Positions 1 through 64,000 are shown, numbered from the stretch's first letter. The stretch: DNA of 64,000 bases from Vulcanimicrobiota bacterium (GCA_050250895.1 JBFWNU010000002.1:1-64000), one strand, 5' to 3'. Program-made: numbers and translations. The notes: generated from the sequence alone by a model not told the origin.

Positions 1-223
1 TCTTGAGCGACCACAGCACTCCCATCAACAAGAAGGCGAGCCGCGGCTCCTCGGTCTGGTGGGCCAGGGCCTTCACTGCCGACAGGATGGGCACCCCGGC
101 CCGATACATCACCGCCATCTGTCTCGTTAGCAAGGCCAGTTCGCGCAAAGAGGCCGATAGGGACGAGGTCCAGCTAGGACTGGTGGGTTGCGACTGCAAT
201 GTCTCAGGCAGCGCCAGGCTCAT
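1..223 (-). CDS. Type II secretion/type IV pilus inner-membrane platform protein (GspF/PilC family), N-terminal part, runs off the window
   Basis: Not in the ORF track because it is open at the edge. Manual translation from ATG 223 gives MSLALPETLQ...LRELALLTRQMAVMYRAGVPILSAVKALAHQTEEPRLAFLL, which matches the T2SSF pattern TRQL..M..AG.P. Confidence 0.75.
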   Translation of the reverse strand, partial: MSLALPETLQSQPTSPSWTSSLSASLRELALLTRQMAVMYRAGVPILSAVKALAHQTEEPRLAFLLMGVLWSLK

Positions 224-581
224 TGGAACCCTCTCGTCCTAGACATGTCGATACAGTCCCCCATGTCCAACAAGTATTCTTCGTCAAATCCAGACGGCCT
301 ATCGAAGGAATTTCTATTCGTCTTTTGCTCTCGATTGCGTCCCGTGTAGCCGCTAATAACCTTCTTGTGGGCCTTCTCGGCGATTGTTGTGAAGAAATTT
401 CGTTGATTATCTGTTGAGAGGGATGACTTAATATTGACCCTGACTGTCACCAAAGCGGTGTCTTCACTGCGAGTCCTTCCTGTTGAGCATATGAAAATAT
501 TGAAATTGCGTCAAAAGGTCATCTCGATAAGAAGCCTGAATAATCCAGACTCGTATCTCTAAGCTTTCTTTGGGGGGATGA

Positions 582-3500
582 ATGAAGCGAGTTTCCAGAC
601 GTTCCGCACTTTCCATTGGCACGTCTCTCGAGAGTGCATTCACACGCTGGGTGACCTACCTGCTACTGGTGGCCTTCTTTTTGAGCGCAGTGCCGATCGC
701 ACCCGCCTTTGCTTTAGCGCTGGAGCCATCGCGATTCACGCCCCCTCAAACGGTCAGTCCCGACAACTTGGCAACTCCCCCAACTTTGGACCCACTGGTC
801 GTGGACGCACTCCATCAGGCTGGTCTCGACCCGGCCAAGTACGCTCCCAAATTGCCCGTCCCGGGCGTGGCTGCCAGTGACGACCCTAACGTGCCACCCG
901 AGTTGCGACCCGGGCTCTCCCCCAAGATGTTCGAGCCGGGCACGACCAAACGTTCGTCAGTGGCTGGCGGTGCCAAAGAGACACCAACCAAACCCATCAC
1001 GCCCAGGCGAGTGTTGCCCCCTCCGGCAAAGGGTTTTCGGGCCGCAACCCCGGGGTTCGAGGACCTACCCTCTATCACACCCCCTGGTCCGGATGTCATG
1101 CCGCCGTACTCTCGTTGGAGTCGCGTTCCGGCTCCGGGCCTCGGCCGCAAGATGGTGGAAGAACCGGTGGTGATGTACGATGTCGACTACCAGCTCTTAT
1201 TGAGTGAGACCTATCCTCTGGATGAGGCGACCGAGGACTTCGTCTGGGACTTCGAAAGTCCCAACCTCGATAACAATCGTACGGCGCGAGGGTCGGCTGC
1301 TTCCATCCAGTTCAGCTATCGCCGTGTCGGCGCTGTCGATAGCGAGAGTTCTTCCCCTGACGCAGCTTACAGTCTCGAGATCACCGTTTGGGACCGTGAG
1401 CATCCAGAAGGCTTTGTTGTCTCGAGTGAATCTCTGCCCATCCATCTGGCGGACTTTCAAGCCTATTGCGGCATCACCGCTCGCGACCCCGGAGTTTGGA
1501 CCGTTTTCCAGTATCAGAACGGCGGTGAGGTGACCCAGTCGAGTTTTGAGGTCGTGCATTTCTTGGCCAGCGACACGCTAGACCAGTGGGCCCGGCGTCA
1601 GGCCAACGAATGGGAGGCGACGGGGGACTCCTTTGACGGATACGGCTACCTCTCGGATGAATTCTTTGGCGAGCGGTTCCCGATGTACTTCGAAGACTTT
1701 ATTCCAGGTCTGGGCGCTTCTCGACCCTTCCGGCGCGTGGCTTCGGGCGGAGCCAGCCTGGATGTAGAGAGGTCGTTCGAATTCGTGGGGAGGGCAGAAG
1801 GGGATTCCCTCCCCCTCCAGGTTCTCCATACGGTCGACCGTTTTCAGCTCTTTGGCGCCTCTAACTATAAGAGCAAGAGCAAGCAGAAGTCCAAGCCCAA
1901 GACATCAACCAGAACGAAGCCTTCGCCCACACCCGCAGACCGCATTCGTGCTCGGATGCGAGGTGCGCACAAGCCGTGGCCCAAGGCCGGCCTCTATCGC
2001 CGGTCGCGGGCGAAGGCCTGGGAAGACAACTCCTGGCGGATCCGAAACTCACACCACCGCGGTGGCGGTTACTCGTCCGGCCGGGGCGGCCACGACAACG
2101 GGCATGGCCGCGGTCACAGCCAGCATGGTAACGGACATGGATACGGCCACGACCACCATGGCAACGGCCATGGACACGGTCACGGGGACGGCGGTCACGG
2201 TCATGGTGGTCACGGCCACGGTGGTCACGGTCATGGGGGCCACGATGGGGGCCACGGTGACGGAACAACCGGGACATCGGGTGGGACCTCGGGTGGTACG
2301 ACCGGCGGAACTTCGGGCACCGACACCGGCGGGACGACCGGCGGAACCTCGGGCACCGACACCGGCGGCACAACGGGCGGAACTTCTGGCACCGACACCG
2401 GCGGCACGACGGGCGGAACCTCGGGCACCGATACTGGCGGCACGACCGGTGGAACCTCGGGCACGGACACGGGTGGCACGACCGGAGGCACTTCTGGGGG
2501 GACCAGTGGCGGAACCAGTGGCGGAACGTCGGGGGGCACCAGCGGCGGCACGACGGGCGGAGGTGGCCAACCGAGGCGTGAGCCTGATAGCTACTTTGCC
2601 ATGAACTGGACTCACCGCAATTCGGCCTACAATCAGACCGACCTGGACACGAATTACACCGTGGCCTATGAGTATTATGCGGCCGATGCTACCGCCGGTC
2701 TTCCTGAGCAGATGGCCCGTATTGTCTATGACGTGGCCTACCCCGAGGGGAGGGTGACGGACACCTGGGAGAACTTGGAGGAAGTCTTCGGCGACCTCCA
2801 GGGCACCAGCTTCGAAGCTTTCGCTTGCGCCGGCCTACCGGGGCCCGGTATTCTCGACGTCGATTTTGTGCAGAACGGTGATGTCGCCATCTGGGGTGAA
2901 ATTGAGGCTCGTGGTCACATGGCCGTGCTCACCGACGCCCGAAATACCTATGAAGGTGGTCAGCCCAACTCGATTGCGTTCCAACTCACGACGGCTCCGG
3001 CGACCTGGGTTCCGAGCGCCTTTGACGCAACCCTCTACGTGGTGGATGAACTCAGTGGGGAAGTGATTCACACCGAGACCCAATCCATTACCGGGAACAC
3101 CGACCCGGCCCCTAGGATCGAGTTCCTATGGGACGGCCACCATGACGTGGGTGGGGACTCAGTGCGACCGGGCCAGGTCATTCACGCTGATGTGGATATT
3201 GCTATCACCGACGAAACGAGCGCGGCGCAAGAGTCGATTTTGGCCAAGGCTGGGGTGGAACTCGACATCGGCGATCCCTTGCTTGTCGCCCAGGCTCTTC
3301 CATCCCAATTGCCTGGCCCGCTCGGAGTGATCAATCCTAACGGTTACACCTGGCCAGATGGACTGGAGCCAGGCCCCGGTGACCCCAACAACCCGACGGT
3401 AACCCAGGGTGATACCACCCCTCGCTGCGTCTTTGGAACGCCGGCCTTCGGCGTGGTGCGCCCCCCGCAAGCCACCGAGTCCCTCTCCAATCTGCCCCAT

Positions 3501-6500
3501 GTGGTCGACCCGACCACAGGACGCAGTCACGGGTTCTATCCCGATCTCGTCCTCACCACCCGAGGCTTACCCATCGTGGTTGGCCGCCATCACGATAGTA
3601 CCCGAGAGGGTTTCGATGCCCTGCAAGGTTGGCGCTGGACCTTCCAGGAATACCTACAACTGGGCGCCCAGGGCACCATGACCCGGAAGACGCCCGATGG
3701 CAACACCCAGGTCTTCGTCCTTAATGGGGCCAACTTCGAGGCTGCCGATCCGTCCATAACCTCAAAGCTCACCCAAACGGGCACCAACACCTTCACCATT
3801 ACCGAAAAGAGTGGGATCAAGTTCAACTATGCGCGGCACGATGTCTTTACTTTCCTGCTCAGCAGTATCGAAGACCGCAACGGTAATGCGACCAGCTACA
3901 CCTGGAACGCCGACGGGATTCGAATGGAGAAGATCACCGACCCGGTTGGGCGTCAGGTGCTCTTTACCTGGAGTACTCCGCCTGGCATCGGCCAACGTCC
4001 TCGCCTGGATTCGGTGAAGGACTGGGCCAATCGAGAGGTTCACTACGACTACGTTCAGGGTCTCGGCTTCACCCAACTGCTCAAGAAGGCGAGACTGCCC
4101 GAGAACATTGCGTACACCTACGACTACCTCGAGTTGACCTGTCCCTACCACCCGCTGGATGGCAACTACACGCTCAGTGGCGTCACTCTCAATACGGCCT
4201 CGGGGGGACGCGCGGATCTCCGGGTAGCCCCGGTGCTCCGGCAACCCGGTGGCCTCACGGTTGGCGCTATCGACTCCTCGAACGCCGTCGTGAGTTTCCA
4301 GACTTCGCTCAAGAATCTCCCCGGTCAAAGGGGCTGGCAGAGCAGCCAGCCCACGAAGTTCGATCGGCATGGCACAGGGGTGTCCGCCCAGCAATGGTCC
4401 TACACTCAGAACGACCGTGGCTTGATTCGGACCGCTCTCAACCCGCTTAACCAGGACACTCAATTCGAGTATGACCCCAACGATAACATCACCCGGGTCA
4501 TCGACACCTTAAGTCACGATGTGGTGCTTGGCTGGGACGCCAGGCATAACCCGACCTCTGTCAGAGACAAGAACGGGATTATCACCTCGCTCTCCTGGTT
4601 TCCCACCGATGACCTGCGCAGCGTTCAGCGCCTGAACTCGAGCGGCACTCCAACCATCACTGAATTCGCCTACGACAGTCATCGCAACCTGACCAGCATC
4701 AAAGATCCCGAAGGGCACTTCACCTACTTCGAATACAACGGCAATGGCTTGTTGACTGAGGTTCGCGATCACTTGGGCAACGCCACCAGCTTTGGCTACA
4801 ACTCTAACGGATACCTCACCAGCATCACCGATCCAGAGACCAGAGTTACGACCTTCCAGGTGGATACCCTGGGCCGGCGAACGGCCGTGATCGACGCTCG
4901 TCAGAAGCGTTGGGACTACGCCTACGATGCGCTCGACCGCCTCACCAGCGTGACTTCGCCCCCCGACGTTGACAACGTCAGGTCTGTGACCCGGTGGAAT
5001 TGGAACGCTGATGGGACGCTCCGCGACATCATCGATGGAAACCTCAAGACGACCAGCTATACGTATGATAAGTCCCAGCGGGTGACGCAGGTCAACCTGC
5101 CCTCCGTTCCCGACAGGATCAGATACGAGTATGATCCCATCGGCAACGTCAAAAGATTCTACAACCCCAAGGACGACTTCACAGAGTATAGCTACGACAA
5201 ACTAAATCGCGTCACCCGGGTGACCTATCCAGGTTCAGATTTCGAGGCCTATGGGTATGACACCGTCGGGAATCTGACCACCTGGGACCGCAACGGCGCC
5301 CCTCAGGTTCGCTACGGATACGACTCCGGCCACCGTTTGACTTCGATCGCCACGACGGGCACCAACATCGGCTACCACTACGACACGCTTGACCGTATGG
5401 ATTCGATGACCGATGCAAGCGGGTCCACAAGCTGGGAATACTTCCTCGATTCAACCCTAAAGACGGTCAACTATCCCGGCGGCAAGTCGGTGAGCTATAC
5501 CTATGACGAGGTCAATAGAACCAGGTCCGTAACCTCGTCGAGCGGGGCCAGGACCGACTATACCTGGACCGCTCGCAACCAGCTCCAAATGGCCACCCAG
5601 GGTGGGAAGAGCTTTGTCTATGGCTACGACTTCGCCGAGAACCTGACCTCGATTGCCTATCCCAACGGCATCAGCTGTAACGCGACCTACGACGACCGTG
5701 GGCGCGTAGCCCAGATTAGTTACACCAACGGCGGTTCCCCCGTCGCGAGCGTCGACTACACCTTCGACCAGGTCGGAAATCGCCGTCAGAAGACCCTGAG
5801 AAGTTCTTCGGCGACCACCGTCGAAGACTACAACTATGACGACCGCTACCAGGTCACGTCGGTGGCCCGGTCCATCAACGGCACTCCTGCTGCCAATGTT
5901 GCGCTGGCCTACGACCTCAACGGCAATCGCTCTGCCAAGAACGGAGTTGCATACAACTACAACGCCGCGGACCAGCTCATGAGCGGTGGTCCCGAAGCCG
6001 TCTCCATGGCCTACAACGGCACAGGCTCACCGAGCAGCCTCAGGATCGGCTCAGACCTGCAACAATACACCTACGACTTCCGCGACATGCCCACAGCCAT
6101 CGCCACCGCGAACGGCACGGCACACAACGTCTACAACGGCCTAAACCAGCGCCTCAGCCACACAGCCACCGACGGGACCGTATCGAATTATCTCTGGAGC
6201 GGCGACCAACTGCTGACCGAATTCAACGGTAGCCAGGTCAAGGCAGACTACCTGCTCGGCGTCTTCCGCGAAGGAATCAAGACCGCCGATGGATGGCGCT
6301 TCTATCTCCGCGATGGCATCGGCTCGATCATCGCTCTGACTGATGAGAGCGGTAACGTCACCGACAGCTATGACTACGACGAGTTTGGAAACTTGCTTGC
6401 CTCGAGCAGCACATCCAGCTACAACCCCTTCATGTTCAGCGGAGAACAATTCGACGCGGATGTGGGCCAGTATTACCTCCGGAATCGCTTCTACCAACCC

Positions 6501-7184
6501 ACCTTAGGCAGGTTCCTGGTGCGGGATCCCATCGGCTACAGCGGTGGCATGAACCTGTATGCCTACTGCGGAAATAATCCGCTGAACTGCACGGATCCGA
6601 GCGGGTTGGAGACCGGGTGGGTAACCTACGACGCACATGAGCGGGCTCACAATCCGCGCTACAAACCTCGCCCGTTGGGTCCGTATGCACGCATTCCAGG
6701 AGTAACGGTAGGCCCAACAGGGACGGTCATTCTCCACAACCTAAGCGAGAATCCACTGACCGAAGGGCAGACTCTGAAAATTCAAAATGCAGTCAATCAA
6801 CTTGGAGCGAAAGACCCGAACGCCCGCATTATCGTTCACGGAAGTCAAGTCAAAGGAACCACGGGTGACCAAAGCGATGTGGACTACATGATTCGAGGCG
6901 GAAATTCAAAGGCTCGTGCGCGTGCCATCAGATCATTGCCCAGGGGTCCGGGCGGGGGTCAGCTGGGGACGGGTACCTCCGGGGGATTTAGTGGGCGCGA
7001 CGTGATGTGGGAAGGCGATCCGGCTAAAGCCGAGATGATCCAGGAGATATTGACATCTGGAAAGCCATATATCGAATTCCTACCCGGCACCTCGCAAATA
7101 CCGGAGGTGATTGTTCCGGTTGCACCAGAAGTCGTCCCGGAAATACTTGAACTGCCGGAGTTTCCATTCTTCTTTGAACTTTGA
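582..7184 (+). CDS. Rhs/YD-repeat polymorphic toxin, 2200 aa, with putative nucleotidyltransferase C-terminal domain
   Basis: N-terminal hydrophobic segment (WVTYLLLVAFFLSAVPIAPAFA), many YD repeats, and Rhs core motifs (FSGEQFD, YYLRNRFYQP.LGRFL.RDPIG, NPLNCTDPSGL). The ~190-aa tip contains IIVHGSQVKG...SDVDYMI. Confidence 0.95.
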   Translation: MKRVSRRSALSIGTSLESAFTRWVTYLLLVAFFLSAVPIAPAFALALEPSRFTPPQTVSPDNLATPPTLDPLVVDALHQAGLDPAKYAPKLPVPGVAASDDPNVPPELRPGLSPKMFEPGTTKRSSVAGGAKETPTKPITPRRVLPPPAKGFRAATPGFEDLPSITPPGPDVMPPYSRWSRVPAPGLGRKMVEEPVVMYDVDYQLLLSETYPLDEATEDFVWDFESPNLDNNRTARGSAASIQFSYRRVGAVDSESSSPDAAYSLEITVWDREHPEGFVVSSESLPIHLADFQAYCGITARDPGVWTVFQYQNGGEVTQSSFEVVHFLASDTLDQWARRQANEWEATGDSFDGYGYLSDEFFGERFPMYFEDFIPGLGASRPFRRVASGGASLDVERSFEFVGRAEGDSLPLQVLHTVDRFQLFGASNYKSKSKQKSKPKTSTRTKPSPTPADRIRARMRGAHKPWPKAGLYRRSRAKAWEDNSWRIRNSHHRGGGYSSGRGGHDNGHGRGHSQHGNGHGYGHDHHGNGHGHGHGDGGHGHGGHGHGGHGHGGHDGGHGDGTTGTSGGTSGGTTGGTSGTDTGGTTGGTSGTDTGGTTGGTSGTDTGGTTGGTSGTDTGGTTGGTSGTDTGGTTGGTSGGTSGGTSGGTSGGTSGGTTGGGGQPRREPDSYFAMNWTHRNSAYNQTDLDTNYTVAYEYYAADATAGLPEQMARIVYDVAYPEGRVTDTWENLEEVFGDLQGTSFEAFACAGLPGPGILDVDFVQNGDVAIWGEIEARGHMAVLTDARNTYEGGQPNSIAFQLTTAPATWVPSAFDATLYVVDELSGEVIHTETQSITGNTDPAPRIEFLWDGHHDVGGDSVRPGQVIHADVDIAITDETSAAQESILAKAGVELDIGDPLLVAQALPSQLPGPLGVINPNGYTWPDGLEPGPGDPNNPTVTQGDTTPRCVFGTPAFGVVRPPQATESLSNLPHVVDPTTGRSHGFYPDLVLTTRGLPIVVGRHHDSTREGFDALQGWRWTFQEYLQLGAQGTMTRKTPDGNTQVFVLNGANFEAADPSITSKLTQTGTNTFTITEKSGIKFNYARHDVFTFLLSSIEDRNGNATSYTWNADGIRMEKITDPVGRQVLFTWSTPPGIGQRPRLDSVKDWANREVHYDYVQGLGFTQLLKKARLPENIAYTYDYLELTCPYHPLDGNYTLSGVTLNTASGGRADLRVAPVLRQPGGLTVGAIDSSNAVVSFQTSLKNLPGQRGWQSSQPTKFDRHGTGVSAQQWSYTQNDRGLIRTALNPLNQDTQFEYDPNDNITRVIDTLSHDVVLGWDARHNPTSVRDKNGIITSLSWFPTDDLRSVQRLNSSGTPTITEFAYDSHRNLTSIKDPEGHFTYFEYNGNGLLTEVRDHLGNATSFGYNSNGYLTSITDPETRVTTFQVDTLGRRTAVIDARQKRWDYAYDALDRLTSVTSPPDVDNVRSVTRWNWNADGTLRDIIDGNLKTTSYTYDKSQRVTQVNLPSVPDRIRYEYDPIGNVKRFYNPKDDFTEYSYDKLNRVTRVTYPGSDFEAYGYDTVGNLTTWDRNGAPQVRYGYDSGHRLTSIATTGTNIGYHYDTLDRMDSMTDASGSTSWEYFLDSTLKTVNYPGGKSVSYTYDEVNRTRSVTSSSGARTDYTWTARNQLQMATQGGKSFVYGYDFAENLTSIAYPNGISCNATYDDRGRVAQISYTNGGSPVASVDYTFDQVGNRRQKTLRSSSATTVEDYNYDDRYQVTSVARSINGTPAANVALAYDLNGNRSAKNGVAYNYNAADQLMSGGPEAVSMAYNGTGSPSSLRIGSDLQQYTYDFRDMPTAIATANGTAHNVYNGLNQRLSHTATDGTVSNYLWSGDQLLTEFNGSQVKADYLLGVFREGIKTADGWRFYLRDGIGSIIALTDESGNVTDSYDYDEFGNLLASSSTSSYNPFMFSGEQFDADVGQYYLRNRFYQPTLGRFLVRDPIGYSGGMNLYAYCGNNPLNCTDPSGLETGWVTYDAHERAHNPRYKPRPLGPYARIPGVTVGPTGTVILHNLSENPLTEGQTLKIQNAVNQLGAKDPNARIIVHGSQVKGTTGDQSDVDYMIRGGNSKARARAIRSLPRGPGGGQLGTGTSGGFSGRDVMWEGDPAKAEMIQEILTSGKPYIEFLPGTSQIPEVIVPVAPEVVPEILELPEFPFFFEL
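2292..2471 (+). repeat. Five tandem 36-bp coding repeats (GGTTGGTSGTDT) in the Rhs linker, preceded by a His/Gly-rich tract (~2050-2260)
   Basis: The peptide units are identical while the DNA varies at synonymous positions. GGTS units follow to ~2560. Confidence 0.9.
6494..6610 (+). repeat. Rhs core-end homology block, copy 1 (117 bp)
   Basis: ccaacccaccttaggcaggttcctggtgcg...gcgggttgga is nearly identical to 8791-8907. Confidence 0.95.
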
Positions 7185-7185
7185 G

Positions 7186-7653
7186 ATGAAGTATCGTGAT
7201 TATCTTATCAACGGATTTGCACAAGGCTTGGTGGAGTTTTCAACCGTGCTGAGCTACTTCGAACAGCTTTCGTACGAAGGTCGGTCGAGCTTTCTAGAGT
7301 TCTTGCTTTGGTATGCGAAGGAGGCCCGTTTTCGCGACAGCGATGCGCAGCTCGCCGTTCAGCGCTCCGAGCAGAAGTCCACGTTCACTCCTTCGGTCCT
7401 GCTACTGCTGGGAAGACACGACAAGATTCCCAAACTTCCGGAAGATGAGCAGTTGAAGAGCCTGAGGTTGTTGCTAAACCTCTTCGCGATAGCTGATGAG
7501 CGGCGAAGACACGACGTTTGCAAGGGGGCTTGCCAGCATTGGTGGCACAATGACCTGCAATACCAATGGGCTAAAACGCCCTCCGGGGCGGTGCCGCGCC
7601 CTTCGACCGAAGGGCGCTCGACACCGCCGCGGGACGTGAGCAAAGACGAGTGA
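7186..7653 (+). CDS. Putative immunity protein, DUF5958-like
   Basis: ATG lies 1 nt after the Rhs stop. Motifs INGFAQG, KSTFTPSVLL and LFAIADERRR...CKGACQHWWH recall DUF5958. The 3' end reads into the 186-bp repeat. Confidence 0.7.
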   Translation: MKYRDYLINGFAQGLVEFSTVLSYFEQLSYEGRSSFLEFLLWYAKEARFRDSDAQLAVQRSEQKSTFTPSVLLLLGRHDKIPKLPEDEQLKSLRLLLNLFAIADERRRHDVCKGACQHWWHNDLQYQWAKTPSGAVPRPSTEGRSTPPRDVSKDE

Positions 7654-7759
7654 CGGTGAAGGGCGTGAGCGTGGCTGAAAGGCGCTCGGGCGCAGTTCTC
7701 AGACCACGTCGAACCTGATATAACTGCGCGCGAAACGGGAGTGGCAAGGCCCACCGGAG
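7574..7759. repeat. 186-bp direct repeat, copy 1 (putative element end or recombination site)
   Basis: Highly similar to 10029-10214. Contains the perfect hairpin gcgcccttcg-ac-cgaagggcgc (7596-7617) and the inverted pair gcgcagtt...aactgcgc (7690-7729). Confidence 0.9.
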
Positions 7760-7849
7760 CCCAAGACTCGGCTCGAACGGACCCAAGAGCGGGTAGCCGA
7801 GACTTGGGCTTTGACGTCGGCGCGTCCCCGGCTGGTGGCTAAAGAGTGG

Positions 7850-8599
7850 CCGGCTGGCTTGGCCTGGGCCGGCAAAGCAGAGACCGCAGCGTTGAACAAG
7901 AAAAGAGCGAGATCGCTGCGGCCACTGCGCAGGCATTCGCCGTCGGCTCCAGGGGCTGCGTTGACCAGGCTAAAGAGCGAGCGGCAGCCCCGTCACCGCC
8001 GGCGCCAGGAACCTGCTGGGGCCGCTTTGCGCGGTCTGCAGAGAGCGCGGCCTTGGCCACCAGAGAACAAGAACGCCGCGGCCACTGCTCCAAGGTTTCG
8101 GACCTTCATCCGAGCTGGCGACCTTCGGCTTGGTCGGCGCTGCGCGCCTCCCGCGCCGAGCGCCACCGGCTCCAGGGGCTGCGCCCGCCTGCTAAAGAGC
8201 GACCTGCGCAGCCCCGTCCCCGGCGGCGTGAGATCCGATCGGGTCGACCTGGTGGCCAAAGACCTGTCCTTCGAGACCGCCGAGCACGAGAGCGAGCCCC
8301 GGTGGCCGAGGTGCCGCGGCGTGGCCGCGGACACCCCCGGCCGGGAAGCGCCTCGAGGAACAGAGCTCGTGGCTGCACAGCGCCAGCGCGAGAAGGCAGC
8401 CCTCGATGTGAAGGCCACGCCGCATAGCCTGCGGCATGCGTTCGCCACGACGGCCGCCAGCAAGACGGGCGACATCCGGGCGGTGCAGCAGATCCTGGGT
8501 TCCGCCCACCAGAAGATTCTGCACGCTCACCTCGAGAACATCGGCGAGTCGTTCCAACATTTTCATGCGCGGCCGAACCTTGTCTGTCTCCCAGCCTGA
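7850..8599 (+). pseudogene. Decayed XerC-like tyrosine recombinase
   Basis: KATPHSLRHAFAT...GDIRAVQQILG retains the HxxR and LG motifs, but the segment carrying the catalytic Tyr is missing. The upstream part is scrambled; the 5' boundary is approximate. Confidence 0.7.
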
Positions 8600-8638
8600 C
8601 TTCTCCTCTTAGTCTATCGGGGAGAAGCGATTCGCCTG

Positions 8639-9493
8639 GTGCCGTCGAATCTTTTCTTTATGGGCGCTTGCCTTGCCGCCATCCCCACCGCATCGAACTC
8701 GGCGCGCCGGTCCAGACCGGCGCTTTCGCTGGTTCCGAAAAGGCGCGTACCCGGTGTGCCGCCCTTGAACGCGGGTCATTCAAAGCCGTCCCAACCCACC
8801 TTAGGCAGGTTCCTGGTGCGCGATCCCATCGGCTACAGCGGTGGCATGAACCTGTATGCCAACTGCGGAAATAATCCGTTGAATTGCACGGACCCCAGCG
8901 GTTTGGATGCTGCTCAGCAAGCAGCCATTACTGACGCCATCAATTTCATCGAAGCTAACAGTAGCGGATTGAGTCCCAATATCGTCCCGCGACTGCGGGC
9001 TATTCAGGATTCTGGAGCGATCTATTTGAAGGCAAACCTGAAAATCGGTACTTATGGTTTTCGGAAGAGTGTCCGTGGATATTCCCAGGGGGGCAAGATC
9101 TACGTAAACTCTACCAGCCTGGGGCTTTCCCCTCCACCTGCTGTTGCGGCGAGGACCTTGAACGCATTGGAACGTCGACAAGCTGGTTCTATGAGCGAGG
9201 CAGACTTTCACCAAGTTATGTTGCGGGTCAATGACACCTACACATCGTTTCTGGTTGAACTTGCGGCCTTACTCGTGCACGAAGGCACTCACGAAGCCGG
9301 AGCCCGGTACAAAAACGAGGTCGCCGACGAGCAGGCCGCGTATACGGCAGAGGCGGTTTTTCTAAACAATCTCAAAAGTAAGTATTCGGGACTCCCGACT
9401 ACCCAATCTACCATCAATGGTGGCCTGGAGGCGGTCAAGCAAGATGCAGTGACATTTGGATATCCTATACCAACGGTTTTGTTACCCAAATGA
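8639..9493 (+). CDS. Orphan Rhs C-terminal module with HExxH zinc-metallopeptidase-like toxin
   Basis: Carries the core end (GRFLVRDPIG...DPSGL) followed by an unrelated tip with LVHEGTH and a downstream Glu (DEQAAY). The start is uncertain and the module may be silent. Confidence 0.8.
   Translation: MPSNLFFMGACLAAIPTASNSARRSRPALSLVPKRRVPGVPPLNAGHSKPSQPTLGRFLVRDPIGYSGGMNLYANCGNNPLNCTDPSGLDAAQQAAITDAINFIEANSSGLSPNIVPRLRAIQDSGAIYLKANLKIGTYGFRKSVRGYSQGGKIYVNSTSLGLSPPPAVAARTLNALERRQAGSMSEADFHQVMLRVNDTYTSFLVELAALLVHEGTHEAGARYKNEVADEQAAYTAEAVFLNNLKSKYSGLPTTQSTINGGLEAVKQDAVTFGYPIPTVLLPK
8791..8907 (+). repeat. Rhs core-end homology block, copy 2
   Basis: Near-identical to 6494-6610. Confidence 0.95.
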
Positions 9494-9930
9494 GGCGCAC
9501 GCACATCATCTCCTGTATAGTCGGGATGTCTGTCATTGCTCTTTTCTTTTGTATCACCCGGAGCCGGCCGCGACCTACCTACACACCTAGCCTGTTACGG
9601 GAAATTTACGGCGCCGTCGCCATAGATTATCCCATACAGAACGGAGGTCGATATCCAGTAGAAATGGCTGCGGCATCACAGTTTCTCCATACACAACAAG
9701 CTATCGAGCTTTCCTCCCGGGTAACTTTAAATCGACTCCTGTGTGGGCGGTCCATATCGACGTTAACCGATGAAGAGGAAGCTAAGACGCCTCTTCTAAT
9801 CTTTGACGATTCAGATTCCGCTTCCGAGCGTTTGGTGATATTCGCCAATGGTGTACCGCGCAGGCTCACTCGCAGGGAGCTACAGCAGGCAGTCGCTGAC
9901 CATCGCCTTTCGCTCAAAGCGACGGACTGA
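9490..9930 (+). CDS. Putative membrane-anchored immunity protein of the orphan module
   Basis: Overlaps the toxin stop by 4 nt (ATGA) and has an N-terminal TM segment (IISCIVGMSVIALFFCI). Confidence 0.65.
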   Translation: MRRTHIISCIVGMSVIALFFCITRSRPRPTYTPSLLREIYGAVAIDYPIQNGGRYPVEMAAASQFLHTQQAIELSSRVTLNRLLCGRSISTLTDEEEAKTPLLIFDDSDSASERLVIFANGVPRRLTRRELQQAVADHRLSLKATD

Positions 9931-10028
9931 CTATTCTACCTCGCTGCGCTTCTCATCTCGCGGATCTGCTCGTTTTGGAGTTAGTATTGTTGACTGCTGT
10001 GGCAGAGCTAGCACTATCAACGAAACAG

Positions 10029-10214
10029 AAACGCGCTCCGGGGCGCCGTCGCGCCCTTCGACCGAAGGGCGCTCGACACCGCCGCGGGACGTGAGCAAGG
10101 ACGAGTGACGGTGAAGGGGGTGGGCGTGGCTGAAAGGCGCTCGGGCGCAGTTCTCAGACCACGTCGAACCTGATAGAACTGCGCACGAAACGGGAGTGGC
10201 AAGGCCCACCGGAG
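10029..10214. repeat. 186-bp direct repeat, copy 2
   Basis: Matches 7574-7759, with hairpins at 10051-10072 and 10145-10184. Confidence 0.9.
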
Positions 10215-10439
10215 TCTTGGCTTCAATGCAGGCGCTGGGTTGGCCGGTGGCCAGAGAGTGGCCAGGCTGGTGATCTGGTGGCTTGCGACGACCGCGCTTC
10301 GCGCGGTCATCGCAGGGTGGCCTGGGGCCGACGTCTCAGCGAGCCCCTCCGCCAGATGAGGTCCAAAGCGGGGCCCACTTCGACGTCGGCGGGAAAACGG
10401 TGGCCAGATCGGCTTAGCAAGGCGCCATCGAGCCAGACT

Positions 10440-10700
10440 TCACCCCCGAGGGAGCCACGCTTCGAGGTCTGCGGCCGCTTCCAGAGACCATCTTAACTGG
10501 GAATCCATCTCGCCTACTTCCTGATGAGAGAGTGACTCTCCGCGATCGAGCGAAGCAATGGCCTGATCGACTGCAGCTAACTCCTCCTCGGTGAGGGTGA
10601 CTGATTCCGAGTTGACTCGAAGATACTCAAGATACTTTCCGGCGGCATAGACCTCGCTGTCCGGCAAAGCGTCCACCAGATGAAGAGTCGTCCTGTCCAT
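10440..10700 (-). pseudogene. Addiction-module antitoxin fused to a RelE/ParE toxin N-terminal remnant
   Basis: LVDALPDSE...LTEEELAAVDQAIASLDRGESLSHQEV is antitoxin-like and runs into LRWSLEAAADLEA, which resembles a ParE N-terminus, then stops. Confidence 0.55.
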
Positions 10701-10980
10701 TATGAAGCAGCTCCCGAAGCTTTTCTTTGACCACAAGCGCGTCCAATACCCGCTTGATGAAGGCCTTCTTTTCGTCCGGCAACCTGTCGACCTCTTTGAA
10801 TTGCTGGAGCAGTTCGCGGTCTTCGAAGTTGGCTCTGGCGGCCTCGGCGGTCGAGCCCTCCATCAGATAGTCGCTGCTCACGTTGAGAATGTCCGCCAAG
10901 CGCCTCGACCATGTCTGCCAGCTGGCCCTGAGAGAGGTTCCTTTGCTTGCGCAAATTTTGAGCCGATGGCCGAGAGTGAC
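10700..10980 (-). pseudogene. XRE-family HTH regulator, frameshifted and internally deleted
   Basis: Fragments lie in different frames: TLGHRLK / NLRKQRNLSQGQLADMV / LADILNVSSDYLMEG...DRELLQQFKEVDRLPDEKKAFIKRVLDAL. Confidence 0.7.
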
Positions 10981-11069
10981 CTATTCTTGCGCAACCCCTG
11001 GAACGCCTGAAGCAGCTGGCCGGGCCCGAGCCGCTGCGAACCGAGCCGGCTCCCGAACCCAGGCCAGCG

Positions 11070-11290
11070 CCGAAGCGAATGCTCGAGAGAGTGGCCGGGT
11101 TGCCCGGCGGCTGCTTGAGTGCGATCCGGCTCAGAACTACCTGGCCGCTCGGGGCCTGGGCGACCTGGCTCTGTGGGAGACTTTCGGCCTGGGCTTCTGC
11201 GACGGCTCGCTTCTCAAGATGCTGCCCGAAGAAGGCGGGGCTCGAGCGGCCCTCGAGGAGCTGGGGGTCTTGAACGAGCGTGGCCGCGAC
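11070..11290 (+). pseudogene. DNA primase (DnaG-like) fragment of a mobile element
   Basis: LERVAG / RRLLECDPAQNYLAARGLGDLALWETFGLGFCDGSLLKMLP...LEELGVLNERGR carries the YL..RG and F.LGF motifs. It is frameshifted and truncated, and lies divergent from the XRE gene. Confidence 0.65.
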
Positions 11291-11383
11291 CCCCCCGATG
11301 CTAAGGACCTGTTGGGGCCGCTCGCGGGTTTGCAGAGACTGCGGTGTGGTCACCGGGGAAAAACGACTGGGCCGCCGACGCGA

Positions 11384-11824
11384 TCAACCAGGGTGAAGTT
11401 CGAAGACATCCGCCTGATAGAATCCCGTCCAGAACTCGCCGTCGGTGTTGACTCCCGCGAACGAGGTCACCCGGCCGTTGAGCACGCGGTAGGCCTCCAG
11501 CAGTTCCACCCCCTGGGGCGGTTGCAGCGTCAGTCGTTGCCGCACCCGGCCATAGAGCCGCCCGAATTCGACCGCGTCCAGTCTCTCGGCCAGGGCTTGA
11601 AAGGCCAACCCCTCGAACGCCTCGGTGCTGCGCCGGGTATCCTCCAAGAAGCGCCACAAAGTTGCCAGCCAAAAGGCAGCCAAACCTCCGTCCTTGCTAC
11701 GGGTGGGCATGGCTTCAAACTCTACTACCAGGTCGGGGCCGGCCGGGCGCCGAGCCGCTCTAAGCTCGGCGTCATCTTGAGCCTCGAAGATATCCAGCTG
11801 TTCCAGCAGATCCTGATCGCGCAT
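11384..11824 (-). CDS. Hypothetical protein
   Basis: 146-aa ORF with an ATG start and plausible composition; no motif recognised. Confidence 0.4.
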   Translation of the reverse strand: MRDQDLLEQLDIFEAQDDAELRAARRPAGPDLVVEFEAMPTRSKDGGLAAFWLATLWRFLEDTRRSTEAFEGLAFQALAERLDAVEFGRLYGRVRQRLTLQPPQGVELLEAYRVLNGRVTSFAGVNTDGEFWTGFYQADVFELHPG

Positions 11825-11955
11825 AGGCTGATCTTTCCAGGCCCTGGCTCACCTTCCCCCCGAAATGTCCGGTTTCGCGCACTCAAAACCATAGGCACTT
11901 TTGAGTTTACAACTTGTTCCACAGGAGTCGCCCCCTCGACCCGGTAGAAACGGCG

Positions 11956-12522
11956 ATGCGATACGCTCAATTCCTCCAGGCCCTCGAACAGCGGCCGCTC
12001 TATGACCGAACTCACTTCCGGGTCGATGACCGCCAGCTCCAGCGATGGGTTCGCTCGGGACGGCTCCTGCGGCTGCGTCGCGGCCTGTATCTAGTGAGTG
12101 AGCGCCAGGCGACCGCCGTAGAGATCGCCAATAGCCTGGTGCCGCAATCCTACGTCAGCGGGCTGAGCGCACTGGCGCTCCACGGTTACGTCGCACCGCC
12201 GCAAGGCGTCATCAGCGTGACCCGCCAGCGACCACGGCGATTTGATACGCCGTTAGGACAGTTCTCGTTTCACCGGCTGGCCGACCCCGGTCTCATCGGC
12301 TCGGTAGTGGAGGGTGTGGCTTCGCCCGAGCGCGCCCTGCTCGACCATTTTCGACTCACCCCTGGCCTCGTAACGCTGCCCCTGGCCGGGGCCGACAGGC
12401 TCGACTACGACCATCTGCTAGCCAACTTCAGGGGCCTGCCGCAAAGGCTTCGCCGCCTGGTCGGACGCACTCTGAATCGCTGTCGCCGCGACCGGTTCAG
12501 AGCCAGGAAGAAGCTATTCTAA
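11956..12522 (+). CDS. AbiEi-like (type IV toxin-antitoxin) antitoxin / wHTH protein
   Basis: Motifs LQRWVRSGRLLRLRRGLY, SYVSGLSALALHG, SVT...RRFDTPLGQF and ASPERALLD. Confidence 0.75.
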   Translation: MRYAQFLQALEQRPLYDRTHFRVDDRQLQRWVRSGRLLRLRRGLYLVSERQATAVEIANSLVPQSYVSGLSALALHGYVAPPQGVISVTRQRPRRFDTPLGQFSFHRLADPGLIGSVVEGVASPERALLDHFRLTPGLVTLPLAGADRLDYDHLLANFRGLPQRLRRLVGRTLNRCRRDRFRARKKLF

Positions 12523-15318
12523 TTGGGTGTGGCGGGCGATGGTATGAAGCAGCGACTCGAGCGGCACCGGCTTGATCAAGAAATCGCACATGCCGACCTC
12601 GAGGGCCTGCTCTCGATAGTGGTCCTCACCGTGGGCCGTCAAGGCGATAATAGGCCAGTTCACGCCGCGCTCTTGTTTGAGAATGCGAGTCAAGCCGATG
12701 CCGTCGAGCCCGGGCATTTGCAGGTCGAACAACCCCAGCTCGAAAGGCTCGCCCTCGAGCAAGCTGAGCGCTTGTAAGCCGTCGGCGGCCGCCTCGACAT
12801 GGTGGCCAGAGTTTTCGAGCATGCGGGTGATCACGCTGCGATTGATGGGATTGTCCTCGACCAGCAGAATCCGCAGCCCCGGCCTGGGCACCAGAGCCTG
12901 ATCGGGATTCGGCTCGGTCTCTGGCAACTGCAGCTCGAAGGCAAAACAGGAGCCTTTCCGGTGTTCGCTTTCGACCTGCAGGCGACTGTCCATCAGCTCC
13001 AGCAACTCGGCGCAGATTGACAGTCCCAGGCCGGCTCCACCGGCGTTGCGGGCCAGCGAGTCGTCGAGCTGAGTGAACGGTTCGAGGATCGACTCGAGCT
13101 GGTCGGTGGGAATGCCCACCCCGGTGTCTTCCACCTCGAACCGCAAGCCCGCTCCGGCCATCGCCCGCACCGTCACCGAACCCTCGGGAGTGAACTTCAG
13201 GGCGTTTTGGGCCAGGTTCAGGAGCACGTGGCGGATGCGTGCTTCGTCACCCAGGTAGTGCCGCCCGCGCAGCTCGCCGTCGACCTCGAAGCGCAGCTCG
13301 ACCTGGCGACTGCGGGCGAACGCCTCGAGGCTGGCGGACAGATCCGCGATCAAGTCGCCCAGTTTAAACACGTTTGGACGGAGGGTCAGCTTGCCCGCCT
13401 CGAGCCGCGAAAATTCCAGCAGGTCGGCCAGCAACGAGTCAAGCGATCGAGCGGCCCGGTGAATGGCCGCCAGCGAGCGACGCATCTCGTCGGGTCCCTC
13501 GCGTTCAGCCAGTTGGGAAAGTCCGAGAATTCCTACCATCGGAGTGCGCAGCTCGTGACTCAGGTTGGCCAGGAAGCGACTCTTGACCAGGTTTGCCTGC
13601 TGGGCTTCGCTGACCGCTAGTTGAAGCTCTCGGTTTCGCTCTTCGACACGCTCCTCGAGCTGTCGGTTGTGGCGGCGCAATTCCTGCGCGAGGGCCTGCC
13701 GGGTTTGGGCCGCGGCCAGCAGCGAACGCACCCGGGTGACCAGTTCGGTGGGGTGAAAGGGCTTGAATAGATACTCATCAGCTCCCGCTTCCCACCCCTT
13801 GAGCAGGGCTTCGCGGTGGGTCAGTGCGGTGACCATCACCACCTGAGTCTCGCGCAACTCCGGATCGGCCTTGATGGCCCGGCACAGGCTGAAGCCGTCG
13901 CGGCCGGGCATCATGACATCGGTCAACACCACCTCGGGGCGCCAGGCCCGCACTTCGGCCTCGGCCTCCACTCCGTCGCGGCACAGCCTGACTTCGGCCA
14001 AGCCCTGCAACAGTAATCGCAAGTAGTGGCCCAGCTCCGGGTTGTCCTCAGCCACCAGCACCCGGCCGCTGGCGCCGTTGGTAACCGCTACGGCGCTGGG
14101 TTCGACCGCTTCCCAACTGGCCAGTTTGGCACTGGCGACGGTAATGGATTGGCCCTTCTCCTCGGTGCGCGGGGCCAACAAGCGCACGGTGAAGGTGCTG
14201 CCCTGGCCCGCGGCGCTACGCAGGCCGACCTGACCGCCCAATACGCTGGCGAACTCCTTCACCAGGGCCAGACCCAGCCCGGTGCCGCCCTGCCGTCGCG
14301 TCACTCCGCCGTCGACCATGTGGAACCGTTCAAACAGATGAGCCTGCTGCTCGACCGGTATACCCGGACCATCGTCGCTCACGGTCAAGATCAGGTTCGG
14401 TTCGGCGTAGTTTAACTCGACCTTCACGTGTCCGCCCGAGGGGGTGAACTTGAAGGCGTTCGAGAGCAGGTTGAACACGATTCGCTCGAAGAGATAGCGA
14501 TCAAGCAAGACACTGTCATCACTGCCGGCTCGCACCTCGAACTCCACCTTCTGGCGTTGGGCCAGCAGGCGAAAATCGTTGCTCAGCCGCTCGAGCATCT
14601 CGGCTACCGGAGTCGGCTCGCGGTGGATCTCGAGTTTGCCTGCCGACACCTTCGAGAAGTCGAGCAGGGCGTTCACCTGCTCGAGCAGACGCAAGGCGTT
14701 GTTCTGGCTGGTCAGAAGTGCGTTGCTCACATAATCGGGCTGGTCCGAGCTGAGCAGATGTTCGATGGGAGCCAGAATCAAGGTCAAGGGGGTTCTTAGC
14801 TCATGCGAGACGTTAGCCAGAAATTCGTCCTTGAGACGCTCGTTGGCCCTGAGTTCCTGGTTGCTACGAGAGAGCTTCCTCTGGGCCTGCTCCTTTTCGG
14901 AAATCTCATGCTGCAGCGCTTCGTTGAGCGCCTCGAGTTCGGCCGGCGAGCGCAGGGCCAACGCCGCCGGCAGGATACGCACCAGGGCTACCACGGCCGC
15001 CCACGAGGCGATCGCGGTGGCCAGCTTGACCCAGCCAGCCAACCGGTAGATCGGATAGTAGAACAAGATGATCTCCATTACGTGGGTGGCCCCACAGGTC
15101 AAAATGAAGGCTGCGAAGACCCACGATATCCAGGACATCGGCAAGTCCCGCCGCCGACGGGCGAAGACCAGCAGCAGGATGGGAATCGAGACATAGGCCA
15201 GCGCGATGAGAAAATCCGAGACATTGTTGAGCAAGATCTCGCCCTGCGTCCATTGACCGCACACCGCCCTGGGCACGAAACCCGTTGGGTCCATGACGTG
15301 ATGAAGACTACAATCCAT
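12514..15318 (-). CDS. Hybrid histidine kinase with ethylene-receptor-like sensor (EBD-HisKA-HATPase-REC-HisKA-HATPase-REC)
   Basis: Sensor motifs SDFLIALAYVSIP and FILTCGATH, two SHELRTP H-boxes, two G-box sets and two receivers (DVMMP, DLQMP). The start may be 15294. Confidence 0.9.
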   Translation of the reverse strand: MDCSLHHVMDPTGFVPRAVCGQWTQGEILLNNVSDFLIALAYVSIPILLLVFARRRRDLPMSWISWVFAAFILTCGATHVMEIILFYYPIYRLAGWVKLATAIASWAAVVALVRILPAALALRSPAELEALNEALQHEISEKEQAQRKLSRSNQELRANERLKDEFLANVSHELRTPLTLILAPIEHLLSSDQPDYVSNALLTSQNNALRLLEQVNALLDFSKVSAGKLEIHREPTPVAEMLERLSNDFRLLAQRQKVEFEVRAGSDDSVLLDRYLFERIVFNLLSNAFKFTPSGGHVKVELNYAEPNLILTVSDDGPGIPVEQQAHLFERFHMVDGGVTRRQGGTGLGLALVKEFASVLGGQVGLRSAAGQGSTFTVRLLAPRTEEKGQSITVASAKLASWEAVEPSAVAVTNGASGRVLVAEDNPELGHYLRLLLQGLAEVRLCRDGVEAEAEVRAWRPEVVLTDVMMPGRDGFSLCRAIKADPELRETQVVMVTALTHREALLKGWEAGADEYLFKPFHPTELVTRVRSLLAAAQTRQALAQELRRHNRQLEERVEERNRELQLAVSEAQQANLVKSRFLANLSHELRTPMVGILGLSQLAEREGPDEMRRSLAAIHRAARSLDSLLADLLEFSRLEAGKLTLRPNVFKLGDLIADLSASLEAFARSRQVELRFEVDGELRGRHYLGDEARIRHVLLNLAQNALKFTPEGSVTVRAMAGAGLRFEVEDTGVGIPTDQLESILEPFTQLDDSLARNAGGAGLGLSICAELLELMDSRLQVESEHRKGSCFAFELQLPETEPNPDQALVPRPGLRILLVEDNPINRSVITRMLENSGHHVEAAADGLQALSLLEGEPFELGLFDLQMPGLDGIGLTRILKQERGVNWPIIALTAHGEDHYREQALEVGMCDFLIKPVPLESLLHTIARHTQLE

Positions 15319-15413
15319 CCCTGGCTTTTAATCGCCCCCCCCGGTCGGGCCTGCATCCGGGCGGATAAGCGCCGGTTCAGTCTCTTTTCAGAGCCCTTCC
15401 CCACAATAGGGCC

Positions 15414-17363
15414 ATGAGGGTCCAGGCTGCGCCAAACCGCGCCCGCGTGCGCCAACTTGCCCAGGAGGGTCGCCACCGCCAGGGTGGTCAGACCTTTGAG
15501 CACGCCCGTCAGGTCGGTCAGAACTACCTTGCCGCCATCGCCCGCGAAGCGGCCGGCAGTGCCGACGGCATCGTGGCCGAAGTGGCCAACACCGCCTCCG
15601 CCCAGCGGCTCTATCCCGAGAGCGCCTATCAGACCCAGAATATCGCCCTGGGAGCCCTGGCCGACGGGGTAGGGGGTAACATCGGCCCGACCCTGGCCTG
15701 GGTCGGCTACAACGCCATGCACAAGACCATCTGGCATCAAGCGTCCGAAGCCTATTCCGACGGACGTCACGTGGGTGCGTCTTTCCTCGACGGCATCACC
15801 AGCCACAGCCTCCACTACGAAGAACGTTTGCTGGCCAATACTGCCCGTCAGGCGTCGGCCGTCAAGCTCTTTCACGAGACAGCTTTTCGAGCCGAGGCCA
15901 TTGCGCTTGATACCATCACCAAAGGCGTGGTCGGCCAGAACACCGATCGGTTGCTAGCCCAGTTTGGCCGCGCCGCTCGCATGAAGTCGCGCAACAACGA
16001 AGACGCTCGCAACCTGATCTACCCCGTCCTCAACACCCTGGCCCAGTCCAGCGACTCGCGGGTGGCCGCCCTGGGCGATGTGGGAGCCAAAGCCAGCGGA
16101 GCCTACCTCTACCAGGATGCCGGTAGCCTGGCCCAGGACGTGGCTCTGGCCAAGGTGCTCGAGAGCCCGGTCGGGTCCACTCCCGAGGCCGACCTGGCCG
16201 ACTATGGCCGGCGAGCCCTCGATCAGTGCAGCCGGGCTCAAGACCAGCGTCACATCGGCCACGAAGTCCTGCGCGGCATCGCCCGCCACGCTAACGACCC
16301 GGCCCGCCGCTGGCTGGCCCGGGTAGCCGACAATGCCACCTGTCCGCGCCTTTACGACCGCAGCGCCGCCGGAGCCCACTACGAAGCGTTCGACCTCCTC
16401 TCTAAAAACGAGACCGAGGCCGACAAGCTGGGCAGTCGCTTCGGTCTGGCCGTGCTCGGCCGCAGCGATGCCGCCGACGACAAGCGAACCATCGTGGCCA
16501 AAGTGCTGGAGGCCCTCACCCAAGAAGAGCGAGACCCGGTCAAGAAGAACGTGCTCGAGACCGCTCACCGGCTGTCGCTACAAGCAGCCACCTCGGTCGG
16601 ACTGGGCCTGCAGAAGTTCGCTTTCGACTTCGTGCTCAACGCTCCCGAGACGCCGGCCGGCCAGCTCGGTGGAGCCGACGAAGTCGACCCCGAGGTCCTC
16701 CAAAAGCGGCTGGCCTTCAACACCTCGGTGCAAGACACCCTGCGCGCCCAAACCGATAAGAATCAGCAAGAAGTGCTCAGCAAGCAACTGCGCATGGGGC
16801 AGCTGGCCGACGGGTTCAACCCGCTGGTGCCCCAGGATCATCGCCTGGCCAAGCACATCAAGATTGCCGGAATCACCCAGCTGGTGGGAATGGGCGCGGC
16901 CGCCGCCGGCCTCTTCGCCCGCACTCTTTCGCCCGAACTCGGCCTCGGCCTGATGGCCGTCGGAGGCATCAGCGCCGCCGGCTCCTGGCTCTACAAGAAC
17001 AACGCCCAGGCCAAGCGCAAGCAGGTCCTCGACCAGTACTGGCCGCTGCGCAAGCAGTATGACCAGCTCGACGGCGAGCAGCAGGCCGGCCAGTCGGCCG
17101 TGGCCGCTCTCAAGACCATGGCCGACCAGCTCACCCCCGCCATCGAGCGCGACCAGCGCTCGCTCGAGGTGATCAAGCTAGCGCAGACCGGCGACACCGC
17201 GACTTTTGACATCGATATCGACCCCGATGCCGTCACCATCGGCGACTTCACCATCTTCACCGATGATGGCGCTCAGGATGACCCGGCCCCGGCCCGCTCG
17301 GGCCGGGCCAAAAGCGAACGCAGCCCCCTGCCCGACCAGGCCGCCGGAACTCCTTCCAACTAG
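15414..17363 (+). CDS. Hypothetical helical-repeat protein with a C-terminal hydrophobic hairpin and coiled coils
   Basis: 649-aa ORF with typical codon bias, ~80-aa internal repeats and the hydrophobic stretch IAGITQLVGMGAAAAGLF...LGLGLMAVGGISAAGSWLY. Confidence 0.75.
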   Translation: MRVQAAPNRARVRQLAQEGRHRQGGQTFEHARQVGQNYLAAIAREAAGSADGIVAEVANTASAQRLYPESAYQTQNIALGALADGVGGNIGPTLAWVGYNAMHKTIWHQASEAYSDGRHVGASFLDGITSHSLHYEERLLANTARQASAVKLFHETAFRAEAIALDTITKGVVGQNTDRLLAQFGRAARMKSRNNEDARNLIYPVLNTLAQSSDSRVAALGDVGAKASGAYLYQDAGSLAQDVALAKVLESPVGSTPEADLADYGRRALDQCSRAQDQRHIGHEVLRGIARHANDPARRWLARVADNATCPRLYDRSAAGAHYEAFDLLSKNETEADKLGSRFGLAVLGRSDAADDKRTIVAKVLEALTQEERDPVKKNVLETAHRLSLQAATSVGLGLQKFAFDFVLNAPETPAGQLGGADEVDPEVLQKRLAFNTSVQDTLRAQTDKNQQEVLSKQLRMGQLADGFNPLVPQDHRLAKHIKIAGITQLVGMGAAAAGLFARTLSPELGLGLMAVGGISAAGSWLYKNNAQAKRKQVLDQYWPLRKQYDQLDGEQQAGQSAVAALKTMADQLTPAIERDQRSLEVIKLAQTGDTATFDIDIDPDAVTIGDFTIFTDDGAQDDPAPARSGRAKSERSPLPDQAAGTPSN

Positions 17364-18106
17364 TATCGAGCCGCCGAGCGGAACTTGATGGCGTAGTAGT
17401 CGGGGTGACGCTGGCCCGAGTGCAGCAGTTTCAGCTCCACCTCGAGCAAGCGGGTGTTGTCGTGCGGGTCGCCCCGCCGTGGATTGCGGGTGGTGAGGTA
17501 CTCCGCTCCACCCGACCCCCCCTGGCGAGCCACGAACTGGGCCCGAAAGCCACCGAAGGCATCGGTCACCACCGACCCCTCCGGGCCGACCCCTTCGACG
17601 GTCTGCTCGGGCGCCAGCACATGGCTCAACAGCACCCGGCGGTGAGCGGCTTCGGCCAGCGTTCCGGGCAGCATGTCCGCAAAGGCCGGCAGGTAGTTCT
17701 TGTTCGGCATGTTGCGCTCCCAGCGCACCAGGTCTCCGGTCTGCTCCCCGTTGGTCTCCAGCGTGTAAAAGACGAACTTGTCCCAGCGCGGAGCGCCCCA
17801 GGGATTGACCAGCAACTGGTTCTTGAGAGCCGGGTCGTAGGCCCGGGCCGAGACCAACGACAAACCGGGCGCTTCGCTTGAAATGTCGGCGTTGGGATAG
17901 ACCTGAATCGAGGTCAAAGCCGTCTCGTTGATATCGCGACGCAGCCAGGAGATGGCCGTCTCGGTCGAGCCGCTTACCAGGTACGACGACGAAGTGGCCT
18001 GGCGGGTGCTATTGCTGAGTTTGATGACCGAAGCCAGAATCACCCCGGCCACCAGAGCCAGGCCGGCATAGATCAAAATCTCGGTCAAGGTGAATGCTCT
18101 TTTCAT
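17360..18106 (-). CDS. Prepilin-type N-terminal protein (PilW/PulJ-like)
   Basis: Class III signal peptide MKRAFTLTEILIYAGLALVAG. Confidence 0.8.
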   Translation of the reverse strand: MKRAFTLTEILIYAGLALVAGVILASVIKLSNSTRQATSSSYLVSGSTETAISWLRRDINETALTSIQVYPNADISSEAPGLSLVSARAYDPALKNQLLVNPWGAPRWDKFVFYTLETNGEQTGDLVRWERNMPNKNYLPAFADMLPGTLAEAAHRRVLLSHVLAPEQTVEGVGPEGSVVTDAFGGFRAQFVARQGGSGGAEYLTTRNPRRGDPHDNTRLLEVELKLLHSGQRHPDYYAIKFRSAARY

Positions 18107-18108
18107 GG

Positions 18109-18546
18109 CTACCTCCAGACCGGAACCCGAACCTCGAGTTCCTTGTTTTCGAGCAGCAGTTCCTCGACCTGATCGTCGCCGACTCCCTCTTTCCAGGTCA
18201 CTTTTACCGTGACCACGTCCGAGTTGCCGGCGGTCTGACCGACGCAGCTGCCGTTTTCGTAGGTGACGGTCTTGTGAAAGACCATCTGTTGCTGGCGGCC
18301 GGCCACCCAAACGGTGACCGGCTGCTCGGTCTCTTCGGCCCACCAGCGCGGCTCGGGGTCGCCGAAGGTGTGCGTCTCGATGTCGTCCATCAGGCTGTTG
18401 GCGATCAGCATGGCCACGCTGCGATTGCGGCTTTGTAGCGCATGTTGGCTGCTGGTGCTAAACACCGACAGCATCACCAGGAGCGAGATACAGATCAAGG
18501 CTAGCGCCAGGCTCACCTCGATGATGGTAAATGCGCGGTTCTTCAT
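18109..18546 (-). CDS. Prepilin-type protein (PilV/PulI-like)
   Basis: N-terminus MKNRAFTIIEVSLALALICISLLVMLSVF and C-terminal VTVKVTW. Confidence 0.8.
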   Translation of the reverse strand: MKNRAFTIIEVSLALALICISLLVMLSVFSTSSQHALQSRNRSVAMLIANSLMDDIETHTFGDPEPRWWAEETEQPVTVWVAGRQQQMVFHKTVTYENGSCVGQTAGNSDVVTVKVTWKEGVGDDQVEELLLENKELEVRVPVWR

Positions 18547-21455
18547 CGCCGTTCACCTCCCGCCGTGATGTGATGGGTTACCGGGGGCGGCCCCACCTGA
18601 ACTGCTGCCTCACTGTCGTTGGCCGCGCCATAGGCCTGCACCATGGCGCGGGTTAGAGCGTCGTCTCCCTCGATCGCTTTGGGCACATAGAGGGATGCCT
18701 GGTTGAAATACGGATAGTAAAGGAAGTCGTGGGTGCGAATCGAGCCGTGATAGGACATCAGCGTGCCCACCGTCAGGCCGGCCTGGCTGACCAGGTCCTG
18801 GTCGGCGATGAACATCCCGCTCACCTGACGGGCCTGGTTGCCGATGGTAATGGTCCGGCCATACACGAGCAACCCCGCGTATTCCTTGAGGTACTCGTCA
18901 GCGTCGAGCACGTTGGTCACTTCGAGCAGCCGGCCCAACAGGTCGCGGCCGTGGTCACCGACCCGAGTCTCGAAGTCTTGTACGAAGTCGAGATAGAACT
19001 TCTCGATGTCGTCTTCGTTCGAGTCGAGCTCGTTGGCGATGGCGTTGGCCGTGTCGACAATCGGGCCAAAACCGCCGGGAGTCAGGATGCGAGCCGCCTC
19101 GTTGACCAGCTTCTGGCTGACTTCGTCGATAGCCCATTGGATTGCCCGCGTCTGCAGTTCTTCAGCGAACTCCTCGACCTCGGCCTGGATCTGTTCCTGG
19201 TCGAATTCACCCGAGGCGATCAAAGCCTGGGCGTCGCCGGCCGCAACCACGGCCGCCCCCAGGTCCAGTGTCAAAGCCATGGGCACCACGCCCGTGCCGA
19301 AGGGCCACCAATCGGCCTGGGGATAGAGATTGTCGCCCACCGTGAGATTGAGTCCGCCGGTGTAGGCAAAGCTCAGAGCTCGAGCCACGAAGACCAGCAG
19401 ATTCTCTTTGGGCGAGGGGATAGGAGTCACCACCACGACCGGCGGGAACGGGATGGTCACCAGTTGGAAAGTGGTCGCGTAACGCGCGAAATAGGGAGCG
19501 CGCAGATGGAACGGTCCGGCCAGCTTCGAGAACAGCGGAGCCACCTGGCCCAGCAGTTGCTGGACGGTTTCGGCGCCGCTGGCGGTGCCCGGCAGGTCGA
19601 GCGCCGCAATCAAGTCGGGAATGGTGTGGCCCGAGTAGATACCGAACGGGATGCTCACGTCGCCGTCGACCAGCAAAGCCGCGCTGATGGGATGAATCTC
19701 CTCGGGCTCGCCGGCCACCATGATCGAGCCGAAGCCCGACGAACCCTGGCACTCGAAGTTGCCTTTGACAATCAGACTCGAGCCTTCTTCGAAAAAGACG
19801 CGTCCACTCGGCTTGAAGGCGTTGGAGATCGAGGGAGTGGCCACCGGCGAGACCACCCTGAGGTTGCCGTTGACCACCATGACCGTGCCGCGCTGGAGCC
19901 ACAGGTCGCCCCGCACCTCCATGTTACCGTCATAGCGCAGGGTTCGGCTGGAGGGAACGGTCCAGGTCGAACGTGACACAAACGTCGTCCCGTTCCACTC
20001 GAACTGGGGCACCTCGTCTTCGGGGCCGTAGTGGACCACCCGCACGTTGCTGCTGATGGCCGCGGCTACCCCTTTCAGGTCGGCCCCGCCGGCCACGGCC
20101 GTGACCAGATCAAACATCTTGCCGATGGTCTTGGAGTAGTTCCAGCCCCATTGGCCGTCCCGGCCGGAGGGGTCCTCAGCCCGGGTTTGGGGCAGCGACG
20201 ACATGCCCGAGCCCAGCTTGCCGCTGGCGATGTCGCCGGCTTCCTCGGAAGAGTCCTCCAGGAAGTCCTGGATATCCTCGAACTTTTCGAGGGCATCGTC
20301 GTAGGTTTCTTGAGCCTCCTCCAGAGCGTCCTGGTTGGCCGCGGAGGGATTGGCCGCGTACGCCGCCTGAGCCGCCTCAAGGGCCGCTTTGGCGGTCTCG
20401 AGCTGCTGACGGGCCTCTTCGAGCATTTTACCCGCGTTGGTCTGTTCGCTAGCGATGTCGGTCAGTCTGGCCAGGTCGGGGTCATGCTCACTCGAAAAAC
20501 CCAGGTCGGGCTGGAACGGCACGTGCAACCAGATCTCCCAGACCACCCCGGGCACCACGATGCTGGCCCCCGGAATCATCGGCACGGGAAAGTTGAAAGC
20601 CTGGTTCACACTCAGCAGCGTCTCGGGATCAAAGCTCGCGCCAAACAACACGTCGAGCATGTCGCCCAGTTCCATGTGATTGCTGAACAGGCCCGTTTTG
20701 TTGCCCGTCGCGGCCGAGGCCGTCAGACTCAAATTGGCATTCTGCAGCTGGCTCATCAGGTTGTCTTCGTAGGCGGGTAGAGGCAGGGTGCCCACGAACC
20801 CCAGGCCGGCGCCGTCGCCAATAGCCACTTCGCCGCCCTGGGAGTGGGCCTCGCCATAGGCCATCTCTTCTACCTGAATGTCACCCTGGGCCCCCAGGAT
20901 GGCCGGCACACCCGAGTAGGCGTCGGTCGAGTCGGTGGAGTCGTCGTGGGCCGGGTTCTGCCAACCCATCACTTCGCCCACCCGGATCGCTCCTTTGGGC
21001 GCATAGGCGGCGTAGCCGGGGATGTCGCTTTCGACAGCCTGGTAAGAGTCGCGACGCACCCCGGCGTAAACACCGCTGGTGTCTGGCTTGAATTCCAGGT
21101 AACGGTGGGCGTGGGCGCTCTGGGCGGCTTTCAGATCGGGCAGCCCGGCCCAGCGTCCGTCGGCGCGGGTGAAAATCTGTTGGGAGTAGTTCTCGGGGAT
21201 GGGATGGGAGGAGTCGTCGGTGACGTCTTCGATATCGGCAAGCACTTTCAGTCCCCACGGTTGAGGGGTGCCGAGCAGGCGCTCGCGCAGAGCGAAGTTG
21301 CGGCCTTCGCGGAATCTCAATTCGGCCTCGGTGCGCATCACGGCGGACTTGGACACGACTTGTTGGTGATGGAGGGCCACCACCATAGTCAGCAGGACGA
21401 ACATCGTTCCTACCACCCAGAGCAGTGTGCTGCCTCCGCTAGGATAACGTCGCAT
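18543..21455 (-). CDS. Large PilX/PulK-like protein (~970 aa)
   Basis: MRRYPSGGSTLLWVVGTMFVLL resembles a PilX N-terminus without Glu5. It is first in an overlapping operon with two prepilins. Confidence 0.65.
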   Translation of the reverse strand: MRRYPSGGSTLLWVVGTMFVLLTMVVALHHQQVVSKSAVMRTEAELRFREGRNFALRERLLGTPQPWGLKVLADIEDVTDDSSHPIPENYSQQIFTRADGRWAGLPDLKAAQSAHAHRYLEFKPDTSGVYAGVRRDSYQAVESDIPGYAAYAPKGAIRVGEVMGWQNPAHDDSTDSTDAYSGVPAILGAQGDIQVEEMAYGEAHSQGGEVAIGDGAGLGFVGTLPLPAYEDNLMSQLQNANLSLTASAATGNKTGLFSNHMELGDMLDVLFGASFDPETLLSVNQAFNFPVPMIPGASIVVPGVVWEIWLHVPFQPDLGFSSEHDPDLARLTDIASEQTNAGKMLEEARQQLETAKAALEAAQAAYAANPSAANQDALEEAQETYDDALEKFEDIQDFLEDSSEEAGDIASGKLGSGMSSLPQTRAEDPSGRDGQWGWNYSKTIGKMFDLVTAVAGGADLKGVAAAISSNVRVVHYGPEDEVPQFEWNGTTFVSRSTWTVPSSRTLRYDGNMEVRGDLWLQRGTVMVVNGNLRVVSPVATPSISNAFKPSGRVFFEEGSSLIVKGNFECQGSSGFGSIMVAGEPEEIHPISAALLVDGDVSIPFGIYSGHTIPDLIAALDLPGTASGAETVQQLLGQVAPLFSKLAGPFHLRAPYFARYATTFQLVTIPFPPVVVVTPIPSPKENLLVFVARALSFAYTGGLNLTVGDNLYPQADWWPFGTGVVPMALTLDLGAAVVAAGDAQALIASGEFDQEQIQAEVEEFAEELQTRAIQWAIDEVSQKLVNEAARILTPGGFGPIVDTANAIANELDSNEDDIEKFYLDFVQDFETRVGDHGRDLLGRLLEVTNVLDADEYLKEYAGLLVYGRTITIGNQARQVSGMFIADQDLVSQAGLTVGTLMSYHGSIRTHDFLYYPYFNQASLYVPKAIEGDDALTRAMVQAYGAANDSEAAVQVGPPPVTHHITAGGERR

Positions 21456-21800
21456 CGGGGTCGCCTCCTTTCTTCTAGCCAGACCGCACGGGACGCACCA
21501 AAGCAAGAGCGAGGCTTGGGCAGGGGGTCGCGAGCGATCGTCGGGGCGCGCTGGGGCGCCGGCAGTCAAGCCACTGCGCGGGCTAGATCACGGTCGTGGC
21601 CAAGGGTAGGCTCCGACGGACCGTGCAGGCCGTAGGAGCGAAGCCGGTCGATGTTCGCATCCAGGCCCAAAGACAATCTCGACTAAGTTTGACGCGCAGG
21701 CCGTGAAATCCTTCAGCACCGAGGTGCTCGCGGCTTCAGCCAGCGTTCCGGGTGGTAGTCAACTCGCTGCCGGGGTGGCATCCCGGCCTGGGCCCGGCCT

Positions 21801-21836
21801 TTGACATCTTGAGGCCTGGAATGTTAGCATCTTGAT
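21801..21836 (+). promoter_or_regulatory. Sigma70-like promoter and probable autoregulatory operator of vapBC
   Basis: TTGACA (21801), 18 nt, then TAGCAT (21825) with an extended TG. catcttga occurs twice and catc-tt-gatg is palindromic. The GTG start is 6 nt downstream, suggesting a leaderless transcript. Confidence 0.55.
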
Positions 21837-22082
21837 GTGTCGAAACGAACTACTCTAACCCTTGATGACGATGTTGCCCTGCAGTTAGAACGCGAAGCTC
21901 GCGAGTCGGGCCTCTCCTTCAAGGAGGTAGTGAATCGGGCTATTCGAGCAGGTCTGTCCAGACGGGTTCGTCAGCAGAAGCCCTTCATCGTTCAGGCTCG
22001 TCCCCTCGGGCTTCGGCCTGGACTAAGCTATGATGACATCGAGGAACTTCTCGAGGTTGGCGAGGGCGCCGACCATCGATGA
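21837..22082 (+). CDS. vapB: VapB-type ribbon-helix-helix antitoxin
   Basis: RTTLTLDDDV...SFKEVVNRAIRAGL; overlaps the PIN gene. Confidence 0.85.
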   Translation: MSKRTTLTLDDDVALQLEREARESGLSFKEVVNRAIRAGLSRRVRQQKPFIVQARPLGLRPGLSYDDIEELLEVGEGADHR

Positions 22083-22510
22083 ACCTTGTCGATGCCAACC
22101 TGCTCCTCTACGCCTATGACAGCTGCAATCCCCGTCACGGCCAGGCTCGGGCCTGGTTGGAGCACCTGCTGAGCCAGGACGAACCGGTATGGCTCTGCTG
22201 GCCGGTCGTGTTGGCCTTTCTACGCATCTCCACCAACTCGCGGCTCCTGGACCAGCCCCTCGATCCCGAAGAGGCGTTCGCCATTGTGGATTCCTGGCTC
22301 GAACGCGACAATGTAGCCTGGGTTGGCCCCGGGCCGGGCCATTGGGCAGTGCTCAAAAAGGTGATTCGTGAGGGTCAGGCTCGAGGGCCGCTAGTCTCTG
22401 ATGCCCACCTGGCTGCACTAGCCCTCGAACACGGAGCAACGCTGCTCTCCTCCGACCTCGACTTTGCTCGTTTCTCGGGGCTCAGCTACACAAATCCCCT
22501 CACAACCTGA
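22079..22510 (+). CDS. vapC: VapC PIN-domain toxin
   Basis: Motifs LVDANLLLYA, FLRISTN, DAHLAALALEHG and DLDFARF. Confidence 0.9.
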   Translation: MNLVDANLLLYAYDSCNPRHGQARAWLEHLLSQDEPVWLCWPVVLAFLRISTNSRLLDQPLDPEEAFAIVDSWLERDNVAWVGPGPGHWAVLKKVIREGQARGPLVSDAHLAALALEHGATLLSSDLDFARFSGLSYTNPLTT

Positions 22511-22557
22511 TCGGGTGCCACGTTCGAGGGCTCGAGGTCAGCCCCGATGGACCCAGC

Positions 22558-25152
22558 TTACATGGCTCGTCGCGGCAGCACAAAACGAAAGTCGGAGCCT
22601 TCGACCCAGATGCGTCCTCCGTGGGCCTCCACCAGACCCTTGCAGATCGACAAGCCGAGTCCGGCACCGCCGTCGGCCTTTCTCTGGCCACGGCAGAAAC
22701 GCTCGAACACATGCTCTCGCTGGTCAATCCCTACCCCCGGGCCCTCATCCTTCACCGAGAACTCCACCTCTCGAGCGTTACACTGGACAGACACGGTGAT
22801 TTCTCCCGAGCCGTGCTGGCTGGCGTTCTCCAACAGGTTGGTGAGAACTTGCGAGATGAGGACGTAGTCCATCGAGACGAAAGGAAGATTTTCGTCGATG
22901 TGAACCTCCACCCTGGCTCCTCCCACGCGCCGCCGGTAGGCTTCGACCGTGGTGTATACCAGGTCGGCCACGTCGCAGGCTACCAGATTGGGATTCATCG
23001 CGCCGGCTTCGAGGCGGCTCATCTGCAGTAGATGGGCGACCAGGCGGTTGAGACGTTCGGCCTCAGCCAGCGCATTGCAGATCATGTCGCGGCGGGCAGG
23101 CTCGTCGAGTTCGATCTCGGGCTCGAGCAAAGTGGACAGGGCCCCCGTGATCGACACCAGGGGAATGCGCAAATCGTGAGAAATCGAGCCCAACAAGGCC
23201 CTCTGGAGGCGCTCAGCCCCTTTTACCAACTCCCGGTCGCGATTGGCCACGGCCAGACGAACTCGGGACAGGGTGCCGCCAAACTGCCCCAGGATGGCTT
23301 CCAAGAGTTCTAGATTTTCACCCACCCGGACTGCCTCAGGCAGGCCAACCACCCCCAGGCAACCGTGCGGACCTATCACGGGATGCCACTGTCTGGTCGC
23401 CCCGGCCAGCGTATCGGTCCCCCTCCCGGCGCGTTGACAGTGCCGGAAAGACCAATCCGCCACAGCCTGCTCGGCTTGCTCCAGCGAGCTAGACCGAAGA
23501 AGGCCTGTCGGCTCGCTCGCCAGACAAACGACGGCCGCACCGAAGAGCTTTTCCACGTGGCCAGCAACCGTGTCGATCACTTCTTGCTCGTTGGTTGCTC
23601 TGGCCAGCTCGCGAGTCAGACCCAGGAGCGTCAGGGCCTGAACCTCTCGCGATCTCGACAGTCTCACCGTCGCCTGGGCTCGGGAGGTGAGATGGCTGAC
23701 CAACAGGCCCGCCAGCAGGAGGCCCAGGAAGGTCAGGAGATACTCGGGGTCGGCCACCTGAAATGTCAGGCGGGGAGGGACGAAGAAGAAGTTGAAAGCC
23801 ACCACGCTGGTCACCGAGGCCAGAAACGACGGTCCCCGACCCAGGTAATATCCTGCCCAGACCACCGTGGCCAGATAGAGCATCACCTGGTTGGTTGGTT
23901 CAAAGCGTGGGAGAATCGGCTGCCCCAGCAGGGTGGCCAGGGCCACCAGAAGGATCGCCGACAGATAAGGTGACACGGTTGCTCGGGGGCGCAGCCGGCG
24001 GCGAGGAGCGGCCTGAGTCTCTCGTTCGCCCTCACCGATTACGAAGATGTCCACCCCGCGGGTCTGTTGCAGAATCTGGTCGACCAGGGTGCCTCGCAGC
24101 ATTTCGTGCCAACCCCGATGCAGCGGTTTTCCCGCCACGATCTTGGTAACGTTTTCACGACGAACGAACTCGGCCACCTCGGCCACCATCGACTGGCCTG
24201 TGAGGGTGGTGACCTCAGCCCCCAGGCGCGTGGCCAGTTCGAGGTGGCGGGTGACTCGCTCGCGTTCAGCCGGGGAGAGTTGGTCGGTGGCGATGTGTAG
24301 CGCCACCCAGGGGGCGTCTAGAACGTCGGCCAGTCGTTTGGCCGCTCGTACCAATCGTTCGCTGAGCGGGCTGGGGCCGACACAGACCAGCAGGCGCTCC
24401 CCGGCCGGCCAGGGGCCAGGGATCGAGCGGTGTCGCATGTAGGTGCGCACATCCTCGTCCACGCGACGAGCGGCCTCGCGCAACACCATTTCGCGCAAGG
24501 CCGAGAGGTTGCCTGGGCGAAAGAAGTTCGAAACGGCCCGTTCCGCCTGAGCCGGCACGTAGACCTTGCCCTGTTCCAGGCGGGCGATCAGTTCCTCCGG
24601 GGGAATGTCCACCAGCACCAACTGCGAGGCCTGTTCCAGGACAAGGTCGGGGACCGTCTCGCGAACGGTGACTCCAGTGATCTGCTTGACGATGTCCCCA
24701 AGGCTCTCGAGATGCTGGACGTTGACGGTCGTGTACACATCGATGCCCGCTTCCAGCAGTTCCATCACATCGTGATAGCGCTTGGGGTGGCGGCTGCCCG
24801 GCTGGTTGGTGTGAGCCAGTTCGTCGACCAGGATGACCTGGGGAGCGCGAGTCAGCGCCAGGTCGAGGTTGAACTCCTCGAGTTGGACGCCGCGGTACTC
24901 GCTCTGAGCCCGGGGAAGGACCTCCAGGCCGTCGAGCAAGGCTTCGGTTTCCTGGCGGCCGTGGGTTTCCACCAGCCCCACCACCACATCCACCCCGCTG
25001 GCCGCTAGTTGACGAGCGGCCGACAACATGGCGAAGGTCTTGCCTACTCCGGCCGCATAGCCCAAATAGATCTTCAATTCGCCGCGTGTCTCGCGCAGCT
25101 GCGAAGCGGTCAGCCGGGCGAGCAACTGGTCTGGGTCCGGGCGTTGGTTCAT
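22558..25152 (-). CDS. kdpD: K+-sensing histidine kinase KdpD
   Basis: LKIYLGYAAGVGKT, DELAHTN, Usp domain, four TM segments and the H-box SHDLRIP. Confidence 0.95.
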   Translation of the reverse strand: MNQRPDPDQLLARLTASQLRETRGELKIYLGYAAGVGKTFAMLSAARQLAASGVDVVVGLVETHGRQETEALLDGLEVLPRAQSEYRGVQLEEFNLDLALTRAPQVILVDELAHTNQPGSRHPKRYHDVMELLEAGIDVYTTVNVQHLESLGDIVKQITGVTVRETVPDLVLEQASQLVLVDIPPEELIARLEQGKVYVPAQAERAVSNFFRPGNLSALREMVLREAARRVDEDVRTYMRHRSIPGPWPAGERLLVCVGPSPLSERLVRAAKRLADVLDAPWVALHIATDQLSPAERERVTRHLELATRLGAEVTTLTGQSMVAEVAEFVRRENVTKIVAGKPLHRGWHEMLRGTLVDQILQQTRGVDIFVIGEGERETQAAPRRRLRPRATVSPYLSAILLVALATLLGQPILPRFEPTNQVMLYLATVVWAGYYLGRGPSFLASVTSVVAFNFFFVPPRLTFQVADPEYLLTFLGLLLAGLLVSHLTSRAQATVRLSRSREVQALTLLGLTRELARATNEQEVIDTVAGHVEKLFGAAVVCLASEPTGLLRSSSLEQAEQAVADWSFRHCQRAGRGTDTLAGATRQWHPVIGPHGCLGVVGLPEAVRVGENLELLEAILGQFGGTLSRVRLAVANRDRELVKGAERLQRALLGSISHDLRIPLVSITGALSTLLEPEIELDEPARRDMICNALAEAERLNRLVAHLLQMSRLEAGAMNPNLVACDVADLVYTTVEAYRRRVGGARVEVHIDENLPFVSMDYVLISQVLTNLLENASQHGSGEITVSVQCNAREVEFSVKDEGPGVGIDQREHVFERFCRGQRKADGGAGLGLSICKGLVEAHGGRIWVEGSDFRFVLPRRAM

Positions 25153-25239
25153 TCTCTAGCAGCCTTTGTTCCGCCGTTAGCATAGGTCATGCGAGGTCAG
25201 CGTCGGGTCAAGTTGACCGGGCCAGACCTCAAGAAAGGG

Positions 25240-25938
25240 TTAAGGCCCGGGAGGTGGTTCTGGGAGCAAGCGGTAGCCCACGCCGATGGCCGTCAGAATG
25301 AGTTCTGGACGGGTCGGATCGTCTTCGAGCTTCTGACGTAGATTTCGGATGTGAAACCTGAGCGCGGCGCGTCGCCCCGGGAATGCCCTACCCCACGTCG
25401 AGCGATAGAGTTGGCCGTAGGTGAAGACCCGTCCGGCTTCACTGGCCAGCACTCGAATCAGCCGATACTCGGTTGGGGTAAGTGATACTTCACGGCCTCG
25501 GCACCAGACCCGTCGCGACGGAAAGTCGATCTCTAGCGGACCGGAACGAAATCTCGCGGTGTGAGCCCCACGAGCGCGTCGCAGCACAGCCCGCAGACGA
25601 GCCAGCAACTCACTTGCTCCCAGAGGCTTGACCAGGAAGTCCTCGGCGCCGGCTTCGAGTCCCTTCACGATCTCGTCGGTCTGGTCCCGAACCGAGACGA
25701 TGATAACGGGCACCCGCGTCCACTCTCTCAAGCGTTTGAGCACCTCCAGGCCGTCCATGTCCGGTAGTCCGAGGTCGAGCAGCACCAGGTTGGGCGCCTG
25801 GTCTCGAACGGCCCGCAAGGCCTCGGCGCCAGAGGCGACCGCCGTCAAGGAGAAGCCGGCTCCTTTCAGGCAGGTCTGGAGGAACTTGCGGACCGAGTCG
25901 CTATCTTCGACCAGGAGAATGCTTTCGGGTGATGACAC
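25240..25938 (-). CDS. kdpE: OmpR-family response regulator KdpE
   Basis: LLDLGLPDMDG...LREWTRVPVI, LTPTEY and LRQKLEDDPTRP; adjacent to kdpD. Confidence 0.9.
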   Translation of the reverse strand: MSSPESILLVEDSDSVRKFLQTCLKGAGFSLTAVASGAEALRAVRDQAPNLVLLDLGLPDMDGLEVLKRLREWTRVPVIIVSVRDQTDEIVKGLEAGAEDFLVKPLGASELLARLRAVLRRARGAHTARFRSGPLEIDFPSRRVWCRGREVSLTPTEYRLIRVLASEAGRVFTYGQLYRSTWGRAFPGRRAALRFHIRNLRQKLEDDPTRPELILTAIGVGYRLLPEPPPGP

Positions 25939-25945
25939 GGGCGCC

Positions 25946-26716
25946 TCAGAAACGAGTGGAGACTCCGAAAGTGAATCCCCAGTCCAGTCCGCTGGAAGAG
26001 AATCCTTTGAAGACTGCGGCGTCGAGCTGCAGGTCGGGGTCGACCAGGTAGGTGACCACCACGTCTGCGGCCGTGGTAGCGGGTTGCCCGGGGGCAGCCG
26101 GAGAGAAACCGGCGAACTCGAAGTAGATGCTCGACTTGTCGGATAGGGGAGTGCTCACGCCGACAGTGCCGAACGTCTGGAGGACCCGGTCGCGACCATC
26201 GCCTGGAGAGAGCGCACCAAGGTTGATCAGCAGTCCGGTGGAGTCATCGAGCGGGAAGTCGGCGGCCAGGCTCAAAGACGGTACCAAGCCCGGTGCTCGA
26301 AAAGTCCTGCTGCCGCTCGGCACCTGCAGCGAACCTACCAGGCTGAGCGAGGCGCCGGGCTCGCTCAGGAAATTCCACTTGAAACCCGGCGCCAGATCGC
26401 CGACTCCGAGATTGGGATCTTGATAGTTGAGCAGGTTGGTGGCCAGGCGGAACTCCAGGTCGCCGGAGGTTCCAACCCTAAAAAGCAGCGGGGTTTGAGT
26501 TAGCGTCTGCCCGCCCGCTTTCGTGGTGGTGACCAGCACGCCTGACTCCAGCGACGCGACTCCATCGCCGACCACCTTGCTCCCGTTACCGAAGCTAGGC
26601 CGGTCCACGATGATGGTGGCGGGGCGTCCGGGCTCCGTCTCAGACTCACTCTCCTGGCACCAGGCCGGCCCGACCGACAGGCCGAGCAGCAATAGAATAG
26701 ATACAATCCTCTTCAT
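25946..26716 (-). CDS. Putative outer-membrane beta-barrel (MetA-pathway/'transporter' family)
   Basis: Signal peptide, DRP motif, amphipathic strands and a terminal Phe (FGVSTRF). Confidence 0.65.
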   Translation of the reverse strand: MKRIVSILLLLGLSVGPAWCQESESETEPGRPATIIVDRPSFGNGSKVVGDGVASLESGVLVTTTKAGGQTLTQTPLLFRVGTSGDLEFRLATNLLNYQDPNLGVGDLAPGFKWNFLSEPGASLSLVGSLQVPSGSRTFRAPGLVPSLSLAADFPLDDSTGLLINLGALSPGDGRDRVLQTFGTVGVSTPLSDKSSIYFEFAGFSPAAPGQPATTAADVVVTYLVDPDLQLDAAVFKGFSSSGLDWGFTFGVSTRF

Positions 26717-26938
26717 TGGAAAGGGCTCCTTGGGTGAGATGTTGACAAACCTCTGGTTTGCCGGATGATCCTAGCTCCTGGCGCCTCAAGCGAGGATGAA
26801 CGCAAAGACTTTTTGGCTTAAGGTTCCGTAAAGGCGGGGGCGTCTTAAGCCTTTCTTGATCCCTGGAGGCTTGCGCTTGAGCCGCCATTGACCAGTGAGT
26901 GTCTATAATCACCGCACACACAGAAAGCGAGGAGACTC

Positions 26939-27031
26939 ATGACTGCACTCTACTGGATAGGCCTCATCGTGGCCCTCATCTTGTTCATCTACCTGCTGGT
27001 AGCCATGCTCAATCCGGAGTCCATGCAATGA
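26939..27031 (+). CDS. kdpF: K+-transporting ATPase subunit F
   Basis: Not in the ORF track. Translates as MTALYWIGLIVALILFIYLLVAMLNPESMQ with the YL..A...PE motif and an AGGAG RBS. Confidence 0.85.
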   Translation: MTALYWIGLIVALILFIYLLVAMLNPESMQ

Positions 27032-27129
27032 GCAGTCTACTCTATCTCTTTCTAGGGCTCTCGTGCTTTGCCACTCTCTTTGGCTTGACCGAAGTGGTAG
27101 CCCGGACCCAATCCCAGGAGCAACCATGA
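27028..27129 (+). CDS. 33-aa hydrophobic peptide between kdpF and kdpA
   Basis: MSSLLYLFLGLSCFATLFGLTEVVARTQSQEQP, with ATGA overlaps to both kdpF and kdpA. Confidence 0.6.
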   Translation: MSSLLYLFLGLSCFATLFGLTEVVARTQSQEQP

Positions 27130-28799
27130 ACGCCATTCTATTTATCTTGCTGATCGTGGGGGGCACGGCCTTGCTCTCGTGGCCCTTGGGCGCGGCCATG
27201 CATTGGGCCATGGACCCTGGCATCGATAGCGGGCCCTTGAGGCAGCGCTTGGACCGGTTGTTTCTCGCCGTGGCCGGCGAGCCCGGCCGGCAGCAGCAGG
27301 ACTGGAAGCGATACCTGGTCGCCATGCTGGCCTTCAACCTGGTGATGTTCGTGGTGAGCTTCACCTTCATGACGCTTCAACAACACCTTCCCCTCAACCC
27401 CGATGGGAAGGGCGCCATCGAGGGAAGCCTCGTTTTTAACACGGTCGCATCGTTCACCTCGAACACCAACCTTCAGCACTATTCGGGAGAGGTTTCCATG
27501 AGCTACCTCACCCAGCTGTGCTCGCTCATGTGGTTGCAGTTCGTTTCGGCAGCCACGGGACTGGCCGCTTTGACCGCTCTGGCCCGGGGGCTGGCGGGCC
27601 GCCCCAATATGGGCAACTTCTTCGTCGATGTCCAGCGGGCCGTGTTCTTGGTTCTGTTGCCCGTATCGCTGGTGGTGGCCACCTTGATGGTGCTGGCAGG
27701 CGTGCCGATGACCTTCGACGGAGCGGCCCTGGCCACCACTCTCGAGGGTGCCCAGCAGACCCTCTCGCGCGGTCCCGTGGCCGCCTTCCTGGCCATCAAG
27801 CAACTGGGCACCAACGGAGGCGGCTTCTTTGGTCCCAACTGCACTCACCCATTCGAGAACCCGAGCTTCTGGGCCAACGCCCTGGCGATGGTGAGCATCA
27901 TTCTCATTCCCATGGCCTCGGTCTGGATGTTCGGACGCATCGTCGGCCGCCTCCGGCACGCCGCCGTTGTCTTTGGGGTGATGATGATGCTGCTACTGGT
28001 CAAAGTGGGGGGCGCCGTATGGTTCGAACAAGCCCCCACCCCGGCCTTCGCCCGGCTACCCATCGAGCAGACCACCGCCAACCTTGAAGGTAAGGAGCTA
28101 CGGCTGGGCTCGACCACCGGTCCGCTCTGGAGCGTGCTCACCACTTCCACCAGCAACGGTTCGGTAGGGGCCATGCACGACAGCCTCAATCCTATGACGG
28201 GACTTTTCCCGCTGGTGGGAATGTGGTTGAACGCCACCTACGGCGGAGTCGGCGTCGGAATGATCAACATGTTCGTCTACATCATCCTGGCCGTCTTCAT
28301 CGCCGGAATGATGGTAGGTCGCACACCCGAGTATCTCAACCGGCGGGTGGAGGCACGCGAGGTCAAACTGGCTGCCCTGGCCATGCTGGCGCACGCCTTT
28401 TTCATCCTGGTGGGAACGGCGGTTTTCGCGGTAACGCCCTGGGGAGTCGACAGCCTGAACAATGGCGGACCTCATGGGTTTAGCGAGATGCTCTACGAGT
28501 TTAGCTCGGCCAGCGCCAACAACGGCTCTGGCTTCGAGGGGCTGGGCGACAACACTCCGCCCTGGAACATCGCCACTGGTGTGGTGATGCTGCTGGCGCG
28601 GTTTATTCCCATCATCTTGCCGCTGGCCATCGCCGGCTCCCTGGCGGCCAAGAGGCCCACCGCCCAGTCGGCTGGCACCCTGAGCGTCGAGGATGGCACC
28701 TTCGGAATCATGTTGGTGGCCACCATCGTCATCTTCGGGGCCCTCACTTTCTTTCCGGCGGCTGCCCTGGGCCCCATTGTCGAACACCTCCTCATCTAG
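27126..28799 (+). CDS. kdpA: K+-transporting ATPase subunit A
   Basis: Motifs SFTSNTNLQHYSGE, IKQLGTNGGGFF, SNGSV and SANNGSGFEG. Confidence 0.97.
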   Translation: MNAILFILLIVGGTALLSWPLGAAMHWAMDPGIDSGPLRQRLDRLFLAVAGEPGRQQQDWKRYLVAMLAFNLVMFVVSFTFMTLQQHLPLNPDGKGAIEGSLVFNTVASFTSNTNLQHYSGEVSMSYLTQLCSLMWLQFVSAATGLAALTALARGLAGRPNMGNFFVDVQRAVFLVLLPVSLVVATLMVLAGVPMTFDGAALATTLEGAQQTLSRGPVAAFLAIKQLGTNGGGFFGPNCTHPFENPSFWANALAMVSIILIPMASVWMFGRIVGRLRHAAVVFGVMMMLLLVKVGGAVWFEQAPTPAFARLPIEQTTANLEGKELRLGSTTGPLWSVLTTSTSNGSVGAMHDSLNPMTGLFPLVGMWLNATYGGVGVGMINMFVYIILAVFIAGMMVGRTPEYLNRRVEAREVKLAALAMLAHAFFILVGTAVFAVTPWGVDSLNNGGPHGFSEMLYEFSSASANNGSGFEGLGDNTPPWNIATGVVMLLARFIPIILPLAIAGSLAAKRPTAQSAGTLSVEDGTFGIMLVATIVIFGALTFFPAAALGPIVEHLLI

Positions 28800-28820
28800 G
28801 CTTGTGAAAGGACGCAGCCC

Positions 28821-29378
28821 ATGAACACGATACTCGCTAGTTTGAAAATCACCCTCACCACCATGCTGGTCTGTGTGGCCGGCTACAGTCTGCTCGTCTG
28901 GTCCGCAGGTCGTCTGCTGGTGCCGGAGCTAGCCGAGGGGTCGTTGCTCAGAAGGTCTGACGGCAGCCTGGTCGGCAGTCGCCTGATCGCCCAAAAATTC
29001 GAGCAACCCCGCTACTTCTGGCCTCGCCCCTCGGCTGTCGACTACAACGGAGCCGGGGCCGGAGGCAGCAATAAGTCGCCTACCAGTTCGGACCTGACCG
29101 AGCGGGCCGCCACTACCGTAGCTGCCTACGGGGCCACTGCCGACAACCCTTTACCGGCCGACCTCGCCGCTGCCTCCGGCGGCGGGTTAGACCCCCACAT
29201 TAGCGCGCGAGCGGCCTTCTATCAGGCCCGCCGCGTGGCCGAGGCCCGCGGCCGGACCGTCGGCGAGATCGAGCGCTTGATCCAGAACCACGCCTTCTCG
29301 CCCGGTGGCCCCCTGACTTCAGACCGATTGGTCAACGTGCTAGAACTCAACCTCGCTCTCGACGAGCAGAGGAGTTAA
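28821..29378 (+). CDS. kdpC: K+-transporting ATPase subunit C
   Basis: Motifs GSRLIAQ, YFWPRPSA, ASGGGLDPHIS and VNVLELNLALD. Confidence 0.95.
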   Translation: MNTILASLKITLTTMLVCVAGYSLLVWSAGRLLVPELAEGSLLRRSDGSLVGSRLIAQKFEQPRYFWPRPSAVDYNGAGAGGSNKSPTSSDLTERAATTVAAYGATADNPLPADLAAASGGGLDPHISARAAFYQARRVAEARGRTVGEIERLIQNHAFSPGGPLTSDRLVNVLELNLALDEQRS

Positions 29379-29390
29379 GGAAACCGCATC

Positions 29391-31472
29391 ATGACTCACC
29401 AACCTCGCCCGCTATTTGATCCCGAGATCGTCAGAACCGCCCTCGTATCGAGTCTGGCCAAGCTCGACCCCCGGCACCAGCTCAAGAATCCGGTCATGTT
29501 CGTGGTCGAGGTGGGCAGCCTCCTCACCACTCTGTTGTTCTTGCACGGCTTGTTTGTCGGCGGTGAGGAGCCGGCCGCCTTTATCGGTGCCGTGTCGGCC
29601 GGGCTTTGGTTCACCGTGCTCTTCGCCAACTTCGCCGAGGCCATGGCCGAGGGTCGCGGCAAGGCTCAGGCCGACACCCTGCGCAAGGCCCGCAAAGATG
29701 TCCAGGCCGTCCGTCTCGAGTCGGCCGATCGGCAGGGCCCTCGCGAGCAGGTGCCCGCCTCGGCGCTGCGCCAGGGAGACATCGTTCTGGTGGAAGCTGG
29801 CCAACAAATCCCCGGGGACGGCGACGTGATTGAAGGCGTTGCCTCGGTCGACGAGAGCGCTATCACCGGCGAAAGCGCCCCCGTCATCCGCGAAAGCGGG
29901 GGCGACCGCAGCGCCGTCACCGGCGGCACCCGCGTCTTATCTGATTGGCTGGTGGTGCGCATCAGCGCCAATCCTGGCGAATCTTTCCTGGACCGAATGA
30001 TCGGTATGGTCGAAGGGGCCCAACGGCAGAAGACGCCCAACGAGATCGCCCTGGATATCTTGCTGGCGGCTCTGACCATCATCTTCTTGCTGGTGTGCGT
30101 AACTCTGCTGCCTTTCTCCATCTACAGCGTTACGGCGGCCGGGAGCGGTTCGCCCATCACCATCACCGTATTGATCGCGCTGCTGGTATGCCTGATTCCC
30201 ACCACCATCGGAGGCCTGCTGTCGGCCATCGGCATCGCCGGAATGGACCGCCTGATCCAGGCCAACGTCATCGCCATGTCAGGGCGCGCCGTGGAGGCGG
30301 CTGGTGATATCGATGTGCTGCTGCTGGACAAGACCGGTACCATCACCTTCGGCAATCGTCAGGCCACCGAGTTTCTTCCCGCCCCGGACGTCAACGAGAA
30401 GGCTCTGGCCGATGCGGCCCAGCTGGCCTCGCTGGCTGACGAGACCCCCGAGGGGCGCAGTATCGTGGTGCTGGCCAAGACAAAGCACGGCCTTCGGGAG
30501 CGGGAACTGAAGTCTCTGAACGCGACGTTCGTGCCTTTCACTGCCCAAACCCGGATGAGTGGCGTAGATCTCAACGGGCGGATGATCCGCAAAGGAGCTG
30601 TCGACACCATGGCCACCTTCCTCAAAGAGCGGGGTGCCGGCGTTCCCCCCCAGGTGCAGGCGGCCGCCGATACCATCGCGCGCCAGGGGGGAACGCCCCT
30701 GGTGGTGGCCGAGGCCAATTCGACCGGAGCGCCCCGGGCTCTGGGAGTGGTCCACCTCAAGGACATCGTCAAGGGAGGCATCAAAGAACGCTTTCTCGAG
30801 CTGCGCGAGATGGGCATCAAGACAGTCATGATCACCGGCGACAACCAGTTGACGGCTGCTTCTATCGCGGCCGAGGCCGGGGTCGACGACTTTCTAGCCG
30901 AAGCCACTCCGGAGGCCAAGCTCAATCTGATTCGAGACTACCAGGCGGGGGGTCGCCTGGTAGCCATGACCGGGGACGGCACCAACGACGCTCCGGCCCT
31001 GGCCCAGTCGGATGTGGCCGTGGCCATGAATACCGGGACCCAGGCGGCCAAAGAGGCCGGCAACATGGTGGATCTCGACTCCAACCCCACCAAGCTCATC
31101 GAGATCGTGGAAATCGGAAAGCAGTTGCTGATGACCCGCGGTTCGCTGACCACCTTCAGCATCGCCAATGACGTGGCCAAATACTTCGCCATCATTCCGG
31201 CGGCCTTCATGACCACCTACCCGGCGCTGGCCAAGCTCAATATCATGGGGCTGGCTTCGCCCACCACCGCCATCCTGTCGGCCGTCATCTTCAACGCCCT
31301 GGTGATCGTGGCTCTGATTCCCCTGGCCCTGCGAGGCGTGCCCTATGTGGCCGCCGGAGCCGGCGATGTGCTGCGCAGGAACCTGCTCATCTATGGTCTC
31401 GGTGGCCTCATCGCCCCGTTTCCCGCCATCAAGCTCATCGATATGGCGCTGGCGGCGGTGGGGGTGCAGTGA
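29391..31472 (+). CDS. kdpB: K+-transporting ATPase subunit B
   Basis: Motifs [18 protein letters not shown] and [10 protein letters not shown]. Confidence 0.97.
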
Positions 31473-31636
31473 ACCTGGGCAACTCCGGTCCCAGGGGGGG
31501 GATTGGCTTTTTTCGTCACTTGCTGCTATGATAGGGATGGTTACCCTCGTAATATTGCCCATAAGCAATGTCCCACGGGTTGAGCCCTCGGGTTCCCCGC
31601 CTCGGGAGATGGGATCCAGAATGACAGATTGGAAAG

Positions 31637-31939
31637 GTGATATCTATTTTCGAACCAACAATTATGCCTCCATGCAGAAGCTGTGGAGAAGAATGGACGT
31701 TTAGCGTCCTGGAACAGGCCCTTTTCTACGAGAAAGGCCATCGGAACGACCCTAGCCGGTGTAAGCCCTGCCGAGAAGAGCGCAAGAAGCGCTCGCCCCG
31801 GCAGGACGACGGCGGCGACACCAGGCACGAAGTCGTCTGCGCCGATTGTGGCCAGGACGCTCACGTGCCCTTCGTGCCCCGACCCGGGCGCCCGGTCTAT
31901 TGCCGTCAGTGCTTCTTGCTGCAGCGTCGGAGTGGTTGA
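31637..31939 (+). CDS. Zinc-ribbon protein (zf-trcl-like plus CxxC-x17-CxxC domain)
   Basis: CRSCGEEWTF..EQ..YEKG...PSRCKPCR and CADCG...VPF.P...RPVYCRQCF. Confidence 0.85.
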   Translation: MISIFEPTIMPPCRSCGEEWTFSVLEQALFYEKGHRNDPSRCKPCREERKKRSPRQDDGGDTRHEVVCADCGQDAHVPFVPRPGRPVYCRQCFLLQRRSG

Positions 31940-32406
31940 TGATGGACGTGGAAATCGTTGCTACTCGCGAGATTCCTGACGAGAAGGCCGACCAGGTCGA
32001 GACCTTTTTCGGCACCCGGGTAGTGGCAGTCCAGAACGGAGCCGAAGAGAGCAAGCTACACCTGGAGTATGGCTTCGAGCCCAGCTACGGTCGCACGAGG
32101 CGGTGTCTCAAGGTGCGGCGGCCGGGCAAGAGTCCCATCATGACCTTCTACGGTGGCGACCGTTGGGGTCAGAATGGGCGGGTCTACGCCAAGTTGCCAA
32201 AGAGCAAAGGGCGCGGCTACATTCGCGACGGCAGCAAGATCGATCCTCAACTCGAAGAGCTTGGGACCTGTCGGCTGCGTCGCTTCATCGAGCCGCGGCC
32301 GGGGCGCAGGGTCGAAGCTTGCTGGGCCCTGGCGGCCCAGGAGGACGACCTCGAAACGTTGGTCCAGGCTGCTCTGGTCTGCGAGCAGCTCAGAAGCCAG
32401 TCCTAG
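31939..32406 (+). CDS. Hypothetical protein
   Basis: ATG is coupled to the upstream stop (TGATG); 155 aa. Confidence 0.6.
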   Translation: MMDVEIVATREIPDEKADQVETFFGTRVVAVQNGAEESKLHLEYGFEPSYGRTRRCLKVRRPGKSPIMTFYGGDRWGQNGRVYAKLPKSKGRGYIRDGSKIDPQLEELGTCRLRRFIEPRPGRRVEACWALAAQEDDLETLVQAALVCEQLRSQS

Positions 32407-35400
32407 CCCACCACCACTCGATTGCGTCCTTCGGCCTTGGCCTGGTAAAGGGCCGCATCGGCACGCTTTAAAACCGCCTCGAGAGCCGGTTCCTCGGGGG
32501 ACCAGCGCGAGAGACCCAGGCTGACCGTGACGGTCAAAGCCTGACCCTCGGTCAGCAAAGGTGTGCCGGCGATTGTCTCGCGCAGTCGCTCGGCCACCAC
32601 CCTGGCCTCGACTCCCGTGTCGGGAAACACCATGGCGAACTCCTCGCCACCATAGCGTCCGATCAGGTCTACTTCACGCAGGCTCTGGCGGCAAAGGTCG
32701 GCCACGTGCGCGAGCACGTGGTCGCCTACGGCGTGGCCATAGGTGTCGTTGAAACGCTTGAAGTGGTCGACATCCATCATCACCACCCATAGACCCGCTC
32801 CGCTGCGCCGAGCCCGTTGCAGCTCTTTTTCGGCCAACTCGAAGAAGTGGGGACGATTGGCCAGGCCTGTCAATTCATCGGTGGTGGCCCGGCGACGGAC
32901 CTCGGCAAACAGTTCGGCATTGCGCAGCGCCACCACCGCCTGACCGGCGAAAGTGGCCAGCAACTCCACCTCGCGGGGCCCGAATCCGCCCGGATCCTCC
33001 AACCAGACAGCCCCCAGCTGCTCTTCGCCTTGCATCAGGGGACAGACCAGCCGTCCCTCTTCTGGTTTGGATTGCTCTGGAGGCGACGGCTCTCCCGCGA
33101 ACCCACGGGCCACCGTCTGGCCGGTGGCAAACAGCGTGGCCGCTGCGCTCCGGCTCGGCAAAAGGTCATCCAGGCGCTCCAGCAGGCGCTCTAGCACCTC
33201 GCGGCTGTCCAGCGTCGAAGCCAGTTCACGCATCAGATCGCGCAGGCCCTCGGCCAGGTCACGCTGGCGTCGCTCTGCCTGGTAGCGCAACTCTACCTGG
33301 GTGGCCCTGGCATGTTCGATGGCCACCGCGATATGGTTCGATAGGGCTCGCACGATCTGCAGGTCGCTGTCGTCGAAAATGCCCCGAGCCAGCCGGCTAT
33401 CTAGATAGACGACCCCTCGCAACTCGTCGCCCACCTCGAGCCCAACCGCCAGCACGCTGCGCAGCCCTCGCGCTCGAATACTGTCCGAACCGATGGCCCG
33501 TCCGTCCTGATCGCAAGCCACGATCACCGGGGCGCGACTCACCGCCACCTCGGCCAGCACCGTGCGGCTGTAATCCTGGTCCTCTCCCAGATTGCGCCCC
33601 TCGGCGTCGCGGCCGGCCAGCAGAGTATGACGGTCTCCCTCCGGTTCGAGAAAGAGAAAACCTCGCTCTGCTCCCAAGAGCTTGATCAGCTCGTCGAGCA
33701 CCACTCTGGCTTGATGCCGCGGCTCGAACACCGTGCGCGAGGCCAGGCCCAGATTCAAGAGCAGGTCCAGTTGGCGGCTGCGGCTGGCCCGGTCCGTCTT
33801 GCCCGAGGGCTGGCTCGACACCCGGTCCAGGCGGAATGCCTCGCGGACCCGCCGCATCCGGGGCAGCCAGCCTTCGCTGCGGGCGATGGCGAAAGCCTGG
33901 TGAGCATAGCTGGTGGCCATTTCTTCGCGACCCAGGGCTCGCAGGCAACGCGCTCGCTCCAGGGCCAGTTCATAGGTTGCCCAGGGGTTGTCCGAGCGAG
34001 CGCTCAGGCCGTCCGCCCGTCCCAGGCTATCGAGAGCCTTGCCCGCATCCCCGCCCAACCGCCGGCGCGCCGCGGCCAGAATCAAGCAGTGAACACTCAA
34101 CTGAGGAATTCGCGAGGCTCGTGCCAGCTGGCGGCGGGCCTGGTCGAAGTGGGGTAGGAGAGGAGCCGGGCGCTCGGCTCGCTGGCAGCGGGCCAGCCAG
34201 GCATAAGCCTTGAACAAGAAACCATGCAGCCGCTGGAGGGCGGTAAAGGCGGGCGAGATGCCGAGCGAGTCAAAGGCACGCAGAGCCTCCTCCAGTGGTT
34301 CGCCCAATTCTCCCTGTTCGGTTTGCACCAGGATCAGATAGCCGTAGTAGTTGGCGCCCAGGTGACGGATGTGGTTGGGCTCGGGAAAACGGTCCAAAAC
34401 CAGGCGCCCACAGTCGGCAGCCTCGCGCTGGCGGCCTTTGAGGGCCAGCGCCGCCATCGAATACTGGTGCAAGACCAGACCCTCCATCTCGTTAAAGGGC
34501 TGGCTGCTGACGCGCTGATGGCGGAATAGATAGTCCAGCCAGTGCAGCGCCGATTCGGCCCGACCCCGGCTCAGCAGGTTCCAGATCAGGTCGGTGCACC
34601 CAACCGCGTGGTCAGCCGCACTGAGCCAGCGGGCTCGGGTCTCGAGCAGGTGGGCCAACCGCACCTCGGACTCGCGGGCGTCGCCCACCAGTTGTAACGC
34701 CAGAGCCTCGAAAAGTTGGGTGTGGGTGAGGCTGACCGTGTCCTCGAGAGCGAGGGAAAGCTCCTCGGCTCGGGTGATAGACACCTTGATCCCGCGCGGA
34801 TTGCCAAGCAGGCCCATCAGATAGGCCAGCTGGCAGTGGGAGCGCACCATCTCGCGCGAGTCGCCCAGGCGCAGGGCGCAGGTCATGGCTCGGGTAGCCA
34901 CGTCCAGCATGCCGACATAATCCATTTCGAACCACTGCTGCATGGCGTAGCGCTGGTATAGTCGACAGAGGGCTCCTAATTGCTGGCGACGAGCGGGCCG
35001 GCTCTCACGTGGCAACCACCCCCACCGATGGCCCAACATGAAAGTGGCCAGTCGCAGCCCCACCTTGGCCGCCCGCAGAGCCGGTCGGGGAGGAGAGTAG
35101 CCCAACTCGCGAAGCCCTCGCTCCAGCGCCTGCCGTGAGCGCCGGGCGTCAAATTCCGACAGGTGGGCCTGAGCTAGCAAACCGCAAAGATCGGCCCGCT
35201 CGACTGGCTGGGGACAGCTGTGTAGAGCGCGTTCGATGTAGCCGGCCCCTTCCTCGACCCGGTTGAGATGAAGACAGGCTCGCCCCAGACCGTCGAACAA
35301 CTCCCAACAGGCCGTCTCGGGAGCAGCCTCGAGCGCTTGCGAAAAGAACTTGTAGGCCTCTTCGAAGGCGAAGTTCTCCAGGGCCTGCTGACCGGCACGA

Positions 35401-37388
35401 AAGCAAGTCGAGAAGACGCGCTCGCCGCTGTAGCCCAGGCTACAATGCCGAGCCCGGGCATAGATCGAACCCTGGGTGGTCTCGAGAAAGTCGGCCAACC
35501 GCCGGTGGATCTCGGCGGCCGTGGGCGAGTCGAGCGTTTCCAGCAGCGCCTCCCGCACCCGGTCGTGGACGAAGTGATAGCTGCCATCAGCTCCCAGTTC
35601 CACCAGGTGCAGCTCGCTGGCCCGGTCGATTGCTCCGACTACCCGTCCCGGGTGAAGGGCCTCGAGAAAGCCCAGTTCGAAACGATTGCCGGCCAGAGCC
35701 GCCGTTTGCAGCACCTCGACCTGTTCGGCTTCGCCCAACTCCTGGGTCCGCTGGCGTAACAGGGCCAGAGCGTCACCACCTAGCTCCAGGTTCTCCAGCC
35801 CGCCGCTTTCCAGTCGCCAGGACGGCCCTGAGGGCAGCAACACTCCGGCATCCAGCAGAGACCTGAGATACTCTTCCAGAAAGTACGGGTTGCCGGCGCT
35901 GCGAGCGATCAGCTTCTTCATCACGGCCGGAGCCAGCTCTCGTCCACCCAGCTGAGCGCTCACCAGCCGCTCGAGTTGCTCGTCGGGCAGCGGTGTCAGT
36001 TTCACCAGAAGGGGATTGTGGAGCTCACCCGAGAGTTCGGGCTCGGCCTGGTCGCGGCAGGTGACGACCACCATCAGTGGCGCCCCGCGGGCCGCTTCAT
36101 CCAGACGCCTCAAGACCGACTGGGTGGCCCGGTCGATCCATTGCAGGTCATCGAGAAACAGCACCGCCCCGCCCACCAGTCGAGCCAGCGAGAGGAGCCA
36201 ATCCACCGGAGCCTGGTAGAACCGGTCGGGCTGCGCGTGCCGCGTCTCTTCGGGCACCAGTTCGGCCAGCCGGGCCGAGAAGCGACCTACCATGGGGCCG
36301 GCTTCTTCGGCCGCGTTGCGGGCCGGCGAGAGGTCACCGGCGGTGCGAGCCAGGTAGTCGTCGATGGCCGCGATCAGGGGCCGCAAAGGAATCGGGTCTC
36401 CCTCCTCGCACTTGGCTTGCAGGACCTCGGGCTGGGCCAGGGCCAGAAACTCTCGCACCAATCGCGACTTGCCGCACCCCGCCGGACCGCTCACCAGCAC
36501 CACCGTGCCCTGACCCGACTGGGTCTCTTGCCAGCCCGCCAGCAACGCCTGCAGTTCGGCCTGGCGACCCACCAACGGCCTCTCTAGACTAGCCTGAACC
36601 GGGGCTCCCAGGGCGCCCAGCAGGTCGGCCGCGCTCTGATATCGATCGTCGGGATCCTTGGCCAGCAGCCGGCTGATGATAGCCGCCAGTTCTGGCTCGA
36701 GGCCCGGGTTCAGCGAGCGGGGATCGGGAGCGGGTGCAACCGCGTGCTGGCGCAGCAACTCGCCCACGTCATCACTGCCGAAGGGCGGACTGCCGACCGC
36801 ACATTCAAACAGCACGACCCCCAGCGAATACAGGTCGGAGCGCCCGTCCACCGGACGCTTGAGCATGCGAGACTGTTCGGGTGAACTGTAGAGCAGCGTG
36901 CCCACCGCCTGGCTGGCGTCGTCCAGCTGAAAGCGGGTGGCCAGGCCGAAGTCGATCAGCATCGGCTCGCCCGTGTCGGCCAGGATGATGTTCAACGGCT
37001 TGATATCGCGATGGACCAACCCCCGCCGGTGCACCTCGCCGAGGGCGCCGGCCAGGGACACGGCCAGATTCTTCACCTGCCCCGCCGGCAGAGGCCCGCT
37101 CTGGAGGTGGTGGGCTAGCGTCCGCCCGGCCACATACTCTCGCACCAGATAGGGGCGGCCCTGCACCTCGCCGACTTCCAGCACCTGAGCCACCCCGGGA
37201 TGGTCGATACAGGCCAGCAGGGCGCCCTCCCGGCGAAACCAGGCATCCCACTCCGGCTCCCGGCCGTAGTCCTGGGCGGGAACCTTCAGAGCCACCGTCC
37301 GACCCCGCCAGAGAGCCCGATAGACAATCGTCCCCGCCCCCCGGCCGATCTCGTCCTTGACGGTCATCTCGGGAATCTGAATCGGCAC
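32403..37388 (-). CDS. Ser/Thr kinase-AAA ATPase-helical repeat-GAF-GGDEF diguanylate cyclase
   Basis: Kinase motifs HRDIKPLN and DFG, Walker A GPAGCGKS, Walker B LFLDDLQW, GAF segments, REVD I-site and GGEEF. Confidence 0.92.
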   Translation of the reverse strand: MPIQIPEMTVKDEIGRGAGTIVYRALWRGRTVALKVPAQDYGREPEWDAWFRREGALLACIDHPGVAQVLEVGEVQGRPYLVREYVAGRTLAHHLQSGPLPAGQVKNLAVSLAGALGEVHRRGLVHRDIKPLNIILADTGEPMLIDFGLATRFQLDDASQAVGTLLYSSPEQSRMLKRPVDGRSDLYSLGVVLFECAVGSPPFGSDDVGELLRQHAVAPAPDPRSLNPGLEPELAAIISRLLAKDPDDRYQSAADLLGALGAPVQASLERPLVGRQAELQALLAGWQETQSGQGTVVLVSGPAGCGKSRLVREFLALAQPEVLQAKCEEGDPIPLRPLIAAIDDYLARTAGDLSPARNAAEEAGPMVGRFSARLAELVPEETRHAQPDRFYQAPVDWLLSLARLVGGAVLFLDDLQWIDRATQSVLRRLDEAARGAPLMVVVTCRDQAEPELSGELHNPLLVKLTPLPDEQLERLVSAQLGGRELAPAVMKKLIARSAGNPYFLEEYLRSLLDAGVLLPSGPSWRLESGGLENLELGGDALALLRQRTQELGEAEQVEVLQTAALAGNRFELGFLEALHPGRVVGAIDRASELHLVELGADGSYHFVHDRVREALLETLDSPTAAEIHRRLADFLETTQGSIYARARHCSLGYSGERVFSTCFRAGQQALENFAFEEAYKFFSQALEAAPETACWELFDGLGRACLHLNRVEEGAGYIERALHSCPQPVERADLCGLLAQAHLSEFDARRSRQALERGLRELGYSPPRPALRAAKVGLRLATFMLGHRWGWLPRESRPARRQQLGALCRLYQRYAMQQWFEMDYVGMLDVATRAMTCALRLGDSREMVRSHCQLAYLMGLLGNPRGIKVSITRAEELSLALEDTVSLTHTQLFEALALQLVGDARESEVRLAHLLETRARWLSAADHAVGCTDLIWNLLSRGRAESALHWLDYLFRHQRVSSQPFNEMEGLVLHQYSMAALALKGRQREAADCGRLVLDRFPEPNHIRHLGANYYGYLILVQTEQGELGEPLEEALRAFDSLGISPAFTALQRLHGFLFKAYAWLARCQRAERPAPLLPHFDQARRQLARASRIPQLSVHCLILAAARRRLGGDAGKALDSLGRADGLSARSDNPWATYELALERARCLRALGREEMATSYAHQAFAIARSEGWLPRMRRVREAFRLDRVSSQPSGKTDRASRSRQLDLLLNLGLASRTVFEPRHQARVVLDELIKLLGAERGFLFLEPEGDRHTLLAGRDAEGRNLGEDQDYSRTVLAEVAVSRAPVIVACDQDGRAIGSDSIRARGLRSVLAVGLEVGDELRGVVYLDSRLARGIFDDSDLQIVRALSNHIAVAIEHARATQVELRYQAERRQRDLAEGLRDLMRELASTLDSREVLERLLERLDDLLPSRSAAATLFATGQTVARGFAGEPSPPEQSKPEEGRLVCPLMQGEEQLGAVWLEDPGGFGPREVELLATFAGQAVVALRNAELFAEVRRRATTDELTGLANRPHFFELAEKELQRARRSGAGLWVVMMDVDHFKRFNDTYGHAVGDHVLAHVADLCRQSLREVDLIGRYGGEEFAMVFPDTGVEARVVAERLRETIAGTPLLTEGQALTVTVSLGLSRWSPEEPALEAVLKRADAALYQAKAEGRNRVVVG

Positions 37389-37451
37389 CCGTCAGGCTTT
37401 GACGAATCGCCCGCTTTCCCCTCGACCGCTGAGAACGGTGCGCCGCCCTTC

Positions 37452-38210
37452 CTAGTGAAGCAATTTGCCGTCGCGGCGATCGAAGCGGTAGACGCGATCC
37501 TGCTGGTGGTTTTCCATCAGCAGGTAGCCGTAGCGAATCACTAGTTCTCGGCCATCGGCCCTGGCCGCTTTGAGGCCGTCGGCGGGCACCCGCGAGGGGT
37601 CGTGCAGGCGGCGTGACCAGACCACTTTGCCGTCCGAGAGGTGACGCCGCAAAATCAGCAGGCCCGGCTTGACCATTGCGAATTCGGGACCCTCCCGCGG
37701 GGCCTCATAGAATTCGAACACGTCCCCCTGGCTGACCAGTCCACAGCGGGGTTGGCGCACCAGCGGCACGGCTACGGGGTCACTGGTCCACAGCAGGCTG
37801 CCGTCTTTGAGGGAGAGCGCGAACGAAACCAGCCCTGTCGCGGTCTTGATTCCGCCCTCATACCGACCCACCGGGCAACGAACCACGACTCGGTCGTCGG
37901 CCACCCCCACCACGCGCAGGTTGGGACGCTGGATCGTGCGCACCGCACCATCGGTGCGGTCCACCACGGCCTCGACTCGCCAGACCCCGCCAAGCTCGAG
38001 CACCGACGTGCCCGAGGCCGAGTCGAAAGCTCCCTGAATCAGCTCGCCCTGAGCGCAGGCGAAACGACTGGCTCCCTCCAGGCGCGCATCTCGCCGTGCT
38101 GGCGCGAGAGGAGTCGACAGGTCGAGGCGGTGCCACTCGGGCATCACCCAGCCTGGTCCGGCCGCTGCCGTCAGGGTGAGAGCCAGGCAAAGCCAGAGGA
38201 CTCTTCTCAT
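37452..38210 (-). CDS. Secreted hypothetical protein with PQQ-type propeller-like repeats
   Basis: Signal peptide and repeated motifs (LKDGSLLW, SDGKVVW, RDGKLL). Confidence 0.6.
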   Translation of the reverse strand: MRRVLWLCLALTLTAAAGPGWVMPEWHRLDLSTPLAPARRDARLEGASRFACAQGELIQGAFDSASGTSVLELGGVWRVEAVVDRTDGAVRTIQRPNLRVVGVADDRVVVRCPVGRYEGGIKTATGLVSFALSLKDGSLLWTSDPVAVPLVRQPRCGLVSQGDVFEFYEAPREGPEFAMVKPGLLILRRHLSDGKVVWSRRLHDPSRVPADGLKAARADGRELVIRYGYLLMENHQQDRVYRFDRRDGKLLH

Positions 38211-39673
38211 CAGACCAGAGCCAAAGCTCGCTCGGCGGCCAGTTGGTAAGCTTGCTCGTAGGCCGCCGCGCTGTCGTCCCAGGAGAAATGCTGGCCCATC
38301 GCTCTGGTTCGCATCTTAGCGATATGGTCGGGCCGGTCATAGAAGGTGCTGACCGCCCAACCGATGGTGTTGTAGAGGGCGTGCCCCGTGGGCGTGTGAA
38401 ACTTGAAGCCCGTGCCCCCACCGCTGGCCTCGTCGTAGTTCTCGACGGTGTCGTTGAGCCCGCCCGTGGCCCGCACGATGGGGAGCGTTCCGTAGCGCAG
38501 CGAGTAGAGCTGGTTGAGTCCGCAGGGCTCGAAGATGCTCGGCATGACGAAGAAGTCGCTGCCGGCTTCGATCAGGTGAGCCAGCTCTTCCGAGAAGCCG
38601 AAGTAGGTTCCCACCCGCCCGGGAAAGGCTCCGGTGGCCCAGTTGAAGTGACCCTCCAGGTCCTTGTCGCCCGAGCCCAGCAGCACCAGCTGGATCTCCA
38701 TGGTGGTCATCAGGCCTTGCAAAATTTCGGCCAAGAGATGCAGCCCCTTCTGCGAGACCAGGCGACCCACCACGCCCAGCACAGCCACCTCGGGATCGAC
38801 CTCCAGGCCGAACTGCTCTTGCAGAGCCTGCTTACATTTCCACTTGCCGGCCAGGTTCTTGGCCGAGAATTTGGCCGGGATCAGATCGTCCTTGTCGGGC
38901 GACCAGACGTCGTAGTCGACCCCGTTGAGAATGCCGAAATAGCGATCGCCTTTGGCCCACAGATAGGGCTCGAGACCCTCGCCCATGTTCTGCCGCGTCT
39001 CTTCGGCATAGGTCGGGCTCACCGTGTTGACCACGTCGGCAAAGGCGATCCCGCCCTTCAAGAAGTTAATCCCGCCGTAGGATTCAAAGAGTTCCGAGCG
39101 AAAATTCTCCCAGCCCAAGCCCAGATAATCGTAGCAGCCTTTGGCATAGATGCCCTGGTAAGCGATGTTGTGGATGGTCAAGAGCGAGCCGCAACGCTCC
39201 AACCCCGGCAGATTCCAGAGCTTGAGATAGGCCGGAACCAGTGCCGTCTGCCAGTCGTTGACGTGGGCCACATCCGGAATCCAGTCAAGATCCAGGCAGA
39301 CTTGCAAGGCCGCCCGCGACAAGAAGCCGAAGCGACTGGCGTTGTCGCCGTAGTCGTTGCGCCACTGGTCGTGATACAACCCCCAGCGGTTGAAATACTG
39401 GTTGTGCTCGATGAAATAGACAGGCGTCCCGCCCTGGCCCTCGGCCGAGAGCACCGAGCACCACTCTTGATGGTTGCCCATCCACACGCCCATCGGCCCG
39501 TGGAACGGCTGCAACCCGTGCTTGGTCCCGTCGATGTCCGAGTAGCGCGGCAACACCACCCGCACGTCGTGGCCGCGGGCCCGCAGGGCCGCCGGCAAGG
39601 AGCCCACCACATCGGCCAGCCCGCCGGTCTTGATAAAGGGAGTCATCTCAGAGGAAACCATCAGAATATTCAT
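38210..39673 (-). CDS. glgA: Glycogen synthase
   Basis: Motifs KTGGLADV, HVNDWQT, TIHNIAYQG and FEPCGLNQ. Confidence 0.96.
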   Translation of the reverse strand: MNILMVSSEMTPFIKTGGLADVVGSLPAALRARGHDVRVVLPRYSDIDGTKHGLQPFHGPMGVWMGNHQEWCSVLSAEGQGGTPVYFIEHNQYFNRWGLYHDQWRNDYGDNASRFGFLSRAALQVCLDLDWIPDVAHVNDWQTALVPAYLKLWNLPGLERCGSLLTIHNIAYQGIYAKGCYDYLGLGWENFRSELFESYGGINFLKGGIAFADVVNTVSPTYAEETRQNMGEGLEPYLWAKGDRYFGILNGVDYDVWSPDKDDLIPAKFSAKNLAGKWKCKQALQEQFGLEVDPEVAVLGVVGRLVSQKGLHLLAEILQGLMTTMEIQLVLLGSGDKDLEGHFNWATGAFPGRVGTYFGFSEELAHLIEAGSDFFVMPSIFEPCGLNQLYSLRYGTLPIVRATGGLNDTVENYDEASGGGTGFKFHTPTGHALYNTIGWAVSTFYDRPDHIAKMRTRAMGQHFSWDDSAAAYEQAYQLAAERALALV

Positions 39674-39894
39674 GGTTTCCCCCTTTTTGAGCCACCCCCC
39701 GGCCTCCTCCAGCCCTGACACGGGTCATGTTAGAGCAACTTAGTACACCGATCCCCCCTCAGCGTACTTTCGGGCTGCATCCAGGAGTATTGTCGCGTCT
39801 TTCTGGCGGCCCCCTGGCAACCTAGACTTGGCTGGAGGGTGTTCACTTTGAAGGAGCGGGATAGTGCGATGCATCACAGAGGCCACGACCGGAC

Positions 39895-40908
39895 ATGACT
39901 GCCATCTCCCGTCCCCTGCTAGAGGCTTTACCGTCGGCTGCAATCCTTACCGACACGCAGTTTCGCATACTGGACTGCAACCGGATGGCCGGCCAGCTGC
40001 TCGAATATGAGGCGCCTGAGTTGCTGCATAGCGATCTGCAGATGTTGTTGGCCTCCGAGAGGGATGCCGAAGTGCTCTCGGGCGATCCCTCCTGTGCCCT
40101 CAATCGCTTCGAGGTTCAGTGGGTGCGCAAAGGGGGGCAGCCGTTCCGGGCGGAAGCGGCCCGCAGCCTGGTCACGGACGGCTCGGGTCAGAGGATCGGG
40201 TTTCTGCTGGTATTGTCCAACCCCACCGAGCGTTTGCTAGAAACGCTGCGAGTCAACCAATTGGTTTTGGAATGCCGCGAATCCGAGAGAAGAGCCTTGG
40301 CCGAGAAGTTGCACGATAGCATCTTGCAGGAATTGATAGCCATCGGCTTTTCGCTGGCCCACCTGCAGCGTCGGCTGGATAGCGCCTCGACCGATGGGGA
40401 TTCGCTGCCCGGACTACAGCAGCGTGTGATCGCGATGATCCGTCGGATCCGGGCGCTGGTAGCCAGCTTACGCCCCACGGCCCTGGAGGTCTATGGCCTT
40501 TCGGCCTCGATCGAAGCCCTGGCCGATAGGGCCGTCAGAGAGCATTCGAACGGCCAGACCCAGGTCCGCCTGGACCTGGACGAGCTCCCGATCCGGAGCC
40601 TGGCCGAGCAGCTCTGCCTTTTTCACGCCGCTCAGGAAGCTTTGTTGAACAGCCTCAGACACGCCCGATCGAGCAATATCCTGATTAGTCTAAAGCAGGT
40701 TCGCACCGGGACCCGGCTGAGAATCAAGGATGATGGGATAGGCTTTGACGTCCCCGGCGACCTCTTCACACTGGTTCACTCGCAGCGTTACGGTCTGGCC
40801 GGCCTGGCCGAACAAACGAGACTGTCCAACGGCGAGTTCTCGGTGCGCTCGTCGCCGGGGCGGGGAACCTGCGTCGAGATCCTCTTGAGGTTGGTCAAGG
40901 CCCTATGA
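39895..40908 (+). CDS. PAS-domain HisKA_3 sensor kinase
   Basis: ERRALAEKLHDSILQ, QEALLN..RHA, DDGIGF and GRGT. Confidence 0.9.
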   Translation: MTAISRPLLEALPSAAILTDTQFRILDCNRMAGQLLEYEAPELLHSDLQMLLASERDAEVLSGDPSCALNRFEVQWVRKGGQPFRAEAARSLVTDGSGQRIGFLLVLSNPTERLLETLRVNQLVLECRESERRALAEKLHDSILQELIAIGFSLAHLQRRLDSASTDGDSLPGLQQRVIAMIRRIRALVASLRPTALEVYGLSASIEALADRAVREHSNGQTQVRLDLDELPIRSLAEQLCLFHAAQEALLNSLRHARSSNILISLKQVRTGTRLRIKDDGIGFDVPGDLFTLVHSQRYGLAGLAEQTRLSNGEFSVRSSPGRGTCVEILLRLVKAL

Positions 40909-41321
40909 GGGAAAGCTCGGACGTTTTTCAGCAAGACCTGGCTCATCTGGTCTCGATCTGCCGTTGGGTGACGCGATTTTATGGTGAGGCGGCTGTGGTC
41001 TCGCGCCGCCAGCACCAGTCTAAAACCCTCCAACTGATTGAGCAGGAGCGGGCCGGCCTGGCTGACGAGTTGCAGCTGTTGAGCGGCGCCGCCACCTGGT
41101 CTGAGGCCACCCTCCTGCCCCTGGTCCGCGACGCCCGTGGAGATGACGCTCGCATCCTTGAGCTTTGCGACCACATCGACGGTGAGACGATCATAGCCTA
41201 CGGAGCCTTTCTTCCGGCCTCTTCAGCCCAGCTACAGGCTCTTTTGGAGCGGCACATAGAACAGCTTCGCCGGGGCGCCGAGCGTCGCGCCTTCCTGTGG
41301 GAAGACCTCGACGAGGTGTAG
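40905..41321 (+). CDS. Small helical protein, possibly ferritin-like (DUF2383/PA2169-like)
   Basis: Coupled to the kinase. The four-helix pattern D..IL..C......Y gives only weak support for the family call. Confidence 0.45.
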   Translation: MRESSDVFQQDLAHLVSICRWVTRFYGEAAVVSRRQHQSKTLQLIEQERAGLADELQLLSGAATWSEATLLPLVRDARGDDARILELCDHIDGETIIAYGAFLPASSAQLQALLERHIEQLRRGAERRAFLWEDLDEV

Positions 41322-41481
41322 ACGCGCTAGGTGGGGTCGATCAAATCGCTGGTCATCTTCTTACGGGGAAGCCCCAGGGCTGATGGCTACGTTTTCCGAC
41401 TTCATGGGATCCCTCGAGCCTGGGTACGCTGGCAGCGAACCCGACAGTACGCCGTTCCGAATGCGTGGAGTAGCCGCCGGT

Positions 41482-42114
41482 CTAGCGGTCCTGTTGAAGG
41501 AAGTGGTCGTGAGCCCAGACTACCGCTTCCGCGCGCGAGTTGACTCCGAGCTTCTGATACAGCGAACTGACGTAGTTGCGGATTGTTTGCTCAGCCAGGT
41601 GCAGTTCCTGGGCGATGACTTTGTTGTCCAGGCCCCGTCCAATGAGAGTCAAAACTTCACGGTCGCGCGAATTGAGTGAGAGCCGGTCGGGGTCGGCAAG
41701 CTGGTGGGAAAGGCCGCGGATCTTGTCAGCCACCGACTGGCTAAACCAGACGGCGCCCTGTTCAATGACTCGAATAGCTTGCAAGAGGTGCTCGATCGCC
41801 TCATCCTTCACCAGGTAGCCACTAAGGGGAATCTGATTGAGTCCGCGCACATGGACATCATCATCGTAGGCGGTCAGAATCAACACCTTCAGGCCCGGCT
41901 GGACTTGGCGGGCTTGCTTGATCATCAAGTGGGGGGCCAGACCGGGCATGCTCAGGTCGAGGATCAAAAGGTCGGGTCGGTGTTCTGTTACGGCTTCAAG
42001 AGCCTCATCGCCGGTGGCTGCCTCAGCCACCACTTCTATACTGGCCCGCTCGGTCAGGGTGGCTCGAATGCCCTTGCGGACCAACGGATGATCATCCGCA
42101 AGGACGACTCTCAT
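41482..42114 (-). CDS. NarL/LuxR-family response regulator
   Basis: LADDHPLVRKG, LDLSMP and the HTH NKVIAQELHLAEQTIRNYVSSLYQKLGV. Confidence 0.93.
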   Translation of the reverse strand: MRVVLADDHPLVRKGIRATLTERASIEVVAEAATGDEALEAVTEHRPDLLILDLSMPGLAPHLMIKQARQVQPGLKVLILTAYDDDVHVRGLNQIPLSGYLVKDEAIEHLLQAIRVIEQGAVWFSQSVADKIRGLSHQLADPDRLSLNSRDREVLTLIGRGLDNKVIAQELHLAEQTIRNYVSSLYQKLGVNSRAEAVVWAHDHFLQQDR

Positions 42115-42441
42115 GCATCCCTCCAGGTGAGGATTCGCGAGACCCGATATTCTCTTCCCTGAGCCGATCTTCGCAGGACGGTCTTCGGCGGGGTGTTGGT
42201 TCGGGTTCGGGGTCTGTCATGACCTTCTGGCTGCCGCCCCGAAGGCCTCTTTTTAGCCGTATTCTCGAAAATTCTCCGCACGGTCGTCCACCTCCAGGCG
42301 AGAACCTGGGGCGAGTACAGGGGTCCCTTGGGTGAGTACAACCGACCCTATCCCTCGTCTGGGGTCAGGGCTAGTCTGTTTCTAGGCTCGGGGGGTGCTC
42401 GTCGCCTACAGCACGCCAGTCCAAGAATCGAGGTAACGCCG

Positions 42442-44025
42442 ATGTCGGCAAAGAGAATATTTTACCATGAAGACGCCCGTCGCAAGCTCGAGGCGGGTGC
42501 CAATATTCTGGCTAATGCCGTGAAGGGAACCTTGGGCCCGCGAGGCCGCACCGTGATGTTGCAGAACAAGTTCGGGGCTCCCACCATCACCAAGGACGGG
42601 GTCACGGTGGCCAAAGAGATCGACCTCGAGGACCGTTTCGAGAACCTGGGAGCACAGTTTGTGCGCGAGGTGGCCGCCAAGACCAATGAGGTGGCCGGCG
42701 ATGGTACTACCACCGCCACTGTTCTGGCCCAGGCCATGCTCCACGAAGGGTTGCGCCAGGTCACCGCTGGCGCCAATCCGATGTTGCTCAAGTCGGGCAT
42801 TGACAAAGCCGTGGCCGTGCTGGTGGAGGGCATTGCCAAGATGGCCATACCGGTGGCGAGCGTCGAGCACACCGCTCAGGTAGGCGCCATCGCCGCCAAC
42901 AATGACCGGGCTATCGGCAAGCTGCTGGCCCGGGCGATGGAACTGGTCGGCAAGGACGGGGTCATCACGGTGGAAGAGTCCACCACCATGGAGACCGACC
43001 TTCAGCACGAGGAAGGGATGCAGTTTGACAAAGGCTACGTGTCGGCATACTTCGTCACCGACGCTGAAAAGATGGAGGTGCGCTTCCAAAAACCCAAGAT
43101 TCTTCTGGTCGACAACAAGATCAGCGCCCTGTCCGAACTCCTGCCCTTGTTGGAGCTGGTGGTGCGTGCCGAGCGGCCCTTGTTGATCATCGCTCACGAC
43201 GTGGAGGGCGAAGCGCTCGCGACCCTGGTGGTCAACAAACTGCGAGGCACTCTCCAATGCGCGGCCGTCAAGGCCCCCGGCTTCGGCGACCGCCGGCGGG
43301 AGATGCTGCAGGATATGGCGGTCCTAACCGGTGGGCAGTTGGTCGCGGCGGAGCTAGGGCACCAGCTCGATAAGATCGGGATCGACTTCTTGGGCGATGC
43401 CGCTTCGGTGCAGATCACTAAGGACACCACGACCATCGTCGGCGGCAGCGGGTCTGAAGCGGCTATGAAAGCTCGTATGGCTGAACTTAAAGGTGCCATC
43501 AAGAACACCGACAGTGACTATGAACGAGAAAAGCTCCAGGAGCGATTGGCCAAGTTGGCCGGTGGGGTAGCCGTGCTTCGGGTGGGCGCCCCCACCGAGT
43601 CGGAACTCAAGGAGAAAAAGCATCGACTCGAGGATGCCCTGTCTGCCACCCGGGCAGCGGTGGAGGAAGGGATCGTTCCCGGTGGAGGTACAGCCTTCAT
43701 CAATTTGCTTCCTCTGCTCGACCAGCTCAGCCTCGAAGGCGACGAGAACCTGGGAGTTTCGCTGGTGCGCAAAGCCATCCAGGCCCCCCTGCGCACCATC
43801 GCCGACAACTCGGGAGCCGAGGGCTCTGTGGTGGTCGAGACGGTCAAGGAGATGGCGGCGGGAATCGGCTATGACGCGGTGGTGATGGATTACGTCCCCA
43901 TGGTGAAAAGCGGCATCGTGGACCCTGCCAAGGTGGTGCGGGTTGCCTTGCAGAATGCAGCCTCCATCGCTTCTATGGTCATCACGACAGAGACCTTGAT
44001 TGCCGACGCACCCGACCTCGACTAA
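42442..44025 (+). CDS. groL: Chaperonin GroEL (paralog; no adjacent groES, no GGM tail)
   Basis: Motifs [26 protein letters not shown] and KAPGFGDRR. Confidence 0.96.
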
Positions 44026-44283
44026 CGACCAGGCCCTGACGTAGCTGCACGTGGGCCTGGACGGTGGACGGGCGCTCGAGAAGACACGAAGATACCCAGA
44101 GTGCGGGTATGTGCCAGGTAGCCAGGGAGTATGGGGATCCGATCGGCAGAGTACCCGCTAGTCTAGGGAGACGTTTGGCTCAGCCTTATGCTAAGAGCCT
44201 GTCATGGATGAAGTATCGCATTCTGGGCTCCCTCACTCCGCCGGTTCTTCCGGCGCCGCGAGTGATTGTTCGCAGTTGACCGA

Positions 44284-46263
44284 ATGACTAGCGGTTGGTG
44301 GAAAATCGTCTGCACCCAAGACGAAATGAGGACTACCGTCGAACAGATCGGGCTGGGGGCCCGCGTCAGTGCGAGCTACATTGTCTTGCTGGTGCTTTCG
44401 AGTCTGATCGCAGCCTACGGATTGGTCTCGAATTCGACCGCCACCGTGATCGGCGCCATGATCGTCGCACCTTTGATGGGGCCAATTTTGGGTCTGGCAA
44501 TGGCTACCGCGCGGGGGGATTCCGAGACTTTCAATCAGTCGCTGTTGGCTGAGGGACTGGGTGTGCTGTTGGTGGTCGGAACCTCGGTCCTGGTCGCGCT
44601 GTTTGTGTCTCCCGTCAACATCGACTTCAGCATCAGCGAGATCCTCGGGCGCACACGGCCAACGCTCTATGACCTCGCTATTGGACTGGCGGCCGGGTTG
44701 GCCGGCGCGTATTGCACAGTCCACCCCCGATTGCAAGCATCGGTAGCCGGAGTGGCCGTGGCGGTAGCCCTGGTACCCCCGTTGGCGGTCACCGGATTGA
44801 CCGCGGCCGGTGCTCTCTATTCTCAGATCTCATGGCACTATGCTTTCGGCTCGTTCATGCTATTCTTTACCAACCTGCTGACCATCGAGCTGGCTGCCAG
44901 CGTGGTTTTCCTGATGGCTGGCGCCGGGGATTTGCGAGCGATGGCGACCGGCAAAACTTCGATCGTCGTCAAATTGGTGCTGTTGCTGTTGACCTGTCTG
45001 TTTCTCGCTCAACAGCTGAGCGGCCTGGTCAGAGAGCGGCTTGGCAGGGCGACCACTCAGAGAGTTCTGTCTGCCTACCTCGTGGACGTTCCCTGGGCTT
45101 CGCTCGATTCGCTCGAGGTTAGCCTCACCAAAGAGGTGCTGACCGTGGTGGCCGTGATCGGAGCTCGCGAGGAGTTTCGCCCCCCCGAGGTCGCGACCCT
45201 AGAGAGGCTCATCCAGGAGCAACTGCACCACGCCCTGCCCGATGTGCGGGTGGCTCTGCTGGTGCGCACGGTCCAGTCGGTCTATGCCTCTTCGACCGGT
45301 TTCCATGACCGATCGAAGGCGCATCTTAGCGTCGAGCAGCAGCAACTTCAAGCCCTGGACGTGCTGCTGCGCCAGGTTCTGGCCAACCATCCCTTCGAAC
45401 TGGAATCGTTTCGCCTGGCCCCGGCCGATGCCGCCTCACGCCATCTGATCGTGACCGTCATCAGCCCTTTCACCGTTGCTCCTCACATGGTGGAGGGCCT
45501 GCAAGCCCAGGTCAACCAGCGGGCGGCAGCTCAGGTTCTACTCCACGGCAAGCCGATTCTGCTGACCGTTCGTAGCCTTCTGGTGCGCAGCGCCACCGCT
45601 GAGCAGGATGTCCACTACGACGTTCCAGACACTTCCACGCCCGGCCAGGGGACCAAGCTGGCCCGAGAGCGTGAGGTCCAGGTGCACTTGAATGCGCTGG
45701 TTGCTCGTGAGCCCGGGCTCGTGCTCTTGGAGGCACACGTCAACGCGGCCGAGGTTCCCGAATCCGGATCGGCTGCGGGCGGTCAAGATTCACGCCCCGA
45801 GCAGCGATTCTTGATTCAAGGGGTCGTCCAGGGATCGCACCTGATGACCACGCTGCAGATTCAACGGTGGCAGGACCAGCTCTCAAAGGAGCTATCTGAC
45901 GATAGTCATCTGCGCACTTTCGACCTGGAACTCGAATCGCGCGTGGGCACCGTCTTGCACCGTAGTGCCAACGAGCAGGGCATGTCCAGCAATAACATTC
46001 AGGCGCGAGTCACCTCGTTTCTCCAGGAACGTCTGGCCGAGGTTCCTGATGCTCGCCTGGGCGACTCGGTCGAGGTTGCTGTGGAAAAGGGGCAAACCAC
46101 CTTGATGGTGGTCCGCGTCACCGTCATCTCGGCCAGGCCGATTCCCGACCAGACTCTCAAGAGCTGGAAAGCTAGGCTGGAAGCTGCCGAGAGCACCTCC
46201 GAAGTTCCGGTGAGCGTCGACTTGGAGGTGGAGAATCTGACGGGTTCCTTCCGTCGATTCTAG
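44284..46263 (+). CDS. DUF389/TIGR00341 membrane protein with long C-terminal extension
   Basis: NSTATVIGAMIVAPLMGPI, RTRPTLYDL and GVAVAVALVPPL. Confidence 0.85.
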   Translation: MTSGWWKIVCTQDEMRTTVEQIGLGARVSASYIVLLVLSSLIAAYGLVSNSTATVIGAMIVAPLMGPILGLAMATARGDSETFNQSLLAEGLGVLLVVGTSVLVALFVSPVNIDFSISEILGRTRPTLYDLAIGLAAGLAGAYCTVHPRLQASVAGVAVAVALVPPLAVTGLTAAGALYSQISWHYAFGSFMLFFTNLLTIELAASVVFLMAGAGDLRAMATGKTSIVVKLVLLLLTCLFLAQQLSGLVRERLGRATTQRVLSAYLVDVPWASLDSLEVSLTKEVLTVVAVIGAREEFRPPEVATLERLIQEQLHHALPDVRVALLVRTVQSVYASSTGFHDRSKAHLSVEQQQLQALDVLLRQVLANHPFELESFRLAPADAASRHLIVTVISPFTVAPHMVEGLQAQVNQRAAAQVLLHGKPILLTVRSLLVRSATAEQDVHYDVPDTSTPGQGTKLAREREVQVHLNALVAREPGLVLLEAHVNAAEVPESGSAAGGQDSRPEQRFLIQGVVQGSHLMTTLQIQRWQDQLSKELSDDSHLRTFDLELESRVGTVLHRSANEQGMSSNNIQARVTSFLQERLAEVPDARLGDSVEVAVEKGQTTLMVVRVTVISARPIPDQTLKSWKARLEAAESTSEVPVSVDLEVENLTGSFRRF

Positions 46264-46488
46264 GGGCTACCGACAGCTGCAGGTGGACAGGAAACACTGG
46301 CAGTTTCTGGCAAGAAGGTACGCCTGTACCGGGATTCCTGACAGGCTGCTCGAGCCTCCTGGTATTTCGGAGTCTTCCTGTTGAGAGAGCTTGGTTCTAA
46401 GCTGAAGAGGATGGACTTGGCTGGCTTTGGCCATCGGTGCCGGGGGCGACTGAGAAATCAAGACTAATGTTCATAGGAAGAAGAATGC

Positions 46489-47577
46489 ATGGAATCACCC
46501 ACTCTCAATCGTAAAGCAATCTTGGAACTCGCCGACGTGCAAGCCAAGACCTGCGTGACGCTGTTGATGGATACGGCCCGATCTGGCCCGTCAGCTCGCC
46601 AGGGCCAGATTCGTTTCAAGAATCTGGTAAGTCAAGCCGAGGCCGAACTCAAAGCCAGAAACCTTCGTCAAGACGAAGTCGCGGCACTACTTAAACCGAC
46701 CGAGCAACTACTCATCGACACACTCTTTTGGTCCTACCAGATGGAAGGACTGGCGATCTACCTCGAGGGTGGCACCCGTCGTCTTTACCAGTTGCCTTTT
46801 CCCGTGCAAGACCGGGTGGTGGTGGCCGATCAATTTTACGTAAAGCCTCTGCTCAAGGCCGCCACCAACGAGAACTACTACGTCCTGAGCCTCAACCTAA
46901 ACGGAGTTCAATTGTTGCTGTGCGGCGCGCAGGGAGTGAGCGTGTTTTCGCTAGAAGCTACGGCGAAATCTCTCAAGGAGTTCATGGACGCCACCGAGAT
47001 CAGCCCCGAGCTTCAACATCACGGCCGCGCCGCATCCCGGGGAGCGCCAACCTCGAGTTATCACGGTCACGGCGGCAACGAAGACCTCCGCAAAGTCGCC
47101 CTGGGGGAATGGATGGGTTCCTTGGCTCGAGTGGTGGAAGGCGTGCTCTTGGAAGAACGGCTTCCTCTGGTTTTGGCCGGGGTCGAGTATGTGGTGGGTG
47201 AATACCGCACGCATGACCGGTACCCCCATACCGTGCCCGAAGCGGTGCTCGGTAGTCCCGAAAGGAAGTCACCCTCCGAGCTTCGTCAGGCTAGCTGGCA
47301 AAGGGTGAAGGGCCTCTTTGAGGAGCGTCTGCAACAGGAATTGGGGCGTTTCCAGGCTGGCGCTGGCACGGGTCGGAGCATCTGCGGCCTCGAAGAGTGC
47401 CTCCAGGCGGCGGCCGAGGGGAGGGTGGAGCACCTGCTGGTCGCTGACGGGGGCAGGACGGAAGAACTGTCGGAGCGCGCTTGTTTGGACACCCTCCGCA
47501 ATGGCGGCAGCGTCAGTGTGCTCTCGCCGGAAATGGTGCCCGGCGGCGGCCAGATTGCGGCTATTCTTCGCTTTTAG
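46489..47577 (+). CDS. Bacterial archaeo-eukaryotic release factor (baeRF)-family protein
   Basis: IRFKNL, F.VKPLL, PLVLAG, AAAEGRVEHLLV and C-terminal IAAILRF. Confidence 0.75.
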   Translation: MESPTLNRKAILELADVQAKTCVTLLMDTARSGPSARQGQIRFKNLVSQAEAELKARNLRQDEVAALLKPTEQLLIDTLFWSYQMEGLAIYLEGGTRRLYQLPFPVQDRVVVADQFYVKPLLKAATNENYYVLSLNLNGVQLLLCGAQGVSVFSLEATAKSLKEFMDATEISPELQHHGRAASRGAPTSSYHGHGGNEDLRKVALGEWMGSLARVVEGVLLEERLPLVLAGVEYVVGEYRTHDRYPHTVPEAVLGSPERKSPSELRQASWQRVKGLFEERLQQELGRFQAGAGTGRSICGLEECLQAAAEGRVEHLLVADGGRTEELSERACLDTLRNGGSVSVLSPEMVPGGGQIAAILRF

Positions 47578-47677
47578 CCAGGCTCTTCGCCGCCGCCTGG
47601 TTGGGCCGGACAGCTCCAACCCCTGCCGATGGCGCTTCTTCGGGGGCCGACGGGCGGGGGGGCTGCCGGCCACTTGA

Positions 47678-47941
47678 TCAGTTGCCGCCTCTGCCTCGCC
47701 CCGAAATGAGGGCCAGGCCGAAAATCAAGACCGCCGATCCAAGAATCGCCGGCAGGACGGCCACACCGGCCAGGCTCGGCCCGAAATCACCGATCAACTT
47801 TGTGCCTATCCAGGCCCCGGCCACTCCTAAAACCATGGCTACCAAAAAACCGCCAGGGATGCTTCCAGGGACCATAGCGCTGGCGATCCAGGCGCACACC
47901 GCGGCGACAATCAAAAAGAAAATCCAGCCCATGATACTCAT
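47678..47941 (-). CDS. GlsB/YeaQ/YmgE stress-response membrane protein
   Basis: PGGFLVAMVLGVAGAWIG...PAILGS. Confidence 0.85.
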   Translation of the reverse strand: MSIMGWIFFLIVAAVCAWIASAMVPGSIPGGFLVAMVLGVAGAWIGTKLIGDFGPSLAGVAVLPAILGSAVLIFGLALISGRGRGGN

Positions 47942-48194
47942 CGTCCAACCTTCTTTCTTGCTCAGTAGAGTATGTCTGCCGCCACCATCGAGTTTGGTCC
48001 GGCTCCCTCAGTTTAGGTCTACTCGCCCGGGTCTGGTAGTCTCACCGATCCTCTCCTTTCGGTCGTTGTTGCATACGCGGATCCTTCACACTCGGGACGA
48101 CGGGTTCTATTGCTCAGGCGGCTCTCGCCCTAAGGTGATGTGAGAGGAGCGCAAAGCTTGCGCTCACTCCCGGTCGCATAGGAGGACAAAGATT

Positions 48195-48611
48195 GTGAAA
48201 AGACTTATCTGTAGCGGGCTTCTGACAGGAATATTGATGATGGTACCTATCCTGGGCATGGCCCAGGATTATCCGTCCACCACGGGTGGTGAGCCGTCCG
48301 CCGTCAGCCAGACACCCGAGGCGGCCGAAGCTGCTGAGCCGACAACAAACCTTGAAGTCAATGTCGAGCCAGCCCAGCTACCCGCCCCCAAGGTCGACGT
48401 CCAAGTGAATCCGGCCCCAGTTGTCGCTCCCACCCACACGTCCACCACCACTACGACCAGGGAAATCATCGAGCGCCAGCCCGCCGCCGCTACCGGGACG
48501 ACCGATAATACCTCGACGCTACTGATATTCGGCGGTGTCGCTCTGCTGGTCGTCATCCTGGTGGTGATGGCGATGTCGATGGGCAAGACCGAGGCTAAGA
48601 CAACGCCTTGA
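48195..48611 (+). CDS. Exported Pro/Thr-rich protein with C-terminal membrane anchor
   Basis: AGGAGG RBS, signal peptide and C-terminal TM segment. Confidence 0.7.
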   Translation: MKRLICSGLLTGILMMVPILGMAQDYPSTTGGEPSAVSQTPEAAEAAEPTTNLEVNVEPAQLPAPKVDVQVNPAPVVAPTHTSTTTTTREIIERQPAAATGTTDNTSTLLIFGGVALLVVILVVMAMSMGKTEAKTTP

Positions 48612-48837
48612 AAACGCCGGTATAGTTTCGTTGTTGGCCTCCTCTTGAAGTCGCATACTTCAAGCTTGGAGGCTATTTCCTTGCTCCTCAGAAGAACTGG
48701 CCAGCGATCATTCGACGAAGACGGCGAGGTCGGCGTGACGGTGGCGTGGACCGATCGACCCGCAGTGCGGTTGGCCAATCCCCCCCGGGGGGGATCGACC
48801 CCGCTCCGGGCTGGAAGACGAAGCCAAACTAGCGGGG

Positions 48838-49215
48838 CTACATCCAAACCTTCTTGGCGTCGATGCTGCCATCCCAATCGCGACCCCCATGAATTTTCAC
48901 CAGTTCGCCACGATGATTGGATAAAACCTCGAACATGCTGTTGTAGGTGATGACTTCATCTTTGAAATACCCGCCTTTATAGTAATTGCGACGGACCATT
49001 ACGGTGTCGGGCTTGAGATAGACCCAGTTCTGGCGAACCTTGGGATCGTCTTCGGGGAGGGCTACGCCTATCCGTTGTTCGGCCCGCTCGACGCTGACCA
49101 CTCGGTAGCGCCCGGTGACCAGAAGTAGCTGAGCCTCGGCGGACTGGGGGGCCAGGCTCCCCGCCAGGGTGAGCGCCAGCGTAACAAGGGTGAGAATACC
49201 CACGATGCGTTTCAT
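48838..49215 (-). CDS. Secreted hypothetical protein
   Basis: Signal peptide ending in AEA and an AAAGGA RBS. Confidence 0.7.
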   Translation of the reverse strand: MKRIVGILTLVTLALTLAGSLAPQSAEAQLLLVTGRYRVVSVERAEQRIGVALPEDDPKVRQNWVYLKPDTVMVRRNYYKGGYFKDEVITYNSMFEVLSNHRGELVKIHGGRDWDGSIDAKKVWM

Positions 49216-49242
49216 TTTTTGAGTCCTTTCAATTCCCGTTCT

Positions 49243-50667
49243 TCAACGAAGGGTCAAGTCTAGATTGAGGGGGGTGGGGCTGCGTCCCGCCGAATCAGTG
49301 GATTCGACAACCAGAGCCAGCGTCGTGTTGGAGCCTAGCGACGAGGCGTCGATCTGAATGTTGAAATTCCCATCGGCGTCGGCTTGGCCTTGCCCTTGCA
49401 GGCGTGGCCCGCCGATGTCGAGCAAGCCCGGAATCAGTGCGCGCGACGACTGCACGGACACGCGCACGTTGGCATATGGGGCCGTTCGACCCTGAACATT
49501 GAACACGTGGTCCACGCTCATACCATCACGCAGGTTGATGAGCTGAAGGTCGCTGTAGTAGTAGTAGTTGTTGTTGTTGTTGTTGTTGGCGTAGGCGTCG
49601 ACGTAAAAGCTCCATTGCTGACGGATCGAGTTGCCCGAGCTATCCTGAGCACTCACGTAGACCTGATGCAGCCCTGAGTTCAGGTCGACCGAGGGTCGGT
49701 AGCGCAACTGGTTTCCGTATAGGTTGGTCGCTCTGGTTACGTCCTGCCCATCCACCAGCATGCGCAGGGTTTGCCGATACACCTGCCGGTCAAACTGCAT
49801 CTCTATGTTGGGACGGGATTCCGTCACGGTGCTGTTGGCCTGGGGTAGCAGATTGTATGCGTTGCGGCCAGATGTGTTGGCGTTGTTTTGGGCCAGGGCG
49901 AAAGAGAGGCTGCGGTTGGCTTCCATCTGGCTCTCTCTGCCGTTGCCGGCCAGTCGAGCCACGACGGTGCCTCGCTCGATGCTAAGGTTGTTGGGGATGG
50001 TGACGCTTCCCTCGTAGCGGCCTGGCCGCACCTCTTGCATCTGGACTTCGGCGAAGATACCCGGTACTTCGAAGGTGGCCTGACCGTCGGGGTCGCCTAG
50101 CATGGTCACCTGCAGTTGGTCGCCGGGGCGGAGGGGAGCGGTTGATGAATGGAGCACGCTCTGGATCTCCAGACGAGCCCTTGGCTGCGCTACCGGGGCG
50201 GGCTCGGTCGGGGCCGGTGTATTTTGGGCAATGGGCGGGGCAGCAGTAATCGATACCGTCCGCGAAGCCGATTGCCAGACGACATCCGCTCCCAAAGCCT
50301 CAGAGATGAACCGCAGCGGAACCATTGTTCGCCCCGAATAGGTGGCGGCGGGGACATCCAGGTAGACCGTTCGGCCATCAACCAGGGCACTGCGGCTGCC
50401 GAGTACCAGTTCTACTTGGGTTCGGTCCCTGGTGGCTTTGATACTGCGACTGGCCGGCAGGTAGACAACCTCGGCGCCCAGGCGCTCGAAGATGCCTCTT
50501 AGAGGCACGAGCACTCGACCTTCCTGCATGATGGCCGGCTGATCGAGGTTCATTGGTCGTTGGTCTAGCAAGACCCGGACATCCGGTGCCGAGAAGCTCG
50601 GCGCGGACATCAAAGCACTGAGAAGGAAAGATGTGACGATGGCTCTCATCGTGTGGTGTGGTTGCAT
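49243..50667 (-). CDS. Copper amine oxidase N-terminal (stalk) domain protein with Ig-like domains
   Basis: GRVLVPLRGIFERLGAEV and GRTMVPLRFISEALGADVVW; contains an Asn7-Tyr4 run. Confidence 0.85.
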   Translation of the reverse strand: MQPHHTMRAIVTSFLLSALMSAPSFSAPDVRVLLDQRPMNLDQPAIMQEGRVLVPLRGIFERLGAEVVYLPASRSIKATRDRTQVELVLGSRSALVDGRTVYLDVPAATYSGRTMVPLRFISEALGADVVWQSASRTVSITAAPPIAQNTPAPTEPAPVAQPRARLEIQSVLHSSTAPLRPGDQLQVTMLGDPDGQATFEVPGIFAEVQMQEVRPGRYEGSVTIPNNLSIERGTVVARLAGNGRESQMEANRSLSFALAQNNANTSGRNAYNLLPQANSTVTESRPNIEMQFDRQVYRQTLRMLVDGQDVTRATNLYGNQLRYRPSVDLNSGLHQVYVSAQDSSGNSIRQQWSFYVDAYANNNNNNNYYYYSDLQLINLRDGMSVDHVFNVQGRTAPYANVRVSVQSSRALIPGLLDIGGPRLQGQGQADADGNFNIQIDASSLGSNTTLALVVESTDSAGRSPTPLNLDLTLR

Positions 50668-50799
50668 TCTAGAGGCTCCTTTGCTTGCCTGGGAGGTTGG
50701 TAGCGGCCCGGTCGTTTGAGAGGACTGGGGACGGCAACCCTCGATCGAAGGCTCCGTTAAGAGCCTAGCAGACCCTCGGCGCAGCCCCCAGGGCCGGCA

Positions 50800-50817
50800 A
50801 TACCCTGCTGAGGGTAT
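50800..50817. promoter_or_regulatory. Palindrome ATACCCT-gctg-AGGGTAT, candidate response-regulator site
   Basis: Perfect 7-bp arms in a divergent intergenic region; recurs at 57213-57230. Confidence 0.5.
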
Positions 50818-50985
50818 GCTCGTAACCTGACGAGAACCCACCGTCGGGTCCGCCGGCTTGATTCGGAATACTCTGGGTCCGGGTATTGCAGTAACTTCCA
50901 AGAATGCTCGCCAAGCCGTACCCTCATGGAAACCCTGGAACGCCAGCGGTCGAAATCAACTAAGTCACGCCTAAAGGAGGCTGTT

Positions 50986-51204
50986 ATGAACGAAGATATT
51001 TTGAAGGGCAAATGGTCCCAGTTAAAGGGTGAGGTCCAGCGTCAGTGGGGCAAGCTCACCAAGGACGATTTGGATGTCATCAAGGGCGATAGTCAGAAGC
51101 TCATGGGGATGCTCCAGGAGCGATATGGCTATGCCAAAGAAGAGGCTGAACGCCACTATGAAGCCTTTCAGCAAGCTCACGCTCCCACCAGGACTGACGG
51201 TTAG
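50986..51204 (+). CDS. CsbD-family stress protein
   Basis: MNEDILKGKWSQLKGEVQRQWGKLTKDDL and an AAGGAGG RBS. Confidence 0.92.
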   Translation: MNEDILKGKWSQLKGEVQRQWGKLTKDDLDVIKGDSQKLMGMLQERYGYAKEEAERHYEAFQQAHAPTRTDG

Positions 51205-51269
51205 GGCTCGTCTTGGGTAAAAGCCTCGCCATCACGGCCGGCTATCCGGGTCCTCTCGCCCCCGTACCT

Positions 51270-54200
51270 CTAGAGCGGCTGACTGTCGGGTTCGCCGGGC
51301 GGAGCCTGGAGCAGCGTCGCCAGGATGTCGGCAAGATCCATGAGTTGCTCGACCTCTCCCTGCTCGAAGGCGTCGGGGGTTGCATCGCCCAGCCTTAAGA
51401 CGCCCAGCAAGGTATCCTGATAGGTGAGGGGCAAAGCGACCGACGACTGGTCATTCTGACGCCTCACCAGCGGGGCTAGGAGCCGGCCTTGCCAGTGCAA
51501 TTCTGGGCCGGCACGAAAGCGGCTTTCAGGCCCCTTCGGCGACAGCTCCAGCTCTGACCAGGCGTAGCCTGCTTCTTCTGTCAGCCAGCCGCACAGTTGC
51601 TCGGTCAGTTCCTGTTGAGGGCAGCCGCGAGCTATTGCGAGGGCTAGCCTGGCGAGTACCTTTTGCAGTCCTCGGGCCTGGATTAGAGCCCGGTGGGGAT
51701 GGGACTGATGGCGCTGGCCCTCAGGGTCGACCAGCACTGCCACTAACCCGCTGGGCTCGCCCCCCTCGCGGCCAACCGCCGTAACGTCTAGGGACCAGCG
51801 TTGTAGTGTCCCGTCGGGGCCAGAGTGAAAATAATCCTGCTTCCAGGTGTCTCCGGCCCGCAGCGTGGCCCAGAAATCCTCTAGCGGATGCTCCACAAAA
51901 GGCGGACGACACCCAACCGGCCAGTTAACGGCGGCGGCCGGGTTGGCGTAGAGCACGATTCCCTCGGCATCGGTCAAAAGGGTCGCTGCCGGGCTATTTT
52001 CAACCGTGAGGGAATGAACTCGCAGGCCTTCCTGGACTTGCTTTTGGGAGGTGATATTGAGGAAGGTCAAGACCACCCCCTCGATCACGTTCCCAGAGGT
52101 GCGGTAGGGGAGGATAGACATAGCGTACCAGAGCCCATCCCGGTCCTGGACCTCGCGGTGGCGCGAGGAGAGAGTGCGCAGTACACCTTCCACTTCGGCT
52201 ACCAATCGCTGCTGACTGAAATCTAGACGCGAGGTGATGTCGCCGAAATGCCGTCCCTGGTCGGCGGGAATCAGATGAATGACGCGGCCGGCCGCTGGCG
52301 TATAGCGGGTAATCCGCAACTCGTTATCGAGAAACACGACGGCGATTTCCAGGCTGCTGAGCAGGTTGCTGAGCAGGTTGCTGAGGTCATCGTTGGACCG
52401 CGTCGACTCCTCGATCTTTGTCTGCAACTCCGAGTTGAGGGTAATCAATTCCTCGTTGACCGACTGCAACTCTTCGCGCGAAGTCTCTAGCTCTTCGACC
52501 GTGCTCTGGAGCTCTTCGTTGGCCGACTGCAACTCTTCGTTGGTGGACTGTAGCTCCTCATTGGTGGTCTCCAACTCCTCGATGGTCGTCCTTAGATACT
52601 CTCGGGTGGCGTGAAGCTCTTTCTCTAACTCCAGCAACTGGTCTGCCCCGGCCGCCTCGAGCCGCTCATGGCCGTGGGGCGCAAGGACTTCCACCTCGGT
52701 TCGTGCCGGCTCACTTTGAAAGAGAATCAGTAACCGGGTCGCCGGCAACTCATCCTCGTCCTCGAGGGGTTCCACCGTCACCCTCACCCTCTGTGAAAGC
52801 CCTCCGCTCACAAGATAAACGCTGCGGGAGGTCAAGGGCCGCCCATCGGCCCTCACTCGAGTAACGATGGACATCATCTCGGGTCGGAGCTCTTCGCGGG
52901 TCATATTGAGCAAGTGCAGGTCGGTCTTGCCCCTCAGCGGCTCGAGGAAAGGAGCCGTCATGCCGTGGGTATAGAGGATTTCGCCACGGGCGTCAACCAC
53001 CAGGGCCGGAGGACAGTGGCGGGTCAGCAATTTGCGCTCTAGCAATTCTCGCAGGGGCCTTTTGGTCGGGACCTTGCGGGTGGCCATGGCCACCGCTGTT
53101 CGTTGTCTGGGAATCAGCGTCAGGGCGGCGCGAACCGAAGCATCGCCAACGCGTTGGTAGATCTTCCACTTCTTATCGATGGGGCGAAACAGGTGCTCGC
53201 AACCACCCACCGATTCGGAGTTGCCCAGGAAAAGGTAGCCCTCGGGTTTGAGAGCGTAGTGGAATAGCTCGATCACTTTCTGCTGGAGATCTGGTCTTAG
53301 ATAGATCAGCAGGTTGCGGCAGCTGATCAGATCGAGGTGGGAGAACGGCGCATCCTTAATCACGCTGTGCTCGGAGAAGACGATCGGCTCTCGCAGCAAA
53401 GGCTTCACGCGGTAGCCGCCCTCTCCCTTTTGGAAGAATTTGTTGAGGCGAGCCTCGGATACATCCAGGGCGATTCCGGTAGGATACTCCCCTTCGCGGG
53501 CCCGCTGCAAAGCGTCGTGATCGATATCGCTTGCGAAAAGCGCCAGTCTGAGGCGGCGATCTAGGGACTCCAAGCGCTCCTGAGCGAGGATGGCCAGAGA
53601 ATAGACTTCTTCGCCGGTGGAGCAACCCACCACCCAGATCCTGACCGGGTCAGTCGCCGACCGGTCCGGGTGGATGAGGGCCGGCAAGACCGACTTTTCC
53701 ACCGCAGCAAATGCCTCAGGGTTCCGAAAGAAACTGGTCACTCCGATCAGGAGTTCACGATGGAGCCTCTCCAGCTCGTGCGGGTGACTTTGTAGAAAGA
53801 GCAGATAGTCATCCGGAGAATCCACACGGTTGACCATCATCCGTCGCTCGATCCGTCGCCCCACCGTGTTGTCCTTGTAGCCTGAAAAGTCGTGACCGGT
53901 GTGGTCCCGAAGCAACAAGAGCGCCTTGGCGTAAGAAGTTTTGGAGGCTTTGGCCCGGCTAATTCTCAGCCGGACCCTGTCGCCACCAAAGTGAGCCGCT
54001 AGTTGGCCAGGCATCTGCCCGGGTTCGAGGGTATAGTCTATCAGTCCGGTCTGCAGGGCGTTGCGTGGCATGCTGTCATACGCGGCTCCGCAAGGGTCCT
54101 GCACCATGGTCAATCCGCCGGCGGCGTGGATGTCGGCCAAACCCAGAGTTCCGTCGGAGCCCGCTCCGGAGAGCACGACTCCGGCCCCCAGTTCGGCACA

Positions 54201-54554
54201 GTCATGGGCCAGGGAGCGGAAGAAGACGTCGATAGGCAGTCGCACCGATCGCTCGCTGCGTTGTCGGGGCAAGGTGTAGAGATGGCCTTCGGCCAGGGTC
54301 AGGTACTGGCCCGGGGGAATCACGTAAATGTGGTCGGCCAGAACCGCTACGCCATCCTCGGCCTCGGTGACCGGAAGTTCGGTCCATCTGGCCACCAGGG
54401 TGGTCAGCAGGCTGGGATGAGTGGGTTCTAGATGTTGAATCAAGACGAAGGCGGCGCCGCTCCCTTCGGGGATAGCGCGAATGAACTCCTCGAACGCCTC
54501 GAGGCCCCCGGCCGAGGCTCCAACCCCCACCACCGGAAAAGATGTCTTCGTCAT
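51270..54554 (-). CDS. CheB-CheR fusion with coiled coil, PAS and GAF-like domains
   Basis: GASAGG, SGAGSDG, GCSTGEEVYS, CRNLLIY and repeated NEELQS. Confidence 0.93.
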   Translation of the reverse strand: MTKTSFPVVGVGASAGGLEAFEEFIRAIPEGSGAAFVLIQHLEPTHPSLLTTLVARWTELPVTEAEDGVAVLADHIYVIPPGQYLTLAEGHLYTLPRQRSERSVRLPIDVFFRSLAHDCAELGAGVVLSGAGSDGTLGLADIHAAGGLTMVQDPCGAAYDSMPRNALQTGLIDYTLEPGQMPGQLAAHFGGDRVRLRISRAKASKTSYAKALLLLRDHTGHDFSGYKDNTVGRRIERRMMVNRVDSPDDYLLFLQSHPHELERLHRELLIGVTSFFRNPEAFAAVEKSVLPALIHPDRSATDPVRIWVVGCSTGEEVYSLAILAQERLESLDRRLRLALFASDIDHDALQRAREGEYPTGIALDVSEARLNKFFQKGEGGYRVKPLLREPIVFSEHSVIKDAPFSHLDLISCRNLLIYLRPDLQQKVIELFHYALKPEGYLFLGNSESVGGCEHLFRPIDKKWKIYQRVGDASVRAALTLIPRQRTAVAMATRKVPTKRPLRELLERKLLTRHCPPALVVDARGEILYTHGMTAPFLEPLRGKTDLHLLNMTREELRPEMMSIVTRVRADGRPLTSRSVYLVSGGLSQRVRVTVEPLEDEDELPATRLLILFQSEPARTEVEVLAPHGHERLEAAGADQLLELEKELHATREYLRTTIEELETTNEELQSTNEELQSANEELQSTVEELETSREELQSVNEELITLNSELQTKIEESTRSNDDLSNLLSNLLSSLEIAVVFLDNELRITRYTPAAGRVIHLIPADQGRHFGDITSRLDFSQQRLVAEVEGVLRTLSSRHREVQDRDGLWYAMSILPYRTSGNVIEGVVLTFLNITSQKQVQEGLRVHSLTVENSPAATLLTDAEGIVLYANPAAAVNWPVGCRPPFVEHPLEDFWATLRAGDTWKQDYFHSGPDGTLQRWSLDVTAVGREGGEPSGLVAVLVDPEGQRHQSHPHRALIQARGLQKVLARLALAIARGCPQQELTEQLCGWLTEEAGYAWSELELSPKGPESRFRAGPELHWQGRLLAPLVRRQNDQSSVALPLTYQDTLLGVLRLGDATPDAFEQGEVEQLMDLADILATLLQAPPGEPDSQPL

Positions 54555-54559
54555 GGGGG

Positions 54560-56674
54560 CTAAGCCTCCACCGGGCTCAGACTGGGCACCTTCGGAAATA
54601 GGACGCGCACGGTCGTACCCCGGCCGGGGTTGCTCATTACCGACACCTCGCCGTCATGGCTCTTGGCGATGTCTAGCACCTCGGATAGACCTAGACCACG
54701 GCAGTTGGGTTCAGTGGTAAAGAACGGTTCGAAGATGCGGGCTCGGGTGGCCGCATCCATGCCCGCGCCCGTGTCGGCTACCTCTAGATAGGCCAGCTCC
54801 TGACCGTTATGGCGGACCACCCCGCTGCTCAGGGTAATACGCCCCGATTTGGGTTTGATAGCCCGCCCGGCATTCTCCAGCAAATTGTCGACCAGGATAG
54901 CCAGCCGAGCAGGGTCGGCTAACACTTCGGCCCCCCTCGCTAGCGGAAGAAACTCGAGGGTGGCGGGCGCGACCTCACAACGCAGAGAAGGGAGCAAATT
55001 GGCCAGGAGTTCGTCGAGTATTACCGGTTGCTGCTGTCGATGTTCTGGAAAGGCAGCTTGTTGGCATAGCTCGGCGGCCTGTCGCCCGGCTGCTGCGATT
55101 CGTCCGGCCGGCTCGCGTTGGGCGCTGTCGACGGGCAAATCCGTGAGCAGGGTGGCCGCATTCTGTCTAATCTCCTCAAGCCGGGCCATCAAGGGCGGCG
55201 TCACCGGGCCCAGGTGGCGAGCCTGAGTTTCTCGTCGGTGAGCAAGGTCGAGGCGCGCCTGCAGCCTGGCCTGGCTCTCGCGAGCCTGACATAGCAAACT
55301 GATATCGGTTACGGCCAGGCGACGCTCTCTGCCCTGGTCGGCCGGACGCCCCTCCAGCCGGGCCCAGAACCAGCCGGGTTGAGCTTCACGGAGCATCTGG
55401 ACGTCGCCAGGATGGTGAGCCTGCCATTGCTTGCGGAACTTTGGTCTGAGAAGCAATGGGAGAGGTGTGCCCAGCAGTTCCTCGCGGGACCGCCCCAGCA
55501 TGGACGAGACGGTGAGGTTGGCGGCCACCACCAACCCCTCAGAGTCGACTTCAAGATAGCCGATGGGGGCGTGCTGGTAGAGGTCACGGTAGCGGTCGCG
55601 CGCGGCTTCTAGTTCGCCCTGAGCCACCTGGAGCTGCTCGTTCTGGAGCTCCAACTCTAATTGGCGCACCTGCAATTCGTGAAGCAGACCCCCCAGTTCT
55701 TCGGGGCTCATTTCGGCCGCCTCGGCCGCCTCGGCCGGCTCGGAGGGGCGCTTGAGCAAGAGCGCTTGAGCCCGCTCTTTTAGCCGGGAGAAACCGATGT
55801 GGCTGGCTGAAAAGCTGAGGGGAACGCGGATCTCGACGGTCGAACCGCGTCCGGGCCTACTTACGATCGAACATCGACCGCCCAACAGAGTAGCCCGCTC
55901 TCGAAGCGAGGCCAGCCCGATGTGAGACCCGGCCTGCAGAGTGCGCCCTACCTCAAAGCCACGGCCCCGGTCCTCGACTCTGACCCAGGCCTCCTCGTCG
56001 GATTGTCCCAATGATATTCGCGCCTTCTTGGCGCCTGAGTGCTTGATCACGTTTCGGACGCACTCCTGGGTCACGCGGTAGAGGTTGCTGCGAATGGCCG
56101 GAGGGAATGAATCGCCCGGGAGAAGGTGGTTGTCGAATTCGAACTCGAGGGTGGACTCCCTGGTCATTCGCTCCAGGAACTGCCGGATAGCCTGGGCCAG
56201 GCTCATCGCCTCGGCGGAGGGCCGCAGCTCCTCGAGCAGCTTGCGTCCCTCGCGGCTGGCCTCGATGAGACAGTCGTCCACGCTCACCAGTTGCTCATAC
56301 TCGACCGTAGCGCGAGCGACTCTCGAGAGCACTCTCCCGAGCACCATCCGGGCGGCGATGATGCACTGCAAAACACCGTCGTGGACCTCTCGCGAGAGAC
56401 TGCTTCGTTCTTCTTCGCGAGCCTCGACCAGGCGTTCAGAAAGGGAACGATCGCGGTCGGTCGGTCCTTCGACTTTGAAGGTGATCAAGCGCATCTCGAC
56501 TCCGTCGACAAGATGACGCGCCGAGGTCCAATCGAAGGACCTGGTGAGTTCGGTGGGGCCTTCGCGGAAAAGCTCTTGATAGGCGCGGTTACAGTAAACT
56601 GCCGGGTGGCCTTCGGCCAGGACCACCGCCGGGCCGGACGTTTGATCGGCCAGGGCCTGCATTGAGGGGTTCAT
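54560..56674 (-). CDS. HisKA_3 kinase-PAS-degenerate second kinase fusion
   Basis: ERSSLSREVHDGVLQ, HATPase, LHELQVRQLELELQNEQL, PAS and a second HATPase (IFEPFFTT, GLGL) with no recognisable H-box. Confidence 0.85.
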   Translation of the reverse strand: MNPSMQALADQTSGPAVVLAEGHPAVYCNRAYQELFREGPTELTRSFDWTSARHLVDGVEMRLITFKVEGPTDRDRSLSERLVEAREEERSSLSREVHDGVLQCIIAARMVLGRVLSRVARATVEYEQLVSVDDCLIEASREGRKLLEELRPSAEAMSLAQAIRQFLERMTRESTLEFEFDNHLLPGDSFPPAIRSNLYRVTQECVRNVIKHSGAKKARISLGQSDEEAWVRVEDRGRGFEVGRTLQAGSHIGLASLRERATLLGGRCSIVSRPGRGSTVEIRVPLSFSASHIGFSRLKERAQALLLKRPSEPAEAAEAAEMSPEELGGLLHELQVRQLELELQNEQLQVAQGELEAARDRYRDLYQHAPIGYLEVDSEGLVVAANLTVSSMLGRSREELLGTPLPLLLRPKFRKQWQAHHPGDVQMLREAQPGWFWARLEGRPADQGRERRLAVTDISLLCQARESQARLQARLDLAHRRETQARHLGPVTPPLMARLEEIRQNAATLLTDLPVDSAQREPAGRIAAAGRQAAELCQQAAFPEHRQQQPVILDELLANLLPSLRCEVAPATLEFLPLARGAEVLADPARLAILVDNLLENAGRAIKPKSGRITLSSGVVRHNGQELAYLEVADTGAGMDAATRARIFEPFFTTEPNCRGLGLSEVLDIAKSHDGEVSVMSNPGRGTTVRVLFPKVPSLSPVEA

Positions 56675-56889
56675 CAATAGCCCCTTCCTGACCGCAACGG
56701 TCGAACTCGCCGATTGGAATCTCTCAAGCCAGATTTCAAGCCGTCGAGGCCGAATGCCTCTACGGCCTCCCAAAGTTTGCGGGCTGGCTCCATAATCGCT
56801 ACCCGAAGGCCTCGCCAGGTACGCAAATATGCCGTCGCAGTACAGGTATACTGCGTCGGCGGCCGCCGTGCGGCGAGAACTGATCGGCG

Positions 56890-57105
56890 TTACTTGGGTT
56901 TTCGCGAGAATAGATGATAGGTCGGATTTGGCTCCGTGGAGCGGTGCTCCTCCGGTGGCTCGTCTGGCCGACTCGCTTCTACTAGTCGAAGCGCCACTCC
57001 AACCAGCGACACTACGAGCAGGATATGGACATACCAGCCCAGCAACCCGCTAATCATTCCCAATAACCACAACGCCAGGAGAATTCCCAGGACAGTGTTT
57101 GACAT
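56890..57105 (-). CDS. Small membrane protein (lmo0937/DUF5670-like)
   Basis: ILLALWLLG....G..VHILLV. Confidence 0.7.
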   Translation of the reverse strand: MSNTVLGILLALWLLGMISGLLGWYVHILLVVSLVGVALRLVEASRPDEPPEEHRSTEPNPTYHLFSRKPK

Positions 57106-57212
57106 AGGTCGACCTCTTCCGCGAGCCGTTCGCTCTGAAACGGACTCGTACTGAGCTTAGACCCTCTGGGGAGGCAAACATAGGCATTTTGTAATGCCTA
57201 TTCAGTAACCGA

Positions 57213-57230
57213 ATACCTTGATTAGGGTAT
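57213..57230. promoter_or_regulatory. Palindrome ATACCTT-gatt-AGGGTAT, candidate response-regulator site
   Basis: Same arms and spacing as 50800-50817. A second palindrome TAGGCATT-ttgt-AATGCCTA lies at 57181-57200. Confidence 0.5.
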
Positions 57231-57342
57231 CGGGAACCTTTGGTGGGTAGCGAGGGTCTGCTAGGCTCTTGGTAGAGCGGCTCTCGATCCCGGGGCCCAC
57301 AACCCTGATGAGGGAAGTTCTTTCAAGGAGAAGCACATCGTT

Positions 57343-57867
<525 letters not shown>

Positions 57868-57868
57868 G

Positions 57869-59689
57869 TCAGCCGTCTGGTCCCAGGTCTTTGTTCGGGG
57901 GAGGAGTCAGGGCCAGCACTCTGTCGCCGGGTCGCGAACGAGCGGCCGAGTCGCTAGAGACCACCTCCCAACTCCCGTCTTCTCTCAAGACGAAGAGCGG
58001 GGCGGCCGAAGAAGTCGCTTCGTGTTGGTCCTGCAGTTCCAGGACTTCTGGTCGCCAGCCTTGCTCCCAGGCCTGTTCGAACTCTCCTTGCGTTAGGCGC
58101 GAGAATTGACGCCCTACCGCCCCCGGATTCTGGTCCTGGCTGCAAAGGCGAAAGACGTGACTCCGCCCGAGCCCCTGGCGGTAGCGCAAGACGGCCAGTG
58201 TGTTTACCTGTTCATTTGGGGTGAGCGCGATGACTGTGGCCACTCCCGCGATGTCCAAGCGCAGTCTGAGGGCTTCACTCAGGATATCACCCTGGTGGGC
58301 GGAAAGCCCCTCCAGGGTGGCTAGAGCGACATTGTAAGCACTCGAGTCTACCAGGCAGACCTCGACTCCTTCGTCATGCAGCAGCCGCGCCAGGGCTCGG
58401 GCCGGCTCGTGGCTGCCTACCAGCAAAAGGGTTCCGAGTCCGGAGCTGGTCAAGCCCAGGAGGCGGGACAGCGGTCCCGCCAGCAGTCCCGAGAAGGCCG
58501 CGTTGGCGGCGATGACCAGAAAGGTGATGGTCACGAGATCCTCGGCCCTCGGGTAGCCTAGCACACCCAACTCAAGGGCGAACACGGAGGCTACCGCGGC
58601 AGCTACAATACCGCGGGGACCGATACACGCGAGCAGCAACCTCTCTCGCCAGCTGAGGCCGCTTCCCAGGGTGGCTATCAGGACGGCCGCCGGTCTCAGG
58701 CAGAAGATGACCACCACCACGAATAGGAACCAGCGGGCCTGGGAGGTCATCAGAGACTCCCATTTCAGACGTGCCGTGAGGGTGATGAACAGGATGGAGA
58801 TCAAAAGGACGCTGAGGTTCTCTTTGAATTCCATCAGGTGGCTCAATTCCAGTCCCTTTTGGTGGGCGAGGTACATTCCAAGCAGGGTCACCGAGAGCAG
58901 CCCGCTCTGCGGCTGTAGGCGATCGCTGAGCGCGAACAAGAGGAGCACCAGGCCGAGCACCAGGGGGGCCTGCAGGTGATCAGGGATCCAATAACGTCGT
59001 AGGCAGCGGGCCAGGGGCCAACCAACAGCCAGAGCCCCGATGACTCCGATGACCAGGGTCCTCAGCACGCCACCCGCTGCGATCACGCCTGCTTGAGCCA
59101 GGCTGCCAGAGCGGATCCCTTCAAAAACCAGCAGGGCCAATACTGCACCCATAGGGTCATTGAGCATGCCCTCCCAGCGCAACAAAGAGCCTACTCTGCC
59201 TCCCAGACCCACCTGGCGAAGCATAGGTAGTATGACGGTTGGACCTGTGACCACCAGGACCGCTCCCAGCAGCAAAGCGACTTCAAAGGACAGGCCGAGC
59301 AAAACGATTGCCGCTGCCGTCGCGCCGGCCCAGGTCACCAGCGAACCGAGAAGCACTAACCGCCAGACGCTGTGAGCCAGGTCTGGTTCTCTGAGGTCGA
59401 TCATTCTCAGGTTCAGGCCTCCCTCAAAGAGAATGACCGCGACCCCTAGCGCCACCATCGGATGCAGAAGCTCTCCGACCATCCGGTCGGGATCGAGCCA
59501 GCCCGTCACCGGGCCTGCCAGTAGGCCGGTGCCAAGCAAGGTCAATATGGCTGGCCAGCGCATTTTCCAGGCCAGCCATTGGGAGCAGACTCCCAGCAGA
59601 AGGATCGAGGCCAGGGGGAGCAGCGGGTAGGGCTCTACGACCCCCAGAACCAGGCTCCGCGCGCAATTGGTAATAAGCGATCCCAACAA
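57869..59689 (-). CDS. CPA1 cation:proton antiporter with TrkA-N-like domain
   Basis: ILFEGGL, VTGPTVI, WEGMLNDP and GPRGIVAAAV. The start may be slightly downstream. Confidence 0.9.
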   Translation of the reverse strand: MLGSLITNCARSLVLGVVEPYPLLPLASILLLGVCSQWLAWKMRWPAILTLLGTGLLAGPVTGWLDPDRMVGELLHPMVALGVAVILFEGGLNLRMIDLREPDLAHSVWRLVLLGSLVTWAGATAAAIVLLGLSFEVALLLGAVLVVTGPTVILPMLRQVGLGGRVGSLLRWEGMLNDPMGAVLALLVFEGIRSGSLAQAGVIAAGGVLRTLVIGVIGALAVGWPLARCLRRYWIPDHLQAPLVLGLVLLLFALSDRLQPQSGLLSVTLLGMYLAHQKGLELSHLMEFKENLSVLLISILFITLTARLKWESLMTSQARWFLFVVVVIFCLRPAAVLIATLGSGLSWRERLLLACIGPRGIVAAAVASVFALELGVLGYPRAEDLVTITFLVIAANAAFSGLLAGPLSRLLGLTSSGLGTLLLVGSHEPARALARLLHDEGVEVCLVDSSAYNVALATLEGLSAHQGDILSEALRLRLDIAGVATVIALTPNEQVNTLAVLRYRQGLGRSHVFRLCSQDQNPGAVGRQFSRLTQGEFEQAWEQGWRPEVLELQDQHEATSSAAPLFVLREDGSWEVVSSDSAARSRPGDRVLALTPPPNKDLGPDG

Positions 59690-59912
59690 GGTAGCTCCAT
59701 TCTAAACCGGCAACCGGCAGGAAGAAATATCCGGAGGTCCTCGGCAAGGAGTACTCTTGTACCACGCCACTTCAATCGACCAGCCAGGGATACCATGCAC
59801 CAAAGTACCCCCGGGTCTTCAAGCCGACCCCGGGTTGCTCTATGGTCAAGGAGCGAGGAACCGAAGGTGATCGGGTCTCGCTGCTCTCGCAGAAGAGGCA
59901 TTGGAGGTTAGG

Positions 59913-60191
59913 ATGTCCGTTCTCGGCTGGTTGGTCTTGCTGGTGTTGGCTGCCATAGGCGGTGATATGGCACGCGTGTTCTTTCCCGGGCGACTGCCGG
60001 GGGGATTCCTCGTTGCGATGACGCTGGGGTTCGCGGGAGCCTGGCTTGGCGTCGAAGTGGCGGGTGCCTTCGGGCCGTCTCTGGGCGGGGTGCCCCTGTT
60101 GCCGGCGGTCCTGGGGTCGGTGATTACGGTTGCCTGGGCTTGTCTGGTCTCTGGCAGGGTTCAGACAAAGAAATGCGGAGCGCGTCGCTGA
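59913..60191 (+). CDS. GlsB/YeaQ/YmgE stress-response membrane protein (second paralog)
   Basis: PGGFLVAMTLGFAGAWLG...FGPSLGGV..LPAVLGS, clearly related to 47678-47941. Confidence 0.8.
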   Translation: MSVLGWLVLLVLAAIGGDMARVFFPGRLPGGFLVAMTLGFAGAWLGVEVAGAFGPSLGGVPLLPAVLGSVITVAWACLVSGRVQTKKCGARR

Positions 60192-61426
60192 CCGAGCCGT
60201 CCCTTCATATCGCACACTACACCAATGTGTACAAGCCGGTAATCAATGGCGTGGCCGTCTCGGTCGAGAGCTTTCGCAATAGCTTGCTGGCCAAGGGCCA
60301 TCAGGTCTACGTCTTCGCGCCCGAGTCTCCCGAGCAATTGCCGCCCGAGCGGTTCGTCATTCGCTACCCGGCCTTCGACCTGCCCATTCAGAAGTATCCC
60401 CTGGTGGTGCCGATTTCTCCCTTCGCCGATCTGTTCATCGAAACCGCCATGCCGGATGTCCTCCATGCTCACCATCCGTCGATGCTGGGCCGGGCCGCAG
60501 TCAACCACTCCGAGCGCCATGAACTTCCGCTGGTCTTTAGCTACCACACCCGCTATCATGACTATGCCCACTACGCCCAGCCGTTCCCTAAGGACCGGGT
60601 GCGCGAGCTAATCACTCACTGGCTGGGTCACTTCATGGCTTCCTGCCATCACCTGGTCGTGCCCAGTGAAAGTATCCGAGAGTTAGTGGCCCGAATCTAC
60701 GGTATCGAGAAGCAGGTCTCGGTAGTGGCCACCGGCATCGACCCGGCTCGCTTCGAGCCGGGCAGAAAACTAGAGTTTCGTGGCCGGTTTGGTTGGGAGC
60801 CGGACGAAGTCGTTTTCGTGAGCTGTGGACGCCTGGCCGAGGAGAAGAACTTCGAGTTGCTCCTCAAAGCGTTCTCACTCTTGCCCGAGACCCCTCGCTG
60901 GCGACTGGCGGTGCTGGGGGAGGGTGACCATCGAGGGGCTCTGTTGGCTCTGCGAGATAGCCTCGGCCTTCAGGCGCGCGTCGAGTTTCTGGGACTGATT
61001 GCTTCGTCTCAGGTCCCCAGCTATCTGGCCGCGGCCGACGTGTTCTGCTTCGCCTCGGTGACCGAAACCCAGGGACTGGTCACCCTCGAGGCGATGGCCA
61101 GCGGGGCGGCCGTGGTCGCTGTCGACGCCTCGGGAACCCGAGATGCCGTGGACGACGGCGTGGATGGGCTCCTGACCAGGGTTAGCGCGGATGCGCTCGC
61201 CCAGGGGCTGCGGGCCCTTCTCGAGCAGCCCGAACTCCGCCTGAAGTTGGCCGCCAGCGCCCTGGACAAAGCCCACCAATACCGCCTGGAGAATCAGACC
61301 GATAAGCTGGTCGAGGTCTACCGGTGTGCTCAGGACGCGTGCCGGGCCAGGCGCCGTCTGCACCCCCACCTGCACAGTCACTGGGAGGCTTTTCTCGACT
61401 TCTTCCGGGTCTCTTCACCCTTTTAG
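60173..61426 (+). CDS. GT4 glycosyltransferase (diacylglycerol glucosyltransferase-like)
   Basis: Y.P.INGVAVS, YHTRY, GRLAEEKN and ETQGLVTLEAMASG. Confidence 0.9.
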   Translation: MRSASLTEPSLHIAHYTNVYKPVINGVAVSVESFRNSLLAKGHQVYVFAPESPEQLPPERFVIRYPAFDLPIQKYPLVVPISPFADLFIETAMPDVLHAHHPSMLGRAAVNHSERHELPLVFSYHTRYHDYAHYAQPFPKDRVRELITHWLGHFMASCHHLVVPSESIRELVARIYGIEKQVSVVATGIDPARFEPGRKLEFRGRFGWEPDEVVFVSCGRLAEEKNFELLLKAFSLLPETPRWRLAVLGEGDHRGALLALRDSLGLQARVEFLGLIASSQVPSYLAAADVFCFASVTETQGLVTLEAMASGAAVVAVDASGTRDAVDDGVDGLLTRVSADALAQGLRALLEQPELRLKLAASALDKAHQYRLENQTDKLVEVYRCAQDACRARRRLHPHLHSHWEAFLDFFRVSSPF

Positions 61427-61531
61427 GGAGCACCAAGGCCATTCGCACCTTGCCGAAAAGCGCGACAGACTTGACACATCGTGCTAAGATGCAAGCACTA
61501 TCGCCGTTCACGGCAGTTTGGAAAATTCCCC

Positions 61532-62689
61532 TTGTCTGATTCTTTTCGCTCTTTTGACCTTCTCAAGAGCAGCCTCACAGCCCTGGAACGTATGGGTATC
61601 GACACCCCCACGCCCATCCAGGCTCAGGCCCTACCCCTCTTGCTCGACGGCCACGACCTCATCGGTCAGGCCCGCACCGGTTCGGGCAAAACCCTGGCCT
61701 TCTCGCTACCCATGATGGAATATGTCGAGCCTTCCGAGAAAGAGGTCCAGGCCCTGGTGCTCACCCCCACCCGCGAGCTGGCCACTCAGATCGCCACCGT
61801 GGTTGAAGAGTTGGCCAAAGCCGACCGCCTGCGCACCCTTACTATTTTTGGTGGCCGGGCCATCGGGCCCCAAGAAAAGCGTCTGCGCGACGGCATCCAG
61901 ATCGTGGTGGGCACGCCGGGCCGCGTGCTCGACCTGATCCAGCGCGGGACCCTCAAGCTCCATCGCGTCAACTACGTGGTCATCGACGAAGCCGACGAGA
62001 TGCTCGACCAGGGCTTCGCTCCCGCGGTGGAGCGCATCCTCGGCTCGATCAAGCACGACCATCTGACCGCCCTCTTCTCGGCCACCATGCCCGACTGGGT
62101 TCATCAGGCCAGTCGCAAGTATCTGCACAAACCGCGCACCGTGGCCATCGACACGGCCCCCGAGGATGTGCCCGACATCGAGCACCTTGCCTGCGAGGTG
62201 CCCGAAGGGCTACGATTCAAAGCTTTGACCTGTCTGCTCGAAGAACGGGGCGACGGGTCGGCCATCATCTTCGGGCGCACCAAGTACGGAGTCAAAAAGC
62301 TCACTCGCATCCTCGAGCGCGAGGGCTATCCGGTGGCCGCCCTCCAGGGCAACATGAGCCAGAACGCGAGGGATCGCGTCATGCAAGCCTTCCGGGACGG
62401 CGAAGTCGGCATCCTGGTGGCCACCAACGTGGCCGCGCGTGGGCTGGATGTAGACCACGTGGAACTGGTCATCAATTACGAGTTGCCCGAGAACCACGAG
62501 CTGCTCACGCACCGGGTCGGCCGAACGGGCCGCATGGGTCGCCAGGGCAGGGCTTTCACGCTGTTGACCCCGTCGGACGCGACCAAGTGGCGCTCGATGG
62601 AGCGCGGTCTGGGCCGGTCCATCAAGAAGGTGCGCTGGCAAGACCCCGATAGCCGGCCCAGCCGCCAGTCTCGCTCGCGCCGTCGCTAG
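61532..62689 (+). CDS. DEAD-box RNA helicase
   Basis: PTPIQ, ARTGSGKT, PTRELA, DEAD, SAT, ARGLD and HRVGRTGR. TTG start assumed. Confidence 0.95.
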   Translation: MSDSFRSFDLLKSSLTALERMGIDTPTPIQAQALPLLLDGHDLIGQARTGSGKTLAFSLPMMEYVEPSEKEVQALVLTPTRELATQIATVVEELAKADRLRTLTIFGGRAIGPQEKRLRDGIQIVVGTPGRVLDLIQRGTLKLHRVNYVVIDEADEMLDQGFAPAVERILGSIKHDHLTALFSATMPDWVHQASRKYLHKPRTVAIDTAPEDVPDIEHLACEVPEGLRFKALTCLLEERGDGSAIIFGRTKYGVKKLTRILEREGYPVAALQGNMSQNARDRVMQAFRDGEVGILVATNVAARGLDVDHVELVINYELPENHELLTHRVGRTGRMGRQGRAFTLLTPSDATKWRSMERGLGRSIKKVRWQDPDSRPSRQSRSRRR

Positions 62690-63033
62690 TGGACCGGTTG
62701 GGCGGGCTTCGTTGGGGTCTCTACATCGGCGACACAGCCATTGCCCAAAGCCTCGAACGCCTGACCCTGACTCACCCCGGTCGTCGCATGGCTGAGGCCG
62801 GGCGCCTCTTCGCCGAACTGCTCTGGGAGGTCGTCCACGGGGCCGACCTCGAGCAACTCTTGCGGGACCGTCTGGCGCGCCAGGACAGCCCTTTCCTCGG
62901 CGCCCTGCTCGGAGCCAACAACGGCCCCGAGGCCTTCCCCGCGAGCTGGCGCGAAGGACTGCGACCAGCCAGACCGAGCGGGCCGCTGCCGCCGCCAGGA
63001 GCGACTCGGCTGGCCCCGAAGGCCGACCCATGA
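62689..63033 (+). pseudogene. Internally deleted ADP-ribosylglycohydrolase remnant
   Basis: N-terminal DR..G..WG..IGD, mid LTHP and C-terminal GALLGA..G..AFP..W..GL are compressed into 114 aa; the family is typically ~300 aa. Confidence 0.55.
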
Positions 63034-63602
63034 CGAATCCCAGGGTCGACGACTATCTCGGCAAACCCAGAAAGTGGCTAGAGGAGATGAGGAAGCTCCG
63101 CAGCATCCTGCTCGGCTGCGGACTGACCGAAGAGTGGAAGTGGCGCAAGCCGTGTTACACGGTGCAAGACAGCAACGTGGTCCTGATCTTGTCTTTCAAG
63201 GCCACCTGCGCCCTGCTCTTCGTGAAGGGCGCCCTGCTCGAAGACCCCCGGGACATCCTCATCCAACCCACCGAGAGCACCCAGGCGGCCCGCCAAATGC
63301 GCTTCACCGGGCTCGAGGACATCGACGAGTCGGTGGTCGCAGACTATGTCAGGCGAGCTGTCGAGGTCGAGAAGGCCGGCCTGAAGGTTGATTTTAGACC
63401 CAATCCCGAGCCCATCCCCGCCGAACTACAAACCAAACTCGACCAAATGCCTGCCCTGAAGAAAGCCTTCGAGTCCCTGACCCCCGGCCGGCAGCGCGGC
63501 TACATCCTGCACTTCTCGGGAGCCAAGAAGTCCGAAACTCGAGCCTCTCGGGTCGAAAAAAGCATCCCCCAGATCCTGGCCGGCAAAGGCCTCAACGACT
63601 AG
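63030..63602 (+). CDS. YdeI/OmpD-associated family protein
   Basis: EEWKWRKPCY, KGALLEDP, ARQMRF and AFESLTPGRQRGY. Confidence 0.9.
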   Translation: MTNPRVDDYLGKPRKWLEEMRKLRSILLGCGLTEEWKWRKPCYTVQDSNVVLILSFKATCALLFVKGALLEDPRDILIQPTESTQAARQMRFTGLEDIDESVVADYVRRAVEVEKAGLKVDFRPNPEPIPAELQTKLDQMPALKKAFESLTPGRQRGYILHFSGAKKSETRASRVEKSIPQILAGKGLND

Positions 63603-63665
63603 GCCGACCAGCACTGCCCCGGACCGGGGTCTGGCAGACTGTCACCGTGGGCATAATCGTTAGTG

Positions 63666-64000
63666 ATGACGGTTGCCCGAAAGCGAAATCGTGACCTGTT
63701 GGCCGTTCTAGCTCTGTTGATGGCCATCGCGGTATGCTTTGGCTACCACTCCACCAAGCCACCCGAGTCCGCCCAGAGGCAGAAGCCTGTGCCTCCCCCC
63801 ACTCGTCAACCAGTGCCCCCTGCGACGGAAATCCCTGCACCCGTCTATTCCATCGCCGGCATCCGTCCTGGGATGACCCTTTCCCAGGTCGAGGCGGTTC
63901 ATGGCCCATCGCGTCGGGAATACGATAACTATCGGACGGTCGGGAGCCCTCCGGTGGCCTGCCTTCTGATCGCAAGCGACGGCAGGGTCGAATGCGTGAC
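63666..64000 (+). CDS. Membrane-anchored hypothetical protein, runs off the window
   Basis: Manual translation MTVARKRNRDLLAVLALLMAIAVCFG...SIAGIRPGMTLSQVEAVHG, open to the window end. Confidence 0.55.
   Translation, partial: MTVARKRNRDLLAVLALLMAIAVCFGYHSTKPPESAQRQKPVPPPTRQPVPPATEIPAPVYSIAGIRPGMTLSQVEAVHGPSRREYDNYRTVGSPPVACLLIASDGRVECV

Follow-up and report, generated by a model that had tools for sequence, protein, structure and literature searches.

A Rhs polymorphic toxin with a predicted Pol-beta-type nucleotidyltransferase tip and DUF5958 as its proposed immunity protein

The window analysed here is a stretch of 64,000 nucleotides from a Vulcanimicrobiota bacterium (GCA_050250895.1 JBFWNU010000002.1:1-64000). 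It contains a long rhs gene, a small gene of the DUF5958 family directly behind it and a displaced orphan cassette nearby, which is the neighbourhood expected of a Rhs/YD toxin; the features are collected in Table 1. The repeat shell of the rhs protein was recognised by Pfam RHS_repeat in 11 stretches (E 1.4e-50) and by the NCBIfam models YD_repeat_2x and RHS_core, TIGR01643 scoring 107 bits. The core model TIGR03696 matched residues 1932-2009 with 88.3 bits, the last residues being DPSGL (6594-6608), and is followed by a variable tip as in other Rhs/YD toxins. Judged by eye, the N-terminus (MKRVSRR...LLLVAFFLSAVPIAPAFALA) contains a signal- or membrane-anchor-like hydrophobic stretch. Pfam found no PAAR, VgrG or other T6SS genes in the rhs protein or in the other window ORFs covered, 26 of a selection of 42.

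Table 1. Features of the rhs locus and the adjacent orphan cassette (positions counted from the first nucleotide of the window)
Feature	Position	Strand	Remarks
rhs gene	582..7184	+	ORF, 2200 aa; YD/RHS repeats
Rhs-associated core, DPSGL self-cleavage motif at end	6375..6608	+	TIGR03696
Toxin tip (predicted)	6609..7184	+	191 aa (6609-7181) and stop codon (7182-7184)
Low-confidence linker	tip residues 5-48	+	model pLDDT <50 at residues 1-16 and 21-32
Predicted minimal Pol-beta nucleotidyltransferase core	6741..7088	+	tip residues 49-164; Pfam, model, VIA-align, hhalign
Catalytic signature	6840..6884	+	G82-S83 (6840-6845), D94 (6876-6878), D96 (6882-6884)
Third carboxylate D135 (GRDVM)	6999..7001	+	model strand, residues 136-138
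Pro/Glu/Val-rich tail	7089..7181	+	31 aa (TSQIPEVIVPVAPEVVPEILELPEFPFFFEL); pLDDT low to middling
DUF5958 gene, proposed immunity gene	7186..7653	+	155 aa; domain 7198-7554
C-x3-C-x-H-x2-H motif	7519..7548	+	CKGACQHWWH, C112-H121; predicted zinc site
186-nt interspersed repeat	7574..7759	+	strong hairpin; 3' edge of the cassette; provides the DUF5958 ORF with its final 27 codons and stop
Displaced orphan cassette	8639..9930	+	core-end remnant, different tip, candidate immunity gene
Second copy of the 186-nt repeat	10029..10214	+	closes the orphan cassette; 95% identity to the first copy

The original prediction had placed a DUF5958-like gene with a CxxxCxHWWH motif one nucleotide downstream of the rhs gene, and both gene and motif were confirmed. 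The ATG at 7186 lies one base past the rhs stop codon (TGAgATG), and the product matched Pfam DUF5958 (PF19383) over profile positions 3-125 of 125 with 107.1 bits against a cut-off of 23.6 (E 9.8e-31). The motif residues C112, C116, H118 and H121 were invariant in 25 of 25 aligned DUF5958 members, and from this conservation a zinc site is probable. In the same alignment N9, Q13, D53, E88, D104 and R106-R108 were invariant as well, D104 and R106-R108 preceding the Cys/His motif; so many invariant polar residues are unusual for a simple plug. The structural model is all-alpha (pLDDT 85.3), and structure comparison returned no fold match to any hydrolase. On one point the earlier description of the gene has to be corrected: the last 27 codons of its ORF, from 7574 on, lie inside the 186-nt repeat and outside the domain.

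This repeat has 36 matches in the genome, and in 23 of 26 cases a copy is situated 940-1228 nt 3' of a Rhs core end. Together the tip and the proposed immunity gene make up an exchangeable cassette of about 1 kb, which is bounded at its 5' side by the conserved rhs core end, doubling as the homology for tip exchange, and at its 3' side by the genome-specific repeat. In the orphan cassette the core-end remnant (8791-8907; TIGR03696, 43.8 bits) is 94% identical to 6494-6610 and sits 2.3 kb downstream of the main rhs core end. The tip that follows carries the sequence HEGTHE, extends to 9493 and is unrelated to the main tip, and its candidate immunity gene (9490-9930) codes for 146 aa; neither had a match in Pfam, NCBIfam, PHROGs or the PDB sequences. 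The repeat may show how recombination at the two ends exchanges entire toxin-immunity modules.

The tip of the main rhs gene had originally been described as a stretch of about 190 aa after DPSGL carrying RIIVHGSQVKGTTGDQSDVDYMI and a later Asp in RDVM. It is 191 aa long, RIIVHGSQVKGTTGDQSDVDYMI (6825-6893) comprises its residues 77-99, and the later Asp is D135, so that this anatomy holds throughout. The tip contains the motif of the Pol-beta superfamily, namely hG[GS], [DE]x[DE] and, one strand further on, a third carboxylate, with every catalytic residue intact. Within 62 non-redundant toxin cores G82, S83 and D94 were conserved in 62/62, D96 in 61/62 and D135 in 58/62, the values for G82 and S83 being partly given by construction because the GS stretch belonged to a retrieval pattern. 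Scanned alone, the tip matched Pfam NTP_transf_2 (PF01909) with 23.8 bits (E 5.8e-5; gathering score 21), the match spanning only profile positions 5-43 of 93; scanned as part of the whole 2200-aa protein it remained under the cut-off with 19.7 bits. The core of the window's tip has a pI of 6.8 and is neutral rather than basic. The Pro/Glu/Val-rich tail was absent from the relatives inspected, no other row of the alignment reaching it.

In the AlphaFold model of the tip (core pLDDT 82-93) the elements follow each other in the order helix, strand, GS loop, DxD strand, helix, third-Asp strand, extra helix and final strand PYIEF, and an extra RNA-binding module is not present. Both this secondary structure and the VIA-align superpositions reproduce the alpha-beta-alpha-beta-alpha-beta core of the Pol-beta fold. 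The top rows of a Foldseek search were nearly all Pol-beta nucleotidyltransferases (1no5 with a probability of 0.97 and a TM of 0.57 by target length), with no match at E <= 0.001. VIA-align of residues 49-164 placed the MNT antitoxin 8xeo_A first (Z 6.9, rmsd 2.9 A, 94/99 residues), followed by 8xeh_E (Z 6.7) and 1no5_A (HI0073; Z 6.5), with 93-96 residues covered across the three; Z never reached 8, and such middling values may reflect a common arrangement and are to be read alongside the motif. The best rows of this comparison were MNT, aminoglycoside and CCA-type transferases. When a profile built from 32 family members was compared with the PDB sequences, minimal nucleotidyltransferases likewise came first (1wot, E 0.0037; 7ae2, E 0.0057; 8xeo; 1no5), and hhalign of the toxin family with ten MNT genes from this genome gave a probability of 93.4% (E 2.5e-7) over 24 columns. 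The sequence homology is confined to the GS-DxD stretch, that is, to these 24 columns and a part of the Pfam profile. Model, structure searches and Pfam together support the tip being a minimal Pol-beta nucleotidyltransferase by predicted fold, and the fold anticipated in the original prediction was recovered.

The domain is not confined to this locus. Among 1.84 billion proteins we found 52 representatives at E <= 1e-3, and in 52/52 it ends at most 41 residues from the C-terminus. NTP_transf_2 was matched at E <= 0.01 in 40 of them and with at least 21 bits in 20. The carriers among these relatives include RHS (4), PT-HINT (4), PT-TG (2) and SLH (1) proteins, and of 21 long ORFs at the loci nine contain RHS repeats and two PT-HINT. 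Because the motif belongs to a recurrent domain family, it is more than a chance match. The sequences support a compact (about 95 aa) family of polymorphic-toxin tips on Rhs, HINT and PT-TG carriers, in agreement with the earlier reading of the tip as a toxin. The window's tip itself is a long-branch outlier (best relative E 3.1e-9, end branch 2.25) outside every supported clade, and what is inferred for the family is therefore one step removed from this protein. In this genome the toxin domain and the DUF5958 gene are each present once, and DUF6959, introduced below, has no match.

For the pairing of toxin and downstream gene we used metagenomic loci with the toxin domain, retrieved by two peptide patterns and restricted to the best 80 of 121, a set that is biased to well-conserved members and includes near-duplicates. 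The genes counted as partners begin at distances of -29 to +20 nt from the end of the toxin gene, the spacing of the DUF5958 cases being measured in 29. Within these best 80 of 121 loci the directly downstream gene was a DUF5958 gene in 41 (29 by Pfam, 12 more by a custom HMM) and a DUF6959 gene in 29 (25 by Pfam, 4 by a custom HMM), custom HMMs rather than Pfam being behind 16 of these 70 calls. A third partner, one identical 151-aa protein, was found in five of the 80, and the other five had no family assignment. The two DUF families are unrelated (hhalign probability 0.1%), and no toxin cluster, whether drawn at 90% or at 70% identity, contained both. Mapped onto the tree of the toxins, the DUF5958 label required 4 changes against a mean of 20.7 after shuffling, a value as low being reached in 0 of 500 shuffles; such clustering alone is no proof of binding because linked genes share ancestry. 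The toxin cores have basic median pI values (9.7 and 9.2), compared with a median of 5.2 for the MNTs of the same genome, and DUF6959 is acidic (pI 4.8). This combination is a weak pointer to an RNA substrate.

A named example of the pair is encoded on the Streptomyces sp. NBC_00390 plasmid NZ_CP107946.1, where a HINT polymorphic toxin ends in this domain and a DUF5958 match follows 5 nt after. According to a passage in Zhang et al. 2012 (PMC3482391), an immunity protein is recognised as a small single-domain protein directly after the toxin whose homologues are found again beside toxins. DUF5958 shows this position and this recurrence in 41 of the best 80 of 121 loci and on the plasmid, which suggests from gene order that it is the cognate immunity protein of the toxin family. 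The claim that DUF5958 is the toxin's partner stands in that the coupled downstream gene is recurrent, but DUF5958 is not the sole partner, DUF6959 being found in the same place.

A survey of the genes upstream of DUF5958 had also been proposed: besides the HINT toxin pair on NZ_CP107946.1, most Streptomyces copies (about 143 aa), hundreds in number, stand without any toxin, and some lie behind a Fic gene. In 13 other Streptomyces plasmid loci that were inspected, SMI1/KNR4 or barstar genes lay within 4 kb of DUF5958 in six and DUF4265 or DUF6461 neighbours were present in five; the gene thus occurs in mixed immunity-gene islands, another mark of immunity genes in Zhang et al. 2012. In three of the 13 a gene of the Fic family (27.6 bits with Pfam Fic; HPFEDGNAR motif) is located upstream with a 4-nt overlap, and the search table holds a fourth case. 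These Fic/DUF5958 operons are near-identical among themselves and may be one mobile module.

Taken as a whole, we consider it likely that the locus encodes a Sec-exported Rhs toxin whose Pol-beta nucleotidyltransferase tip probably belongs to the Ntox45 class, with DUF5958 as its immunity protein. The C-terminal tip, a minimal Pol-beta-type nucleotidyltransferase of about 115 residues, would be freed after DPSGL. In the target cell G82-S83 together with D94, D96 and D135 would bind NTP and Mg2+, and the nucleoside monophosphate would then be passed on by the tip to a hydroxyl group on some macromolecule that is essential and universally conserved. Our tentative first choice for the substrate is the 3' end of an RNA, for example the acceptor end of tRNA, with a MenT-like outcome; a protein side chain, modified by MntA-like chemistry, is only slightly less likely, and other targets make up the rest. 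DUF5958 would be a translationally coupled, all-alpha and probably zinc-stabilised antidote that blocks the toxin, most likely by direct, clade-specific binding.

We weighed four alternatives to parts of this reading. The toxin could act as a protein AMPylase or NMPylase in the style of MntA on HepT, docking on an essential protein and modifying Tyr, Thr or Ser, which we regard as rather unlikely. Its nearest relatives in sequence and structure, the MNT antitoxins, AMPylate a protein according to passages in PMC11586414 and PMC13000451, a section of Iyer et al. 2017 (PMC5512222) proposes protein NMPylation for a related polyvalent-protein nucleotidyltransferase, and the modelled domain has no extra RNA-binding module. 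The charge of the proteins speaks for a different target, the toxin cores being far more basic than the same-genome MNTs (pI 9.2-9.7 vs 5.2) and DUF6959 strongly acidic, as is usual for partners of nucleic-acid-directed toxins, but neither observation is decisive.

A second alternative concerns DUF5958, which might go beyond plugging the toxin, either by offering itself as a decoy substrate or by enzymatically taking off or absorbing the nucleotide modification. The invariant polar residues including the C-C-H-H set, the many toxin-less copies and the overlap with Fic genes in Streptomyces would suit such a role, and the position behind Fic genes would find an explanation. The Fic operons, however, are near-identical and could trace back to a single module, no hydrolase fold was matched, and the toxin subclades divide without overlap between DUF5958 and DUF6959, which are unrelated, a pattern that suits specific binding better than generic repair; we think this alternative improbable. 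Its more specific form, in which DUF5958 is a zinc-bearing pseudo-substrate nucleotidylated by the toxin like HepT by MntA, or cancels the transfer and so covers Fic too, appears slightly more doubtful still. If true, it would explain the invariant polar surface, the two unrelated NMP-transferring folds upstream and the toxin-less copies, and the toxin family would amount to an inverted MNT-HEPN-like pair that has become an interbacterial weapon.

There is little to be said for a tip acting on small molecules, through a toxic nucleotide or an NTP drain like the RelA/SpoT-like (p)ppApp synthetase effectors. Those enzymes have a Pol-beta fold as well, the abstract and one passage of Zhang et al. 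2012 (PMC3482391) name no other nucleotidyltransferases as polymorphic toxins, and the modelled domain is too small for an obvious macromolecule-binding module; yet an RSH-type family was absent from the Pfam results for the tip and its 52 relatives, and the best structural rows were other transferases, as listed above. Finally, that the motif is a mere remnant, decayed or without catalytic function, next to which DUF5958 lies as an unrelated neighbour, as the high divergence of the window's tip and its whole-protein score under the Pfam cut-off might suggest, is barely credible given catalytic residues intact here and across the family, the one-base gene junction and a pairing that recurs in 41 of the best 80 of 121 loci and on the named plasmid.

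Known tips of Rhs and other polymorphic toxins are mostly nucleases, deaminases, ADP-ribosyltransferases and NADases. Pol-beta nucleotidyltransferase tips have already been catalogued, probably as Ntox45, and the literature searched named no immunity protein and no test for them. With DUF5958 and DUF6959 the class gains two candidate antidote families, and a function is proposed for two Pfam DUFs; the stand-alone DUF5958 genes of Streptomyces could be explained as orphan immunity genes. Matched toxin-immunity pairs are now at hand for a possibly new killing chemistry in one of the smallest such domains (about 95-115 aa).

Among the closest of the systems already described is Ntox45. Its row in Table 2 of Zhang, de Souza, Anantharaman, Iyer and Aravind 2012 (PMC3482391) gives an alpha+beta fold, DxD, RHS/HINT carriers and Sec/T2SS-type export, with '-' as the immunity entry and Actinobacteria, alpha-proteobacteria and Bacteroidetes as phyla, and a passage of Iyer et al. 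2017 (PMC5512222) calls it a minimal Pol-beta nucleotidyltransferase. The alpha+beta fold, the DxD and the C-terminal position on RHS/HINT toxins of the present family all fit that table row. By this description the family is probably Ntox45; what looks new is accordingly the immunity assignment alone and not the toxin class. Pfam scans of the tip and the 52 relatives matched no model named Ntox45, and our literature search found no experimental study of it.

The MntA/MNT antitoxins of type VII HepT-MntA systems (8xeo, 7ae2, 7bxo, 1no5) have the same size, fold and GSxxxG...SDxD plus third Asp as the tip. They are its best matches by sequence profile and structure, and the NMP transfer from NTP that is presumed for the tip is their chemistry according to a passage of PMC11586414. 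MntA, however, is an intracellular antitoxin whose AMPylation of its HEPN partner protects the cell, whereas the tip is predicted to be an exported toxin and has no HEPN neighbour; MNTs are acidic, the toxin cores basic. Membership of the tip in MntA was rejected (15.2 bits with NCBIfam NF047752, whose cut-off is 60; neighbour DUF5958, not HEPN), and the tip may work like an MNT all the same.

MenT toxins are larger, belong to another family and are intracellular toxins of toxin-antitoxin systems. MenT/AbiEii (MenAT) is likewise a Pol-beta-superfamily nucleotidyltransferase serving as a growth-arresting toxin and is the closest precedent for the tip's possible action; passages in PMC10435456, PMC11541572 and PMC11162799 describe the addition of nucleotides by MenT to the acceptor ends of tRNA. 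The AbiEii/DUF1814 family was absent from the Pfam output for the tip and the 52 relatives, with which a distant kinship is still compatible, and Rhs delivery and the candidate DUF5958/DUF6959 antidotes are features of the tip system in contrast to MenT/AbiEii. Interbacterial Fic effectors such as CccR of Yersinia pseudotuberculosis, described in a passage of PMC9755527 as secreted, antibacterial and transferring AMP to their target, have a fold unrelated to the tip, the sole link being the Streptomyces DUF5958 genes behind a Fic gene. The overall architecture is that of the Rhs/YD toxins with C-terminal displacement, with the same repeats, DPxGL core end, variable tip, small immunity gene and orphan tip, and the Rhs cassettes of this genome additionally end in a conserved 186-nt repeat (23/26).

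The original prediction had described, in the tip of an Rhs protein, a nucleotidyltransferase motif with a further carboxylate, followed at once by a DUF5958 gene. ORF analysis and Pfam scans located each of these elements: the GS-DxD stretch RIIVHGSQVKGTTGDQSDVDYMI (6825-6893), the later Asp within GRDVM (6999-7001), the single-base spacer between the rhs stop codon and the ATG of the next gene (TGAgATG), and the DUF5958 match itself. The observation was therefore right as written. The Rhs protein carries eleven stretches of RHS repeats (Pfam, E 1.4e-50), and the tip comprises the 191 residues, 2010-2200, C-terminal to the DPSGL motif. In this locus an Rhs carrier with a self-cleavage motif is joined to a minimal nucleotidyltransferase-like tip whose catalytic residues are intact, and the gene coupled to it encodes a partner found repeatedly beside members of this toxin family.

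Two peculiarities of the Rhs protein were recorded. Its N-terminal third (residues ~487-640, about 2040-2500) contains an extended tract of His and Gly (GHGHGHG...), after which come approximately eleven TGGTSG(TD) repeats, an arrangement uncommon in an Rhs protein. The last 31 aa of the toxin (7089-7181) form a Pro/Val/Glu-rich tail ending in FPFFFEL that is absent from every aligned relative.

Features of the toxin-immunity locus, the neighbouring cassette and the Streptomyces plasmid operons (positions in the window unless a locus is named)
Feature	Position	Strand	Remarks
Rhs protein, 2200 aa	582-7184	+	ORF
Rhs-associated core domain	residues 1932-2009		ends in DPSGL at 6594-6608
DUF5958 protein, 155 aa	7186-7653	+	full Pfam model matched, 107 bits (cut-off 23.6)
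186-nt repeat, strong hairpin	7574-7759 and 10029-10214		95% identity; 3' of both cassettes
Orphan rhs cassette	8639-9930		core-end remnant, 195-aa tip with HEGTHE (HExxH-like), overlapping 146-aa ORF
Fic-DUF5958 operon, Streptomyces plasmids	L012 2746-4396; L015 2674-4399; L016 2746-4399

The fold of the tip was approached by sequence and by structure. The Pfam model NTP_transf_2 scored 23.8 bits against the tip alone, over the cut-off of 21, and 19.7 bits against the whole Rhs protein, under that cut-off. As a single sequence the tip retrieved chance rows only from the PDB sequences, and searches with PADLOC and PHROGs gave no match of weight. With a profile built from the tip and 31 relatives, minimal nucleotidyltransferases came out on top of the PDB sequences (1wot, E 0.0037; the MNT antitoxin 7ae2, E 0.0057), followed by 8xeo and HI0073. 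When the profile was aligned with that of ten ordinary MNT genes from the window's genome, the probability was 93.4%, over only 24 columns corresponding to the GS-DxD stretch. An AlphaFold model calculated with the relatives' alignment as input had a mean pLDDT of 70.9, with a core at 82-93 and disordered flanks, and showed the order helix, strand, GS loop, strand, helix, strand, helix, strand; an additional helix was modelled at residues 142-154 of the window's tip. The fold comparison proposed with the original prediction, carried out with Foldseek, returned Pol-beta nucleotidyltransferases almost throughout, none of them at E <= 0.001, headed by HI0073 (probability 0.97), MntA and MNT antitoxins. 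In VIA-align the best match was the MNT antitoxin 8xeo_A (Z 6.9, rmsd 2.9 A, 94 of 99 residues), then 8xeh_E (Z 6.7) and 1no5_A (Z 6.5), with aminoglycoside and CCA-adding transferases lower. These Z values are middling, and values below 8 can reflect a common arrangement; nevertheless, we accept a minimal nucleotidyltransferase as the predicted fold of the tip, since the structural match agrees with the sequence signature and spans almost entire MNT chains.

The toxin domain is a recurrent one. Among 1.84 billion representative proteins 52 relatives were found at E <= 1e-3; the best relative of the window's tip had an E value of 3.1e-9 and none reached 1e-10. A tblastn search of plasmids with the window's tip gave no match. 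The relatives range from 91 to 2373 aa in length, and in all 52 the domain match stops no more than 41 residues before the C-terminus. Carrier parts were recognised as RHS repeats (4 relatives), pre-toxin HINT (4), PT-TG (2) and SLH (1), and NTP_transf_2 matched 40 of the 52 at E <= 0.01. The domain comprises about 95 residues with the pattern RIQ..A....v.VVGSRA.GTA...SDwDYvi.GgNs..R......LP.G......G..GiD.f......PHi.F.P. Across 62 non-redundant cores the catalytic residues, in the numbering of the window's tip, were retained at G82 in 62, S83 in 62, D94 in 62, D96 in 61 and D135 in 58. Since the GS and GID stretches were among the patterns used to retrieve toxin loci, the columns free of retrieval bias are D94 and D96. 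One relative of 221 aa, P0020, has a weak N-terminal match to DUF4265 (E 0.0014); DUF4265 genes also adjoin DUF5958 in several Streptomyces plasmids (L013, L017, L019).

As to the gene downstream of the toxin domain, the scan of one genome per species yielded six toxin loci, five of them directly followed by DUF6959 and none by DUF5958, the sixth being broken off. In the metagenomes 413 stretches matched, 121 were confirmed as relatives and the best 80 of these were analysed, the partner being defined as the ORF starting next to the toxin stop codon, which was then scanned. Pfam called DUF5958 in 29 and DUF6959 in 25 of the 80 loci; custom HMMs added 12 and 4 (16 of the 70 calls), mostly where the initial ORF rule had missed the start. 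For the best 80 of the 121 loci, a sample of pattern-retrieved and partly redundant contigs, the totals were thus DUF5958 41, DUF6959 29, an identical 151-aa protein 5 and neither family called 5. The predicted pairing with DUF5958 was accordingly recovered in 41 of these loci, and additionally on the plasmid NZ_CP107946.1 of Streptomyces sp. NBC_00390, where a 'polymorphic toxin-type HINT domain-containing protein' ends in the toxin domain at 61930 and a DUF5958 match (tblastn) starts beside it at 61925. In the 29 loci called by Pfam the distance from toxin stop to DUF5958 was -29 to +20 nt. The window's genome contains the toxin domain in one copy and a single DUF5958 gene; DUF6959 gave no match there, nor in control genomes, so that the sensitivity of this search is unproven.

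DUF6959 (PF22281) is a protein of ~90 aa, acidic (pI 4.8), with the motif PGRxFPGVviQGDsL, and is the partner in the genome loci L002-L006 and in 29 of the metagenomic loci L027-L106. A single family uniting DUF5958 and DUF6959 was ruled out by hhalign (probability 0.1%). The 151-aa protein belongs to no family and occurs in L064, L069, L070, L073 and L074, with a toxin subclade in which GSEDLRGVDVD replaces GID. The five loci without a partner call are contig ends, truncated toxins or, in one case (L057, 2755-3021), a 76-aa ORF after the toxin. This ORF and the 151-aa protein may be additional immunity types. PADLOC and PHROGs gave no match of weight for DUF5958, DUF6959 or the 151-aa partner.

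Redundancy was removed by collapsing the toxin cores of the metagenomic loci, the window and the six genome loci at 90% identity, with one motif-less locus dropped. The resulting 62 clusters were assigned to DUF5958 (29), DUF6959 (28), a third family (1) or none (4), and no cluster mixed DUF5958 with DUF6959, either at 90% or at 70% identity. In a maximum-likelihood tree built from the 62 cores, 4 changes sufficed for the DUF5958 label, compared with 20.7 after shuffling (0 of 500 as low), and 7 for the DUF6959 label, compared with 20.5. Judged from this tree, toxin lineages seldom switch partner; because linked genes have a common history, the result does not extend to binding.

DUF5958 is also found outside this context. 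The profile had 309 matches, and among the 120 listed the named ones were nearly all from Streptomyces or Kitasatospora, typically ~143 aa long and free-standing; of 49 plasmid records with DUF5958, 46 were from Streptomyces and 2 from Kitasatospora. In the window's phylum it is rare: 2 of 401 genomes searched contain it, the second copy without an adjoining toxin. A homologue search with the window's DUF5958 sequence alone returned the self-match only. The surroundings of 13 Streptomyces plasmid loci were inspected: in six, SMI1/KNR4 or barstar genes lay no more than 4 kb away, in five there were DUF4265 or DUF6461 neighbours, in three a Fic-family gene overlapped the DUF5958 start by 4 nt, and in three none of these neighbours was present. 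Orphan immunity genes would be expected to have such neighbourhoods. The Fic gene (Pfam 27.6 bits; motif HPFEDGNAR in the L012 copy) suggests that a second, unrelated nucleotide-transferring enzyme is also partnered by DUF5958; the three operons are near-identical and may therefore represent a single mobile module. Each is a three-gene operon with 4-nt overlaps, encoding a 201-224-aa protein of no family, the Fic-family protein and DUF5958.

The DUF5958 protein was modelled as eight helices (pLDDT 85.3; residues 1-110 above 92). Its single sequence gave chance rows only against the PDB sequences and its profile gave nothing; the best Foldseek E value was 2.4, a wide VIA-align search reached Z 5.8 (2gno_A) with no convincing fold match, and a stored homologue in the ESM Atlas had no usable match. 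HEPN-family rows scored only Z 3.2-3.8, within the noise for helical proteins, and we assign no fold from these comparisons. In 25 of 25 DUF5958 sequences C112, C116, H118, H121, D104 and R106-R108 are invariant, and it is a reasonable inference from this conservation that C112, C116, H118 and H121 form a zinc site.

The locus is one of two cassettes lying in succession. The final 117 nt of the rhs core (6494-6610) reappear at 8791-8907 with 94% identity, where they head the tip of the orphan cassette. Searches of Pfam, NCBIfam and PHROGs matched neither the tip of this cassette nor its 146-aa ORF; among the PDB sequences, too, the tip had no match. The 186-nt repeat has 36 matches genome-wide, 23 of which lie on the same strand 940-1228 nt downstream of an Rhs core end. 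As 23 of the 26 Rhs core ends in the genome are followed in this way, nearly all rhs toxin-immunity cassettes are closed by the repeat. As a family-wide element it was rejected, since a search of 15 further genomes from the family did not find it, and the window, the repeat included, had no match in Rfam. With conserved sequence at both ends of the tip and immunity module, replacement by double recombination would be possible, and the repeat may serve as the 3' homology for cassette exchange. The immunity genes have a G+C content of 0.48-0.52, below that of their flanks (0.65-0.74). Between the cassettes (7811-8599) there is a short tyrosine-recombinase remnant (Phage_integrase, 26.7 bits, narrowly below the cut-off at 27.1), whose reading frame is probably no genuine gene over its full length. 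Elsewhere in the window, a bacterial eRF1-like protein (baeRF family 7/3) is encoded at 46489-47577, just after a DUF389 membrane protein gene.

Taken as a whole, this is a genuine, well-formed toxin-immunity locus. The tip would move a nucleotide from an NTP onto an essential target, and the partner would neutralise the toxin by binding. We considered two substrates. The 3' end of an RNA is slightly preferred, as a tentative choice. The toxin cores have median pI values of 9.7 and 9.2 compared with 5.2 for the MNTs of this genome, the window's tip being a family outlier (branch length 2.25) with a neutral core. Basic toxin cores together with the acidic DUF6959 are the usual signature of nucleic-acid-binding toxins, and for the MenT toxins nucleotidylation of tRNA ends is described as able to arrest growth (PMC10435456, PMC11541572, PMC11162799). 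A protein substrate, which we place second, is also conceivable: the nearest relatives, MntA, are described as modifying a protein (PMC11586414), and Iyer et al. 2017 (PMC5512222) suggested NMP transfer to protein by analogy with the MNT antitoxins. The locus is a good bench target.

A full-text literature search retrieved no paper with 'DUF5958' or 'DUF6959', and for nucleotidyltransferase or AMPylating polymorphic toxins it retrieved RelA/SpoT-like and Fic-type effectors only. 'Ntox45' occurred in Zhang et al. 2012 (PMC3482391) and Iyer et al. 2017; of two further matches, one in an ant paper was false (clantox, reference 45) and the other had an unrelated-looking title. None of the Pfam matches was to a model of that name. 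The toxin class is known from catalogues only, probably as Ntox45. In the Ntox45 row of their Table 2, Zhang et al. 2012 put a dash under immunity. The assignment of DUF5958 and DUF6959 as immunity families appears to be new, while the supplements of that paper may already list Ntox45 neighbours. Likened by description only, the toxin-domain family reported here agrees with every stated feature of Ntox45.
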